A DNA stretch of 43,578 nucleotides from a virus (taxonomy: Duplodnaviria; Caudoviricetes), in IMG/VR virus record IMGVR_UViG_3300048851_000038, positions 1-43,578 of that record; one strand, 5' to 3'. The notes under the pieces are model-generated. The model was not told the DNA's origin and ran no database searches. It worked only from the letters and a program-made list of their open reading frames with translations. Made by a program: the position numbers and the translations under genes. Of this stretch, positions 1 to 43,578 are shown piece after piece (the stretch's first letter is position 1; every line of letters begins with the position of its first letter).

Positions 1-560
1 TGCTACGTAAGTAAATGTCCGAGGGTGGCGCGGTCGCACCAGGCACAAGCTTGGGTCGCTTGTGGGCGCCGCGCCCGGTCCGAACTCCCTTTGGCGCGCG
101 CGGCGCTCACTTTCTCAAAAAGTTGGCTCGTTGGGTATTGTCATCGGCCGGCGCGTCGAAGAACCGGGACCGACGATCCGGCTCGCCGGAATCGAGGTTC
201 ACACCGGGCGCCCCATTCCCCCATTGTCCGTCAACAATCCGGAGTGGGGTGCTTCCCGCATGTGTAAATTGGCTCTTGTCTCGTCGGATTAAGCGCACGA
301 AACTCTCCGCGCGGGCCAAGCCCAGCGCCTTTCAGGCACCCCGGCCCGTAACAGGGGAGGCGTCGCGTCAGGTATCCCCCCGGCGCGGCGCCTCTTCCAC
401 CAATTGGGCGGATTGCGGGTCGCCAGTTTGGGCCTCCGGGGCCGCGGATCTGCGATCCGCATCTTTTTCCCGTTGCGGAACTTACCTTTCCGCTCCGTCT
501 AGGTATCGGCGCCTCGTCCCTCCCCCTTGTCCGTCAACAAATAGGGGCGGGGCGTTCCAA
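1..560. ncRNA. Candidate large structured non-coding RNA (probably truncated by the window edge)
   Basis: No credible ORF. Many adjacent hairpins (e.g. 206-254, 357-394, 508-556). The 14-nt TTGTCCGTCAACAA occurs at 224-237 and 527-540, each capping a 14-bp stem of different sequence. Strand unresolved. Confidence 0.5.
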
Positions 561-869
561 TCAACGGCTTTCTTCGACAACTGCGAGCGGATCGCCAGAG
601 CGACCACTAGGCGCATCAGCGGGCCGTGCGTCGGCAAGTTGCGCCGACTGCTGGCTGATCGTCTTCGCATCTTCCACGACGCGTGCACCGTCGATCGCCT
701 TGAGCACTGCGTTGCCGGTGATCGTCACCAGGCCGCCGAACAGCGTGTCGACCATCCGCTGATTGTCAGCAGGAACGGCGTGGAAGACGACGGCCATGCC
801 GAGTGCGAACGACGCAAGGATCAGCATGGCGGCGAGGGCGTAACGCCAGTGGCGGTCTGCATCGGTCAC
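561..869 (-). CDS. Holin-like membrane protein (2 predicted TM segments)
   Basis: 102 aa with two hydrophobic stretches (YALAAMLILASFALGMAVVF; TLFGGLVTITGNAVL). Last gene of the late operon, start overlapping the upstream stop. Confidence 0.55.
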   Translation of the reverse strand: MTDADRHWRYALAAMLILASFALGMAVVFHAVPADNQRMVDTLFGGLVTITGNAVLKAIDGARVVEDAKTISQQSAQLADARPADAPSGRSGDPLAVVEESR

Positions 870-1336
870 TGGTCGCCCTTTTCGATCGTTAGCTTGGCGA
901 CGAGATCCCGGAGAGCGATGCTCTCTTTCTTCTCTTCCTCGACCTGCCGCGTGCGCATCTCCTCGATCATCGAAGCAGCTGTTGCTGCATCTTCGGGGTG
1001 CGCTTTCACCATCAGGAAGAAAGCGTTTAGCGACGTCGCAAGGTTGTTGATCCGGTGCCGATCGTAGGCGCGTTCGGCCTCGTGCTGAATATCCTTCGCG
1101 TCGAGCCGGGCCTCAAGCTTCGCGATGGTCGCTCGCATCGTAGTCATCTCGGCCGCACGCTCCGTCAACAGGTTGGCCTCGCGTTCATTCGCGATCTTCT
1201 TCAGCGCGGGCCGGGTGCGGATGATCGCCACAAACAGCCCACCGATCAGCACGTTTGCAAGCGTCATGAGGCTGGCGGTCCACGTCCATCCATGGACCGC
1301 TACTGGCACTGCGGCTTCAGCCGGCATCGTCGTCAT
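866..1336 (-). CDS. Lysis-module membrane protein (1 TM + coiled coil; holin/antiholin-like)
   Basis: N-terminal hydrophobic helix followed by a charged coiled-coil region; located among the membrane genes after the tail genes. Confidence 0.55.
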   Translation of the reverse strand: MTTMPAEAAVPVAVHGWTWTASLMTLANVLIGGLFVAIIRTRPALKKIANEREANLLTERAAEMTTMRATIAKLEARLDAKDIQHEAERAYDRHRINNLATSLNAFFLMVKAHPEDAATAASMIEEMRTRQVEEEKKESIALRDLVAKLTIEKGDQ

Positions 1337-1622
1337 CCTTCAGCGATAGGAGGGGACCGCGCCCGTAGGTTGTGCCGAGCTTGAGGATGAACACCGCCAG
1401 GGCGGCGCTGAGCGCGAGCAGCCCCTTCCAGAGCAGCAGATCGTCGGGCACCAACAGCGCGCGAGCGTTGAAGCCGATCATGACGATAGCCGTCAGCGCA
1501 CACGCGAGGCGCATGGGGTCACCATAGCGAGCGCGGCTGGTCAGGGCTGACCAGGCACCCGGCAGCATGTACGCCATCATGATGCCCCAAACGGCCAGGT
1601 TGAGGATTCGCAGGGCCGTCAC
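1317..1622 (-). CDS. Small 3-TM membrane protein (holin-like)
   Basis: 101 aa, three hydrophobic segments, GTG start. Confidence 0.55.
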   Translation of the reverse strand: MTALRILNLAVWGIMMAYMLPGAWSALTSRARYGDPMRLACALTAIVMIGFNARALLVPDDLLLWKGLLALSAALAVFILKLGTTYGRGPLLSLKDDDDAG

Positions 1623-1672
1623 GCGCGCGATCCCGACGCGACCGGCAAGGCCGCGAGGCAGGTGTTTTGCAT
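1619..1672 (-). CDS. Putative 17-aa leader peptide (MQNTCLAALPVASGSRA)
   Basis: GGAG RBS upstream of the ATG; its stop overlaps the next gene's GTG (GTGA). Not in the ORF track. Confidence 0.3.
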   Translation of the reverse strand: MQNTCLAALPVASGSRA

Positions 1673-1720
1673 CTTTGTCTCCGGGTCAAACGGGCGCTTA
1701 GGGCCGGCGCCTTCTCCTGG

Positions 1721-2077
1721 TCAGTCGGCGGGTGGATCAGACGGGCTCGGCTGCGAGTCTGCGCCGGGCGGGGGCGCCAAGCTCAATGCCGCCTCCGCAG
1801 CGCGAGGCATGATGTCCCCCAAGGCGTTCACATGCACTGCAACGATGTCGTCGGCCTCGTACTGGTCCCGGATCTCGCCGATCGTGGACAGCACCTCGCC
1901 CCATGCAGGGCTCGTGATCAGGTCGCGGACCGCCATGGCGTAGGCCGCGCGCTTGGCGAGTGCGATAGCCTCCTGGCGCGCGCGCTCGGCAGCAACGATG
2001 CGCTGCGCGAGGGCGAGTTGTTCGGGCGTGTATTCGATATCGTCGGTCGGCGCCGGCGTTGGAACGTCGTCGGACAT
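1721..2077 (-). CDS. Hypothetical phage protein downstream of the tail-tip gene
   Basis: ATG at 2077 (MSDDVPTP...) preceded by AAAGGAAG; helical acidic protein. Confidence 0.65.
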   Translation of the reverse strand: MSDDVPTPAPTDDIEYTPEQLALAQRIVAAERARQEAIALAKRAAYAMAVRDLITSPAWGEVLSTIGEIRDQYEADDIVAVHVNALGDIMPRAAEAALSLAPPPGADSQPSPSDPPAD

Positions 2078-2174
2078 GAGTCTTCCTTTCTTGTGAGAAC
2101 CGGACTTTTGATGGTGGCTGCGTTGCGACCGCGCTGACGACGGAGAGGTGCGAGGCGCACACACGGCGCGACGT

Positions 2175-5100
2175 TCATCCCGTCAGCCAGGACGTCGCGT
2201 AGTTGTAGTTGCCCCCGAACATGTTGTTCGCGCGGACGCTGAAGTTGAAAAGCCGCTTGGCGCCGTTGTTGACGAACGTATAGCCGACAACATCCGCCTG
2301 CCCGGGCTCGTTGATGCCAACATAGCTGCCGGCACCTTCGGTCAGAAAGGTCTGACCGCTGTCGCCCGCCCCGCCCCAGATCTGCGCCTTGAGTTCGCCG
2401 TTGGCCTGGGCCTGCTGAACGCCAACGGAGGCGGAGAAGGTGATACCCTCGCCGGTGGCGAGCATCTTGGAGATGGTCCCGCCGATACCGACCGTCTGGA
2501 CCGTCTTCCCGGTCCCGATCTCAGTGGCACCGTAGTAAACCTTGCCATCGGTGCCGAGCGCGAAGCGGCTGTTCCCCACCGTCTCCGAACCGACCGCCAC
2601 AGAGTTGGGGCCATACCACATGACCATGTTGCTCTGCGGGCCAAGCCCCGCGCCTTCCACCAGCCGATAGCCGTTGCTTACGAAAGACAGCCGACCCGAA
2701 TTGAGATCGACGTCATTGGCATTCACCTTGCCGCGGACACGGACTTCACCGTTGGCGATCTCCAGAACGCGGTTCGACCCGATATAGACCGCGTCAGCGG
2801 CAAGCTCGATCGCCGACGCGCGAACACCCGGTGAGCTTTCGGCGTACATGGAGAGGCGCGCAACACTGGTGCCCGCCTGAACCGTGTTCTGCAGATATGC
2901 ACGGGTGCGCTCATCGATGTCGGAAACAGCGCCAGCCATCTGCGTGACGCTTGCGATCTGGCCGGTGATAACGTCTGCCGTCGGCCCCGACTGGAATGCG
3001 TTCCACTCGGTCTGACCCTGCCGGGCGGCACCGAAGTACGCGCGCCACAACCACATATAGCTGTCAGCACTGCCGTTATAGGTGTCATACTTACGGGCAT
3101 GGATGTGGCAGAAAGCAGCGTTGCTTGGCGACCGCACATCGAGACGACCCACGCGTTTGTAGTTGTTCGGCGAACGGCCGGATGGTGCATCAGCTCCCCC
3201 GCGTCCCGACCATTCGACGCCAAGATAGTTGCTGTTGCCATCGAACCATTCAACAAGGGTCTCAACGTCGCAGCGATGCGCGAAGAGATCCATATAGAAC
3301 TGATACCAAGTGTTCCCTGACACCGGGATGCGCGAGCTATAGAACCCGAAGTGGGGATCGCCGGCGCCGACACGACCTGTCTGGCGAGCATAGAACACCC
3401 GCTGCCCTGGGATGTACCAATCAGCCGTCGGACCATTGACGGCTCGCTCAGGAACGTTGGGAGCGTTGCTGCTCCAGTATTGACCCCAACCCTGCCAGTC
3501 GTTCACCCACTCGGTGTTTGGCACGAGATTACCGCCGCGCAAGCCATACTGTGCCGACAGCGTTGCGCTGGTCTGCGCCGCTGCAGCATTCTGGCTGGCG
3601 AGTACCTGGCTATCGCTTGCCGCCTTGGCGTAGCTCTTGGCGCTGTCGGAGCGGGCACCGGTGGCATAGTCGGCAGCGATCCCTGCCTGCGTCATAGCCG
3701 TCGATGCGCTGCCGCTGGCGGCATCGCGCGAAGCTGCTGCCTCATTACGGAAGGTCTCAGCCTGCCCCCGTGCAGTCTCGGCGGCACCGCGATGCGTGTT
3801 GGCCGTCGAAGCACTCGTGCCGGCTTCACCGGCCTTGGTTGAGGCCGTGGATGCCGACCCCTGTGCGGCGCTAGCAAAGCCATCAGCTTGTCCGCGCGCC
3901 GTTGCAGCCAAGCCAGCCTGGGTGCTCGCGGTTGAGGCGCTGCCAGCGGCGTTGGTCTCGCTCGTTGCCGCGCGGCCCGCAGCGCTCTCGGCATTGCTTT
4001 TTGCGGTCTCGGCATTGTTCTTTGCCGTCGTGGCCGTGTTGGCGGCAGTGCCGGCCTCGCTCGCCTTGGTATTGGCCGTGTCTGCGCTGGTCGCAGCAGC
4101 AGTTGCCGATGCCTTAGCGGCTTCGCTGTCGGTCACGTCTTCGATGTATATCGAGCGGACGCGAACGTCGTGGCCGGCAGCGCCGCCTGGGCCGTCCGAT
4201 ACGATAATTGGACGGTATTCTACCGTGTCTGCCGGCAGGGTGATGTCGACGGTAGTGTTGCGATAAACAGTCGATCCCGCCGGTGCGATGTTGCCGACAG
4301 GATAGTTCGACGTTCCTGCCGCGTTACGCGTTTGGACGCCTGCAAAAAGAGCAAACGAACCCGGCGCGCGGCCCTGCACCGTCACCCGGAGCTTGCGGGC
4401 ACCGACGATCGGGCGGAAAGCAGTCTCAAAGCTATCCCTATTCGTGGCACGGATAGCGCCGACACCAGCGTCGAGCAGATATGCAGCCGCGCCGGCCCAA
4501 GTGCCGATGCTACCATCAGCGAACGTGCCCTTCGCGACGAGGTTGCGGGCTGCGAAGCTGGCAGCCGCATCTCGCGACGATGCCGCAACACCCGCGCTGA
4601 TTGATGCCGCACTCGATGAGCCAGCGGCGTTCTCTGCCGACGTAGCTGCCTGATTACGAAAGCCTTCGGCCTGTCCCCGTGCAGTCTCGGCAGCATCCTT
4701 GGCTGTCGAGGATGCCGACGCAGCCGTCTCTGCATTGGTCTTGGCCGTGCTGGCCGTGCTGGCGCTGGTCGAAGCTGCCGACGCCGACGCCTGTGCCGCC
4801 ATGGCTTCGGTCACATCCGTCACCGTGAGGCGGCGGAACTGGATCGTCATCGTCGAGGTGGCAGTGTTCTGCGCCTGAATGAACGGGCGGAGGAACAGCG
4901 TTCCTGCGGGCCATGACGCCACGTTCAGCGCCGGCTGTGCCACGTCGGAGATCAGCGCCGTGAGCTTCTGCACCGAGTTGTTCGGGACAGCGCTGGGTGC
5001 GGCACCGGCACCAACGCCCGTGCCAAGGCTTGCGTAGGCCGCGTTCATGGCGCGCCACGCCAGATAAATCGTCGGCGTGCCCGTAAAGGCGGTGGTCTGG

Positions 5101-8100
5101 AACTCGGCTTCAACCTTGTAGATGCGCCCCGGAACGGCCGGCTGAACTGCACGGGTGGAGAAATCTGCGCGCGAGCTGGCCGCCGTCAGAACTTCCTGTC
5201 GCACCGGGCCATAACCCGTCGCGGTGGCGTTGCTGGGATAGTCGGCAACGGTTGCAGGATCGCCGATGCTGTTACCCAAGAAGAACTGGCCACCGCTCTC
5301 GTAGCGGTCCGGGAACAGCTTGGCCGCGGCCAGATTGGCCGAACCCGCGCTGGTTGCCGACACACTCGCGCTGCTCGCCGCCGAGTTCTTGTGGCCTTCT
5401 GCTGTCGAGGCGGAGGTCGCCGCCTCTCCCGCCTTTGTGCTTGCCTCACCAGCCTTGGTAGAAGCGGTGTTGGCATGGCCCGATGCCACCGAGGCGCTCT
5501 GCGATGCTGCGTCAGCCTTCGTTGACGCAGTCGAGGCGGAACCCTGCGCGGCAGTGGCGAAACCGTCCGCCTGATTGCGGGCGGTGGTGGACAACCCTGC
5601 CTGGGTTGTCGCCGTCGTTGCACTCGTATCGGCGTTGCCTGCACTGGTCGCAGCATTCGAGGCGTACGTCTGCGCCTGCCCGCGAGCCGTCTCGGCCAAC
5701 CCGCGTTGCGAGGATGCAGTCTCCGCACTGGTGCCAGCCTCACCGGCTTTCGTGGACGCCGTGGCAGCGCTGGTCTGCGCAGCGGTAGCCGAACCTTCTG
5801 CCGCCAGCATCGCCGTGACATCACGGATCGTCATCACCTTAAGGCGGCTCTGGTTTGCTACAGTCGTGTAGTTCAGCAGGGCGCCGAAGCGGACGAAAGC
5901 ATTGTCCGCGGCGGAAGCAACTTGTGATGCCAGAATACCCGGAGCCGTAGGCGGCAATACCCCAAGTCCGAACCGGACAACGACACGGGTCGTCTGCCCC
6001 GGCGCGCACGCCGTGAAGATGTACCGCTCCCCGACAGTAGATGCACCGTAGCTGGCGTTCAGCGCGCGTGCATAGGGTGAAGCCGTAGGGGCAGCAAAAC
6101 CGTTGTCGTCAACAGCGACCTCGATCGCGACTTCATAAATCTTGCCCAGCTGCCACGGAACAACACTCTTATAGAGCGCAACGGCAGTCGAGCCTGCGGG
6201 CGGCGAATAGACGCCGTTGACGACTTGCGCCGCAGGAAGATTGGCGCGCGTTTCGGGTGCGCCAACAATGCCCGTGCTTGGGGTCAGTAAGTCTGCCTTG
6301 ATGACATCAGGCATCGTCGCAATCGCCGCCGACAACGCCGACTGGTAGCTGGAGGTGGCGATCCCTGCTTGCGTGGCGGCCGTGGAGGCATGACCCGATG
6401 CCGTGTCACGCGACGAAGCCGCCTCGTTGCGATACGTCTCGGCGAGACCCTTGGCCGTCTCGGCGGCGGTCTTGGCCGTGGTCGCGGCAGATGCAGCCGT
6501 CTCCGCATTGGTCTTGGCCGTCGAGGCCGTCGAGGCGCTGGTAGCAGCGGCCGACGCTGATCCTGCCGCGCCCGTGCTCTCGGTTACGTCGGTCACGGTG
6601 ATGCGGCGAATACGCACCGTCATCGACGTGGGGCCGACCAACTGGAGGCGGGCATACGGACGCAGCCATACGGTCTCGACAGGCCACGGCGAACCGAGCG
6701 TCGAGGGCGCGGCGGAGAACAGCCGTGATACCGTCTTCGGCGCCGCGTCCACGCCAGTGATGGGGAACGACGCGCCAACCGCCGTGATGTTCGTGTAGTT
6801 GGCGTTGAGTATTCGCATGTTCACGGCGAGGGCGTTCGAGCCAGATGTCGGCGATCCCACCATCGCCAGCGTCTGGTATTCGACCTCCATCTTGTAGATG
6901 CGGCCAGGGACCGGGGCGAGAACCCCCATCAAAGCAGTGTCTACGTTGGCGGCAGCCGTGGTTGCCGTTACGTCGATGACGGGGCCATACCCCGTCTCGG
7001 TGGCGTTGGAAGGAAGCGCAGTAGCCGGCGATGCGGTAGGCGCGCCATACAACGACCCTTGGAAGATAGCCGATCCCGTTGCGTCATACCGCTCCGGCAG
7101 CAAGTTGATACGGGCAAGCTGCGCGGCGCTCGCGCTATTAGCCGCCACGCCCGCGCTGGTCGATGCCGAGTTCTTGTGCCCCTCTGCCGTCGAAGCCGAC
7201 GTGGCCGCATTCGACGCGAACGTGCTGGCTTCACCTGCCTTGGTCGTAGCGGTGTTGGCCGACGCGGTGGCGCTGCTCGCGCTCTGCTCGGCTTCACTGG
7301 CCTTGGACGATGCCGTCGAGGCGGAACCCTGCGCCGCGCTGGCAAAGCCATCAGCCTGATTGCGGGCGGTCGTCGAAAGACCGGCTTGGGTGGTTGCCGT
7401 GTTGGCGCTGCCAAGCGCGCTGTCCGCCGACGTTGCAGCGTTGCTGGCATAGGTCTGCGCCTGCCCGCGCGCGGTCTCGGCGTTCGTTGCCGCCGTCGTC
7501 GCGACAGTCGCCTTCTGGCCGGCGGTGTCCGCGCTCGTCGAAGCCGCACTAGCGGAGATCACGGCCGCCGCCGCCGAGCCCTGCGCTGCAAGCATTGCCG
7601 TAACATCACGCACCGTCATGAGCTTGAGACGGCTCTGTTGCGCCGCGTTGGTGTAGTTGATCAACACGCCAAAGCGAGCGAACACCGTACCCGCAGCGCG
7701 CGTCATCTGACGTGCAACAATGCCGGTGGCGGCTGGCGGCAGCACGTCCATGCCGAAACGCGTCACCATGCGCGTGGTCTGGCCGACCGGCGTCGTCGTG
7801 AGCGTATGATAATCCGTCGAGCCGCCGAACACGTCAGTAAGCTGACGGGCATAAGGCGAGGCCGAGGGCGCAGGCGTCAGATCACTCTGATCGACCGCAA
7901 ACTCGGTCGTCACTTCATAGATCTTGCCGCTCTCCCAAGGGACATACCCCTTGTAAGCGAGAACGCGAGACGCGCCCGCCGGCGGTGACACCACACCGTT
8001 TACAACCCATCCTGCCGGGAGATCCGGGCGGCTTTCGGGGGTGCCCACAATGGAAATGGCCAGAGTATCTGCCTGCAGCGTGTCCGGCATCATGGCGATA

Positions 8101-11042
8101 GCCGTCGCCTTCGCTGCCGAGTAGCTCGACGCGGCATTCAGAGCCGACGTGTTCGCTGCCGTCGCGCTATTGCCTGCGTCCGTCGCCTTGGTGCCTGCCG
8201 TGCTCGCACTGCCAGCCGCTGCCGTGGCGCTGCCTCCGGCGGCCGTTGCACTGCCTGCTGCCAACCCCGCCTGGGTCGTCGCCGTTGAGGCGTGACCGGC
8301 GGCGGTCTGCGACGACGAGGCAGCGTTGGTCTCGCTGGTCTTGGCATTGCCTGCCGACGTGCCCGCGTTCGTTTCGCTGGTCTTGGCAGCAGACGCGCTC
8401 GTCCCTGCTTCGCCCGCCTTGGTCGAAGCGGCCGACGCGCTGGTCGAGGCAGCGGTAGCCGAACTATCGGCCGCCATCTGTGCTTCAACGTCCTCAATGT
8501 AGAGAAGCGCGATTTCTTCCGGCGTGCCCGACGTGCGGAACATGACCCGCATGAATGCAGCGGTGGCCGGGATGGCATACGCGCCCCCGGCAGTGGTAGG
8601 GGCAAGAACACGGCTCTGCTCCTGCCATCCTGCTGCTACCGTGACAGCGGACCCGGTAACGTTGGAGAGCTGGCCCCCATTGATATATGCGCCGCTTGCA
8701 TCGAAGAAATAGACGTAAAGCGCATGTCCGTTTGCCTGCGCTCCATCTTCCGTCAGTCGCCACCGTACCACGGGGCGATAACGCCGTCCCGGTTGGACCG
8801 ACATAAGTCCTACCGGATGGATGTGCGTCACCGTGGTTCCGACAACCAGATTGCCCGTGGCGGTGTAGCTGAACTGCCCTGTGCCAGGCGCCACCGGCAA
8901 ACGAAGCGTAGGCGCGAAGGTGTTCTGCTGATTATAGCCCCACGACGATGGCGAGGCGCCCGGCGAGCGGTTGCCCGTCAGCGCAGCGCCAGCGGCGTCC
9001 TTGGCCGAAGATGCGGCGACCACCGCAGAGGCACTGGACTGCGAAGCCGACGTGCCAGCCTCCCCTGCCTTAGCGATTGCCGTGTCGCGTGCGGTATTGG
9101 CGAGTGAGAGCGCCGACTGCGCGTCCGTCTTGGCCTGATCGGACAGATTCTTGGCGGCAACCGCGGCGTCGCGCGCCGTCTCCGCGCCAGTGCGGGCCGT
9201 CTCCGCGGCCCCCTTGGCGGTGTTGGTCAGCCCCAATGCTGCCTGCGCGGCATCGCGCGCGTTCTGCGCGTCGTTTCGAGCGGTCGTTGTGACGTCACGC
9301 GCCGTGGTCGAGACGCTCGCTGCCGCCTCGGCGGCGCCCTTGGCGTTCTGAGCCAGCGTCTGCGCCGCCTGCGAGGCGTCCCGCGCCGCCTGCGAATCGG
9401 TCTTCGCAGTCTGCGACAAGCTGTTGGCCAGCTCGGCGTTCGTCTCGTGCTCGGCGGCGGCGTCGCGCGCCGCGGCGGCGTCGATCGCGCTCTGCGCGGC
9501 GCTGACCGTCTCGCCATATGTCTCGAACAAACCGTCGATATCGGCTTTCGCATCGTCGACCTGTTTGAGCAGATCCACGGCGGGCTTGCCGCCGACAGCG
9601 TTCGTATCCTTGGACGTGTTCTCGCCGGTGACGTCGGCATTGTCCTGCGGCTTCGTGCCGGTCGGATCGGCGATGTCGTTCCACGAAGGCACCGACGACA
9701 GCAAAGACCAGAACCCGTTCTCGGTTGCCGGCGGCGCTGGTGGCGCGTTGCCGGCGCCGGGTGTCGTGTTGATGTAGAGCCAGGACGAGCCTTGAAACTC
9801 AACGATGTTGCCTTCGCGGTACGTCTCAGCGGCGACGTAATCACCGCGCGGGACGAGTGGCGCGGCGAAAGCAATCTCGTCCATCCCGTGCGCGCGCCAG
9901 CACCGCGCGCCGCGCATTTCGATGCGCCAGTAGGGCGGCGAGACGTTCACCTCTTGGTTCGCCAGTACAGGCGGGAGGCGCCGGCCCTGCGCGTCGAGCG
10001 TGATCGAGGGCGAGGGGATCGCGCCGAACCGGATCACTCGAAGTTTGCCGGTCCAGTCGACGATCGCTTGCGCGTTGCATGCTTGCGCTAGGGGCTGGAC
10101 CATCTGCAGCAACGTGGTCGACGAGGTCAGGTAAAGGTTGATCGGATGAGGTACGGCCGTGTCGAGAGCGGCCATGCTGCTCGCATCTACGCGTGCTGGA
10201 TCCACCGCCGCCAAGGCGCACATGCGGGTGATCACCGCCGCGGTCGACCGCACGAAGCCGTTGGCATTATCGCCGTCCGCATCGATCGTGATCAGGCCGG
10301 CGGGCGGCGCGCCAAGACGGAACATGCCCTGCGCCAGACAGGTGCCAAAGGAACCTTCGGGAATGCTGGCAGCAACCAGTGCGCCATAGTTGGCGAAATC
10401 ACCGATGTTCTTGCCGCCGGCGTCGATCAAGCTCGCGGCACGCTCGTAAATCGCGGTAACAGCGCGGATCGAGCCGTAGCCATGCACCTGATAGACGAGG
10501 TTCACCGCATCGATCTGCACAGGCTCGATGTTGCGCGCGCGGCCGAAAAGCGCCGGCTTGGGCTTGTCTTTCAGGCTTTCGCCGCCCTCTGCCGCCCCGG
10601 TGCCGGCATATCGCCGGTTGAGCAGATCCGCTTCGAACGGCTCACCGTCCACCTGCGCTGAGAAGGTGTAGCGGCCGTTCTCATCGGTGCCGTAATCGTT
10701 GACGAGCCCGGTAAAGATCTCGCGCCAGGCGCTCCAGGGTTCGCCCGGTTCGCCCTGCCAGATCCTGAGCGGCGCGCCCGCCCAGCGATAGGCGGGGCTG
10801 CGCTGATCCAGCTTGCGGAGGGCGACCGGGTCGATCTGCGCCGAGGCGCTGGCGAGGGTAGCAGAGCTGGCGAAGCTGCCGTCCCAGCCGTCTAGGCGCA
10901 GGGTAGGGGGCGCCACGACGCCCGGCCACCAGCGCTGACCGTTCAGACCGGTGACGCGGCTGTCATCATGCGCCGATACGCGCAGCGCCTTCCTCGTCCC
11001 GCTCGTTGGATCGAGAGGGGAGATCTCCAACACGATTGCCAT
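2175..11042 (-). CDS. Giant modular tail-tip / host-specificity (receptor-binding) protein, 2955 aa
   Basis: Follows the tape measure gene directly. N-terminal globular region, then Ala/Ser/Thr-rich stalks alternating with seven beta-rich domains of about 140-175 aa, then a C-terminal region reminiscent of host-specificity protein J tails. Confidence 0.85.
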   Translation of the reverse strand: MAIVLEISPLDPTSGTRKALRVSAHDDSRVTGLNGQRWWPGVVAPPTLRLDGWDGSFASSATLASASAQIDPVALRKLDQRSPAYRWAGAPLRIWQGEPGEPWSAWREIFTGLVNDYGTDENGRYTFSAQVDGEPFEADLLNRRYAGTGAAEGGESLKDKPKPALFGRARNIEPVQIDAVNLVYQVHGYGSIRAVTAIYERAASLIDAGGKNIGDFANYGALVAASIPEGSFGTCLAQGMFRLGAPPAGLITIDADGDNANGFVRSTAAVITRMCALAAVDPARVDASSMAALDTAVPHPINLYLTSSTTLLQMVQPLAQACNAQAIVDWTGKLRVIRFGAIPSPSITLDAQGRRLPPVLANQEVNVSPPYWRIEMRGARCWRAHGMDEIAFAAPLVPRGDYVAAETYREGNIVEFQGSSWLYINTTPGAGNAPPAPPATENGFWSLLSSVPSWNDIADPTGTKPQDNADVTGENTSKDTNAVGGKPAVDLLKQVDDAKADIDGLFETYGETVSAAQSAIDAAAARDAAAEHETNAELANSLSQTAKTDSQAARDASQAAQTLAQNAKGAAEAAASVSTTARDVTTTARNDAQNARDAAQAALGLTNTAKGAAETARTGAETARDAAVAAKNLSDQAKTDAQSALSLANTARDTAIAKAGEAGTSASQSSASAVVAASSAKDAAGAALTGNRSPGASPSSWGYNQQNTFAPTLRLPVAPGTGQFSYTATGNLVVGTTVTHIHPVGLMSVQPGRRYRPVVRWRLTEDGAQANGHALYVYFFDASGAYINGGQLSNVTGSAVTVAAGWQEQSRVLAPTTAGGAYAIPATAAFMRVMFRTSGTPEEIALLYIEDVEAQMAADSSATAASTSASAASTKAGEAGTSASAAKTSETNAGTSAGNAKTSETNAASSSQTAAGHASTATTQAGLAAGSATAAGGSATAAAGSASTAGTKATDAGNSATAANTSALNAASSYSAAKATAIAMMPDTLQADTLAISIVGTPESRPDLPAGWVVNGVVSPPAGASRVLAYKGYVPWESGKIYEVTTEFAVDQSDLTPAPSASPYARQLTDVFGGSTDYHTLTTTPVGQTTRMVTRFGMDVLPPAATGIVARQMTRAAGTVFARFGVLINYTNAAQQSRLKLMTVRDVTAMLAAQGSAAAAVISASAASTSADTAGQKATVATTAATNAETARGQAQTYASNAATSADSALGSANTATTQAGLSTTARNQADGFASAAQGSASTASSKASEAEQSASSATASANTATTKAGEASTFASNAATSASTAEGHKNSASTSAGVAANSASAAQLARINLLPERYDATGSAIFQGSLYGAPTASPATALPSNATETGYGPVIDVTATTAAANVDTALMGVLAPVPGRIYKMEVEYQTLAMVGSPTSGSNALAVNMRILNANYTNITAVGASFPITGVDAAPKTVSRLFSAAPSTLGSPWPVETVWLRPYARLQLVGPTSMTVRIRRITVTDVTESTGAAGSASAAATSASTASTAKTNAETAASAATTAKTAAETAKGLAETYRNEAASSRDTASGHASTAATQAGIATSSYQSALSAAIATMPDVIKADLLTPSTGIVGAPETRANLPAAQVVNGVYSPPAGSTAVALYKSVVPWQLGKIYEVAIEVAVDDNGFAAPTASPYARALNASYGASTVGERYIFTACAPGQTTRVVVRFGLGVLPPTAPGILASQVASAADNAFVRFGALLNYTTVANQSRLKVMTIRDVTAMLAAEGSATAAQTSAATASTKAGEAGTSAETASSQRGLAETARGQAQTYASNAATSAGNADTSATTATTQAGLSTTARNQADGFATAAQGSASTASTKADAASQSASVASGHANTASTKAGEASTKAGEAATSASTAEGHKNSAASSASVSATSAGSANLAAAKLFPDRYESGGQFFLGNSIGDPATVADYPSNATATGYGPVRQEVLTAASSRADFSTRAVQPAVPGRIYKVEAEFQTTAFTGTPTIYLAWRAMNAAYASLGTGVGAGAAPSAVPNNSVQKLTALISDVAQPALNVASWPAGTLFLRPFIQAQNTATSTMTIQFRRLTVTDVTEAMAAQASASAASTSASTASTAKTNAETAASASSTAKDAAETARGQAEGFRNQAATSAENAAGSSSAASISAGVAASSRDAAASFAARNLVAKGTFADGSIGTWAGAAAYLLDAGVGAIRATNRDSFETAFRPIVGARKLRVTVQGRAPGSFALFAGVQTRNAAGTSNYPVGNIAPAGSTVYRNTTVDITLPADTVEYRPIIVSDGPGGAAGHDVRVRSIYIEDVTDSEAAKASATAAATSADTANTKASEAGTAANTATTAKNNAETAKSNAESAAGRAATSETNAAGSASTASTQAGLAATARGQADGFASAAQGSASTASTKAGEAGTSASTANTHRGAAETARGQAETFRNEAAASRDAASGSASTAMTQAGIAADYATGARSDSAKSYAKAASDSQVLASQNAAAAQTSATLSAQYGLRGGNLVPNTEWVNDWQGWGQYWSSNAPNVPERAVNGPTADWYIPGQRVFYARQTGRVGAGDPHFGFYSSRIPVSGNTWYQFYMDLFAHRCDVETLVEWFDGNSNYLGVEWSGRGGADAPSGRSPNNYKRVGRLDVRSPSNAAFCHIHARKYDTYNGSADSYMWLWRAYFGAARQGQTEWNAFQSGPTADVITGQIASVTQMAGAVSDIDERTRAYLQNTVQAGTSVARLSMYAESSPGVRASAIELAADAVYIGSNRVLEIANGEVRVRGKVNANDVDLNSGRLSFVSNGYRLVEGAGLGPQSNMVMWYGPNSVAVGSETVGNSRFALGTDGKVYYGATEIGTGKTVQTVGIGGTISKMLATGEGITFSASVGVQQAQANGELKAQIWGGAGDSGQTFLTEGAGSYVGINEPGQADVVGYTFVNNGAKRLFNFSVRANNMFGGNYNYATSWLTG
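4810..8093 (-). repeat. Internal tandem duplication (domain B-stalk-domain C) x2 within the tail-tip gene
   Basis: MPDTLQAD...LKLMTVRDVT resembles MPDVIKAD...LKVMTIRDVT; LLPERYD...RRITVTDVT resembles LFPDRYE...RRLTVTDVT. Stalks are near-identical (ARGQAQTYASNAATSA...TTQAGLSTTARNQADGFA). Confidence 0.8.
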
Positions 11043-11045
11043 GGA

Positions 11046-14000
11046 TCAGGCGTTCCGCAGCGCGTTGACTTGGGCGAGGCCGTTGCCGCCGCTCGCGATC
11101 TGGAGCACCATGGGTGTGCCATTTTGCGCGAGCTGCTTGGAGATCAGGTCCAGGCGGGCGGTAGTAGCAGCTGTATTGGCGGCCAGCGCATCGACCAACG
11201 TGCCTGTTTGGCTCGTCACTGCATTCACCATGCCGCTCACATCGAAACTGTTCGTAGGAATCGATCCGCTCGACGCGGCAGCTGCGGCGAGCCCCGCCTG
11301 TTGTGAGGTGCCGCTGAGTAGCGACGCCACATTTGCACCGGCGCCACTGTTCTGGATCGCCTTGTTGGTCAGCTCGGTGATGTTCTGCAGTGCTTCAAAA
11401 TATGGGTTGGTCGATCCGTAGAGCGACCGCTGGATATCGAGATACGTGCGCGCGGCCTCGGTGAACTCGCCTTGGTCCACCTTCCCGCCCGCTTGAATCT
11501 GCGCAATCAGCGGCGACAACGTCGCGAGGATGTTAGTCTCGCGCGAGCGGAGCGACAGGCCGTTATCGCCCTGCTTGAGATCGTCGAGCAAATCCTTGAG
11601 CTGCCCAATCGCGCTCTCCTGCGCCTGCTTGATCGCCTCGGTGCGCTTGATGGCGTACAGCTCCTCAATCTGCGCGCGTTCTTCAGCGGTTGCCCCGGCC
11701 TCATCAGCGATCTTCCGCAGGTTGGCGAACTCCTTTTCGATCGCCTCGGCCGCCGCGCCGATCGGGTCCTTCATCTGGCGCAGCTGGGTGAAAACGCCCT
11801 CGAACTGCAATGCCTTCTGCAGCTGCACCTCGACATCGTTGCCGAGCTGGATCAGGCGCTGCGTGCCCGCGCGCAGGCCTTGCACCGCGCCATCCTTGAT
11901 CGCGTCGGCGATGGCGAAGCGGATCGCGGCCTCAGCGCCGTCGGTGCCGAAGTCGACGAGACCTTGACCCTTGGCTTTCTTGCTGTCGAGCGAGCCCTTA
12001 AAACCGGCCGTGCTGACCCGATACTTGCCGTCGAACTGGCCGATGCTGACGTTGTAATTGCCGAGCGTGCCGCCGAACTGGTCGACGATCCGCTGCACGC
12101 CCTGCGCGACGGAATCGCCCAGGTTGCCGGCCGCGCCGCGCGCGCTCGAGCTGTTGCCGGCGATCGACGAGCCGTTCTGGTTCACCGAGGCGGTGCCGTA
12201 CTTCACGGAGCGGAACAGGCCGCCGACCACGTTGCCGAGGATGCCGCCAGCGATCGCGCCGAGCGGGCCAGCGGCCGAACCTAGCATGCCCCCGAGCTTG
12301 CCACCGACTGCCGTCGCGATGGTGCTGCCGAGCGCCTTTCCGCCCTCGTTGCCCAAAATGCCGCCGATTGAGCCCAGAGTGCCGTTGCCCGGGCGTCCGC
12401 TTATGCCGGAATAGATCGATGCGCCGACTTGACCGTAGCCGGCGCCGGCGATCACGCTGGCGAGCCGAGTCTGAGACTGTTCAGAGAGGTTGACGCCGAC
12501 ACCCTTGAGCGACCGGCCGATTGCATCGGCAATATCGTTGGCCTGACCTTCGACGCCGCCGGGCTGGAGCAAGTTGCGAACTGGCCCGTTGATCCGGACG
12601 CCAAGCAGGTCCGCGATCCCGCTGACAGCGATGCGGAGTTCCTCGGCGGCTTGGCGCGTGCCGATCTTGAGCTCTTCGCTGGCGGCTACGGCACCGGCAG
12701 TAAGGCCGCGCTCCCAATCTTGGATTGTGTCGTCGATCGACGCGCCAAACACGTCGCGGAATGATTGGTTGAACGCCGCACCCTTTTGGTCGCTCTCGGC
12801 ACGACCGGCACGCATCTGTAGATCGAAAGCCGTCCCGTTGCTGATCATTCCAGCGGCAGCCAGCTTGCTGATCTCGGTTAGGGTCTCAGCATAATCTTGC
12901 GCAGCGGCAGTGGCGGGATCGAACCGAGCCGTAATGGCATCTAGGCTCTGCTCGAGCTCGCGTTGCGCCTGTGCCGCTTCTCGCTCTGCCTTGGCGGCCT
13001 CCCGTGCGGCGGCATTCGCTTCCTTGGAGGCGGTTGCGCTGGCCTTCCACGCAACGTGGAAGTGTCTCCCTTCATCAAGCAGTTCAGTGACCTGCACACC
13101 GCGCGCGCGAAATGCGTCGCGAATTTTGCCGACAGTGATCCCTTCGGTCTTGGCGATGTCGAGCGCCTGACCCAGCTCGTGGTTGCTATGGCCGGGCCGA
13201 GCCGCGAGCGGGCCGGTGCCAGCCCGGTAGTTGGCGTAAAGCTGTGTCTGATGTTCGCGCGATCGCAGGCCCGACGTGACGGTGCCGCCGATGCCGGCAA
13301 CGATGCCCTTCGCCTCCGTGAGGCTGATCGTGCGGCCGATCTCGGCAACAGCCTTGTTCGTCTGTTTCGCAGCGTTGGCTCGCTCGATCTCCGCGGCCTT
13401 GGCGCGATTGAGCAGCTCGACCTGCTGCGTCATCTCGGCTGTGATGCGGCCCTCGCGCTGCGCGCGCTGCTCGATCTGGGTGATCAGGCCGTCGGGGCCG
13501 TTGTACCTCCGCTCGATGGCTTTGAGCGGATCGTTCCGGCGCTCGATCGCCTCGCCGAGGATCTGCAGCTGCGATAGGGCGCGCGCACCCTTGGCTGTGG
13601 CGATTGCACCGTCGACGGCAGCAAGCCGCTTCTCAAGATCCGCGACAGCGGCACGTGCGGCCGTGATCTGTTGATTTACGCCGCGCTCGGAGCGCACGCC
13701 CGGCTGGTCCAGCGCGGCCAGGGTAGCGCGTTGGGTTGCCAGATCGTCGGCGATTGGCTTCCGCTTTTTCTGTGCGGCGGCGAGATCCTCCTGCGCCTTG
13801 ATATTTAGACGCTCAGCGTTCGTCTTCAGGGCGTCGTTTTGTCGTTGCAGCTCCGCAGTAAGGTCGCGGACACTTGCGATTACGCCTGCTTCGGTAGCGG
13901 CGAACGCACGCTTTGCCTGTTCCGCAAGCTTGGTCTTGGCCTCATTTTCGGTGAGCTTCTTTGTTTCATCCTCAAGTCCCTTGCCGGTCTTAAGCAATGC

Positions 14001-14999
14001 GGGGATGAGCATTCCTGCCAGCGTGATGCCGCCGAGCAGCACCGCACCTTGCCATCCCGCGAGGAAGCGAGCAGCCGCGCCGACCTTGCCGCCAAATTCG
14101 GTGAACGCATAGGCTGCCTGTGAGCCCTGCTGGGTCAGGATGATCAGCGCGCTGGTGCCGAGCTGCGCCTGGATGATCGAGTCCTGCAGCTGCTGGCCAA
14201 GCTGGACATACGCAAACCGCTGGTTACGCGCGCTGCTAGTGGCGAAATCGCCGGACTGGCCGAGCTTGATGCCCGATTGTGCGACGGCGTTGGCGACACG
14301 CGTGTGAGTGGCCGCATTCTCCTCAAGGCGTTGCGCCTCGAACAGGGCGGCGTTCGCTGCCTCACGTGCCGCGATGGCGTAGTTGCGGTCGGCAAGCGTC
14401 GCCTTGTCCGTGGCCGACGCGACGCGCTCGGCGGCACGGGCCACCGCTTCCTGCTCGGCCGCGAACGCGCGCGCGGAGGTCGCCGCAGCAGCGGCACCGC
14501 GCGGGTCGACCGACATGCCAGCAAGCTGCTGAGGCGCGGCGACCGACTGAACGGCGGCGGCGATGCGCTGCTGTTGCACCGAGACGAGGGCCTGGACCTC
14601 CCGGTCGGCCTGTGCCCATGCTGCTGTGCGGGCCGACTGCTCCTGCCGGATCGCCGACATAGCGGCGTCGAACTCGCGCTGGATCTGCGCGACGCGATCC
14701 GCACTGGCGCGCGCCTGCTGGGCAGCGAGCGCGTTCTGCGCGGAGAGCTGGGCGTCGGCGAGCTTCTGGAACGGGCTGGCGTTCAGTGATTTCAGGGCGG
14801 CGTTGATGCCAAGCGGGTCGGCGATCTTGCGGGTGGCCTCAGAGTTGAAGGCCTGCACATGCCGGGTGAGCGATTGAAAGCCCTGTCCCGCGCGGCCGGT
14901 TCCGGCCAGGATCGATTGCTCGAACCCGGACATCGCCGCGTCGATCGAGCCATCTTCACGAATTGCGAGGACGAGCGGGAACACGCTGTCGTCAGCCAT
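11046..14999 (-). CDS. Tail tape measure protein with an internal peptidase M15-like domain
   Basis: ATG at 14999 with AAAGGAGG RBS. Long Ala-rich helical protein with the lambda-type TMP motif QLGQQLQDS...LTQQGSQ and an internal SNHELGQALD...EGRHFHV motif. Confidence 0.88.
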   Translation of the reverse strand: MADDSVFPLVLAIREDGSIDAAMSGFEQSILAGTGRAGQGFQSLTRHVQAFNSEATRKIADPLGINAALKSLNASPFQKLADAQLSAQNALAAQQARASADRVAQIQREFDAAMSAIRQEQSARTAAWAQADREVQALVSVQQQRIAAAVQSVAAPQQLAGMSVDPRGAAAAATSARAFAAEQEAVARAAERVASATDKATLADRNYAIAAREAANAALFEAQRLEENAATHTRVANAVAQSGIKLGQSGDFATSSARNQRFAYVQLGQQLQDSIIQAQLGTSALIILTQQGSQAAYAFTEFGGKVGAAARFLAGWQGAVLLGGITLAGMLIPALLKTGKGLEDETKKLTENEAKTKLAEQAKRAFAATEAGVIASVRDLTAELQRQNDALKTNAERLNIKAQEDLAAAQKKRKPIADDLATQRATLAALDQPGVRSERGVNQQITAARAAVADLEKRLAAVDGAIATAKGARALSQLQILGEAIERRNDPLKAIERRYNGPDGLITQIEQRAQREGRITAEMTQQVELLNRAKAAEIERANAAKQTNKAVAEIGRTISLTEAKGIVAGIGGTVTSGLRSREHQTQLYANYRAGTGPLAARPGHSNHELGQALDIAKTEGITVGKIRDAFRARGVQVTELLDEGRHFHVAWKASATASKEANAAAREAAKAEREAAQAQRELEQSLDAITARFDPATAAAQDYAETLTEISKLAAAGMISNGTAFDLQMRAGRAESDQKGAAFNQSFRDVFGASIDDTIQDWERGLTAGAVAASEELKIGTRQAAEELRIAVSGIADLLGVRINGPVRNLLQPGGVEGQANDIADAIGRSLKGVGVNLSEQSQTRLASVIAGAGYGQVGASIYSGISGRPGNGTLGSIGGILGNEGGKALGSTIATAVGGKLGGMLGSAAGPLGAIAGGILGNVVGGLFRSVKYGTASVNQNGSSIAGNSSSARGAAGNLGDSVAQGVQRIVDQFGGTLGNYNVSIGQFDGKYRVSTAGFKGSLDSKKAKGQGLVDFGTDGAEAAIRFAIADAIKDGAVQGLRAGTQRLIQLGNDVEVQLQKALQFEGVFTQLRQMKDPIGAAAEAIEKEFANLRKIADEAGATAEERAQIEELYAIKRTEAIKQAQESAIGQLKDLLDDLKQGDNGLSLRSRETNILATLSPLIAQIQAGGKVDQGEFTEAARTYLDIQRSLYGSTNPYFEALQNITELTNKAIQNSGAGANVASLLSGTSQQAGLAAAAASSGSIPTNSFDVSGMVNAVTSQTGTLVDALAANTAATTARLDLISKQLAQNGTPMVLQIASGGNGLAQVNALRNA

Positions 15000-15020
15000 C
15001 TGTCGTCCTCCTTTCGGCAA

Positions 15021-15051
15021 TAAAAAAGCCGCCCGGTAAGGGGCGGCTTGC
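15021..15051 (-). terminator. Intrinsic terminator between the moron-like gene and the tape measure gene
   Basis: Minus strand reads CAAGCCGCCCC-TTAC-CGGGCGGCTTTTTTA: a GC stem followed by a U-tract. Confidence 0.75.
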
Positions 15052-15071
15052 AAGTGACTCGGCTTAGAGCG

Positions 15072-15464
15072 TCAATAAGAGTGACAGGTTGTAGTCACCC
15101 GGTTTGTTGATGATGTCGTTGAGCAGGTTACTGTTGAACGGTAGCGAGGTGACCAGAATATAGGTTCGCCGTAACGATACCGAACCATCCTCTCCACCTC
15201 CGTCCAGTCAACACCATCGGGCCTTGCTGATCGGGCAAATATCTTATCGATGCCCCGGCGGCGCCCCTCGTTCTCAGTGTACTGTTTAACGATGTAGTCT
15301 CGGTATGCGAAAAAACGTGACCTGCATTCGTCAGTTGTCCCGCAGAACACCTTGATGTCACGCTCGACCGCGGCATCCGATATGTCCACGTTGGGCGGTG
15401 CCATCCGCTCCGAACTCGCACCAGCGGTATCCAGAACGAACACAGCGATTAGCAGCAAAAGCAT
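15072..15464 (-). CDS. Moron-like exported/membrane-anchored hypothetical protein
   Basis: Likely start at 15464 (MLLLLIAVFVLDTAGA, signal-like). Visibly lower GC than its neighbours, two Cys pairs, followed by its own terminator. Confidence 0.55.
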   Translation of the reverse strand: MLLLLIAVFVLDTAGASSERMAPPNVDISDAAVERDIKVFCGTTDECRSRFFAYRDYIVKQYTENEGRRRGIDKIFARSARPDGVDWTEVERMVRYRYGEPIFWSPRYRSTVTCSTTSSTNRVTTTCHSY

Positions 15465-15486
15465 AGCACCACCCCCACCCGGGGCA

Positions 15487-16197
15487 TCAGCGACTCCGCC
15501 CCAAATCATCACGAAGCATGGACGGTAGCTGCCGCAACCAGCGTTGCGCAATCTCACGCGGCGCGACACGGCGCTGTCGCCTGGTTCGGCGGATCAGCAC
15601 GAAAGCGACCAGGCCCACACGCGCGCGGCCGGCGCCGACCCGGCCACGCTTGGGCAACCGGCGAGCCTTCCCCTTCCGTGCAAGCTGTATGGTGGTGTCC
15701 TTCACCACCAGGTACGCGACCTGCCCACGTCGTCCGGGGATGAAGGTAAGCGGCCCGATCCGCTCCTCGAACCCCTTCTCGCGGTACAACTCCGGCGTCA
15801 TGCGGCGTCGGCCCGCGCGCTGCGGGATCTCGTTCGTCGGCAGCGCCAGCCACTTGCCGCGGCCCTTTGGTCCGATCTCCGTCGTGTCCTGCTCGACGTA
15901 GGAGGCGAGGGCGCCTGCCGTGCGTGGAGACCTGATCCTGGTGGTGACGAAGCCTGCCACATCGAGCTTGTCACCGCCGCGCCCGCCGGGGCGGCCCTTC
16001 CGGACGTCTGAGGTCGCGGCGATCGCGTTGGCGAGGTTACCAAGCCGCTGCGATCGCATTGCTGCACGGATCTCATCACGCGCGCCGAACGCTGCGCGAT
16101 CGGTGGTGCGGGCCGCGGCCTTGGTAATGCGGGCCTTGTTCTTCCGGCGCCAAGGCCCGGTAGATCCGCGCGCGGGCGAGCGCAGTTCGAACTTCAC
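15487..16197 (-). CDS. Basic tail-region protein (putative tail completion/morphogenesis)
   Basis: Arg/Lys-rich ORF in the tail operon; GTG at 16197 overlaps the stop of the frameshift ORF. Confidence 0.6.
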   Translation of the reverse strand: MKFELRSPARGSTGPWRRKNKARITKAAARTTDRAAFGARDEIRAAMRSQRLGNLANAIAATSDVRKGRPGGRGGDKLDVAGFVTTRIRSPRTAGALASYVEQDTTEIGPKGRGKWLALPTNEIPQRAGRRRMTPELYREKGFEERIGPLTFIPGRRGQVAYLVVKDTTIQLARKGKARRLPKRGRVGAGRARVGLVAFVLIRRTRRQRRVAPREIAQRWLRQLPSMLRDDLGRSR

Positions 16198-16452
16198 CGC
16201 TTGGGATCCAGCTTCCGCCACTCAACGGCGATATGGTCGAATGAGGCGATCAGCAGCACCGGCTGGTCGAGGTAGCACCCACCATCCGGCCAGTGGATCA
16301 TGCCGTTGGCGTCTCGGCAGCGTAGCCAGAGGAGGACAAGCTCTCGAGCGGCGGAGTCGATGGGTCCGATGCTTCGTTGCTCTGATCCGATCCAGCCGCC
16401 GTCGAGCCATTCGGGGTGTCGGACTGCGACGACGGCGCTTGCGAGTTTTTTT
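16194..16452 (-). CDS. -1 frameshift extension of the tail chaperone (gpT-like)
   Basis: After A-AAA-AAC the -1 frame reads KLASAVVAVRHPEWL...WPDGGCYLDQPVLLIASFD...; its stop is coupled to the next gene. Confidence 0.7.
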
Positions 16453-17086
16453 CCGTGTCCTGCGCGAGGCCGAGCAGATTGAGGGCGCGAAGGGTGAGCT
16501 CCGCAAAGCTTGCTCCGTTCACGCCTTCCACGCCGTCGGCGATCGCCGCCAGCTCGACGCGGTGCATCTCGTCCTCGAGCCGGTCGAGCAGATCGAGCGG
16601 CACGACACCGTCCTCGAGACGGAACGACAGGTTCACGTTCGACCAACCGGCAAGGAACTGACCCAGCGCGACCTTGGGCGCGTCCTGGTTGAAGCGGGCA
16701 TTGTCCGCGTTCATGCGGCGGAGCAGCGGCCATGCATCGGTGAGACGATCGACCGCTAGCATGATGGCTTCCGCCTCGCGCGGATCGACAGCAATCGTGT
16801 CGTCCTTCCGCGCTTGGCGCAGCGTCTCGTTGAAGGTGGTCAGCCGCGCCTCGTTGGCGGCGAGCTGGTCGGGATCGCCCGTCCACAGCTCCCGCATGGC
16901 CCGAAGAACCTCTGCCTCCACCACCGGCTCGGGATGGAAGCGCAGGCCCTCTTCGATCAGCGCTTGGCTGTACCGGCGCTTCGAGCGCGGCGTGGCCGGT
17001 CGGAGCCGAAATACCGGCTTCGGCTCGACGTTGGCGAAGCTGCCGGGCGTGAAGACCGACAGCTCCGTGTTGGTGACGGGGATCAT
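16298..17086 (-). CDS. Tail assembly chaperone (gpG-like)
   Basis: Located between the major tail and tape measure genes; ATG at 17086 (MIPVTNTE...); contains a slippery heptamer at 16445-16451. Confidence 0.75.
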   Translation of the reverse strand: MIPVTNTELSVFTPGSFANVEPKPVFRLRPATPRSKRRYSQALIEEGLRFHPEPVVEAEVLRAMRELWTGDPDQLAANEARLTTFNETLRQARKDDTIAVDPREAEAIMLAVDRLTDAWPLLRRMNADNARFNQDAPKVALGQFLAGWSNVNLSFRLEDGVVPLDLLDRLEDEMHRVELAAIADGVEGVNGASFAELTLRALNLLGLAQDTEKNSQAPSSQSDTPNGSTAAGSDQSNEASDPSTPPLESLSSSGYAAETPTA

Positions 17087-17097
17087 TCGGGTTCCGA

Positions 17098-18291
17098 TCA
17101 GAAGGTCGGGATAAAGGGAATGGAGAGTGCGATCGTTCGCGCGGCACCATCGATGAAGGCTTGTCCTGTGGTGGAGACGAACGCGCCCGAATTGTCCGGC
17201 GATCGCGGTGCGAACCGCATATCGGTGACGGTAAGACCAAAGGCATTGCCGCTGCCGAGACCCCAAAGCGCGAACAACGGATAATATGCCTGGCTGTCCG
17301 ACATGGTGAGATCGTCGAAAGTGGCGATCGCGACCTGGTTCAGCGTCAGGTCGACAGTGCGCGTGGTCTCGGTGAGCTGCGCGGCATCGTTGCCGGACTG
17401 CTTGTTCGGATTCGGTGGATAGCCGACCTGCGCGCCCAAATCGATGGAGATGGACGAGCCCCCGACCTGCGTGTCGCTGACCCACAGCTTGCCATCCCGA
17501 AACGGCGGGATCGCGAGGCCGGTCGGCGGAGCAGGTGGGACGGCGTCAACAGCACTATGCAGATCACCGGAAAGGGTGAACTCGATCGATGGGAGCTCCT
17601 GGCTCTCGCGTCCCGCCGCGGGCAGATTGATGCGGAACGACGAAATCGCACAGCCGAACCCATTGTAGCGCCGCCCGCCGATCCAGCACGACACCGACAG
17701 CGTCGGGGGCGCGTCCGGGCTGAGCACGTACGAGAGCTGGGGCACCAGTTGGTAGTTGCCAGTGATCGCAGCGCCAGCCTTTTCCGCGAGCCGCGCGGCT
17801 TTGGTCGCGCCGACATAGTCGCGAACCGCGGACAGGCCGGCGCGGTTCGCACCCAGGCCGGACAGGGCCATCAACAATCCGTTGTAGATGTCGTCGGTCG
17901 TCGATGCTGCGGCGCCGAGAACCGCAGTGTTGGCGGTACTACCTGTGCCCAGCGCAGCTGGTGCCGCGGGCACGGCGGTCGCAGTGATAAGCTCTGCGAA
18001 GCCTGCCGCGCGCAAGATCCGGCCGGCGACCCAAGTGTTCGCCGCCGGTGGAGCGGCGCCGCCTGGCCCGCGGAGATATACGCGTCCGGTGACGCTGAAC
18101 GTCTTGCCGAATACGACCGGACCAGGGCGATGAATTGATCCGGTGTATTCCCGAACGTCGGCGGTGATACCGTCGATCGTGGGACGTAGATCCGCCACCG
18201 CGATCAAGTCGGAGAGGGCAGGCGCGACGTACGCCCCGGAGGTCGTCTCGACCGCAATGCCGAGCACCGAATTGAGAGAAAGGTCGGCCAT
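17098..18291 (-). CDS. Major tail (tube) protein
   Basis: 397 aa, beta-rich (E..G.Y..P motif near the N-terminus), AAAGGA RBS, upstream of the chaperone. Confidence 0.75.
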   Translation of the reverse strand: MADLSLNSVLGIAVETTSGAYVAPALSDLIAVADLRPTIDGITADVREYTGSIHRPGPVVFGKTFSVTGRVYLRGPGGAAPPAANTWVAGRILRAAGFAELITATAVPAAPAALGTGSTANTAVLGAAASTTDDIYNGLLMALSGLGANRAGLSAVRDYVGATKAARLAEKAGAAITGNYQLVPQLSYVLSPDAPPTLSVSCWIGGRRYNGFGCAISSFRINLPAAGRESQELPSIEFTLSGDLHSAVDAVPPAPPTGLAIPPFRDGKLWVSDTQVGGSSISIDLGAQVGYPPNPNKQSGNDAAQLTETTRTVDLTLNQVAIATFDDLTMSDSQAYYPLFALWGLGSGNAFGLTVTDMRFAPRSPDNSGAFVSTTGQAFIDGAARTIALSIPFIPTF

Positions 18292-18316
18292 GTCGATTCC
18301 TTTACTGGCGCGGCAG

Positions 18317-18667
18317 TCAGGCGGCCGGGCTGGGGATGAGGGCGGTCAGGTCTGCGACCTTGTCCTGCGCGTTGGCTTCGCCCTGAACCTTGATCGGCTC
18401 CACCAGCCACGAGGCAGTCACCGCGAACCAGCTGCCGCCGGTACCCTCATAGGTGACTTTGTCGCCGGCGACCGGCTCGCGATCAGTTGGCTCGTTGATG
18501 GCCTGCTCGGTCTCGGCTGACGCCGACGGTTCGATCAGCAGGGCGCCTGCGAGCATGTCGGCTCCCACCTTGCCGGCGGCATCATTCGCCAGCAGCTGGT
18601 TCATGTCGATCGAGGCATTAGGCAAAGCGGCTGCGCTCGCCGGCGCGGAGGCCGTCGTCTGGGTCAT
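18317..18667 (-). CDS. Hypothetical virion-region protein
   Basis: Co-oriented ORF with AAAGGA RBS between the tail terminator and tube genes. Confidence 0.6.
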   Translation of the reverse strand: MTQTTASAPASAAALPNASIDMNQLLANDAAGKVGADMLAGALLIEPSASAETEQAINEPTDREPVAGDKVTYEGTGGSWFAVTASWLVEPIKVQGEANAQDKVADLTALIPSPAA

Positions 18668-18692
18668 CGTCGATGTCCTTTGGTGGCGTGGT

Positions 18693-19148
18693 TCAGAACT
18701 GGCGCGAGGCGCCGAGAATGGTGGTGAAATCGCCGCGGGGCGTCAGGAAGCTCAGTTCGCCGGTGAGCGTCGCGCAGCCCAGATCGGGCATGGCATCGAT
18801 CTCCGCGGTAGCGGACCGAAGCTCCAGCGATTCGAGCATGCCGCCTACGGTGCGGTCTGCCGCGATCAGGCCATTGGCCTTCGCGATCATGACGGCGTGC
18901 CGGCGGGTGATGGTGGCCGCGCTGAGCAGCTGGTCGTAGAAGTCAAAGTCGACTGTCACCTCATGCCGCATCTCGGCCATGCCGATGGGTGTGAACTGGA
19001 CGTCGACGATGCGGATCACGACGCAGGGCCGCTCCTCATCAAGGATGGGCTCCTCGTCGGAGCGGTCAACGAACACGGACATGTTCATCTGAGTGAGCAG
19101 GTCCTGCAGGCCGTCGGAGACTTTGGTGATTGCGGGATCGCCGGCCAT
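18693..19148 (-). CDS. Putative tail terminator/completion protein
   Basis: Size, acidic beta-rich composition and synteny; TAATG coupling with the upstream gene. Confidence 0.6.
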   Translation of the reverse strand: MAGDPAITKVSDGLQDLLTQMNMSVFVDRSDEEPILDEERPCVVIRIVDVQFTPIGMAEMRHEVTVDFDFYDQLLSAATITRRHAVMIAKANGLIAADRTVGGMLESLELRSATAEIDAMPDLGCATLTGELSFLTPRGDFTTILGASRQF

Positions 19149-19480
19149 TATTCAGCTCGCTTCAGATCGATGATCCAGCCGGCGCCGGTGGTGGAGCGAC
19201 GGCGGTCTGCCATTGCGAACAACTGCTCGCCGAGCAGGGTGATGCGGATGCGGTCGGCTGAGCTCGGCAGCGCTACGATGTCGTTCGGCACTTCAACGCT
19301 GAGCGCGTCGGTGCGCGAGGAACTGCTGCCGGTGTTGGCGTCCGCGGTGTCGAATTCGACCCATGCGTTGAAGGTGATCGGGGCGATCGCGCCGTCACCG
19401 AACGTATAGGTGATCTCATCGCCCAGGACGTCGTTGACGCCACGCTCAAGAGCAAGCGTGGCGTCGCGGAGCGTCGTCAT
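19148..19480 (-). CDS. Head-tail joining protein (gpFII-like)
   Basis: 110 aa; GDEITYT...W..DL pattern; synteny after the capsid gene. Confidence 0.6.
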   Translation of the reverse strand: MTTLRDATLALERGVNDVLGDEITYTFGDGAIAPITFNAWVEFDTADANTGSSSSRTDALSVEVPNDIVALPSSADRIRITLLGEQLFAMADRRRSTTGAGWIIDLKRAE

Positions 19481-19857
19481 TCGGTGGGCGCGCCGCCGTC
19501 GCCGGCACCGAGCGGGCTGGCGTTTAGTTCGGCGACGCGGGCTTCGGCAGCGGCCTTGCCGTCGACCAGCTCGCCATCGTCGGGCAGACCGGGGCCGGTC
19601 ACGATGAACTTGCCACCGGAGCGGTGCTTCGCGCTGTACGCAGGCGCGCCGCCGTCGCCGGCGCCGGTCTCATCATCATCGTCGGCAGCATGATCGCCGT
19701 CGGGATGCTGCCACCCCTTCGGCCTCTCGATCGACTTGTCGATGACGAAGTCGTTGAGCAGCTCGGCCGGCACCGGATGGCTCTCGCCCTTTTTGGCGAC
19801 GATCATGCTGGTGCCGTCGTGGAACACCCGCTGGCGCAGGAACTTATGCTTGGTCAT
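19477..19857 (-). CDS. Hypothetical protein after the major capsid gene
   Basis: AGGAGG RBS; occupies the position of lambda FI. Confidence 0.6.
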   Translation of the reverse strand: MTKHKFLRQRVFHDGTSMIVAKKGESHPVPAELLNDFVIDKSIERPKGWQHPDGDHAADDDDETGAGDGGAPAYSAKHRSGGKFIVTGPGLPDDGELVDGKAAAEARVAELNASPLGAGDGGAPTE

Positions 19858-19883
19858 TCAACCCTCCTGTGAGGTGTTGCGGA

Positions 19884-20900
19884 TCAGATCTGTGCGCGGA
19901 GCACGAGATCGGGGCGAAGGTTGAGGAAGCCGGGATAGGAGTAGATCTCCGGCTGGACGTATTGGTCGCGGTCCTTGTCGCGGACGAGCAGCGGGTAATA
20001 GCGACGCCCCATCTGGTGCATCGTCTCGAACCGCTCGTTGCACGGCCCCATCACATGCTTGAACATCCGCGGCACGCCGACCGGGAAGATTTTGCACTGG
20101 TTGGCGGTGATGCCGATCTGCGTGGTGCCGCGGTAGCGGATCCACGTCACGCCGCCGAATTCAAAGCCCTCGTAGCGCTTCATGCCGCGCAGGTCGGCCG
20201 CGGCAGACCAGTTGAGGTACGTCTTCTCGACATCGGGATGAGTGACGAGGCGGTTGAAGAACGCCGCGCTGCACAGCGCCTTGATGGCGAAGTTCGGTGC
20301 ATTGCCTGCCAGGCTAGCCGTCTCAATCGGCGTGACGATCAGCTCGTCAATGTCGCGGCGCAGCTTGCCCGGCACCGGAGTGGGGTTGTCGAGATCGAGA
20401 TCGATCACGGACGGCTGCGAGATCCCGAACTCCGAGTAGAAGTCGATGACCAGCGAGCCGTTGGGGTTGTACACGGCGCCATTTAGCGCGCCGAGACGGT
20501 GGAATTCCTCGGTGCCCTCGAGATCGGTGATCAGCTGGTCCTGCTTGCGCGCCAGCACCTTGCCGACTGTCTCGACTTCCCCTTCGCCGTCATATGGACG
20601 CAGGTTGGCGATCTGGTGGGCGAATATCTGATCGCCCTTGGCGAGGCGCGGCAGCTTGAACTGGCGAACGGCCTTCGCCGGCTCGGTGCCCATCTCGATC
20701 GGCGCACCGCGCAGTGTGGTGTTGATCAGGTTCAGCTGGCCGTTGCGGAACTCGATCTGAATGGTGTCGGTGTTCACCGGCTCCGGTTCGAAGCCGATGA
20801 GGGTGTCCAGCCCGGTCGGCACATAGGGCATCTTGTCGATACCCTCGAGCATGCTGCTGACCGAGAAGTAGGGGTCGGTGAAGACGTCGAAGGTAATCAT
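19884..20900 (-). CDS. Major capsid protein (lambda gpE family)
   Basis: 338 aa; motifs TEEFHRLGALNG, DFYSEFG, FEFGGVTW, QPEIYSYP...RPDLV typical of capsid E. Confidence 0.9.
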   Translation of the reverse strand: MITFDVFTDPYFSVSSMLEGIDKMPYVPTGLDTLIGFEPEPVNTDTIQIEFRNGQLNLINTTLRGAPIEMGTEPAKAVRQFKLPRLAKGDQIFAHQIANLRPYDGEGEVETVGKVLARKQDQLITDLEGTEEFHRLGALNGAVYNPNGSLVIDFYSEFGISQPSVIDLDLDNPTPVPGKLRRDIDELIVTPIETASLAGNAPNFAIKALCSAAFFNRLVTHPDVEKTYLNWSAAADLRGMKRYEGFEFGGVTWIRYRGTTQIGITANQCKIFPVGVPRMFKHVMGPCNERFETMHQMGRRYYPLLVRDKDRDQYVQPEIYSYPGFLNLRPDLVLRAQI

Positions 20901-20930
20901 CTAAAAGGTCCTTCTGTGCGGAGAAGCGCG

Positions 20931-21320
20931 TCAGGCGCGCTGGGGCAGGACGGAAAGGCCGATGCCGCGCAGGCCCTCGATCGCAGCCGCTTGCTGCGTC
21001 GCGTTGAGGCTGCCCTTGTGGATCAAGTCGTTGCCGTTGATGGTTGCGGGGCCGCGGCGCGTCGCCACCGTGGTGACGTCGGCGCTGGTGGCGTCGACCT
21101 TGTGGAACAAGATGCCGGCGGGGGTCTGCGAGCCATCGGCTCCAGCCGGATCATGCGCGACGAACTTCTTGCTCGCCGTGATGCGGCCCAGGATCTGGCC
21201 GGGGTAGAGAACGCCCTGGCCCGAGGCCACGATGATCTCTTCGTTGACCATGTTCGGGCCGGCGCACTCGCCGAGATAGTTGCCCGAACGGCGGAACTCG
21301 TAATTGATAGGGGCAGGCAT
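20931..21320 (-). CDS. Head decoration protein (gpD-like)
   Basis: LYPGQILGRITASKKFVAHDP..ADGSQTPAGIL motif; immediately upstream of the capsid gene. Confidence 0.85.
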   Translation of the reverse strand: MPAPINYEFRRSGNYLGECAGPNMVNEEIIVASGQGVLYPGQILGRITASKKFVAHDPAGADGSQTPAGILFHKVDATSADVTTVATRRGPATINGNDLIHKGSLNATQQAAAIEGLRGIGLSVLPQRA

Positions 21321-21332
21321 GGGTGTGGCTCC

Positions 21333-21818
21333 TTAACTGCCGCGGGTACCGCGGATCTTGGCCCAGAAATCACCGGCGCTAGCGCGGCTGGTGTCGGTGT
21401 CGTCGCCCGCTCCAAGCTCCGGGTTCGGCTGGCTGGTGAGGCGCTCGAGCATGGCGTCGGCCGCCCCGCCGCCGCCCTTCGGCATGGTCGCGAGCAAGCC
21501 GGTGATTTCCTCGGCGCTCATTGACGTGCCGAGCATGTTGAGCGCCTGGCGCTCCCGCCCGACGGTGTGTTCGGACTGCGCGACGGCAGAAACACGGGCG
21601 CGCTCGGATGCCGAGGCGTCGGGCGCCGGGTCGGGTTCTGGGGCAGGATCTGTCACCGGATCGGGTTCATCCGCATGTTGCGTGCTGGTGCCGCCGGTCG
21701 ATCCGCCGCCTTCGACGATTACAACATCGTCGCCGTGCAGCTCGTTTTCGGCAGCCGCCGTCAGGACGCGAGCTTCCTTACCTAGACTCGCGAAGCGCGA
21801 GCCGAGTGCGATACGCAT
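21333..21818 (-). CDS. Capsid scaffolding protein (Nu3-like)
   Basis: ERARVSAV...GRERQA...TSMSAEE pattern typical of scaffold C-termini; lies between the protease and decoration genes. Confidence 0.65.
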   Translation of the reverse strand: MRIALGSRFASLGKEARVLTAAAENELHGDDVVIVEGGGSTGGTSTQHADEPDPVTDPAPEPDPAPDASASERARVSAVAQSEHTVGRERQALNMLGTSMSAEEITGLLATMPKGGGGAADAMLERLTSQPNPELGAGDDTDTSRASAGDFWAKIRGTRGS

Positions 21819-21843
21819 TGCAATTTCCTTTCGTGAGGGCCGG

Positions 21844-22743
21844 TCAGGAAGACCGCGCCAGGGAGCGCTGGAGCTTCGCCCAGGCTTCGGTTTCGGACAT
21901 GACGCCGTCGATCAGGCCCAGCTTGAGCGCCTCGGCAGCGGGGAACCAGTCGGCCTCGGTGCCAAGCACCGCTGCCTTCGACATGCGCCGGCCGGCGGCG
22001 ACGAGCGCGGCGAAGCGGTCGCGGGTCTCGTCGACCCAGCTCTGCAGCTTCGCGCGTGTGCGATCGTCGAGCGTCTCGGTGGGGCCGCCTCGCGCCTTCT
22101 GCTCGCCGGCACGGATCATCTCGACCTTGATGCCTTCCTTGGAGAGGCTCTCTGTGACGTCGACGTGCATGCAATAGACGCCGATCGAGCCGGCGATGGC
22201 ATCGGCGGGCGCGTAGATCTTGTCGCAGACCGAGGCGAGGGCGTAGGCGGCGGAGCAGGCTTGCTCGTTCACGAACGCCCAGATCGGCTTGCCGCCCTCA
22301 CTCTTGGTGTAGCTGGCCAGCTCGGCGGCGAGCGAGAAGCAGCCGGCAGTCGCGCCACCGGGGCTGTCGATGTCCAGCCAGATCGCCTTGACCTCACGGT
22401 CCGCCATCGCGGTGCGCGCCTTCTGCGCGATGCCATCATAGCCGGTCAGGCCCGACATTGGGTCAACGTACCCATATTTGTGCACCAAGGTGCCGTCGAT
22501 CTCGATCACGGCGACGTTGCCCTCGATCGGGTAGAGCTTGTCGCGTGCCCGGCCGCGGAACGTCGCGTCACTGGCGCTGGCGTTCAAATCCAGCGCGTCG
22601 AGCGTGACGCCATCGATGCGTTCGAACGACATGACGCCGAGCCGCTCTTGCAAGGCGGCGACGATCACCTCGGCTTTGGCCGGATCGATCATCAAGGGCA
22701 CGTTGAACAGCTGGCTGGACGCCAGGCGGGCTAGTCGGCTCAT
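21844..22743 (-). CDS. Prohead maturation protease, S49 family (gpC-like)
   Basis: LDIDSPGG, ACSAAYALAS, GSIGV, A..GLIDG motifs. Confidence 0.92.
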   Translation of the reverse strand: MSRLARLASSQLFNVPLMIDPAKAEVIVAALQERLGVMSFERIDGVTLDALDLNASASDATFRGRARDKLYPIEGNVAVIEIDGTLVHKYGYVDPMSGLTGYDGIAQKARTAMADREVKAIWLDIDSPGGATAGCFSLAAELASYTKSEGGKPIWAFVNEQACSAAYALASVCDKIYAPADAIAGSIGVYCMHVDVTESLSKEGIKVEMIRAGEQKARGGPTETLDDRTRAKLQSWVDETRDRFAALVAAGRRMSKAAVLGTEADWFPAAEALKLGLIDGVMSETEAWAKLQRSLARSS

Positions 22744-24389
22744 CGTTCAGCTCCGGCGGTTTCGCGCGCGTCGGCGCTGTCGGGATCGTCTTCGTCGTTG
22801 CCGCCACCAGCATTGCCGGTCGCGGTCTGCGGCTCCCCAACTATCGGCAGGCCGTAGGCGCGGCGCTGCTCCATCTCGCGCTTCTCCTGCCACACGACTT
22901 CCTCCCAATCGCGGCCCTGCTCGGCACAATCGATTTCGAGGTTGGACACGCCGCCGGCGCGATCGATCGCGGAGCCTTCGGCTTCCTTCTTGCGGTCGAT
23001 GATGCCACGGCCCGGCCCCATCCACTCGCATTGGGTCAGGGCATCGCGGAACACGTAGAACATGGCCTTGCCGCCGGGGATCTCGACCATATCGCGGGCC
23101 ACCGCTTCCTCGAGCCATGCGGCGAAGAGCGGGGTGCAGAACGATTGCGTGAACAGGTGGCGATCGGCCAGGAACCCGCGCCAGATCTCGTTGAGCAGCG
23201 TGCGAGCGCTGGAATAGTTGATGCCCGACCAGTCGTTGCTGAGCTGCTCGTAGGAAATACCCAGCGCCGAGGCGATCGCGCGCAGGATGTAGTTCTGGAA
23301 CGAGACGAAGTTGGTCGACGCGCGCTCGGCGGTGAGCGTCTTGAGGTCGTCGCCGTCCGGCAGAACCGCAACCCGCACCCCGTTGAAGGTGAGATCGGCC
23401 TCCTCGTAGAACCCGGCGCGCGCCAGCTCCCCTTCGTCACCGTTGCCGTCATCGGCCGGCGCCATCGATGCGGCCATGTCCGCAGAGCTGCGTGTCGTGG
23501 TAGCGAACAGGCCGAACACGGCATTGGCGATCTGCGCCTGCAATTCCGTCTTATCGGCGAGGTGCTGCTGCTGAACCCGCGCCATCACCGAGGCGAGGCG
23601 GCCGATCGCGTGGTGCTGGTGCGCGCGGCGCTTGTTCAGCGCGCGGACGAACAGCGAGCGGCCGGTCGGTCCCTCGCGCGGCACGCGCTCCCACTTGCTG
23701 GTTTCCAGATCCCAGCCGGCATCACCCGGGTGAGCCTTGCGGACGTGGTAGGCGGTCTCGGCACCATATTGGTCCAGCTCGACACCGCCGCGCAGCCGCG
23801 CACTGTCGGGCTTGCCCGCTGGGTTCGACAGGCGATCCGGGTCGACGATCTGGACCGCGGTGCTGAACAGGCCACCACGCTCGATCATCATCACCGCCGC
23901 ACAGGCGCTGCCGTCGGTCACGTAGTGCCGATAGGCGAGCTGGATCATGCCGCCGAACTGGTGATGGCGCTCGACGTCGCAGAGGAAGCGGGTCGAGTTG
24001 GCCCAGATCCGGAACAGCGACTCGACCTGCTTTGCCCAGGCTGCCGCCCATTCCGCCGACATGCCGATCGCGGCGAAGTTCGGCTTCAGCTTCAGCCGGA
24101 TGTTGGACCCGATCACAGCGTCGACGCGGCGATCGATGCCGCCGGCGATCAGGCCGTTGTTCCGGTCGATATCGCGCGTGCGGGCGACGATCCGGTCGCG
24201 CGACTGCATCACCTCGCTGTCGGCGCTGCGCAGGGCAGGGTAGAAACCGGCGAGCTCCTGGCTGCTGCCACCGGCGACATAGGCGTGGTTGGTCAGCGTC
24301 ATCACGCCAGCCGAGGCGCGCGTCTTCGGCGCGGCGACCGTTGCGGTGATGGTGCCGTTGGGCATCCCGCCCGCTGTCACAGGCGTCAC
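22740..24389 (-). CDS. Portal protein, lambda family
   Basis: ARTRDIDRNNG, GGVELDQYG...AYHV, LGISYEQLSNDWSGINYSSAR motifs; likely GTG start overlapping the gpW stop. Confidence 0.92.
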   Translation of the reverse strand: MTPVTAGGMPNGTITATVAAPKTRASAGVMTLTNHAYVAGGSSQELAGFYPALRSADSEVMQSRDRIVARTRDIDRNNGLIAGGIDRRVDAVIGSNIRLKLKPNFAAIGMSAEWAAAWAKQVESLFRIWANSTRFLCDVERHHQFGGMIQLAYRHYVTDGSACAAVMMIERGGLFSTAVQIVDPDRLSNPAGKPDSARLRGGVELDQYGAETAYHVRKAHPGDAGWDLETSKWERVPREGPTGRSLFVRALNKRRAHQHHAIGRLASVMARVQQQHLADKTELQAQIANAVFGLFATTTRSSADMAASMAPADDGNGDEGELARAGFYEEADLTFNGVRVAVLPDGDDLKTLTAERASTNFVSFQNYILRAIASALGISYEQLSNDWSGINYSSARTLLNEIWRGFLADRHLFTQSFCTPLFAAWLEEAVARDMVEIPGGKAMFYVFRDALTQCEWMGPGRGIIDRKKEAEGSAIDRAGGVSNLEIDCAEQGRDWEEVVWQEKREMEQRRAYGLPIVGEPQTATGNAGGGNDEDDPDSADARETAGAER

Positions 24390-24637
24390 CGCCCGTTGAA
24401 CCTCACGCTGAGCGCGTGGAAGCGCGGGCGGCTGGTGCCGGCATCCACCGCCAAGGCGGCGAGATCGGAATCGATATCGTCGATCGCCGACTTGATGTCG
24501 GCGGCGGTCATGTCGCGGTAGACGACGCGGCGACCGTCGCGAAAATACTCTTTCACGCTCTGACCGCCGAGCAGCGAGATGCGCGCGGCGCGCAGTGCTG
24601 CCTTGTCCGCCTCCAGCTCTTCTCGTGTGGCCATCAT
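24386..24637 (-). CDS. Head-to-tail joining protein gpW-like
   Basis: AARISLLGGQSV...DGRRVVY pattern between terminase and portal. Confidence 0.8.
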   Translation of the reverse strand: MMATREELEADKAALRAARISLLGGQSVKEYFRDGRRVVYRDMTAADIKSAIDDIDSDLAALAVDAGTSRPRFHALSVRFNGR

Positions 24638-26766
24638 CGTTTCCTGTTGAGTTCGGCCAGCCGCTGCCGCGCTGAGCGCGGGGCAGACGTCGCCGGTTCG
24701 GTGGTTGCGTTGGTCGCGGCCGGCTCATCCCCGGAGATCCGCACTGGTCGCGCCCAGATCGGGCGCAGGGTGTTCCATTTGATGTCCGCACGATCGGGGC
24801 GGAGCATCAGCCTGACCGCCTCCGCATAGCCGAAGAGATCGAGCGTCTCGTTCGGCCCGCGGCGTTCCCACGTGCCATCGATGAGCACCTCGCCGGTGAA
24901 TTCGGCGAACGTCGATCGGGGCAGGCCGTCGGCGAAGTAGCATTGTCCCGGGCCGCCATCGGCAACGGCCAGCCGCTCGACTGCCTGCGACTTCAGCTTG
25001 TACACGCCGAGGTCGAATTCCATCACCGTCGGCGCGACCGGGCGGCCCTCTTCGTCCACGCTGACGCGGCGCCCGGAGGTGGGCAACTCGGTGGCGGCAG
25101 GCGACTTCGCGCCCTTGATCAGGCGGACCCGCTCCCACCGGCTCGCGCCCTTGCCCCAGGCATAGCCGGCAACAGCCATGCGGCGGGCGAATTCACGGGC
25201 CTTCCACGTTACGTTGCCGTCGCCGCTGTCGATCGCCACCGCCGCAACGGGCAGCGCCATGTCGGGGTCGGATGCGAGCGGCAGCTTGCGGTTCAGCACC
25301 TCCGTCCGGATCAGGTTCCAGTCGTCTATGCGTTCGGCCGGGCGGATGTCGCGGAGCCGGCCATCGGGCCAGCGCCGCTGCTTGAGCGTCATGCGGTCGA
25401 TGAGCCAGGACCGACCCTCGAGATCCCAGCCCCAGAAGCCAACGTCGAACTTGGCGCCGCCGGGATCGACCGAGGCGGTGACGAACAATACGCCGTCCGG
25501 CACTGTGCCGACGGCGAAGCCTTCCGCGTCACCGGCGCGCTCGGCGAGCCGCTCGGGCGCAATATCGGCACCACCGGCGCCGCCGCCTTCATAGATCTCG
25601 CCCATTTCCTTGGACGTGACCTCGCGCAGCTTCTCCGGCTTGCGGGTCCGCTGGAAGTGCAGCTTCGCCGTCTCGTAGCTGCGCGCCAGCTCGCCCAGCT
25701 TCACGAACGGCGTCATGGTGCCGTGGATCCAGAGACCGACCGCTGTCATGCTGCGCGGCTCGCCGGTCACGTCGCCGGTTTCGGCGTCGATGGTCTGGCC
25801 TTCGAACACCAACTTGCGGTTGGCGAGCAGGTGCGCCTTGGCCGTGTCGTCGAGCAGCGAGCCGCAATGTGGACACAGCAGGCGCGCCGATCCCTTGACG
25901 CGGTCGAGATACTCGTCGTCGGTCACACCCTCGAGCCTGTCGTAGTGGAGGACCATGCGGTGCTTCGCCGGCGGGGCCGGGCTCGACCACCAGCGACATT
26001 CCGGACATTCCCACCACCAGATCGATCGGCAGGTTTCCTTGTAGGCGGCGCCGACACCGCTGTTCCAGCCTGCGTCAGGGTGGCTGCAGATGTATGCTTT
26101 CCGGCGCGAGCCGAGCGTCCGACCGCGGATCTTCACCTGATTGGCCATGGTGCCGCGCAGGCGAGGGCGCACCGTGTCGATCTCGTCGACGACGATGAAA
26201 CCGGCCTGGCGGTTGGTGATCGTGCTCGGATTGACCGGCAGGTAAGCGAGCCGGCGCCCGTTGATGCGCTTGAACGCCAGCTTGTTGTCACTGCGTCCCT
26301 TGCCGATCTTCGCTTTCAGATCAGGGTGGATCTCGAACATCGGCGTGACGACGTTGTCGACATAGGCGTCGACTTCGGAGCCGGCGCCCAGGTACCAGAG
26401 CACATCGACCAGCGGGCCGAACTTCATCAGCTTGAACAGGTAGTTCTCAGCCGCCACGGTTCCGCCGACGCGGCCCGGCTTGATCACCACCACCATCTCG
26501 ACGCGTGGGTCGTCGAGCAGATCCTGAATATCGTTGATGTACGGGGTGAGCGTGGGCGACCAATCGATCGTCCCTTTGCCCTCGGGGGCTGGCAGCTTCC
26601 GGAAGCGGGTCGCGCATTCCGTAGTGGAGATGCGTTCTGGCGGGGTCAGGAGGGTGAGCGATTCGCGCGCGATCTTGACGATATCGGCGCAGAACCCGTC
26701 CCGGCTCAGTCGGTCGAGATCCGATCTAAGCTCGGCCAAGCCCTCCATTGTTTCTCCAATTGGCAA
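24634..26766 (-). CDS. Terminase large subunit (gpA family)
   Basis: KPGRVGGT Walker A-like, IVVDEID Walker B, CPEC/CPHC, VTASVD and AIDSGDG nuclease motifs, NETLD near the C-terminus. Confidence 0.92.
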   Translation of the reverse strand: MPIGETMEGLAELRSDLDRLSRDGFCADIVKIARESLTLLTPPERISTTECATRFRKLPAPEGKGTIDWSPTLTPYINDIQDLLDDPRVEMVVVIKPGRVGGTVAAENYLFKLMKFGPLVDVLWYLGAGSEVDAYVDNVVTPMFEIHPDLKAKIGKGRSDNKLAFKRINGRRLAYLPVNPSTITNRQAGFIVVDEIDTVRPRLRGTMANQVKIRGRTLGSRRKAYICSHPDAGWNSGVGAAYKETCRSIWWWECPECRWWSSPAPPAKHRMVLHYDRLEGVTDDEYLDRVKGSARLLCPHCGSLLDDTAKAHLLANRKLVFEGQTIDAETGDVTGEPRSMTAVGLWIHGTMTPFVKLGELARSYETAKLHFQRTRKPEKLREVTSKEMGEIYEGGGAGGADIAPERLAERAGDAEGFAVGTVPDGVLFVTASVDPGGAKFDVGFWGWDLEGRSWLIDRMTLKQRRWPDGRLRDIRPAERIDDWNLIRTEVLNRKLPLASDPDMALPVAAVAIDSGDGNVTWKAREFARRMAVAGYAWGKGASRWERVRLIKGAKSPAATELPTSGRRVSVDEEGRPVAPTVMEFDLGVYKLKSQAVERLAVADGGPGQCYFADGLPRSTFAEFTGEVLIDGTWERRGPNETLDLFGYAEAVRLMLRPDRADIKWNTLRPIWARPVRISGDEPAATNATTEPATSAPRSARQRLAELNRKR

Positions 26767-27364
26767 GGTGCGCGTCGCAGCGATCGCGCACGGTGATCAG
26801 CACGGTGCGCAGCTCGTCCTCCACATCGGCGCGGTGCTCGGCTGGCCACATGCCGGCCGGATCGATCCTGGCGGTGATCGCCAGCGTCTCGGACTGCATC
26901 AGGCCCATGAGGTCGTTGAGCAGCGCGCCGACTAGGTCAGCGCGGATGTATTCGCCCTGCTCGCGCTTGAGCCGGTGCGTCATCAGCCGCGCCTCAGCGA
27001 TGGCCTTGGCACCTCGAGCCTCGGCGCCGAAATCGACCAGCGGCATCGATGCGTTTTCGGACATGCCGGCGAGGCGCGAAGCCTCGTTCGAGCGCTGCCC
27101 CTTCACGGTGGCGATCTTGCGACCCGACGCGATCAGGTGATCGAGCACTGCGACCAGGTCGAATTGCCATTTCGTGCCATGAGCGCCGCGCTGCGCGACC
27201 GGCAGCTTGGTGTCCTTTTCGGCCCAGCGTTCCAGCACCCGCCACGTGATCCCGGTCGCCTTCGCGAGGCCGGCAGCACTCACCATCGTGCCCGGCGCAG
27301 CGGCGGCGCGAGCGGGGGTCAACTGGTCGAGATAGGCGCTGGGGTCAGCGGCGACGCGGGGCAT
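26726..27364 (-). CDS. Terminase small subunit (Nu1-like)
   Basis: N-terminal winged-HTH-like segment (AGLAKATGITWRVLERW...LPV...WQFD) and helical C-terminus; upstream of terL. Confidence 0.75.
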   Translation of the reverse strand: MPRVAADPSAYLDQLTPARAAAAPGTMVSAAGLAKATGITWRVLERWAEKDTKLPVAQRGAHGTKWQFDLVAVLDHLIASGRKIATVKGQRSNEASRLAGMSENASMPLVDFGAEARGAKAIAEARLMTHRLKREQGEYIRADLVGALLNDLMGLMQSETLAITARIDPAGMWPAEHRADVEDELRTVLITVRDRCDAHLANWRNNGGLGRA

Positions 27365-27392
27365 GTCAGGAAAGCCGAAGTGCCGCAGTTAC

Positions 27393-27423
27393 AACAAAGC
27401 CCGGCAGCCGTTCGGCTCCGGGC
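27393..27423 (-). terminator. Putative terminator in the late leader (tR'-like)
   Basis: Minus strand GCCCGGAGCCGAACGGCTGCCGGGC-TTTGTT. Confidence 0.5.
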
Positions 27424-27444
27424 GCAATTCCACACAACGCATCC

Positions 27445-27473
27445 CCTATCGATTCTCCCTGTCGGGAAGTCAA
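27445..27473 (-). promoter_or_regulatory. Putative late promoter (pR'-like)
   Basis: TTGACT -35 box at 27468-27473 (minus strand) upstream of the hairpin and terS; the -10 match is weak. Confidence 0.4.
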
Positions 27474-27484
27474 CACGAAAATCA

Positions 27485-28150
27485 TCACAGCTGGCGGACC
27501 GGCAGCAGGTGCCCAATCGCGGCGTGCAGCGCGAACACGCCATGCCGGAACGTGGCGGAGGCATTGCGAAAGCCGATGCGCGCCTTGCGGGCGGCATCCT
27601 CGATCGTCTCGTTGTCGAGCACGACAAGGTCGACCACGGTACGGAACGGCAGCGGGATGCCGTCACGAGCAAGCCGGTAATCCTCCCATGCCTCCCAGCC
27701 GATCGCCGACTTGGGCAGGTGATCGCGGCGAGGCGAACCGCCGCGGATCACCGGCGTGTAGCTGCCGGCGGACACGGTGATGCCGAGGCCGGTCTCCTCC
27801 CACGCCTTGCGATACCAGGCACAGGCCGGGAACGTGTCGTCGTCGAGCACACCGCGGTTGTAGAGCTGGATCAGGCGATCGGGGATGACGCGTTTCATCG
27901 CCTTGCTGTCGCGCACCGTGCCGTCCCGGCCCTCAACCGTGAACGGGCGGTATTCGGCCTTGGTCAGCTGTTCGGGCGTCGGGCCGTCCGAGGCGTCGGT
28001 CAGGTTGACGAACACGCCCTCCTCAACCTCGATCTGGGCCGCCACACGGCGCTCGTCAGCCTTCGCATCGGTCCGATCGCGTTTGAGCAAACCCGCCACG
28101 CGCCGCTTCTCACGCTCTCGCGCCGCAGTGATCTTTTCCCCCCGGTTCAT
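27485..28150 (-). CDS. Putative late transcription regulator/antiterminator
   Basis: C-terminal HTH-like segment (VVDLVVLDNETIEDAARKARI...FRHGVFAL); position equivalent to lambda Q. Confidence 0.6.
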   Translation of the reverse strand: MNRGEKITAAREREKRRVAGLLKRDRTDAKADERRVAAQIEVEEGVFVNLTDASDGPTPEQLTKAEYRPFTVEGRDGTVRDSKAMKRVIPDRLIQLYNRGVLDDDTFPACAWYRKAWEETGLGITVSAGSYTPVIRGGSPRRDHLPKSAIGWEAWEDYRLARDGIPLPFRTVVDLVVLDNETIEDAARKARIGFRNASATFRHGVFALHAAIGHLLPVRQL

Positions 28151-28362
28151 GACTTGCTCGCGCCTCCCTTGCGCTTCCCGTAGAGTTTCTCAGCGAGCAG
28201 TTCGGCCTGTGCTCGATCAGTCCAGCTGGTCAGCCATTCCGGGTTGATCAGGACGATGCCGGTGTTGAGCCAGGCCGACCGGGCGGCCCTGAAAGCCGCG
28301 TCGGGATCTGGCTCGTGGTTGAGGTGGGCGAACCGGCCCAGCGATGATCCAAGCCGGCTCAT
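28147..28362 (-). CDS. Hypothetical protein
   Basis: ATG at 28362 (MSRLGSSLGRF...), coupled by 4-nt overlaps on both sides. Confidence 0.6.
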   Translation of the reverse strand: MSRLGSSLGRFAHLNHEPDPDAAFRAARSAWLNTGIVLINPEWLTSWTDRAQAELLAEKLYGKRKGGASKS

Positions 28363-29111
28363 TGCGTCGTCATCCGCTGACTGATCCGGTTCAGGCGGGC
28401 GATCTCCGCCGCATCGGCCGCGACCTTCTCGCGCACCGCGGCATCGAACAGTTTCAGCTTGAACGGCGCTCGACCGCTCCGCTGCATCTCGCTCTCTGCG
28501 ACGCGCTGGACGACCGGGATGATATCCCGCTCGAGCCTCACGTCGGGCAGCGCCAGCCACTCCCGGAGCAGGTATGCGTCCGAGGGTGGTGAGACGAACC
28601 GTCCAGCCTTCATCACCGCCGCGAGATCCGGAGGAGGTCCGTCTCTTGGGGGTAGGGGGCTTTCTGGCTTCTGGCTTCTGGCTTCTGGGGCCGGACTTTT
28701 GCCGGAGCCGTTGCCGGCGTTTTGCTGCGGCAAATCTGAATTCCTGTTTGTTTTCAGATTTGTAGCAGCAGCCCCTTTCGCGCCTGCTTTCGCTCTTTTT
28801 TTCGAAAGTTCGGCGTCTTTTCGCAGCCTACGGTTGTAGATGACGCCTGCCCTGGTGCGCGAATAAACCCCTCTCCGTTCCAGTTCCTCAGCGAGGGCAG
28901 CTACCGTCTCCTCAGGCTGCCCGACGTAAATCGCCAGGTCAGCCATGGTGCACGGCTCGCTGCCCACCCTGAGTTCGCCTTTCGGGGTGGCCTTCGCCAT
29001 CAGGCACAGCATACGCATCCACAGCCCTTGTGCGGCTAGGCTGCTCATACGGAGGCCGGGATCGGCCTCGTAATCGGTCCAGAACCATTTGGACCAAGGT
29101 TCGGCCGTCAT
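28359..29111 (-). CDS. Phage replication initiator (YdaU/DUF1376-like N-terminus)
   Basis: MTAEPWSKWFWTDYEADPGLRMSSLAAQGLWMRMLCLM N-terminus, central low-complexity linker (PEARSQKPE), adjacent to DnaB. Confidence 0.75.
   Translation of the reverse strand: MTAEPWSKWFWTDYEADPGLRMSSLAAQGLWMRMLCLMAKATPKGELRVGSEPCTMADLAIYVGQPEETVAALAEELERRGVYSRTRAGVIYNRRLRKDAELSKKRAKAGAKGAAATNLKTNRNSDLPQQNAGNGSGKSPAPEARSQKPESPLPPRDGPPPDLAAVMKAGRFVSPPSDAYLLREWLALPDVRLERDIIPVVQRVAESEMQRSGRAPFKLKLFDAAVREKVAADAAEIARLNRISQRMTTQ
28660..28830. promoter_or_regulatory. Putative phage replication origin within the initiator gene
   Basis: Local AT-rich stretch, tandem GCTTCTG repeats and several TTTGC/TTGCCG motifs in the linker-coding region. 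Confidence 0.4.
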
Positions 29112-30550
29112 CAGCGGCGGCCCGAAGAGAAGAACGAGGATCCGCGCACAGCCTGGTGCGAGGCGAAGAAGTAGCAGTTGCGCCGGCCGATGCGGCCCTT
29201 GCGCACCTTGGCGCTGATCAGCTCCACCCGGTCGCGGCACGCGTCCATGGCGGTCTCCCAAGCGGCGCGCTTGCGGTCGTCGTGCTGGTCGGGCTCGCTG
29301 CGCTCGAGGTAATACTGCTCGCGGTACACGAACAGCACCGTGTCGGCGTCCTGCTCGATCTCGCCGCTGTCGCGCAGGTCGGAGAGCTGGGGGCGCTTGT
29401 CCTCCCGCTTCTCGACCTCGCGGTTGAGCTGGGCGAGCAGCACGATCGCGACGTTGAGCTCGCGGGCCAGCGTCTTGATGGTGCGGCTGACCTCGCTGAC
29501 CTCCTCGTACCGCTTCTGCTTGTTGCCGTCGCCGCGGACGAGACCGAGGTAATCGATGAACACGACATCGAGCGTCTTGCCCTTGCCGTGCATCTGCCGG
29601 CGGTACCGGCGGATCATCATGGCGAGGCGGCCGATGCGCAGCCCGGCGTCCTCGTGGAGGATCAACGGCCAACTGGCGATCTGTCGGCGGATCTCGGCGA
29701 TGCGGTCCTGGTCGAAAGCGGTGAACTTGCCGCGCTGGACATGGTCGTAGCTGGCGGACTGGCCATATTCGAAGATGGTGTCGGTGATCGCGCGCTTCGT
29801 CAGCTCGGCGACCGACATCTCGAGGCTGACAAACAGGGTGCCATGACCGCCGCGCGCCGCGGCGAGCGCGGCAGAGAGGCCGACCGCCGTTTTGCCCATG
29901 CTGGGACGGCCGGCGAGAATCACCACCTCACCGCGGCGCATGGTGCCGGTCAGCTCGTTCCAGTCGTCCAGCCCGTGCACCTTCAGGCCGGTCGGCGCAT
30001 CGCCGCGGGCCTCGGCGTCGATCTCCTTCAACGTGTTGTCGAAGGCGCGATCGAAGGAGACCCCCTTGGACACGTGATCGCGTTGCAGCGCCTCCGTCAT
30101 CGCTTCGTCGATCGTGTCGACCAGCGCCTCGATCGGGGTGCCGATCCGTGCGCTGTCGCGGCTGGCGTCGATCAATTCGCTGAGACGCATCATGAGACGA
30201 CGGCGCTTGCTCAGATCGGCGATCTGCTTGGCGAAGTCGGTGGTGCCGATCAGGCCGGCACCGGAGCCGGTCAGCCGCGCCAGATACGACGGGCCACCAA
30301 GCTCGGTCAGACCTGCGTCGTGCTCGAGCAGCGGGCGGAGCAGGATCGGATTCGCGGGGCGGCCGGCCGTCACCTCCGACACGATCGCGGCGTAGATGCG
30401 TCCGTGGGTCGCCTCGTAGAAGTCGTCCTGCGTCAGCAGGTCGGCGACCCGGTCGACACCACGGTTGTCGATCATCAGCGCGCCGAGCAGCGCCGCCTCA
30501 GTCTCGACGTTACGGGGTGGCCCTTGATCAGCCTGTGAGGGCGCGGACAT
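29111..30550 (-). CDS. dnaB: Replicative DNA helicase, DnaB family
   Basis: ETEAALLGALM, AGRPSMGKT, SLEMS, IDYLGL, AQLNREVEKREDKRPQLSDLRDSGEIEQDAD. Confidence 0.95.
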   Translation of the reverse strand: MSAPSQADQGPPRNVETEAALLGALMIDNRGVDRVADLLTQDDFYEATHGRIYAAIVSEVTAGRPANPILLRPLLEHDAGLTELGGPSYLARLTGSGAGLIGTTDFAKQIADLSKRRRLMMRLSELIDASRDSARIGTPIEALVDTIDEAMTEALQRDHVSKGVSFDRAFDNTLKEIDAEARGDAPTGLKVHGLDDWNELTGTMRRGEVVILAGRPSMGKTAVGLSAALAAARGGHGTLFVSLEMSVAELTKRAITDTIFEYGQSASYDHVQRGKFTAFDQDRIAEIRRQIASWPLILHEDAGLRIGRLAMMIRRYRRQMHGKGKTLDVVFIDYLGLVRGDGNKQKRYEEVSEVSRTIKTLARELNVAIVLLAQLNREVEKREDKRPQLSDLRDSGEIEQDADTVLFVYREQYYLERSEPDQHDDRKRAAWETAMDACRDRVELISAKVRKGRIGRRNCYFFASHQAVRGSSFFSSGRR

Positions 30551-30732
30551 CAGCATTTGCGCTCCGAGGCGAGGAAGGCGTCGCGCCAGGCAGACCAGCT
30601 GCGGGCGATGTCCTGATTGTGGGCGAGATTGGCGAGCAGCTCGGGGTCAGCCTGCATCTGGTGAACCAGCGCGCAGTAGCGACACCACAAGTCATCGACG
30701 GTCAGCCGAGTGGGGAGGGCGACGACGTTCAT
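30550..30732 (-). CDS. Small hypothetical protein
   Basis: ATG at 30732 (MNVVALPTRL...), coupled to both neighbours. Confidence 0.55.
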   Translation of the reverse strand: MNVVALPTRLTVDDLWCRYCALVHQMQADPELLANLAHNQDIARSWSAWRDAFLASERKC

Positions 30733-31277
30733 GGCAGCGCCAGCATGGGGCGGAGCACCTCGTTGGCGCGCCACGGCGGCGTGATGTCGAGCGTTTCACA
30801 GGCATAATCGAGGATGCCGATTGCCTCGGCTTCATCGTGCTTGCGCGGCTTGAAGCCGAGCTGCCGGCACCGCACCATCGCATAGTCCTTCAGCTGCGCG
30901 GATTTGGTTGCGCGCGGCATTTTGCCAAGGAAGCTTCGCCGCCAGGAGGATTGGTTGACGGCGCGGATGATCCGACACTGCATCACCGTACCCCACGACT
31001 CCGCGTGCATGGCGAGGCCGTTCAGGACCTTGATCGTCTCGGCGTTCGTCATGCCCGCATGCGGGCCGGGGTTGAGCGGCTCCTCGTAGAAGATCGCGTC
31101 GATCGCACCCAGCGACGCGAGGCCGGACATCTCTTCGTGGAGATTGCAGAATGTCCGCCCCATGCTCGTGTACTCGCTGCCGAGCACCCAAACCCCGGAT
31201 GTCACGACAGCATCATCCTCGCCCCAGCAGCCGTAACCTGCGGAGCGCTTGCTCAGATCTAGGGCGAGGATGCGCAT
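30729..31277 (-). CDS. RuvC-like Holliday junction resolvase
   Basis: MRILALDLS..GYG, IFYEEP, SWRRSFLG, HDEAEAIGI acidic catalytic motifs of the RNase H/RuvC fold. Confidence 0.8.
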   Translation of the reverse strand: MRILALDLSKRSAGYGCWGEDDAVVTSGVWVLGSEYTSMGRTFCNLHEEMSGLASLGAIDAIFYEEPLNPGPHAGMTNAETIKVLNGLAMHAESWGTVMQCRIIRAVNQSSWRRSFLGKMPRATKSAQLKDYAMVRCRQLGFKPRKHDEAEAIGILDYACETLDITPPWRANEVLRPMLALP

Positions 31278-31282
31278 CGGCG

Positions 31283-31954
31283 TTACTCCGCCGCTTCCTG
31301 GTGCTGACCATCGGCGATGCCGTCCGCGGCGTCGACCAGATCCTGATCTCCCGCAGGTCCGTTTGGCACGGTTGCGAGACGCGGGCGCGATCGCTTCCCC
31401 GTGGGCACGACGTTGTCGGTCGTCGTTCCCTTGCCCTCTGCCACGTCGATCAGGTCGACGGGCATGAAGATATTCAGCTCTTTCAGGAGGCCGTTGAACG
31501 AGCGCAAGAAGTCGTCGCGCTTGCTCTCTTCCATGTCGTCGAGCTTGAACGCCAGTTTCGCAGCTTGCGGCTGAATGTTCGCCTGTTTCTTTATCGCCTT
31601 GTATGCGGTGGACTGCTCCTGCGCGAACTCGCCGATCTTGGCTTGAGCCGGTTTGATGTCTTGGCGGTACAACCTGACCGCGAGTGCGAAGTCGGGTGCA
31701 TGCACCTCTTCGATCACGGCCTGTTTCTTCGGGCGCGCCATCTCGTCTTCCTTCTGCTGGGGTGCCGCGACCGGCGCGGCGGTGGGGAGAGGCTCGTAGG
31801 CCTCAGGGGGTGGGGGGTTGCGCAGGTCCTCTGCGTCCAGCAGGCGTGCCTCGCCGATCGAGATCCCCGCGTCGGCGGCTGCCGTCATCAGAGTGGCACC
31901 GTCACGCCGCGCGATCCGATACGCGCGCTGCTGGACTGAACCGCCGACGTTCAT
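31283..31954 (-). CDS. Hypothetical protein with a distant GapR/DUF2312-like helical domain
   Basis: AQEQSTAYKAIKKQANIQPQAAKLAFKLDDMEESKRDDFLRSFNGLLKELNI follows the GapR helix pattern; a second start is possible at MARPKK. Confidence 0.5.
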   Translation of the reverse strand: MNVGGSVQQRAYRIARRDGATLMTAAADAGISIGEARLLDAEDLRNPPPPEAYEPLPTAAPVAAPQQKEDEMARPKKQAVIEEVHAPDFALAVRLYRQDIKPAQAKIGEFAQEQSTAYKAIKKQANIQPQAAKLAFKLDDMEESKRDDFLRSFNGLLKELNIFMPVDLIDVAEGKGTTTDNVVPTGKRSRPRLATVPNGPAGDQDLVDAADGIADGQHQEAAE

Positions 31955-32787
31955 GCGCCGATCGCCTGGCGGATTTGGGCCAGCCGAGCCTCGGACGATT
32001 CCAGCTGCTCGGTGAGGGTCGCGATCGTGGCGTTGGCTGTGGACAGTTCCGCACTGACGTCCGGCACGGCAGCGCGCGCGACGAGTTCGTCGACCATCTT
32101 ATGGATAGTGTCGGCGATCTCGTCATCGGTGCCGACCCATCCCATCGAAGACGGTGGCGCCTCTGCAATCACGGCGTCGATCGGCGCAGCAAGCATGGCG
32201 GTGCGACGATCGACCGCCTGCCCGATCAGGTCGAGCGCCGCGCGGCCAAGGCTTACGGCGTGCGCGGTCGCGTAAGCAGCGATGGCCGTGAACAGCTCGC
32301 CCTGCGGCTTGATGTTGATCTGCTTGGGCGAGGCGTAATCAGGCGCCGATTCGAGCGCGGGGTCTGGCTGCGGCATGGGCGGTTCCTTCGTTTCACGGGC
32401 CGGCGGGGAGGGCTGCTCGGCGGACGCCAGGATGGTCCTCGCCGCTGACGCGGGCGGGCGCCTGTTCACGATCGCGGCGATGCGCGCGGCAGCTTCGTCC
32501 TCGTCGATCTCGAGCAGCGGCTTGGTCACCGATCGGGTCGGACGCGCTACGGGGAGCGGCGCGCTTGCCTTCCGGCCCAGCGTGATCACTCGGGTCTCGC
32601 CGAAACCTTTGATCGAAATGCGGCCAGCGTCGGAAAGCGCCGCGAGCAGGGTGCGGGCGCTCTCCAACGATGTGAGCTGGAAGCGGCTGCAGATCTCGTC
32701 GTCGCCGGGCAGGGCAGCGCCTGTGTCGAGGCACTGCTCGATCCAGTCGAACATGCGATCTTGGGTGAGGCGGGCGTGTGCCATCAT
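31951..32787 (-). CDS. Hypothetical protein with N-terminal winged-HTH and C-terminal coiled coil
   Basis: LPGDDEICSRFQLTSLESARTLLAALSDAGRISI is LexA/wHTH-like. Confidence 0.6.
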   Translation of the reverse strand: MMAHARLTQDRMFDWIEQCLDTGAALPGDDEICSRFQLTSLESARTLLAALSDAGRISIKGFGETRVITLGRKASAPLPVARPTRSVTKPLLEIDEDEAAARIAAIVNRRPPASAARTILASAEQPSPPARETKEPPMPQPDPALESAPDYASPKQINIKPQGELFTAIAAYATAHAVSLGRAALDLIGQAVDRRTAMLAAPIDAVIAEAPPSSMGWVGTDDEIADTIHKMVDELVARAAVPDVSAELSTANATIATLTEQLESSEARLAQIRQAIGA

Positions 32788-34031
32788 GCGACTGCTCCGA
32801 ACAATGGGCCGGCAGAGGGCGGGGTTGGCTCGCGGCCTCGCACGGGATGGATGGAAAGGTCAGCGACGGTGCTCTTGAAGCGCCGCGCGATGTCCTCGGC
32901 GTAGGCGTCGCTCCGCTCGATCAGCAGCGCCTGCATGCCCTCGGCGATAGCCGCGGCGCCAGTCGTGCCGGTGCCGGCGAAGGGGTCCAGGACGAGACCG
33001 CCGGGCGGGCAGATCAGACGGGCGAGCCAGCGCATCAGCGAGATCGGTTTCACCGTCGGATGCTCCGAACCGGCACGGTCCTCGGCGGTGGCTTTGGCGC
33101 AGTAGAAGAAGCGGGATGCATTCCCCGCGTCGGCATAGCCGATCATCTGGGTGCCGGCGGGGCGGCTTTCTGCACCGAGGGCAGAGCCGCGATTGCCGTC
33201 GACATCGGCGCCACTGGCCCGCTTTACCGCCGCTGCGCCCGATGCCGTTCGCGGAAAGGCAGCAAGAACCTCGTCGCTGCCATCATGCAGGACGTTGGCA
33301 GGCCACCGGCCAAGTTCGCGGGCGCGCTCGACGCCGGCATTCAGCCGCTCCTGGTGGGCTGCTACGGCTGCGGGATCTTCCATCCACGGCCGGCGCCATC
33401 CTTCATTGTGGGTGTCGGGGCGAACGCCGTTTCGGTTCTGGCCACCGCCATCGAACTTCTCGGCGCCGATTGGCACGCGGCATCCGTCGATGTTGATGGC
33501 GCCGGTGCCGAACTGCGAGACGTTCTCGGGAACGCTGCCGATCAGCGGCTTGCGTGCGAAGGCGATCGGCTCCCATGCGGGCTTGAGGGCGGTGCCCCAG
33601 CCGTCGTGCTCGCCAGCAAGGTTGTGCGATTTCGGAAAGCCGGTGCCGTAGAGCCAGCCAAGCTGGTCGCGGATCTCGAACCCGGCGTCCTCGATCGCAG
33701 TTGCCATTCGGTAATACGTTCGCGTGCCGCCAAAAGCGACCAGATGCGCGCCGGGCCGCATAACTGCGAACACCTTCCGCCATGTGTCAGCGCGGAACGC
33801 GACGTCGCCGCCGTCCCATTGCTGGCCCATGAAGCCGCTGCTCGAACGGGCGTACACGCCGGTCGCGCCTGACTGGATCGGTGCAGCGTCGGGACTGCCG
33901 AGCCGTGAGACGATCGACGCGAGGTGGTAGGGTGGATCGGTAACGACAGCATCGACGCGCACGCCATCCTCGGCAAGCCGGGGCAGGGCGTCGAGGCAGT
34001 CGCCGTGGATCAGCTGGACGCCAGTGCTCAC
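32784..34031 (-). CDS. Orphan DNA methyltransferase (N6-A/N4-C, beta-class order)
   Basis: HGDCL, VTDPPY, HPTVKP, VLDPFAGTGTT motifs; likely GTG start at 34031. Confidence 0.92.
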   Translation of the reverse strand: MSTGVQLIHGDCLDALPRLAEDGVRVDAVVTDPPYHLASIVSRLGSPDAAPIQSGATGVYARSSSGFMGQQWDGGDVAFRADTWRKVFAVMRPGAHLVAFGGTRTYYRMATAIEDAGFEIRDQLGWLYGTGFPKSHNLAGEHDGWGTALKPAWEPIAFARKPLIGSVPENVSQFGTGAINIDGCRVPIGAEKFDGGGQNRNGVRPDTHNEGWRRPWMEDPAAVAAHQERLNAGVERARELGRWPANVLHDGSDEVLAAFPRTASGAAAVKRASGADVDGNRGSALGAESRPAGTQMIGYADAGNASRFFYCAKATAEDRAGSEHPTVKPISLMRWLARLICPPGGLVLDPFAGTGTTGAAAIAEGMQALLIERSDAYAEDIARRFKSTVADLSIHPVRGREPTPPSAGPLFGAVA

Positions 34032-34231
34032 GCCGCACTCTCCTGCGGCGGCCAGGCGGACGAGCCGGTGAACTTGCGCAACAGGCTCATCGCGCCTTTG
34101 CGGCTCAGGCCGACAGCCTCCGCGGACTCGCGCAGCTCGTGGCCTTCCGCCGCGTGCTGGCGCAACTGTTCCATCCGGCGCCGGGCGCGTGCCAAGTTCA
34201 CAACTCGGGCGATTGCGAGGCCGTGCATCAC
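34028..34231 (-). CDS. Small HTH-like protein
   Basis: GHELRESAEAVGLSRKGAMSLL is HTH-like; coupled overlaps. Confidence 0.5.
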   Translation of the reverse strand: MMHGLAIARVVNLARARRRMEQLRQHAAEGHELRESAEAVGLSRKGAMSLLRKFTGSSAWPPQESAA

Positions 34232-34701
34232 TCAGCACCCGCGGCGCGATGCAGCGCGATCATGTCGAGCCAGTGAGTGGTCAGCATGTGCACGCGGCGG
34301 ATCAGCTCTTCGTGCGGCACCAGCTCCTGCGCCTGTGTCACGCCATCGGCTTCGACCTGCATGATCGCGGGCAGGAGCGTGGCCAGCTGCAGGGCGCCGG
34401 GCTCTGCCTGCGCGGGCACCGAGCCGAGATCGACCCACCGACCGCCAGCGAGCGCGAGCAGCGGGTCGGCGAACCGGCCACGCCATTCACGGCAGCCCGA
34501 AAGGAAGGTCGGCAAGTCGATCGCCGACGCGGTGTTACCGTATGCAGCAGCGCGATCCTCGGACTTGCCGAAGACGCGGCCCATGTCCGTCCACGTCGCG
34601 CCGTCTTCCTCGCGGATCTGTGTGACGATGCGGTTCTGCGCATCAACCGCGCCTGACGCGGTGAAGGTGCGCGGCGTGCCGTGGAGTTGCGGCGCGCTCA
34701 T
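34228..34701 (-). CDS. Putative CII-like regulator
   Basis: TWTDMGRVFGKSEDRAAAY HTH-like segment; downstream of cro. Confidence 0.5.
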   Translation of the reverse strand: MSAPQLHGTPRTFTASGAVDAQNRIVTQIREEDGATWTDMGRVFGKSEDRAAAYGNTASAIDLPTFLSGCREWRGRFADPLLALAGGRWVDLGSVPAQAEPGALQLATLLPAIMQVEADGVTQAQELVPHEELIRRVHMLTTHWLDMIALHRAAGAE

Positions 34702-34871
34702 AGTGTAGCGCTCCGACCATGAGACGTTTCCTGGTCGTCACCAATCGTTGAACCGCGCGGCGTTGGCGCCGCGCCCATTCCATTCCGAGCCACCTCTTCG
34801 CCGCCGGGGATCGACTCCCCGACCGTGCCGGCTACTGTCGTGTTGCGAGCAACGACAGAGAGTAGCGTCGG

Positions 34872-35174
34872 ATGGACAGAGACGACGAAGATCGCGCGAT
34901 CCGAGTTTTCCTCAGGATCATGGTCTTCGACATTGTCGTTGAGCAGTGCATGTCGAAACCCGACCCAATCGCAGCGGCAGTTACGCGCGCCGACATCAAG
35001 CTCAATGTCGCTGAAGGTTGGGTTCACGACAGCCCTGACGATCCGATCAGTCAAGCGCTCCTCCAGCAGACGGAGGAGTTTTGGCGGATGGTTCGCGAAG
35101 AGGTGCAAACTCGCGTTCGAGCGCCGCTCGGCCCAACGCTACCTCTTCGTCCATCGAGAGATGGGGTCGACTGA
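34872..35174 (+). CDS. Hypothetical protein antisense to the early operon
   Basis: 100-aa ORF with protein-like composition; its 3' end overlaps the minus-strand ORF 35047-35466. Confidence 0.4.
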   Translation: MDRDDEDRAIRVFLRIMVFDIVVEQCMSKPDPIAAAVTRADIKLNVAEGWVHDSPDDPISQALLQQTEEFWRMVREEVQTRVRAPLGPTLPLRPSRDGVD

Positions 35175-35466
35175 CCGGCTGGCCGAACACCCACGCAGCG
35201 TAGCGCTCTGCGCGCGCGAACTCGTTGACAGTCGGGTCATCGGACGGAGCCAACTCGAGGTAGCTGCCGCTGACGGCGAGCTTGAGGCACTCGAGCCGGA
35301 TCTGGGCGACTACGTGATTGCTCTGCGGCGCAATCGCTTTCGCGGGAGCAAGGCGCGGCTGCCAGCTTGCGATCTCGTCGCGGATCATCCGATGCCAGTC
35401 GTCGCCTTGCTGGCGAGCGGCGCAGGCTTCGCACCAGCGGCGGCGCTTGAAGAACGCGCGGATCAC
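35047..35466 (-). CDS. Hypothetical protein downstream of cro
   Basis: GTG overlaps the cro stop; contains IRLECLKLA...AERYAAWV. Confidence 0.5.
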   Translation of the reverse strand: MIRAFFKRRRWCEACAARQQGDDWHRMIRDEIASWQPRLAPAKAIAPQSNHVVAQIRLECLKLAVSGSYLELAPSDDPTVNEFARAERYAAWVFGQPVSRPHLSMDEEVALGRAALEREFAPLREPSAKTPPSAGGALD

Positions 35467-35663
35467 GCCGCCACCTCCGCGGAGACGTGCGCGCCGGCGC
35501 CCTCGCGCATGACGATAGCGTCAAGCGCGAGCGTCGTCCGCTCGTCGACGGGCAGCTCTCCGGTCTCGAACCGCGAGATCGTGGACTGGTTCAGGCCGAG
35601 CTTATCGGCGAGCTGGCCCTGTGAAAGTCCGAGCTGTCGTCGGATTGCGCGAACATCGGTCAT
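35463..35663 (-). CDS. Cro-like XRE HTH regulator
   Basis: IRRQLGLSQGQLADKLGLNQSTISRFETG; divergent from the repressor. Confidence 0.88.
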   Translation of the reverse strand: MTDVRAIRRQLGLSQGQLADKLGLNQSTISRFETGELPVDERTTLALDAIVMREGAGAHVSAEVAA

Positions 35664-35675
35664 AATCGACTACGT

Positions 35676-35758
35676 ATGCGCATGCGCATCAATCGGCAAG
35701 AGCGGAATGCGCTCACGCATTGGACGGGTGCGGATCGTGCCGTTTATGCGTGACGCAT
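35676..35758. promoter_or_regulatory. Three operator palindromes ATGCG-N3/4-CGCAT between cro and cI
   Basis: ATGCGCATGCGCAT 35676-35689; ATGCGCTCACGCAT 35707-35720; ATGCGTGACGCAT 35746-35758. Confidence 0.75.
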
Positions 35759-36632
35759 GACTACCGTCCTTGCTGCAAACATAGCCGCCCTGTTGAGCAG
35801 GGCCGGGCGGCAACAGGTCGTCGCCGACGCAGTCGGCATGAGCCAGCCGTCGATCAGCCGGCTTGGGAAAGGCTCCGAGCCGAAGCCGGAGAACCTCATC
35901 GCTATTGCCCGGTATGCTGGCGTGAGCGTCGAAACCTTGGTCGAGGTTCCAATCGATCAGTGGCCTCGTCCTGACCGGGAGGACTTCAAACGCACGCGAC
36001 AAGCATTGGGCTGGTCACACGCGATTGCAGCTCAGGAAACGCACGCGATCATCAAGCGCGAGCGTGGCCGAGCTACGGTTACGGCGGACGCAATCGACGC
36101 GTTTGAGCAGGGTCGCGGTGAGGACGGTCCTCCTTGGCTCCGGTACGCCGTGATGGCTCTCGAAGAGCGAGGGTCGCCTAAGCAACAGGACACCGAACCG
36201 AGAGACGATATCGTGTACATTCGGCAGGTCGATATCCGATATGCGATGGGCGACGGCACGGCTATCGAAGACTACCCATCAACTTCCGTGGTCCCTTTCA
36301 ACAAAGGGTTCATCAGAAGTGTTACGTCGTCACCAATCGAGAAGCTGATGCTCGTTACCGGGCACGGCGATAGCATGCATCCTACTATTCAAGAGCATGA
36401 TCTAGTGCTGATCGATTGCAACGAGACCAACAACGCGCTCGGCGACACCGTCTGGGCCTTCTCCTACGCGGGTGCGGGTTACATCAAGCGGCTGCGGCCA
36501 GTTATGCGTGAGGGACAGCGCATGATCGAGGTGAACTCCGACAACAAGGAGGTGGCACCTTCTTTCACGGCTGATCCCCGAGACATACACATGGTTGGAA
36601 AGGTCGCTCTTCTCCTTCGGAGGCGACCATAG
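35757..36632 (+). CDS. CI-like repressor: XRE HTH + second HTH-like segment + S24 peptidase
   Basis: QQVVADAVGMSQPSISRL HTH; GHGDSMHPT (catalytic Ser) and YIKRL (catalytic Lys). Confidence 0.9.
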   Translation: MTTVLAANIAALLSRAGRQQVVADAVGMSQPSISRLGKGSEPKPENLIAIARYAGVSVETLVEVPIDQWPRPDREDFKRTRQALGWSHAIAAQETHAIIKRERGRATVTADAIDAFEQGRGEDGPPWLRYAVMALEERGSPKQQDTEPRDDIVYIRQVDIRYAMGDGTAIEDYPSTSVVPFNKGFIRSVTSSPIEKLMLVTGHGDSMHPTIQEHDLVLIDCNETNNALGDTVWAFSYAGAGYIKRLRPVMREGQRMIEVNSDNKEVAPSFTADPRDIHMVGKVALLLRRRP

Positions 36633-37057
36633 AACGTCGTCCCAGCAGAGAGCTGAGCGTCGCTGTTGTTGGCGCCGCCTATCCGAACAAGGATGGTGGC
36701 AACAGGCGGACGGAGATCGCGTTCTGCGATCCCGGCGAGGCGCTCGAGCTGCGTCCTGAGCCAAAGAACGAGTTTGATGAGCACGCTATCGCCGTGTTCA
36801 GCGCGAGGCAGTTCCAGATCGGTTATGTCGCCTCGGAGCGGGCAGTTCTGCTCGGTAAACTCATGCGTGAGGGCCGCGAGCTTTTCGCCGTTTTCCAAGA
36901 AACGTCGACTTGGGGCGCGGTCGCGAGGATTGGTGTTGACGGAGTGCCAGTCGTGCTGCCCCAGGCTTTGGCGAACCGCCGGGGCGACGAGTACGATGAA
37001 TATTGCCAGCTACCTGACCAGGACTTCTACCCCGACGAGATCCCACCGGACGAATAA
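36629..37057 (+). CDS. HIRAN-domain protein (non-canonical start)
   Basis: Extending the 36794 ORF upstream in frame gives LSVAVVGAAYPN...LELRPEPKNEFDEHAIAVFS...QIGYV, a HIRAN signature. Proposed ATA start after GGAGG. Confidence 0.75.
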   Translation: MERRPSRELSVAVVGAAYPNKDGGNRRTEIAFCDPGEALELRPEPKNEFDEHAIAVFSARQFQIGYVASERAVLLGKLMREGRELFAVFQETSTWGAVARIGVDGVPVVLPQALANRRGDEYDEYCQLPDQDFYPDEIPPDE

Positions 37058-37107
37058 TGCACAAGCGCATAAACAGCATTGACGTTATGCGTATGCGCAT
37101 CTAGCTT
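37057..37107 (+). promoter_or_regulatory. Repressor-controlled early promoter (pL-like) with two operators
   Basis: TTGACG (37079-37084), 17-nt spacer, TAGCTT (37102-37107); operators ATGCACAAGCGCAT 37057-37070 and ATGCGTATGCGCAT 37087-37100. Confidence 0.75.
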
Positions 37108-37168
37108 GTTCTCCATCACCTGACCTGCCGCGCAGTTGCGGCACGTGAGACGGTGATGGGAGATCATC

Positions 37169-37513
37169 ATGCAATCCGTCGATGCGAGCAGGTGGAGCGA
37201 GGGCCAAGCGGCTGTCTCCCTGCTCGCGAGCCTCGTGCGCACGCCGCCAGAGAAGCAACTCACCTGCACCTGGTTCGGCAATCGCCGAGAGGATTATTCC
37301 CGGTACGTCGGCCACCGCGTTATCGCGCTGGAAGAGGTCCGAGTTGATGCCGTGAACGCTGCCGCCGGCTTCGTGCCCGACTGCTGCTCGTCCGCTGAGG
37401 ACATGACGCGGTGGCTGGAGATCAGCGAAGCTGTGCCTTCCACCGAGATGGTGATCGATGCTGTCATGGCGGTCGCCGGCATCACCGTTGTCGAGCGGGA
37501 TCTGCGTCGATGA
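37169..37513 (+). CDS. Hypothetical early protein
   Basis: GGGAG RBS; first ORF after the pL-like promoter. Confidence 0.6.
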   Translation: MQSVDASRWSEGQAAVSLLASLVRTPPEKQLTCTWFGNRREDYSRYVGHRVIALEEVRVDAVNAAAGFVPDCCSSAEDMTRWLEISEAVPSTEMVIDAVMAVAGITVVERDLRR

Positions 37514-37647
37514 CGCCGCATGAGATCGCAGCCATGTCGACCGCCGTTACGCTCGTCTTTGGCGGTGGGTTGGGCATCGCGCTGGCCACTATCACCATCG
37601 GCGCTGCCGCTGCTGCCGAATACCTGATCGATCGGTTTCGCCCGTGA
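37510..37647 (+). CDS. Small membrane peptide
   Basis: MTPHEIAAMSTAVTLVFGGGLGIALATITIG...; ATGA/GTGA couplings. Confidence 0.5.
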   Translation: MTPHEIAAMSTAVTLVFGGGLGIALATITIGAAAAAEYLIDRFRP

Positions 37648-38030
37648 GCCGCGCGGGCCTCGTTTATTCGGACCGCCACGCACCGGTGCGCATGGAGGGC
37701 TTCGACCCTGACACGCCGATCGCGGGTCTTTATCGCGCCCGCCTCGTGCAAGGCGGGGTCTATGTCGGCGTCCGCATCTGGTTCGGCCCGCCGCATGATC
37801 CGGTGACCGGCGAGCAGCTGGACCGGTCCTGGCGCTGGCAGGCGACCGCGAACGGCGAGCTGATCCCGCTAGACCGAGTGTGGCCGCGCTATGCCGACAA
37901 GCGGATCGACCAAGCCGAATACGATTACCTCGTGGCGATGCAGCGCTGGGGCGAGGCGCACGCGCCCGACAGCCCGCAGGCGAACCCGCGGCGAAAGATC
38001 AACCTCCTGACAGCTCCATTGCCCTTCTGA
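37644..38030 (+). CDS. Hypothetical phage protein
   Basis: Trp/Pro-rich 128-aa ORF coupled to the upstream gene. Confidence 0.65.
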   Translation: MSRAGLVYSDRHAPVRMEGFDPDTPIAGLYRARLVQGGVYVGVRIWFGPPHDPVTGEQLDRSWRWQATANGELIPLDRVWPRYADKRIDQAEYDYLVAMQRWGEAHAPDSPQANPRRKINLLTAPLPF

Positions 38031-38041
38031 GGAGATATATT

Positions 38042-38971
38042 GTGGCGACCAAATTCCAGGACATGAGCGAAGCAGATCGCGCTCGGTTGAGCATGGGAGC
38101 GAACAAGCCGCCGCTGGAAGAAACGATCCTGATGGATTTTGATTCGGCGCTGCTCGACCATGACGGGCTGATCGCGCGGATTGACGCGATGGCGGCCAAG
38201 GCGGCGGGCGCCGGCCCATGCACCAATGCGGATGAGGCCGGGCGCTACGGCGATTTCATCAAGATGACCGCCGCCGCCGTGAAGACCATCGAGGCCGAGC
38301 GAGAGGTGCTAAATCGCCCGCTTCTTAATGCCCAGCGCATGCTCAAGGCTCGCGCCGACGGGTATAGCCAGAAGGCCACCCGCGCCGGGGCGATCGTCCG
38401 AGCGAAGCTGGACGCGTACCTTGCTGAAGTGGAGAGGCTCCGCCGTGCTGAGCAGGCTCGGCTCGCGGAAATCGCACGGGCTGCCGAGGCGGAGCGCCAT
38501 CGCATCATTGATGAGGAGCGCCGCCGTGTCGCTGCCGCGGCAGAATCCGAGCGCCAGCGACTACAGGCGATCGCCGACGAGGAGGCGCGGGTCGAGCGCG
38601 AGCGCCTTCAGGCGATCGAGAACGAGCGTGCGGCGCGGGAGCAGCGCGAGGCTGCCGCCGTGGTCGTTGAGGCCGCGGTCGTCGAGGTCGAGCCCGAACC
38701 GGTCTTTGTGCCCGAACCCGAACCGGAGTTCGTCTCCGCGCCGGTTAGCCGCCCGACGATGCGTGGCGACTACGGAACCACTGTCTCGACGACGACGACC
38801 TGGCACGTGGAGGTTCAGAATATCCGACAGGTGCCCGACCAGTTTCTCAAGTCACCGGCGGTGATCGAGGCCGTTCAGAAGGTTATTGGGCCTCTCGTGC
38901 GCGCCAAGAACGGGCTTCGCGAGGTCAAGGGCTGCAGGATCTATCCGACGACCGGATCGGCGATCCGTTGA
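38042..38971 (+). CDS. Coiled-coil recombination-module protein (Gam/Gp157-like)
   Basis: GTG at 38042 after GAGGAG; long coiled coil and C-terminal W.VEV.NI..VP..FL...VKGCRIY; upstream of RecT. Confidence 0.6.
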   Translation: MATKFQDMSEADRARLSMGANKPPLEETILMDFDSALLDHDGLIARIDAMAAKAAGAGPCTNADEAGRYGDFIKMTAAAVKTIEAEREVLNRPLLNAQRMLKARADGYSQKATRAGAIVRAKLDAYLAEVERLRRAEQARLAEIARAAEAERHRIIDEERRRVAAAAESERQRLQAIADEEARVERERLQAIENERAAREQREAAAVVVEAAVVEVEPEPVFVPEPEPEFVSAPVSRPTMRGDYGTTVSTTTTWHVEVQNIRQVPDQFLKSPAVIEAVQKVIGPLVRAKNGLREVKGCRIYPTTGSAIR

Positions 38972-39114
38972 TGCCGTTGAAACCCGCCCCAATCGCCCCC
39001 GGATCACCGAAGACGCTTTGTCCGCGCTGCGGGAAGAAAGTGGTCCGCCACGGGCTCATCGACCACGTCCGCGCCGCGCATGCCGATGCCGGCACCTCAA
39101 CCGATCAGAACTGA
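38971..39114 (+). CDS. 47-aa C2H2 zinc-finger microprotein
   Basis: MPLKPAPIAPGSPKTLCPRCGKKVVRHGLIDHVRAAHADAGTSTDQN; TGATG coupling to the upstream gene; not in the ORF track. Confidence 0.6.
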   Translation: MPLKPAPIAPGSPKTLCPRCGKKVVRHGLIDHVRAAHADAGTSTDQN

Positions 39115-39124
39115 AAGGAAGCCG

Positions 39125-40114
39125 ATGCCTGCTCCAAATAACACTGCCGAGGCTCCAGTGCCGGACGTGATCGCTCGACAGATGGCGCTCGACCGCGAGC
39201 AGCGTCGCGAGGAGCGTCAGTCGCTGGTCGCGATCGCTGCCGCGGACGTGACCACAAGCGCACTTCGCACCACGTTCCTGCCCCAGAGCATGGGCGAAGC
39301 GATGCAGTTCGCCGCCATGATGGCCAACAGCAACTTCGTTCCCGCTCATCTGCGCGGGAAAGACGGCGACTGCATGGCGGTCCTGATGATCGCCAGCCGG
39401 TGGGGAATGGATCCGTTCGCCGTCGCCAATAAGACCTACTTCACGAAGGAAGGGGCGCCGCCGGCATTTGAAGCGCAACTCGTCAACGCGGTCGTGAACG
39501 GGAGCAATGCGCTCTCGGGCCGCCTGCGGGTTTGGTGGGAAGGGGAGGGCGAGAAGCTGCGCTGCACCGTGTCCGGCTATTTGCGTGCCGATCCCAACGA
39601 AGAGAAGATCCGGACGCAGGCAATCTCCCGCATCACCACTCGCAACTCGCCGTTGTGGAAATCGGACCCCGAACAGCAGCTCGCCTATTACACGACGCGC
39701 GCATGGGCGAAGCTGTACGCGCCGGAGGTCCTGTTGGGTGTGTTCACCCCGGACGATATCGACGTCGATCCGGAACGCGCTCGCAACGTCACGCCGCCAA
39801 TGCCGCGGCGCGGAGCTATGCCGGAGCTGTCAACATACGACGCCGGTACTGGCGAGGTTTATGGCGAGGGTCGGGCTGTCGAGCAGCGCGGCGAGCAGCA
39901 CCTCGACGGACATGGCCGCGAGGTCGATCCGCAGGAAGCCAAGGCCAACGAGATCATCGAGCGCGCCGGCAAGGTCGAGCTGATGGGCGACCTGATGAGC
40001 TTGGTCGGCGAGGCCGAACAGCACATCGCGGCGATGAGCGATCCCGACATGGTTGCCGCTTGCCGCAAGGCGCTCAGCGCTGCCGAGGCTCGGCTGAAGA
40101 AGGGGGGCAAGTGA
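39125..40114 (+). CDS. recT: RecT-family single-strand annealing protein
   Basis: VPAHLRGKDGDCMAV...RWGMDPFAVANKTY...EAQLVNAV...RNSPLWKSDPEQQLAY...APEVLLGV. Confidence 0.88.
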   Translation: MPAPNNTAEAPVPDVIARQMALDREQRREERQSLVAIAAADVTTSALRTTFLPQSMGEAMQFAAMMANSNFVPAHLRGKDGDCMAVLMIASRWGMDPFAVANKTYFTKEGAPPAFEAQLVNAVVNGSNALSGRLRVWWEGEGEKLRCTVSGYLRADPNEEKIRTQAISRITTRNSPLWKSDPEQQLAYYTTRAWAKLYAPEVLLGVFTPDDIDVDPERARNVTPPMPRRGAMPELSTYDAGTGEVYGEGRAVEQRGEQHLDGHGREVDPQEAKANEIIERAGKVELMGDLMSLVGEAEQHIAAMSDPDMVAACRKALSAAEARLKKGGK

Positions 40115-40260
40115 TGTTGGAGCTGTTCCAGTACATCTTCTCTGGCTTCTGGATCTGGGCAGGTACCGCCGTGCTGCTCTGCCTCGTGCTGGGGATCCTG
40201 CTTGAGGGCGTGCGCGTCCTCACCCTCGCCATTGCTGCTTTCCGGGCCTCACGCTGGTGA
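40114..40260 (+). CDS. Small membrane protein
   Basis: MLELFQYIFSGFWIWAGTAVLLCLVLGILL...; TGATG coupling. Confidence 0.55.
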   Translation: MLELFQYIFSGFWIWAGTAVLLCLVLGILLEGVRVLTLAIAAFRASRW

Positions 40261-40403
40261 GCGCGCGTCCGGCCCCTGGCAGCCCCGAGGCTCGCGCTCA
40301 CTGGCGCGGCGTCCACCTCACCGCCGATCGCGCGGCCGGCGTCTCGGACCGGACCGCACGCCCTTCCTTCCTCGCACGGCTGCGGGAGATGTTTCGTGGC
40401 TGA
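40257..40403 (+). CDS. Small hypothetical protein (48 aa)
   Basis: GTG overlaps the previous stop; fills the gap up to the helicase gene. Confidence 0.4.
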   Translation: MSARPAPGSPEARAHWRGVHLTADRAAGVSDRTARPSFLARLREMFRG

Positions 40404-41526
40404 CGACAGCATGCGCTGGTCGCCGCAGCAGGATGCCGCCATTCGCGACGTGAAGACGTGGCTGGCCGACAAGCACGGCAAGCAGGTCTTTCGTCTGTTC
40501 GGCTATGCCGGCACGGGCAAGACGACGCTCGCCCGTGAACTGGCGGCAACGGTGAAGGGCACGGTGCTCTACGCCACCTTCACCGGCAAGGCGGCGCTCG
40601 TCCTGCGCAAGAAGGGTTGCGACGACGCCTCCACCATCCACTCGCTGATCTATCAGGTCGACACGAACTCGCGGACCGGCGAGGCGAAGTTCAAGCTGAA
40701 CAAGGAAAGTGCGCTCGCCGGCGCCGCGCTGCTCGTCATCGACGAGGTCTCGATGGTGGGCGAAGAGCTGGCCAACGACCTGTTGAGCTTCGGCACACGC
40801 GTCCTGGTGCTCGGCGATCCCGCCCAGCTGCCGCCGGTGAAGGACGAAGGGTTCTTCATCAACGCGGCCGCGGACGTGATGCTGACCGAGGTGCACCGCC
40901 AGGCCGCAGACAATCCGATCATCCGCATGAGCATGGACATTCGCGAAGGCCGTCGCCTCGTGCCCGGCGCCTATGGCGAGAGCCTGGTGCTGCGGAACGG
41001 CAGCGTCGATCGCGATGAGATGTCCGCGCACGTGCTGCGCGCCGACCAGCTGATCTGCGGGCTGAACCGCTCGCGCACCACCTTCAACCGCCGCATCCGC
41101 GCGCTCAAGGATCTCGCCGGCGCCGACCAGCCATGGCACCCCGCCATGGGCGATCGCCTGATCTGCTTGCGCAACAACCGCACCAAGCACCTGTTCAACG
41201 GCGGGCTCTGGAATGCGTCCACGGTGAAGAACCTCGGCGGGGCGCTGTCGATCGAGGTGCTGTCGCAGGACGAGGAGCGCGACCCGCTCACCGTTGAAGT
41301 GTTCGAACAGTTCTTCTGCGGCACTGAGCAGGAGCTGGACTGGCGCGAGCGGCGCAAGCGGGAGGAATTCACCTTCGGCTGGGCCATCACCTGCCACAAG
41401 TCGCAAGGCAGCCAGTGGGATGGCGTGATCGTCTTCGACGAGAGCGGCGCGTTTCGCGATGCCCGCGCCAACTGGCTCTACACGGCTGTGACGCGCGCCG
41501 CCGAGCGCGTGACGGTCGTCGTGTGA
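40396..41526 (+). CDS. SF1B helicase, RecD/Dda-like
   Basis: GYAGTGKTT, STIHSLIY, IDEVSMV, GDPAQLPPV, LTEVHRQA, AITCHKSQGSQW, LYTAVTRA. Confidence 0.92.
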   Translation: MADDSMRWSPQQDAAIRDVKTWLADKHGKQVFRLFGYAGTGKTTLARELAATVKGTVLYATFTGKAALVLRKKGCDDASTIHSLIYQVDTNSRTGEAKFKLNKESALAGAALLVIDEVSMVGEELANDLLSFGTRVLVLGDPAQLPPVKDEGFFINAAADVMLTEVHRQAADNPIIRMSMDIREGRRLVPGAYGESLVLRNGSVDRDEMSAHVLRADQLICGLNRSRTTFNRRIRALKDLAGADQPWHPAMGDRLICLRNNRTKHLFNGGLWNASTVKNLGGALSIEVLSQDEERDPLTVEVFEQFFCGTEQELDWRERRKREEFTFGWAITCHKSQGSQWDGVIVFDESGAFRDARANWLYTAVTRAAERVTVVV

Positions 41527-41567
41527 CCGACTGTCCTCCCAACCACCACCATCACCAACGAGGGAAA

Positions 41568-42041
41568 ATGACCATGAACGATATGTCTGCAATCACCGGC
41601 GAACTGATCAAGGCCGACATGGCCATCGCCGACACCGTTGCGATCGTCACCGCCTTCGTCGGCAACCCGAACTTTCGCGGCGACGCCGGCGACATCGCCA
41701 AGGTGATCAACGAGACGCACACCGCTCTTGCAGCGCTGAGTAGCGACGAGCCGGTCACCGGCGCGGCGCCCGCGGCCGAGCAGCCGTGGGAGCCGGCGGT
41801 AAGTGTCCGCAAGTCGGTCGCCTCGCCCGATCACATCATCAGCCTGATCGACGGCAAGCCGTACAAGACGCTGCGCCGGCACCTTGCCGGGCATGGCCTG
41901 ACGCCGGAAGCATATCGCGAGCGGTTCGGCCTCAAGGCGGATTACCCGATGGTGGCGGAGAGCTATTCGAACGCGCGCCGGGACATGGCGAAGAAGATCG
42001 GGTTGGGGCGCAAGCCTGGCGCGGTCGCGGCGCAGGGGTGA
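41568..42041 (+). CDS. mucR: MucR/Ros family nucleoid-associated regulator (prophage copy)
   Basis: PAVSVRKSV..DHIISLIDGKPYKTLRRHL..HGLTPEAYRERFGLKADYPMVAESYS..R..MAKKIGLG. Confidence 0.92.
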   Translation: MTMNDMSAITGELIKADMAIADTVAIVTAFVGNPNFRGDAGDIAKVINETHTALAALSSDEPVTGAAPAAEQPWEPAVSVRKSVASPDHIISLIDGKPYKTLRRHLAGHGLTPEAYRERFGLKADYPMVAESYSNARRDMAKKIGLGRKPGAVAAQG

Positions 42042-42047
42042 TGTGAG

Positions 42048-42392
42048 ATGGGCGCCGCTGCCTCACTACCCGATCTGGACCGGCGCCTCTCTCGCAAGAT
42101 CGAGACGGGGCGCTCCATCCAGCTCAGTCCGGCCGATCTCGACTTGCTCGTCTCGACCGGTGCCATCGACACTTTCCGGACAGCCGTCGCTGACCACCAG
42201 AGGAACCAATGCCGCGAACGAAGCGCCCGAAGCCGCTCTATCAGCGGGGAGACTTCAAGCTCATCGCCCGCGAGGGCCGCTCCAACCTCGAGATCGTCTG
42301 GTACGACGCCGAGGCCGGACGCGAGCGAAGCGCTTCAGCAAGTACATCAGATCTTGGGGAAGCGAAGCTCGCCCTCGATCGCAAGTACCTGA
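42048..42392 (+). CDS. Hypothetical protein at the excisionase position
   Basis: Protein-like N-terminal half; the C-terminal half overlaps the integrase and is Ser/Arg-rich. Confidence 0.4.
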   Translation: MGAAASLPDLDRRLSRKIETGRSIQLSPADLDLLVSTGAIDTFRTAVADHQRNQCRERSARSRSISGETSSSSPARAAPTSRSSGTTPRPDASEALQQVHQILGKRSSPSIAST

Positions 42393-43411
42393 CCGCTACC
42401 GGACATCGGTTCTGCGAGTCCTGCGGGCGTCCCTTCGACGGGGACGCTTCGCCGACGGTGGTTGAGGCGATCCGGGACTATCTCCTGCTCAGCGAGGAGA
42501 AGGCCGGTTACGCGTCCACGCGCGGCCGGTTGGCACTGGCGGTCGAGTACATCGCCCAGACGGACCTCAACGTCACGTGCGCGGCGATCGACGTCCGCTG
42601 GATCGACGCATACCGCAAATGGCTGGCGGCCAAGCCCGTCATCTCGCCCAACGGCAACTTCACGCGCGCTCGCAGCCTCGGTCACATCGAAGGATGCGTT
42701 CGCCAGCTCGCCGCCGCGATCAACGCGACGCCGGGGCAGGCGGCACAGTTCAAGGCCGAGCAGCCGAAGGCGGTTGCGGTGTCACCGCGGTACCGGGCCG
42801 ACGTGCCCATGCTCGCTGCCATGTTCCGGTTTGCGATGGAGATCCCGGAGCGCGAGCATCTGCTCGCCTATCTACGCGCTGCCGTGGCGACCTGGGCGCG
42901 GCCGGAGGAGATCTTCGACTTGCGGGCCGGGCAGTGGATTGCAGAGGCGCGCGTGCTCGACCTCAACCCGCCCGGCCGGCGCCAGACGCGCAAGTATCGG
43001 GGCAGGGTGCCGATCGCGCGCCAGTTCGCGCCGTTCCTCGACGAGATGGGCGCCGAGTATATGTCGGTGACGACGGTGCGTGTGTCGTGGGACAAGATGC
43101 GCGGCAAGATCGGGATGCCGACCGAGCGCGGCGAGGCAGGCATCAAGCTGATCCGCCGTTCCATGGCCACGCTCGCCCGCCGTCGGATCGGCGAGGCCAA
43201 CTGGCGGCAGGGCGAGATGATGCTGGGGCACGTGAAAACCAGCATCAGCGACATCTATGCGATCCCTGATCCCGCGAACTACGGCCTCGCTCTCGAGGCC
43301 ACAGAATCGATCATCGATGAGATCTGCGCGCTCGCACCCGGTGCGTTCTACCGCACCGTTACCGCAAGCGGCGCGCCTTTGAAGTTAGTGGAAGGTGGCA
43401 AAAATGGCTAA
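42209..43411 (+). CDS. Tyrosine recombinase / phage integrase (divergent)
   Basis: TWARPEEI (catalytic R), KLIRRSMAT, MLGH, IYA; ends 9 bp from the tRNA 3' end. Confidence 0.85.
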   Translation: MPRTKRPKPLYQRGDFKLIAREGRSNLEIVWYDAEAGRERSASASTSDLGEAKLALDRKYLTATGHRFCESCGRPFDGDASPTVVEAIRDYLLLSEEKAGYASTRGRLALAVEYIAQTDLNVTCAAIDVRWIDAYRKWLAAKPVISPNGNFTRARSLGHIEGCVRQLAAAINATPGQAAQFKAEQPKAVAVSPRYRADVPMLAAMFRFAMEIPEREHLLAYLRAAVATWARPEEIFDLRAGQWIAEARVLDLNPPGRRQTRKYRGRVPIARQFAPFLDEMGAEYMSVTTVRVSWDKMRGKIGMPTERGEAGIKLIRRSMATLARRRIGEANWRQGEMMLGHVKTSISDIYAIPDPANYGLALEATESIIDEICALAPGAFYRTVTASGAPLKLVEGGKNG

Positions 43412-43420
43412 AATCTGCCG

Positions 43421-43494
43421 TGGAGCGGGTGAAGGGAATCGAACCCTCGTCGTAAGCTTGGGAAGCTTCTGCTCTACCATTGAGCTACACCCGC
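43421..43494 (-). tRNA. tRNA-Gly(CCC), prophage attachment site
   Basis: Reverse complement GCGGGTGTAGCTCAATGGTAGAGCAGAAGCTTCCCAAGCTTACGACGAGGGTTCGATTCCCTTCACCCGCTCCA forms a cloverleaf with anticodon CCC and encoded CCA. Confidence 0.97.
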
Positions 43495-43578
43495 GGCGCC
43501 GAGCGACGATTGCTCGTCCGCGCATGTCGCCCTTATGCAATCGACCTGACGGGCGCAAGCATCGTGCGCCCGCTGCGG

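Follow-up and report, generated by a model that had tools for sequence, protein, structure and literature searches.

Candidate trans-acting small-RNA cassettes in the holin-endolysin spacer of a temperate phage related to Sphingomonas prophages

What does a temperate phage keep in more than half a kilobase of hairpin-rich DNA next to its holin gene? We took up this question for a virus record of 43,578 nt (IMGVR_UViG_3300048851_000038), analyzed here at its full length and referred to as the window. The window is the whole record of a temperate phage whose late genes lie on the - strand and whose integrase adjoins a tRNA-Gly at the right end. At the left end, positions 1-560 come directly after the stop codon of a gene for a 102-aa membrane protein (561..869, - strand), which we call holin-like from its hydrophobic segments and its position before endolysins, a search for protein families having returned no significant match. 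By this gene the nearest relatives are Sphingomonas prophages, and the nearest genomic copy (88%) belongs to locus L123 within genome G002. A preliminary description had read 1-560 as a candidate single large RNA at the end of the late/lysis operon, comparable to GOLLD or ROOL, and had left its strand unresolved. To our knowledge, nearly all known prophage small RNAs (sRNAs) come from enterobacteria, and what they target is usually difficult to determine.

The region proved to lie inside the lysis module, and the operon does not end with it. Logan contigs from run X1 (316 nt) and run X2 (744 nt) overhang position 1 and run 16 nt past it into the start codon (ATG) of a gene that is ~83-84% like the TIGR02594 gene of L123 over 107-180 nt. 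Compared with L123, records of equal length and depth align from the endolysin ATG onward and carry, in front of it, the window's first bases plus 16 more letters. Because these contigs bridge position 1 to the endolysin ATG, the region is a holin-endolysin spacer of 576 nt in all, of which 1..560 falls in the window; the remaining 16 nt, which include the endolysin ribosome-binding site, fall to its left. TIGR02594 is described as a putative endolysin in the accessible part of one report (PMC5418858). In L123, L124 and L125, the holin-like gene is likewise followed by a spacer and then by a TIGR02594, phage-lysozyme or GH19 gene. One holin family (L123, L124, L125, L229-L237) is joined to at least three endolysin families, so the swap point is at the spacer.

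One other IMG/VR record, L001, carries 1-560 at 96.6% identity. It has a different integrase and tRNA and is unlike the window throughout the DNA upstream of the holin; as the two also agree letter for letter where the holin gene ends, the high identity may reflect recent recombination. Both records stop on one base, 16 nt short of the endolysin start. This common end base suggested an att site or a physical end, a reading that was rejected, since the base is unrepeated in the window and contigs cross it. The common end is probably database trimming, and both records are therefore without their endolysin; IMG/VR trimming can hide the next gene.

That 1-560 is non-coding, as first described, was borne out by its relatives. 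The 350-aa + frame at 15-1067 is shifted in L001 by 1-nt indels near 128, 223 and 376, and the small ORFs change frame or sequence in homologues (by inspection). The accompanying remark that other gaps are much shorter holds for 15 of the 16 late-gene gaps listed, which measure at most 98 nt, the other being an 876-nt interval that did not resolve into genes. The hairpins reported at 44-64, 62-110, 206-254, 357-394, 444-460, 475-493 and 508-556 are present in the sequence, and on either strand the region has a better fold than its dinucleotide-shuffled versions (z=-4.12 on the + strand and z=-2.81 on the - strand, with 0/100 shuffles as good in either case). At the Rfam gathering threshold, a tRNA alone passes in the window; at E<=10, positions 1-600 yield eight sub-threshold matches, none of them GOLLD or ROOL (6C scores 23 vs 47 bits and ar7 16 vs 60), and 12 homologous loci yield none. 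Searches with blastn gave one chance match among GenBank phages (E=0.6) and eight short matches among plasmids (E 0.1-0.5, none accepted). Pattern scans of IMG/VR gave, among the matches listed, only L001's record or chance matches (the 14-mer scan covered 12/64 parts). Related soil contigs hold pieces over most of 1-560 at ~85-97% identity. Of the two options offered earlier for a structured RNA, one co-transcribed with the late genes and one antisense to them, the second is supported, for an RNA new to Rfam.

The strand can now be assigned with some confidence, since folding energy, wobble pairs and homologues all favor +. The strand antisense to the late genes has the lower folding energy in 10/10 spacers, and its z-score is lower in eight of the ten, equal in one and slightly higher in one. 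Stem imperfections are mostly G.T on the + strand, as had been noticed from the letters, and the stems of the antisense strand hold 29 G.T vs 10 C.A pairs (p=0.003, counted with L001 left out and over rows that are related and not independent). The covariation proposed as a check was also found, in model families built on 4-8 sequences. For the hairpin type that we call A, the helix is 99% paired over eight rows, one a near duplicate and another (L178) with a misaligned loop; 3/13 pairs are changed on both sides, and 0/500 shuffles reach the covariation score. For type B, whose members were partly found by a model holding the loop, 6/18 predicted pairs are changed on both sides, and the loop core is invariant in 6/6.

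Four long GC stems, ~140-160 nt apart, divide the spacer into cassettes, each of which is likely a separate small RNA of ~80-90 nt on the + strand. Cassette B (33..113, +), with its main hairpin at 62-110, is a predicted sRNA of ~80 nt; the seed at 81-92 is the exact 12-nt complement of the Shine-Dalgarno region of the host target described below, and the presumed 5' end is placed from a promoter-like motif with its CTTG immediately to the left of position 1. Cassette A2 (173..257, +; predicted ~85 nt) consists of a 5' hairpin, a conserved CGAGG linker and then the main hairpin at 206-254. Its seed at 224-233 is complementary over 10 nt to the site immediately before the same Shine-Dalgarno, and its presumed 5' end is set from ATTG at 137. 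Cassette D (311..397, +; predicted ~87 nt, presumed 5' end set from CTTG at 275) has its main hairpin with a C-rich loop at 357-394; D also occurs in the L123 prophage spacer and has no match to the A/B target. Cassette A1 (471..558, +; E=2.8e-5) bears a second copy of the A hairpin at 508-556, with its seed at 527-536, so that the A module is duplicated inside 1-560; A1 lies directly after the holin stop and showed no clean promoter motif. Between D and A1 lies an optional segment, E (400..470, +), with a terminator-like hairpin at 444-460 that scores as a terminator and a T run; in a variant from run X1, 17 other letters stand in place of 403-471. In type A, conservation extends beyond the main hairpin to the 5' hairpin and the CGAGG linker, and the A seed is partly paired within a short inner stem. 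The main hairpins end in only 2-3 T and are not canonical terminators. Pairing of the B loop with the CGAGG linker in a pseudoknot was considered and dropped, because L160 breaks it on the + strand (by inspection).

Outside the spacer, a weak A-like hairpin of uncertain membership lies at 2126..2205 (+; E=0.0075), in a 97-nt gap after a tail-protein stop. It does not cluster with type A; it has the loop core of A and a CTTG at 2090, and may be a further cassette.

A motif suggestive of a promoter precedes most cassettes. CTTG stands 50-90 nt upstream of 18/26 cassettes (2000 shuffles: mean 4.5, maximum 12; opposite strand: 2), over a range that was chosen after looking and among cassettes that are related. 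After it, at sigma-70 spacing, A occupies -11 in 12/18 and T occupies -7 in 9/18, and -12 is never T in 18/18. Three of the CTTG matches fall within the preceding hairpin, and near the endolysin CTTG is also the complement of bases flanking the endolysin ribosome-binding site. A sigma-70 consensus scan of 1-1500 found no promoter, and we regard the motif as suggestive only. Beside cassettes at three loci lie CRP-type palindromes (TGTGA-N6-TCAC; L123 6466, L127 1622, L160 2624), which may regulate cassette promoters; none is found in the window at 1-900.

The relatives show how these units travel. A profile search with the holin found 11 matches in 7/401 genomes, of which three repeat L123-L125, two stop at a contig edge and one, the weak match L233, is without a spacer. 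The remaining five (L229, L230, L231, L235 and L237) carry 1-4 hairpin units in spacers of 110-431 nt, followed by ORFs called endolysin by eye, not by HMM. Altogether, eight other spacers of this holin family measure 101-431 nt and hold 1-4 main hairpins each. Unit types are common to several phages in varying number and order, and clusters of them span phages and chromosomes. Away from phages, modules of types A and B also occur at L160, L161, L148 (two A, one B), L178, L127 and L166. These six chromosomal loci have unrelated neighbors and no remnant of the holin or another window protein; B lies 5' of A in 4/6. A weak holin-like tblastn match at L161 (E=0.04) is absent with the profile. Chromosomal copies of A or B are found in only three genomes among the 151-401 searched.

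Homologues of 1-560 thus keep modules only and never the whole. Because module types are exchanged and reordered, and because 403-471 is replaceable, we read the spacer as a cassette array and not as one fold. The single GOLLD/ROOL-like RNA first proposed gives way for these reasons, and because A is duplicated and related phages build their 101-431-nt spacers from other modules; a long structured gap in a prophage can turn out to be an array of small RNAs.

Several searches for further relatives or other kinds of element ended in rejection. A loose B pattern matched 114/401 genomes, no more than its control, and four candidates taken from it were discarded; the metagenome matches L159 and L162, two of four, are due to chance. 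Model R2 matched 13 genomes, of which only G002 and G004 were accepted after eight matches had been viewed. The A 14-mer occurs in 6/301 genomes at 1-2 copies, near control level and far from the high copy number of REP- or MITE-like elements. Integron attC cassettes carry RYYYAAC...GTTRRRY ends and are linked to an integron integrase; here the 3' arms are without GTT (by inspection), and the window integrase is phage-type and beside a tRNA. A type I toxin-antitoxin or leader peptide was rejected since no conserved small ORF lies opposite the RNA.

What would such RNAs act on? In three cassette-bearing genomes, the complement of the B loop stands before an ATG 15 times, vs 5 for the control, one of the 15 being the B cassette itself. 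Two genes are matched in all three genomes, a 17-18-aa ORF and the gene of a 75-81-aa protein. The leader of the latter also contains, directly upstream of the B site, a complement of the A loop that had been no part of the search; the chance of finding it there is ~2.8e-4 by a Markov estimate. The joint 20-21-nt A+B site occurs in 4/141 genomes (control 0), one of them G002, home of the L123 holin; two of the four are new, and an orthologous gene follows the site each time. The exact site is missing from 137/141 genomes, a set that does not include the window's own host. Window B matches the target leader over 12 nt, and A1 and A2 match it over 10 nt. All three loops pair with it more strongly than with 44/44 background leaders, a small background against targets that the seeds themselves define. 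For D, which is without a target, 31/44 background leaders pair as well. A conserved seed complementary to a conserved site over the ribosome-binding site, one feature of trans-acting base-pairing sRNAs, is present for A and B and not for D. Searched alone before start codons, A gave nine matches in 3/5 genomes and no gene common to the cassette-bearing genomes; one of the nine is a MucR-like gene (by eye). No seed match falls at a phage start codon.

The predicted target in G002 follows genes for a UDP-GlcNAc 2-epimerase, a UDP-sugar dehydrogenase and a metallophosphoesterase, with a divergent nucleotidyl transferase. We take these upstream genes to be wecB/wecC-like and to make a ManNAcA-type surface glycan. 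The product is a predicted membrane protein of 80 aa with 87 unnamed homologues, for which no family was found; the ESM Atlas gives YjbE as a neighbor (0.81, 13% of members), a lead only. CsrA might otherwise explain the paired GGA motifs in the leader; it (PF02599) was not found in 5/5 target-bearing genomes, which may be incomplete, and the controls were matched in 3/14. The 17-18-aa ORF is a second candidate target: at L257, L258 and L259 (G002, G156 and G004) it is hydrophobic, and its ribosome-binding site is complementary to the B loop. At L127 (1450-1960), the predicted target gene has a paralogue with a chromosomal B cassette immediately before it; the leader of this paralogue has no pairing with A or B.

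On balance, we lean toward the view that the cassettes are genes of trans-acting sRNAs, placed antisense in the lysis module, of which A and B would occlude the ribosome-binding site of the target. Each would be transcribed from its own weak sigma-70-type promoter (CTTG, a 17-nt spacer and A at -11), and a lysogen would produce the RNAs with its late operon switched off, as their antisense placement inside the lysis module would permit. The loop would pair with the host leader and stop ribosome loading, and the long stem would protect the RNA 3' end. The target may affect a surface glycan, and we speculate that its repression would hide the phage receptor or alter biofilm. For such a benefit we can point to the gene neighborhood and to the prophage sRNA svsR, which, in the accessible part of its report (PMC12803456), sets a precedent for this purpose. 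Read this way, the letters alone show two unrelated-looking loops converging on a single ribosome-binding site of the host, and both the RNAs and an as yet unnamed family of host proteins are therefore directly testable.

A broader proposal, which we hold tentatively, is that the Sphingomonas holin-endolysin spacer is, in temperate phages, a swappable arsenal of self-contained sRNA cassettes, each with its guide loop, which phages and host chromosomes would gain, lose, duplicate and pass between them; three of those in the window would be aimed at the ribosome-binding site of a small host protein linked to surface glycan and would block superinfection. As a searchable cargo site, the spacer stores other cassette types as well. 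The L235, L229 and L230 spacers (G307 and G010) hold a second cassette superfamily with a common stem, at least three loop types and up to four units; for the unit-1 loop of L235 and L229, no target common to the genomes searched was found. Locus L148 (3810-4020, in G156) has ~160 nt of extra structured-looking sequence between B and A that may be another cassette.

The position of the spacer invites a reading in terms of lysis itself, with a long antisense RNA or hairpins in the late mRNA delaying endolysin relative to holin. The position is kept in 8/9 other holin loci with readable downstream DNA, and phage PAK_P4 is reported to have a ~550-nt cis antisense RNA at its endolysin gene (PMC12197685, accessible part). 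Such control is nonetheless unlikely here: on the mRNA the predicted B start (~33) comes upstream of the ribosome-binding site of the endolysin, which B would leave uncovered, A and B are kept, with covarying stems, at the six chromosomal loci, and the loops match a host leader and no phage start codon. Nor do we give much credence to a sponge, in which loops of the late mRNA would copy the host leader, titrate a host A/B sRNA during lytic growth and de-repress the target. Host chromosomes do carry A and B, the sense strand holds the target sequence by construction, and prophage anti-sRNAs such as AgvB are described as acting in this manner (PMC4104026, accessible part). Against this, the sense strand forms the less stable stems, the promoter-like motif belongs to the antisense strand, the phage cassettes are built like the chromosomal copies, which have no late transcript, and those copies are confined to the three genomes mentioned.

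It is equally improbable, in our judgment, that the hairpins are stacked terminator-like elements that stop antisense transcription, or functionless leftovers, multiplied by duplication. The single hairpin after the stop codon that makes up the L124, L125, L230 and L231 spacers would suit this, as would the terminator score of 444-460 and the duplication of A within the window; terminator loops, however, are not expected to be fixed. In this case two different loops correspond to neighboring stretches of a single host leader, and A keeps its 5' hairpin and linker as well. One large ornate RNA of the GOLLD/ROOL type, despite the whole-region z-score and the pieces spread over most of 1-560 in soil contigs, is very improbable given the lack of an Rfam match, the modules found alone and in other orders and numbers, the 69 replaceable internal nucleotides and the fact that no conserved long-range pairing was found.

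The array of sRNA genes that we favor fails the defining features of the groups it most resembles. GOLLD and ROOL are prophage-borne and structured, with one conserved fold over their full 500-800 nt; the array is similar in total length, but it is modular. The 6C RNA gave only the weak Rfam match mentioned above. AgvB and AsxR are prophage "anti-sRNAs" of EHEC lambdoid phages that bind sRNAs (PMC4104026), a type marked by binding Hfq and antagonizing a host sRNA, and Pas sRNA genes adjoin the holin/lysozyme operon and vary in copy number (bioRxiv 10.64898/2026.05.13.724894). As far as the accessible parts of these two reports go, all three are, like the cassettes, short RNAs in related, non-identical groups at a fixed late/lysis cargo site, convergent to late transcription; here, too, the cargo is variable, and its site is holin-endolysin and not after PR'. 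They are 51-60 nt long, with a variable 5' seed on a shared ~42-nt 3' scaffold, and lie after PR' ahead of the lysis genes, whereas the cassettes depart from that build, with a predicted 80-90 nt, a seed carried in the terminal hairpin's loop, stacks of up to four cassettes, an mRNA leader as predicted target and an alphaproteobacterial host.

svsR of prophage NC-SV likewise lowers a host surface function and limits other phages; it is a single RNA at the 3' end of cI for which the accessible part of the report gives no base-pairing target (PMC12803456), whereas the cassettes, known from their letters, have an evident complementary site. The cuckoo/CcsR (alpha-r14) RNAs of Alphaproteobacteria share modular GC-rich hairpins, C-rich anti-Shine-Dalgarno loops, clustering and covarying stems with the cassettes and, by the accessible account, repeat the loop motif CCUCCUCCC in 2-4 adjacent hairpins joined by <=10 nt (PMC4615179). 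In the window, CCUCCUCCC is absent, the loops differ between cassettes, and the linkers are 90-115 nt. PAK_P4as15 is the ~550-nt antisense RNA at a phage endolysin gene cited above; cis action on endolysin translation is proposed for it, and the accessible text describes no cassettes or host target (PMC12197685). The literature, supplements aside, yielded neither sRNA arrays between holin and endolysin nor the A, B or D RNAs; Sphingomonad sRNA catalogues could list chromosomal A/B.

Two further features of the phage deserve mention. A MucR/Ros family regulator (PF05443; 41415-42041, + strand) adjoins the integrase and is a possible silencing or counter-silencing factor. The tail protein of 2955 aa (2175-11042, - strand) is encoded with long internal repeats ~1.7-1.8 kb apart.
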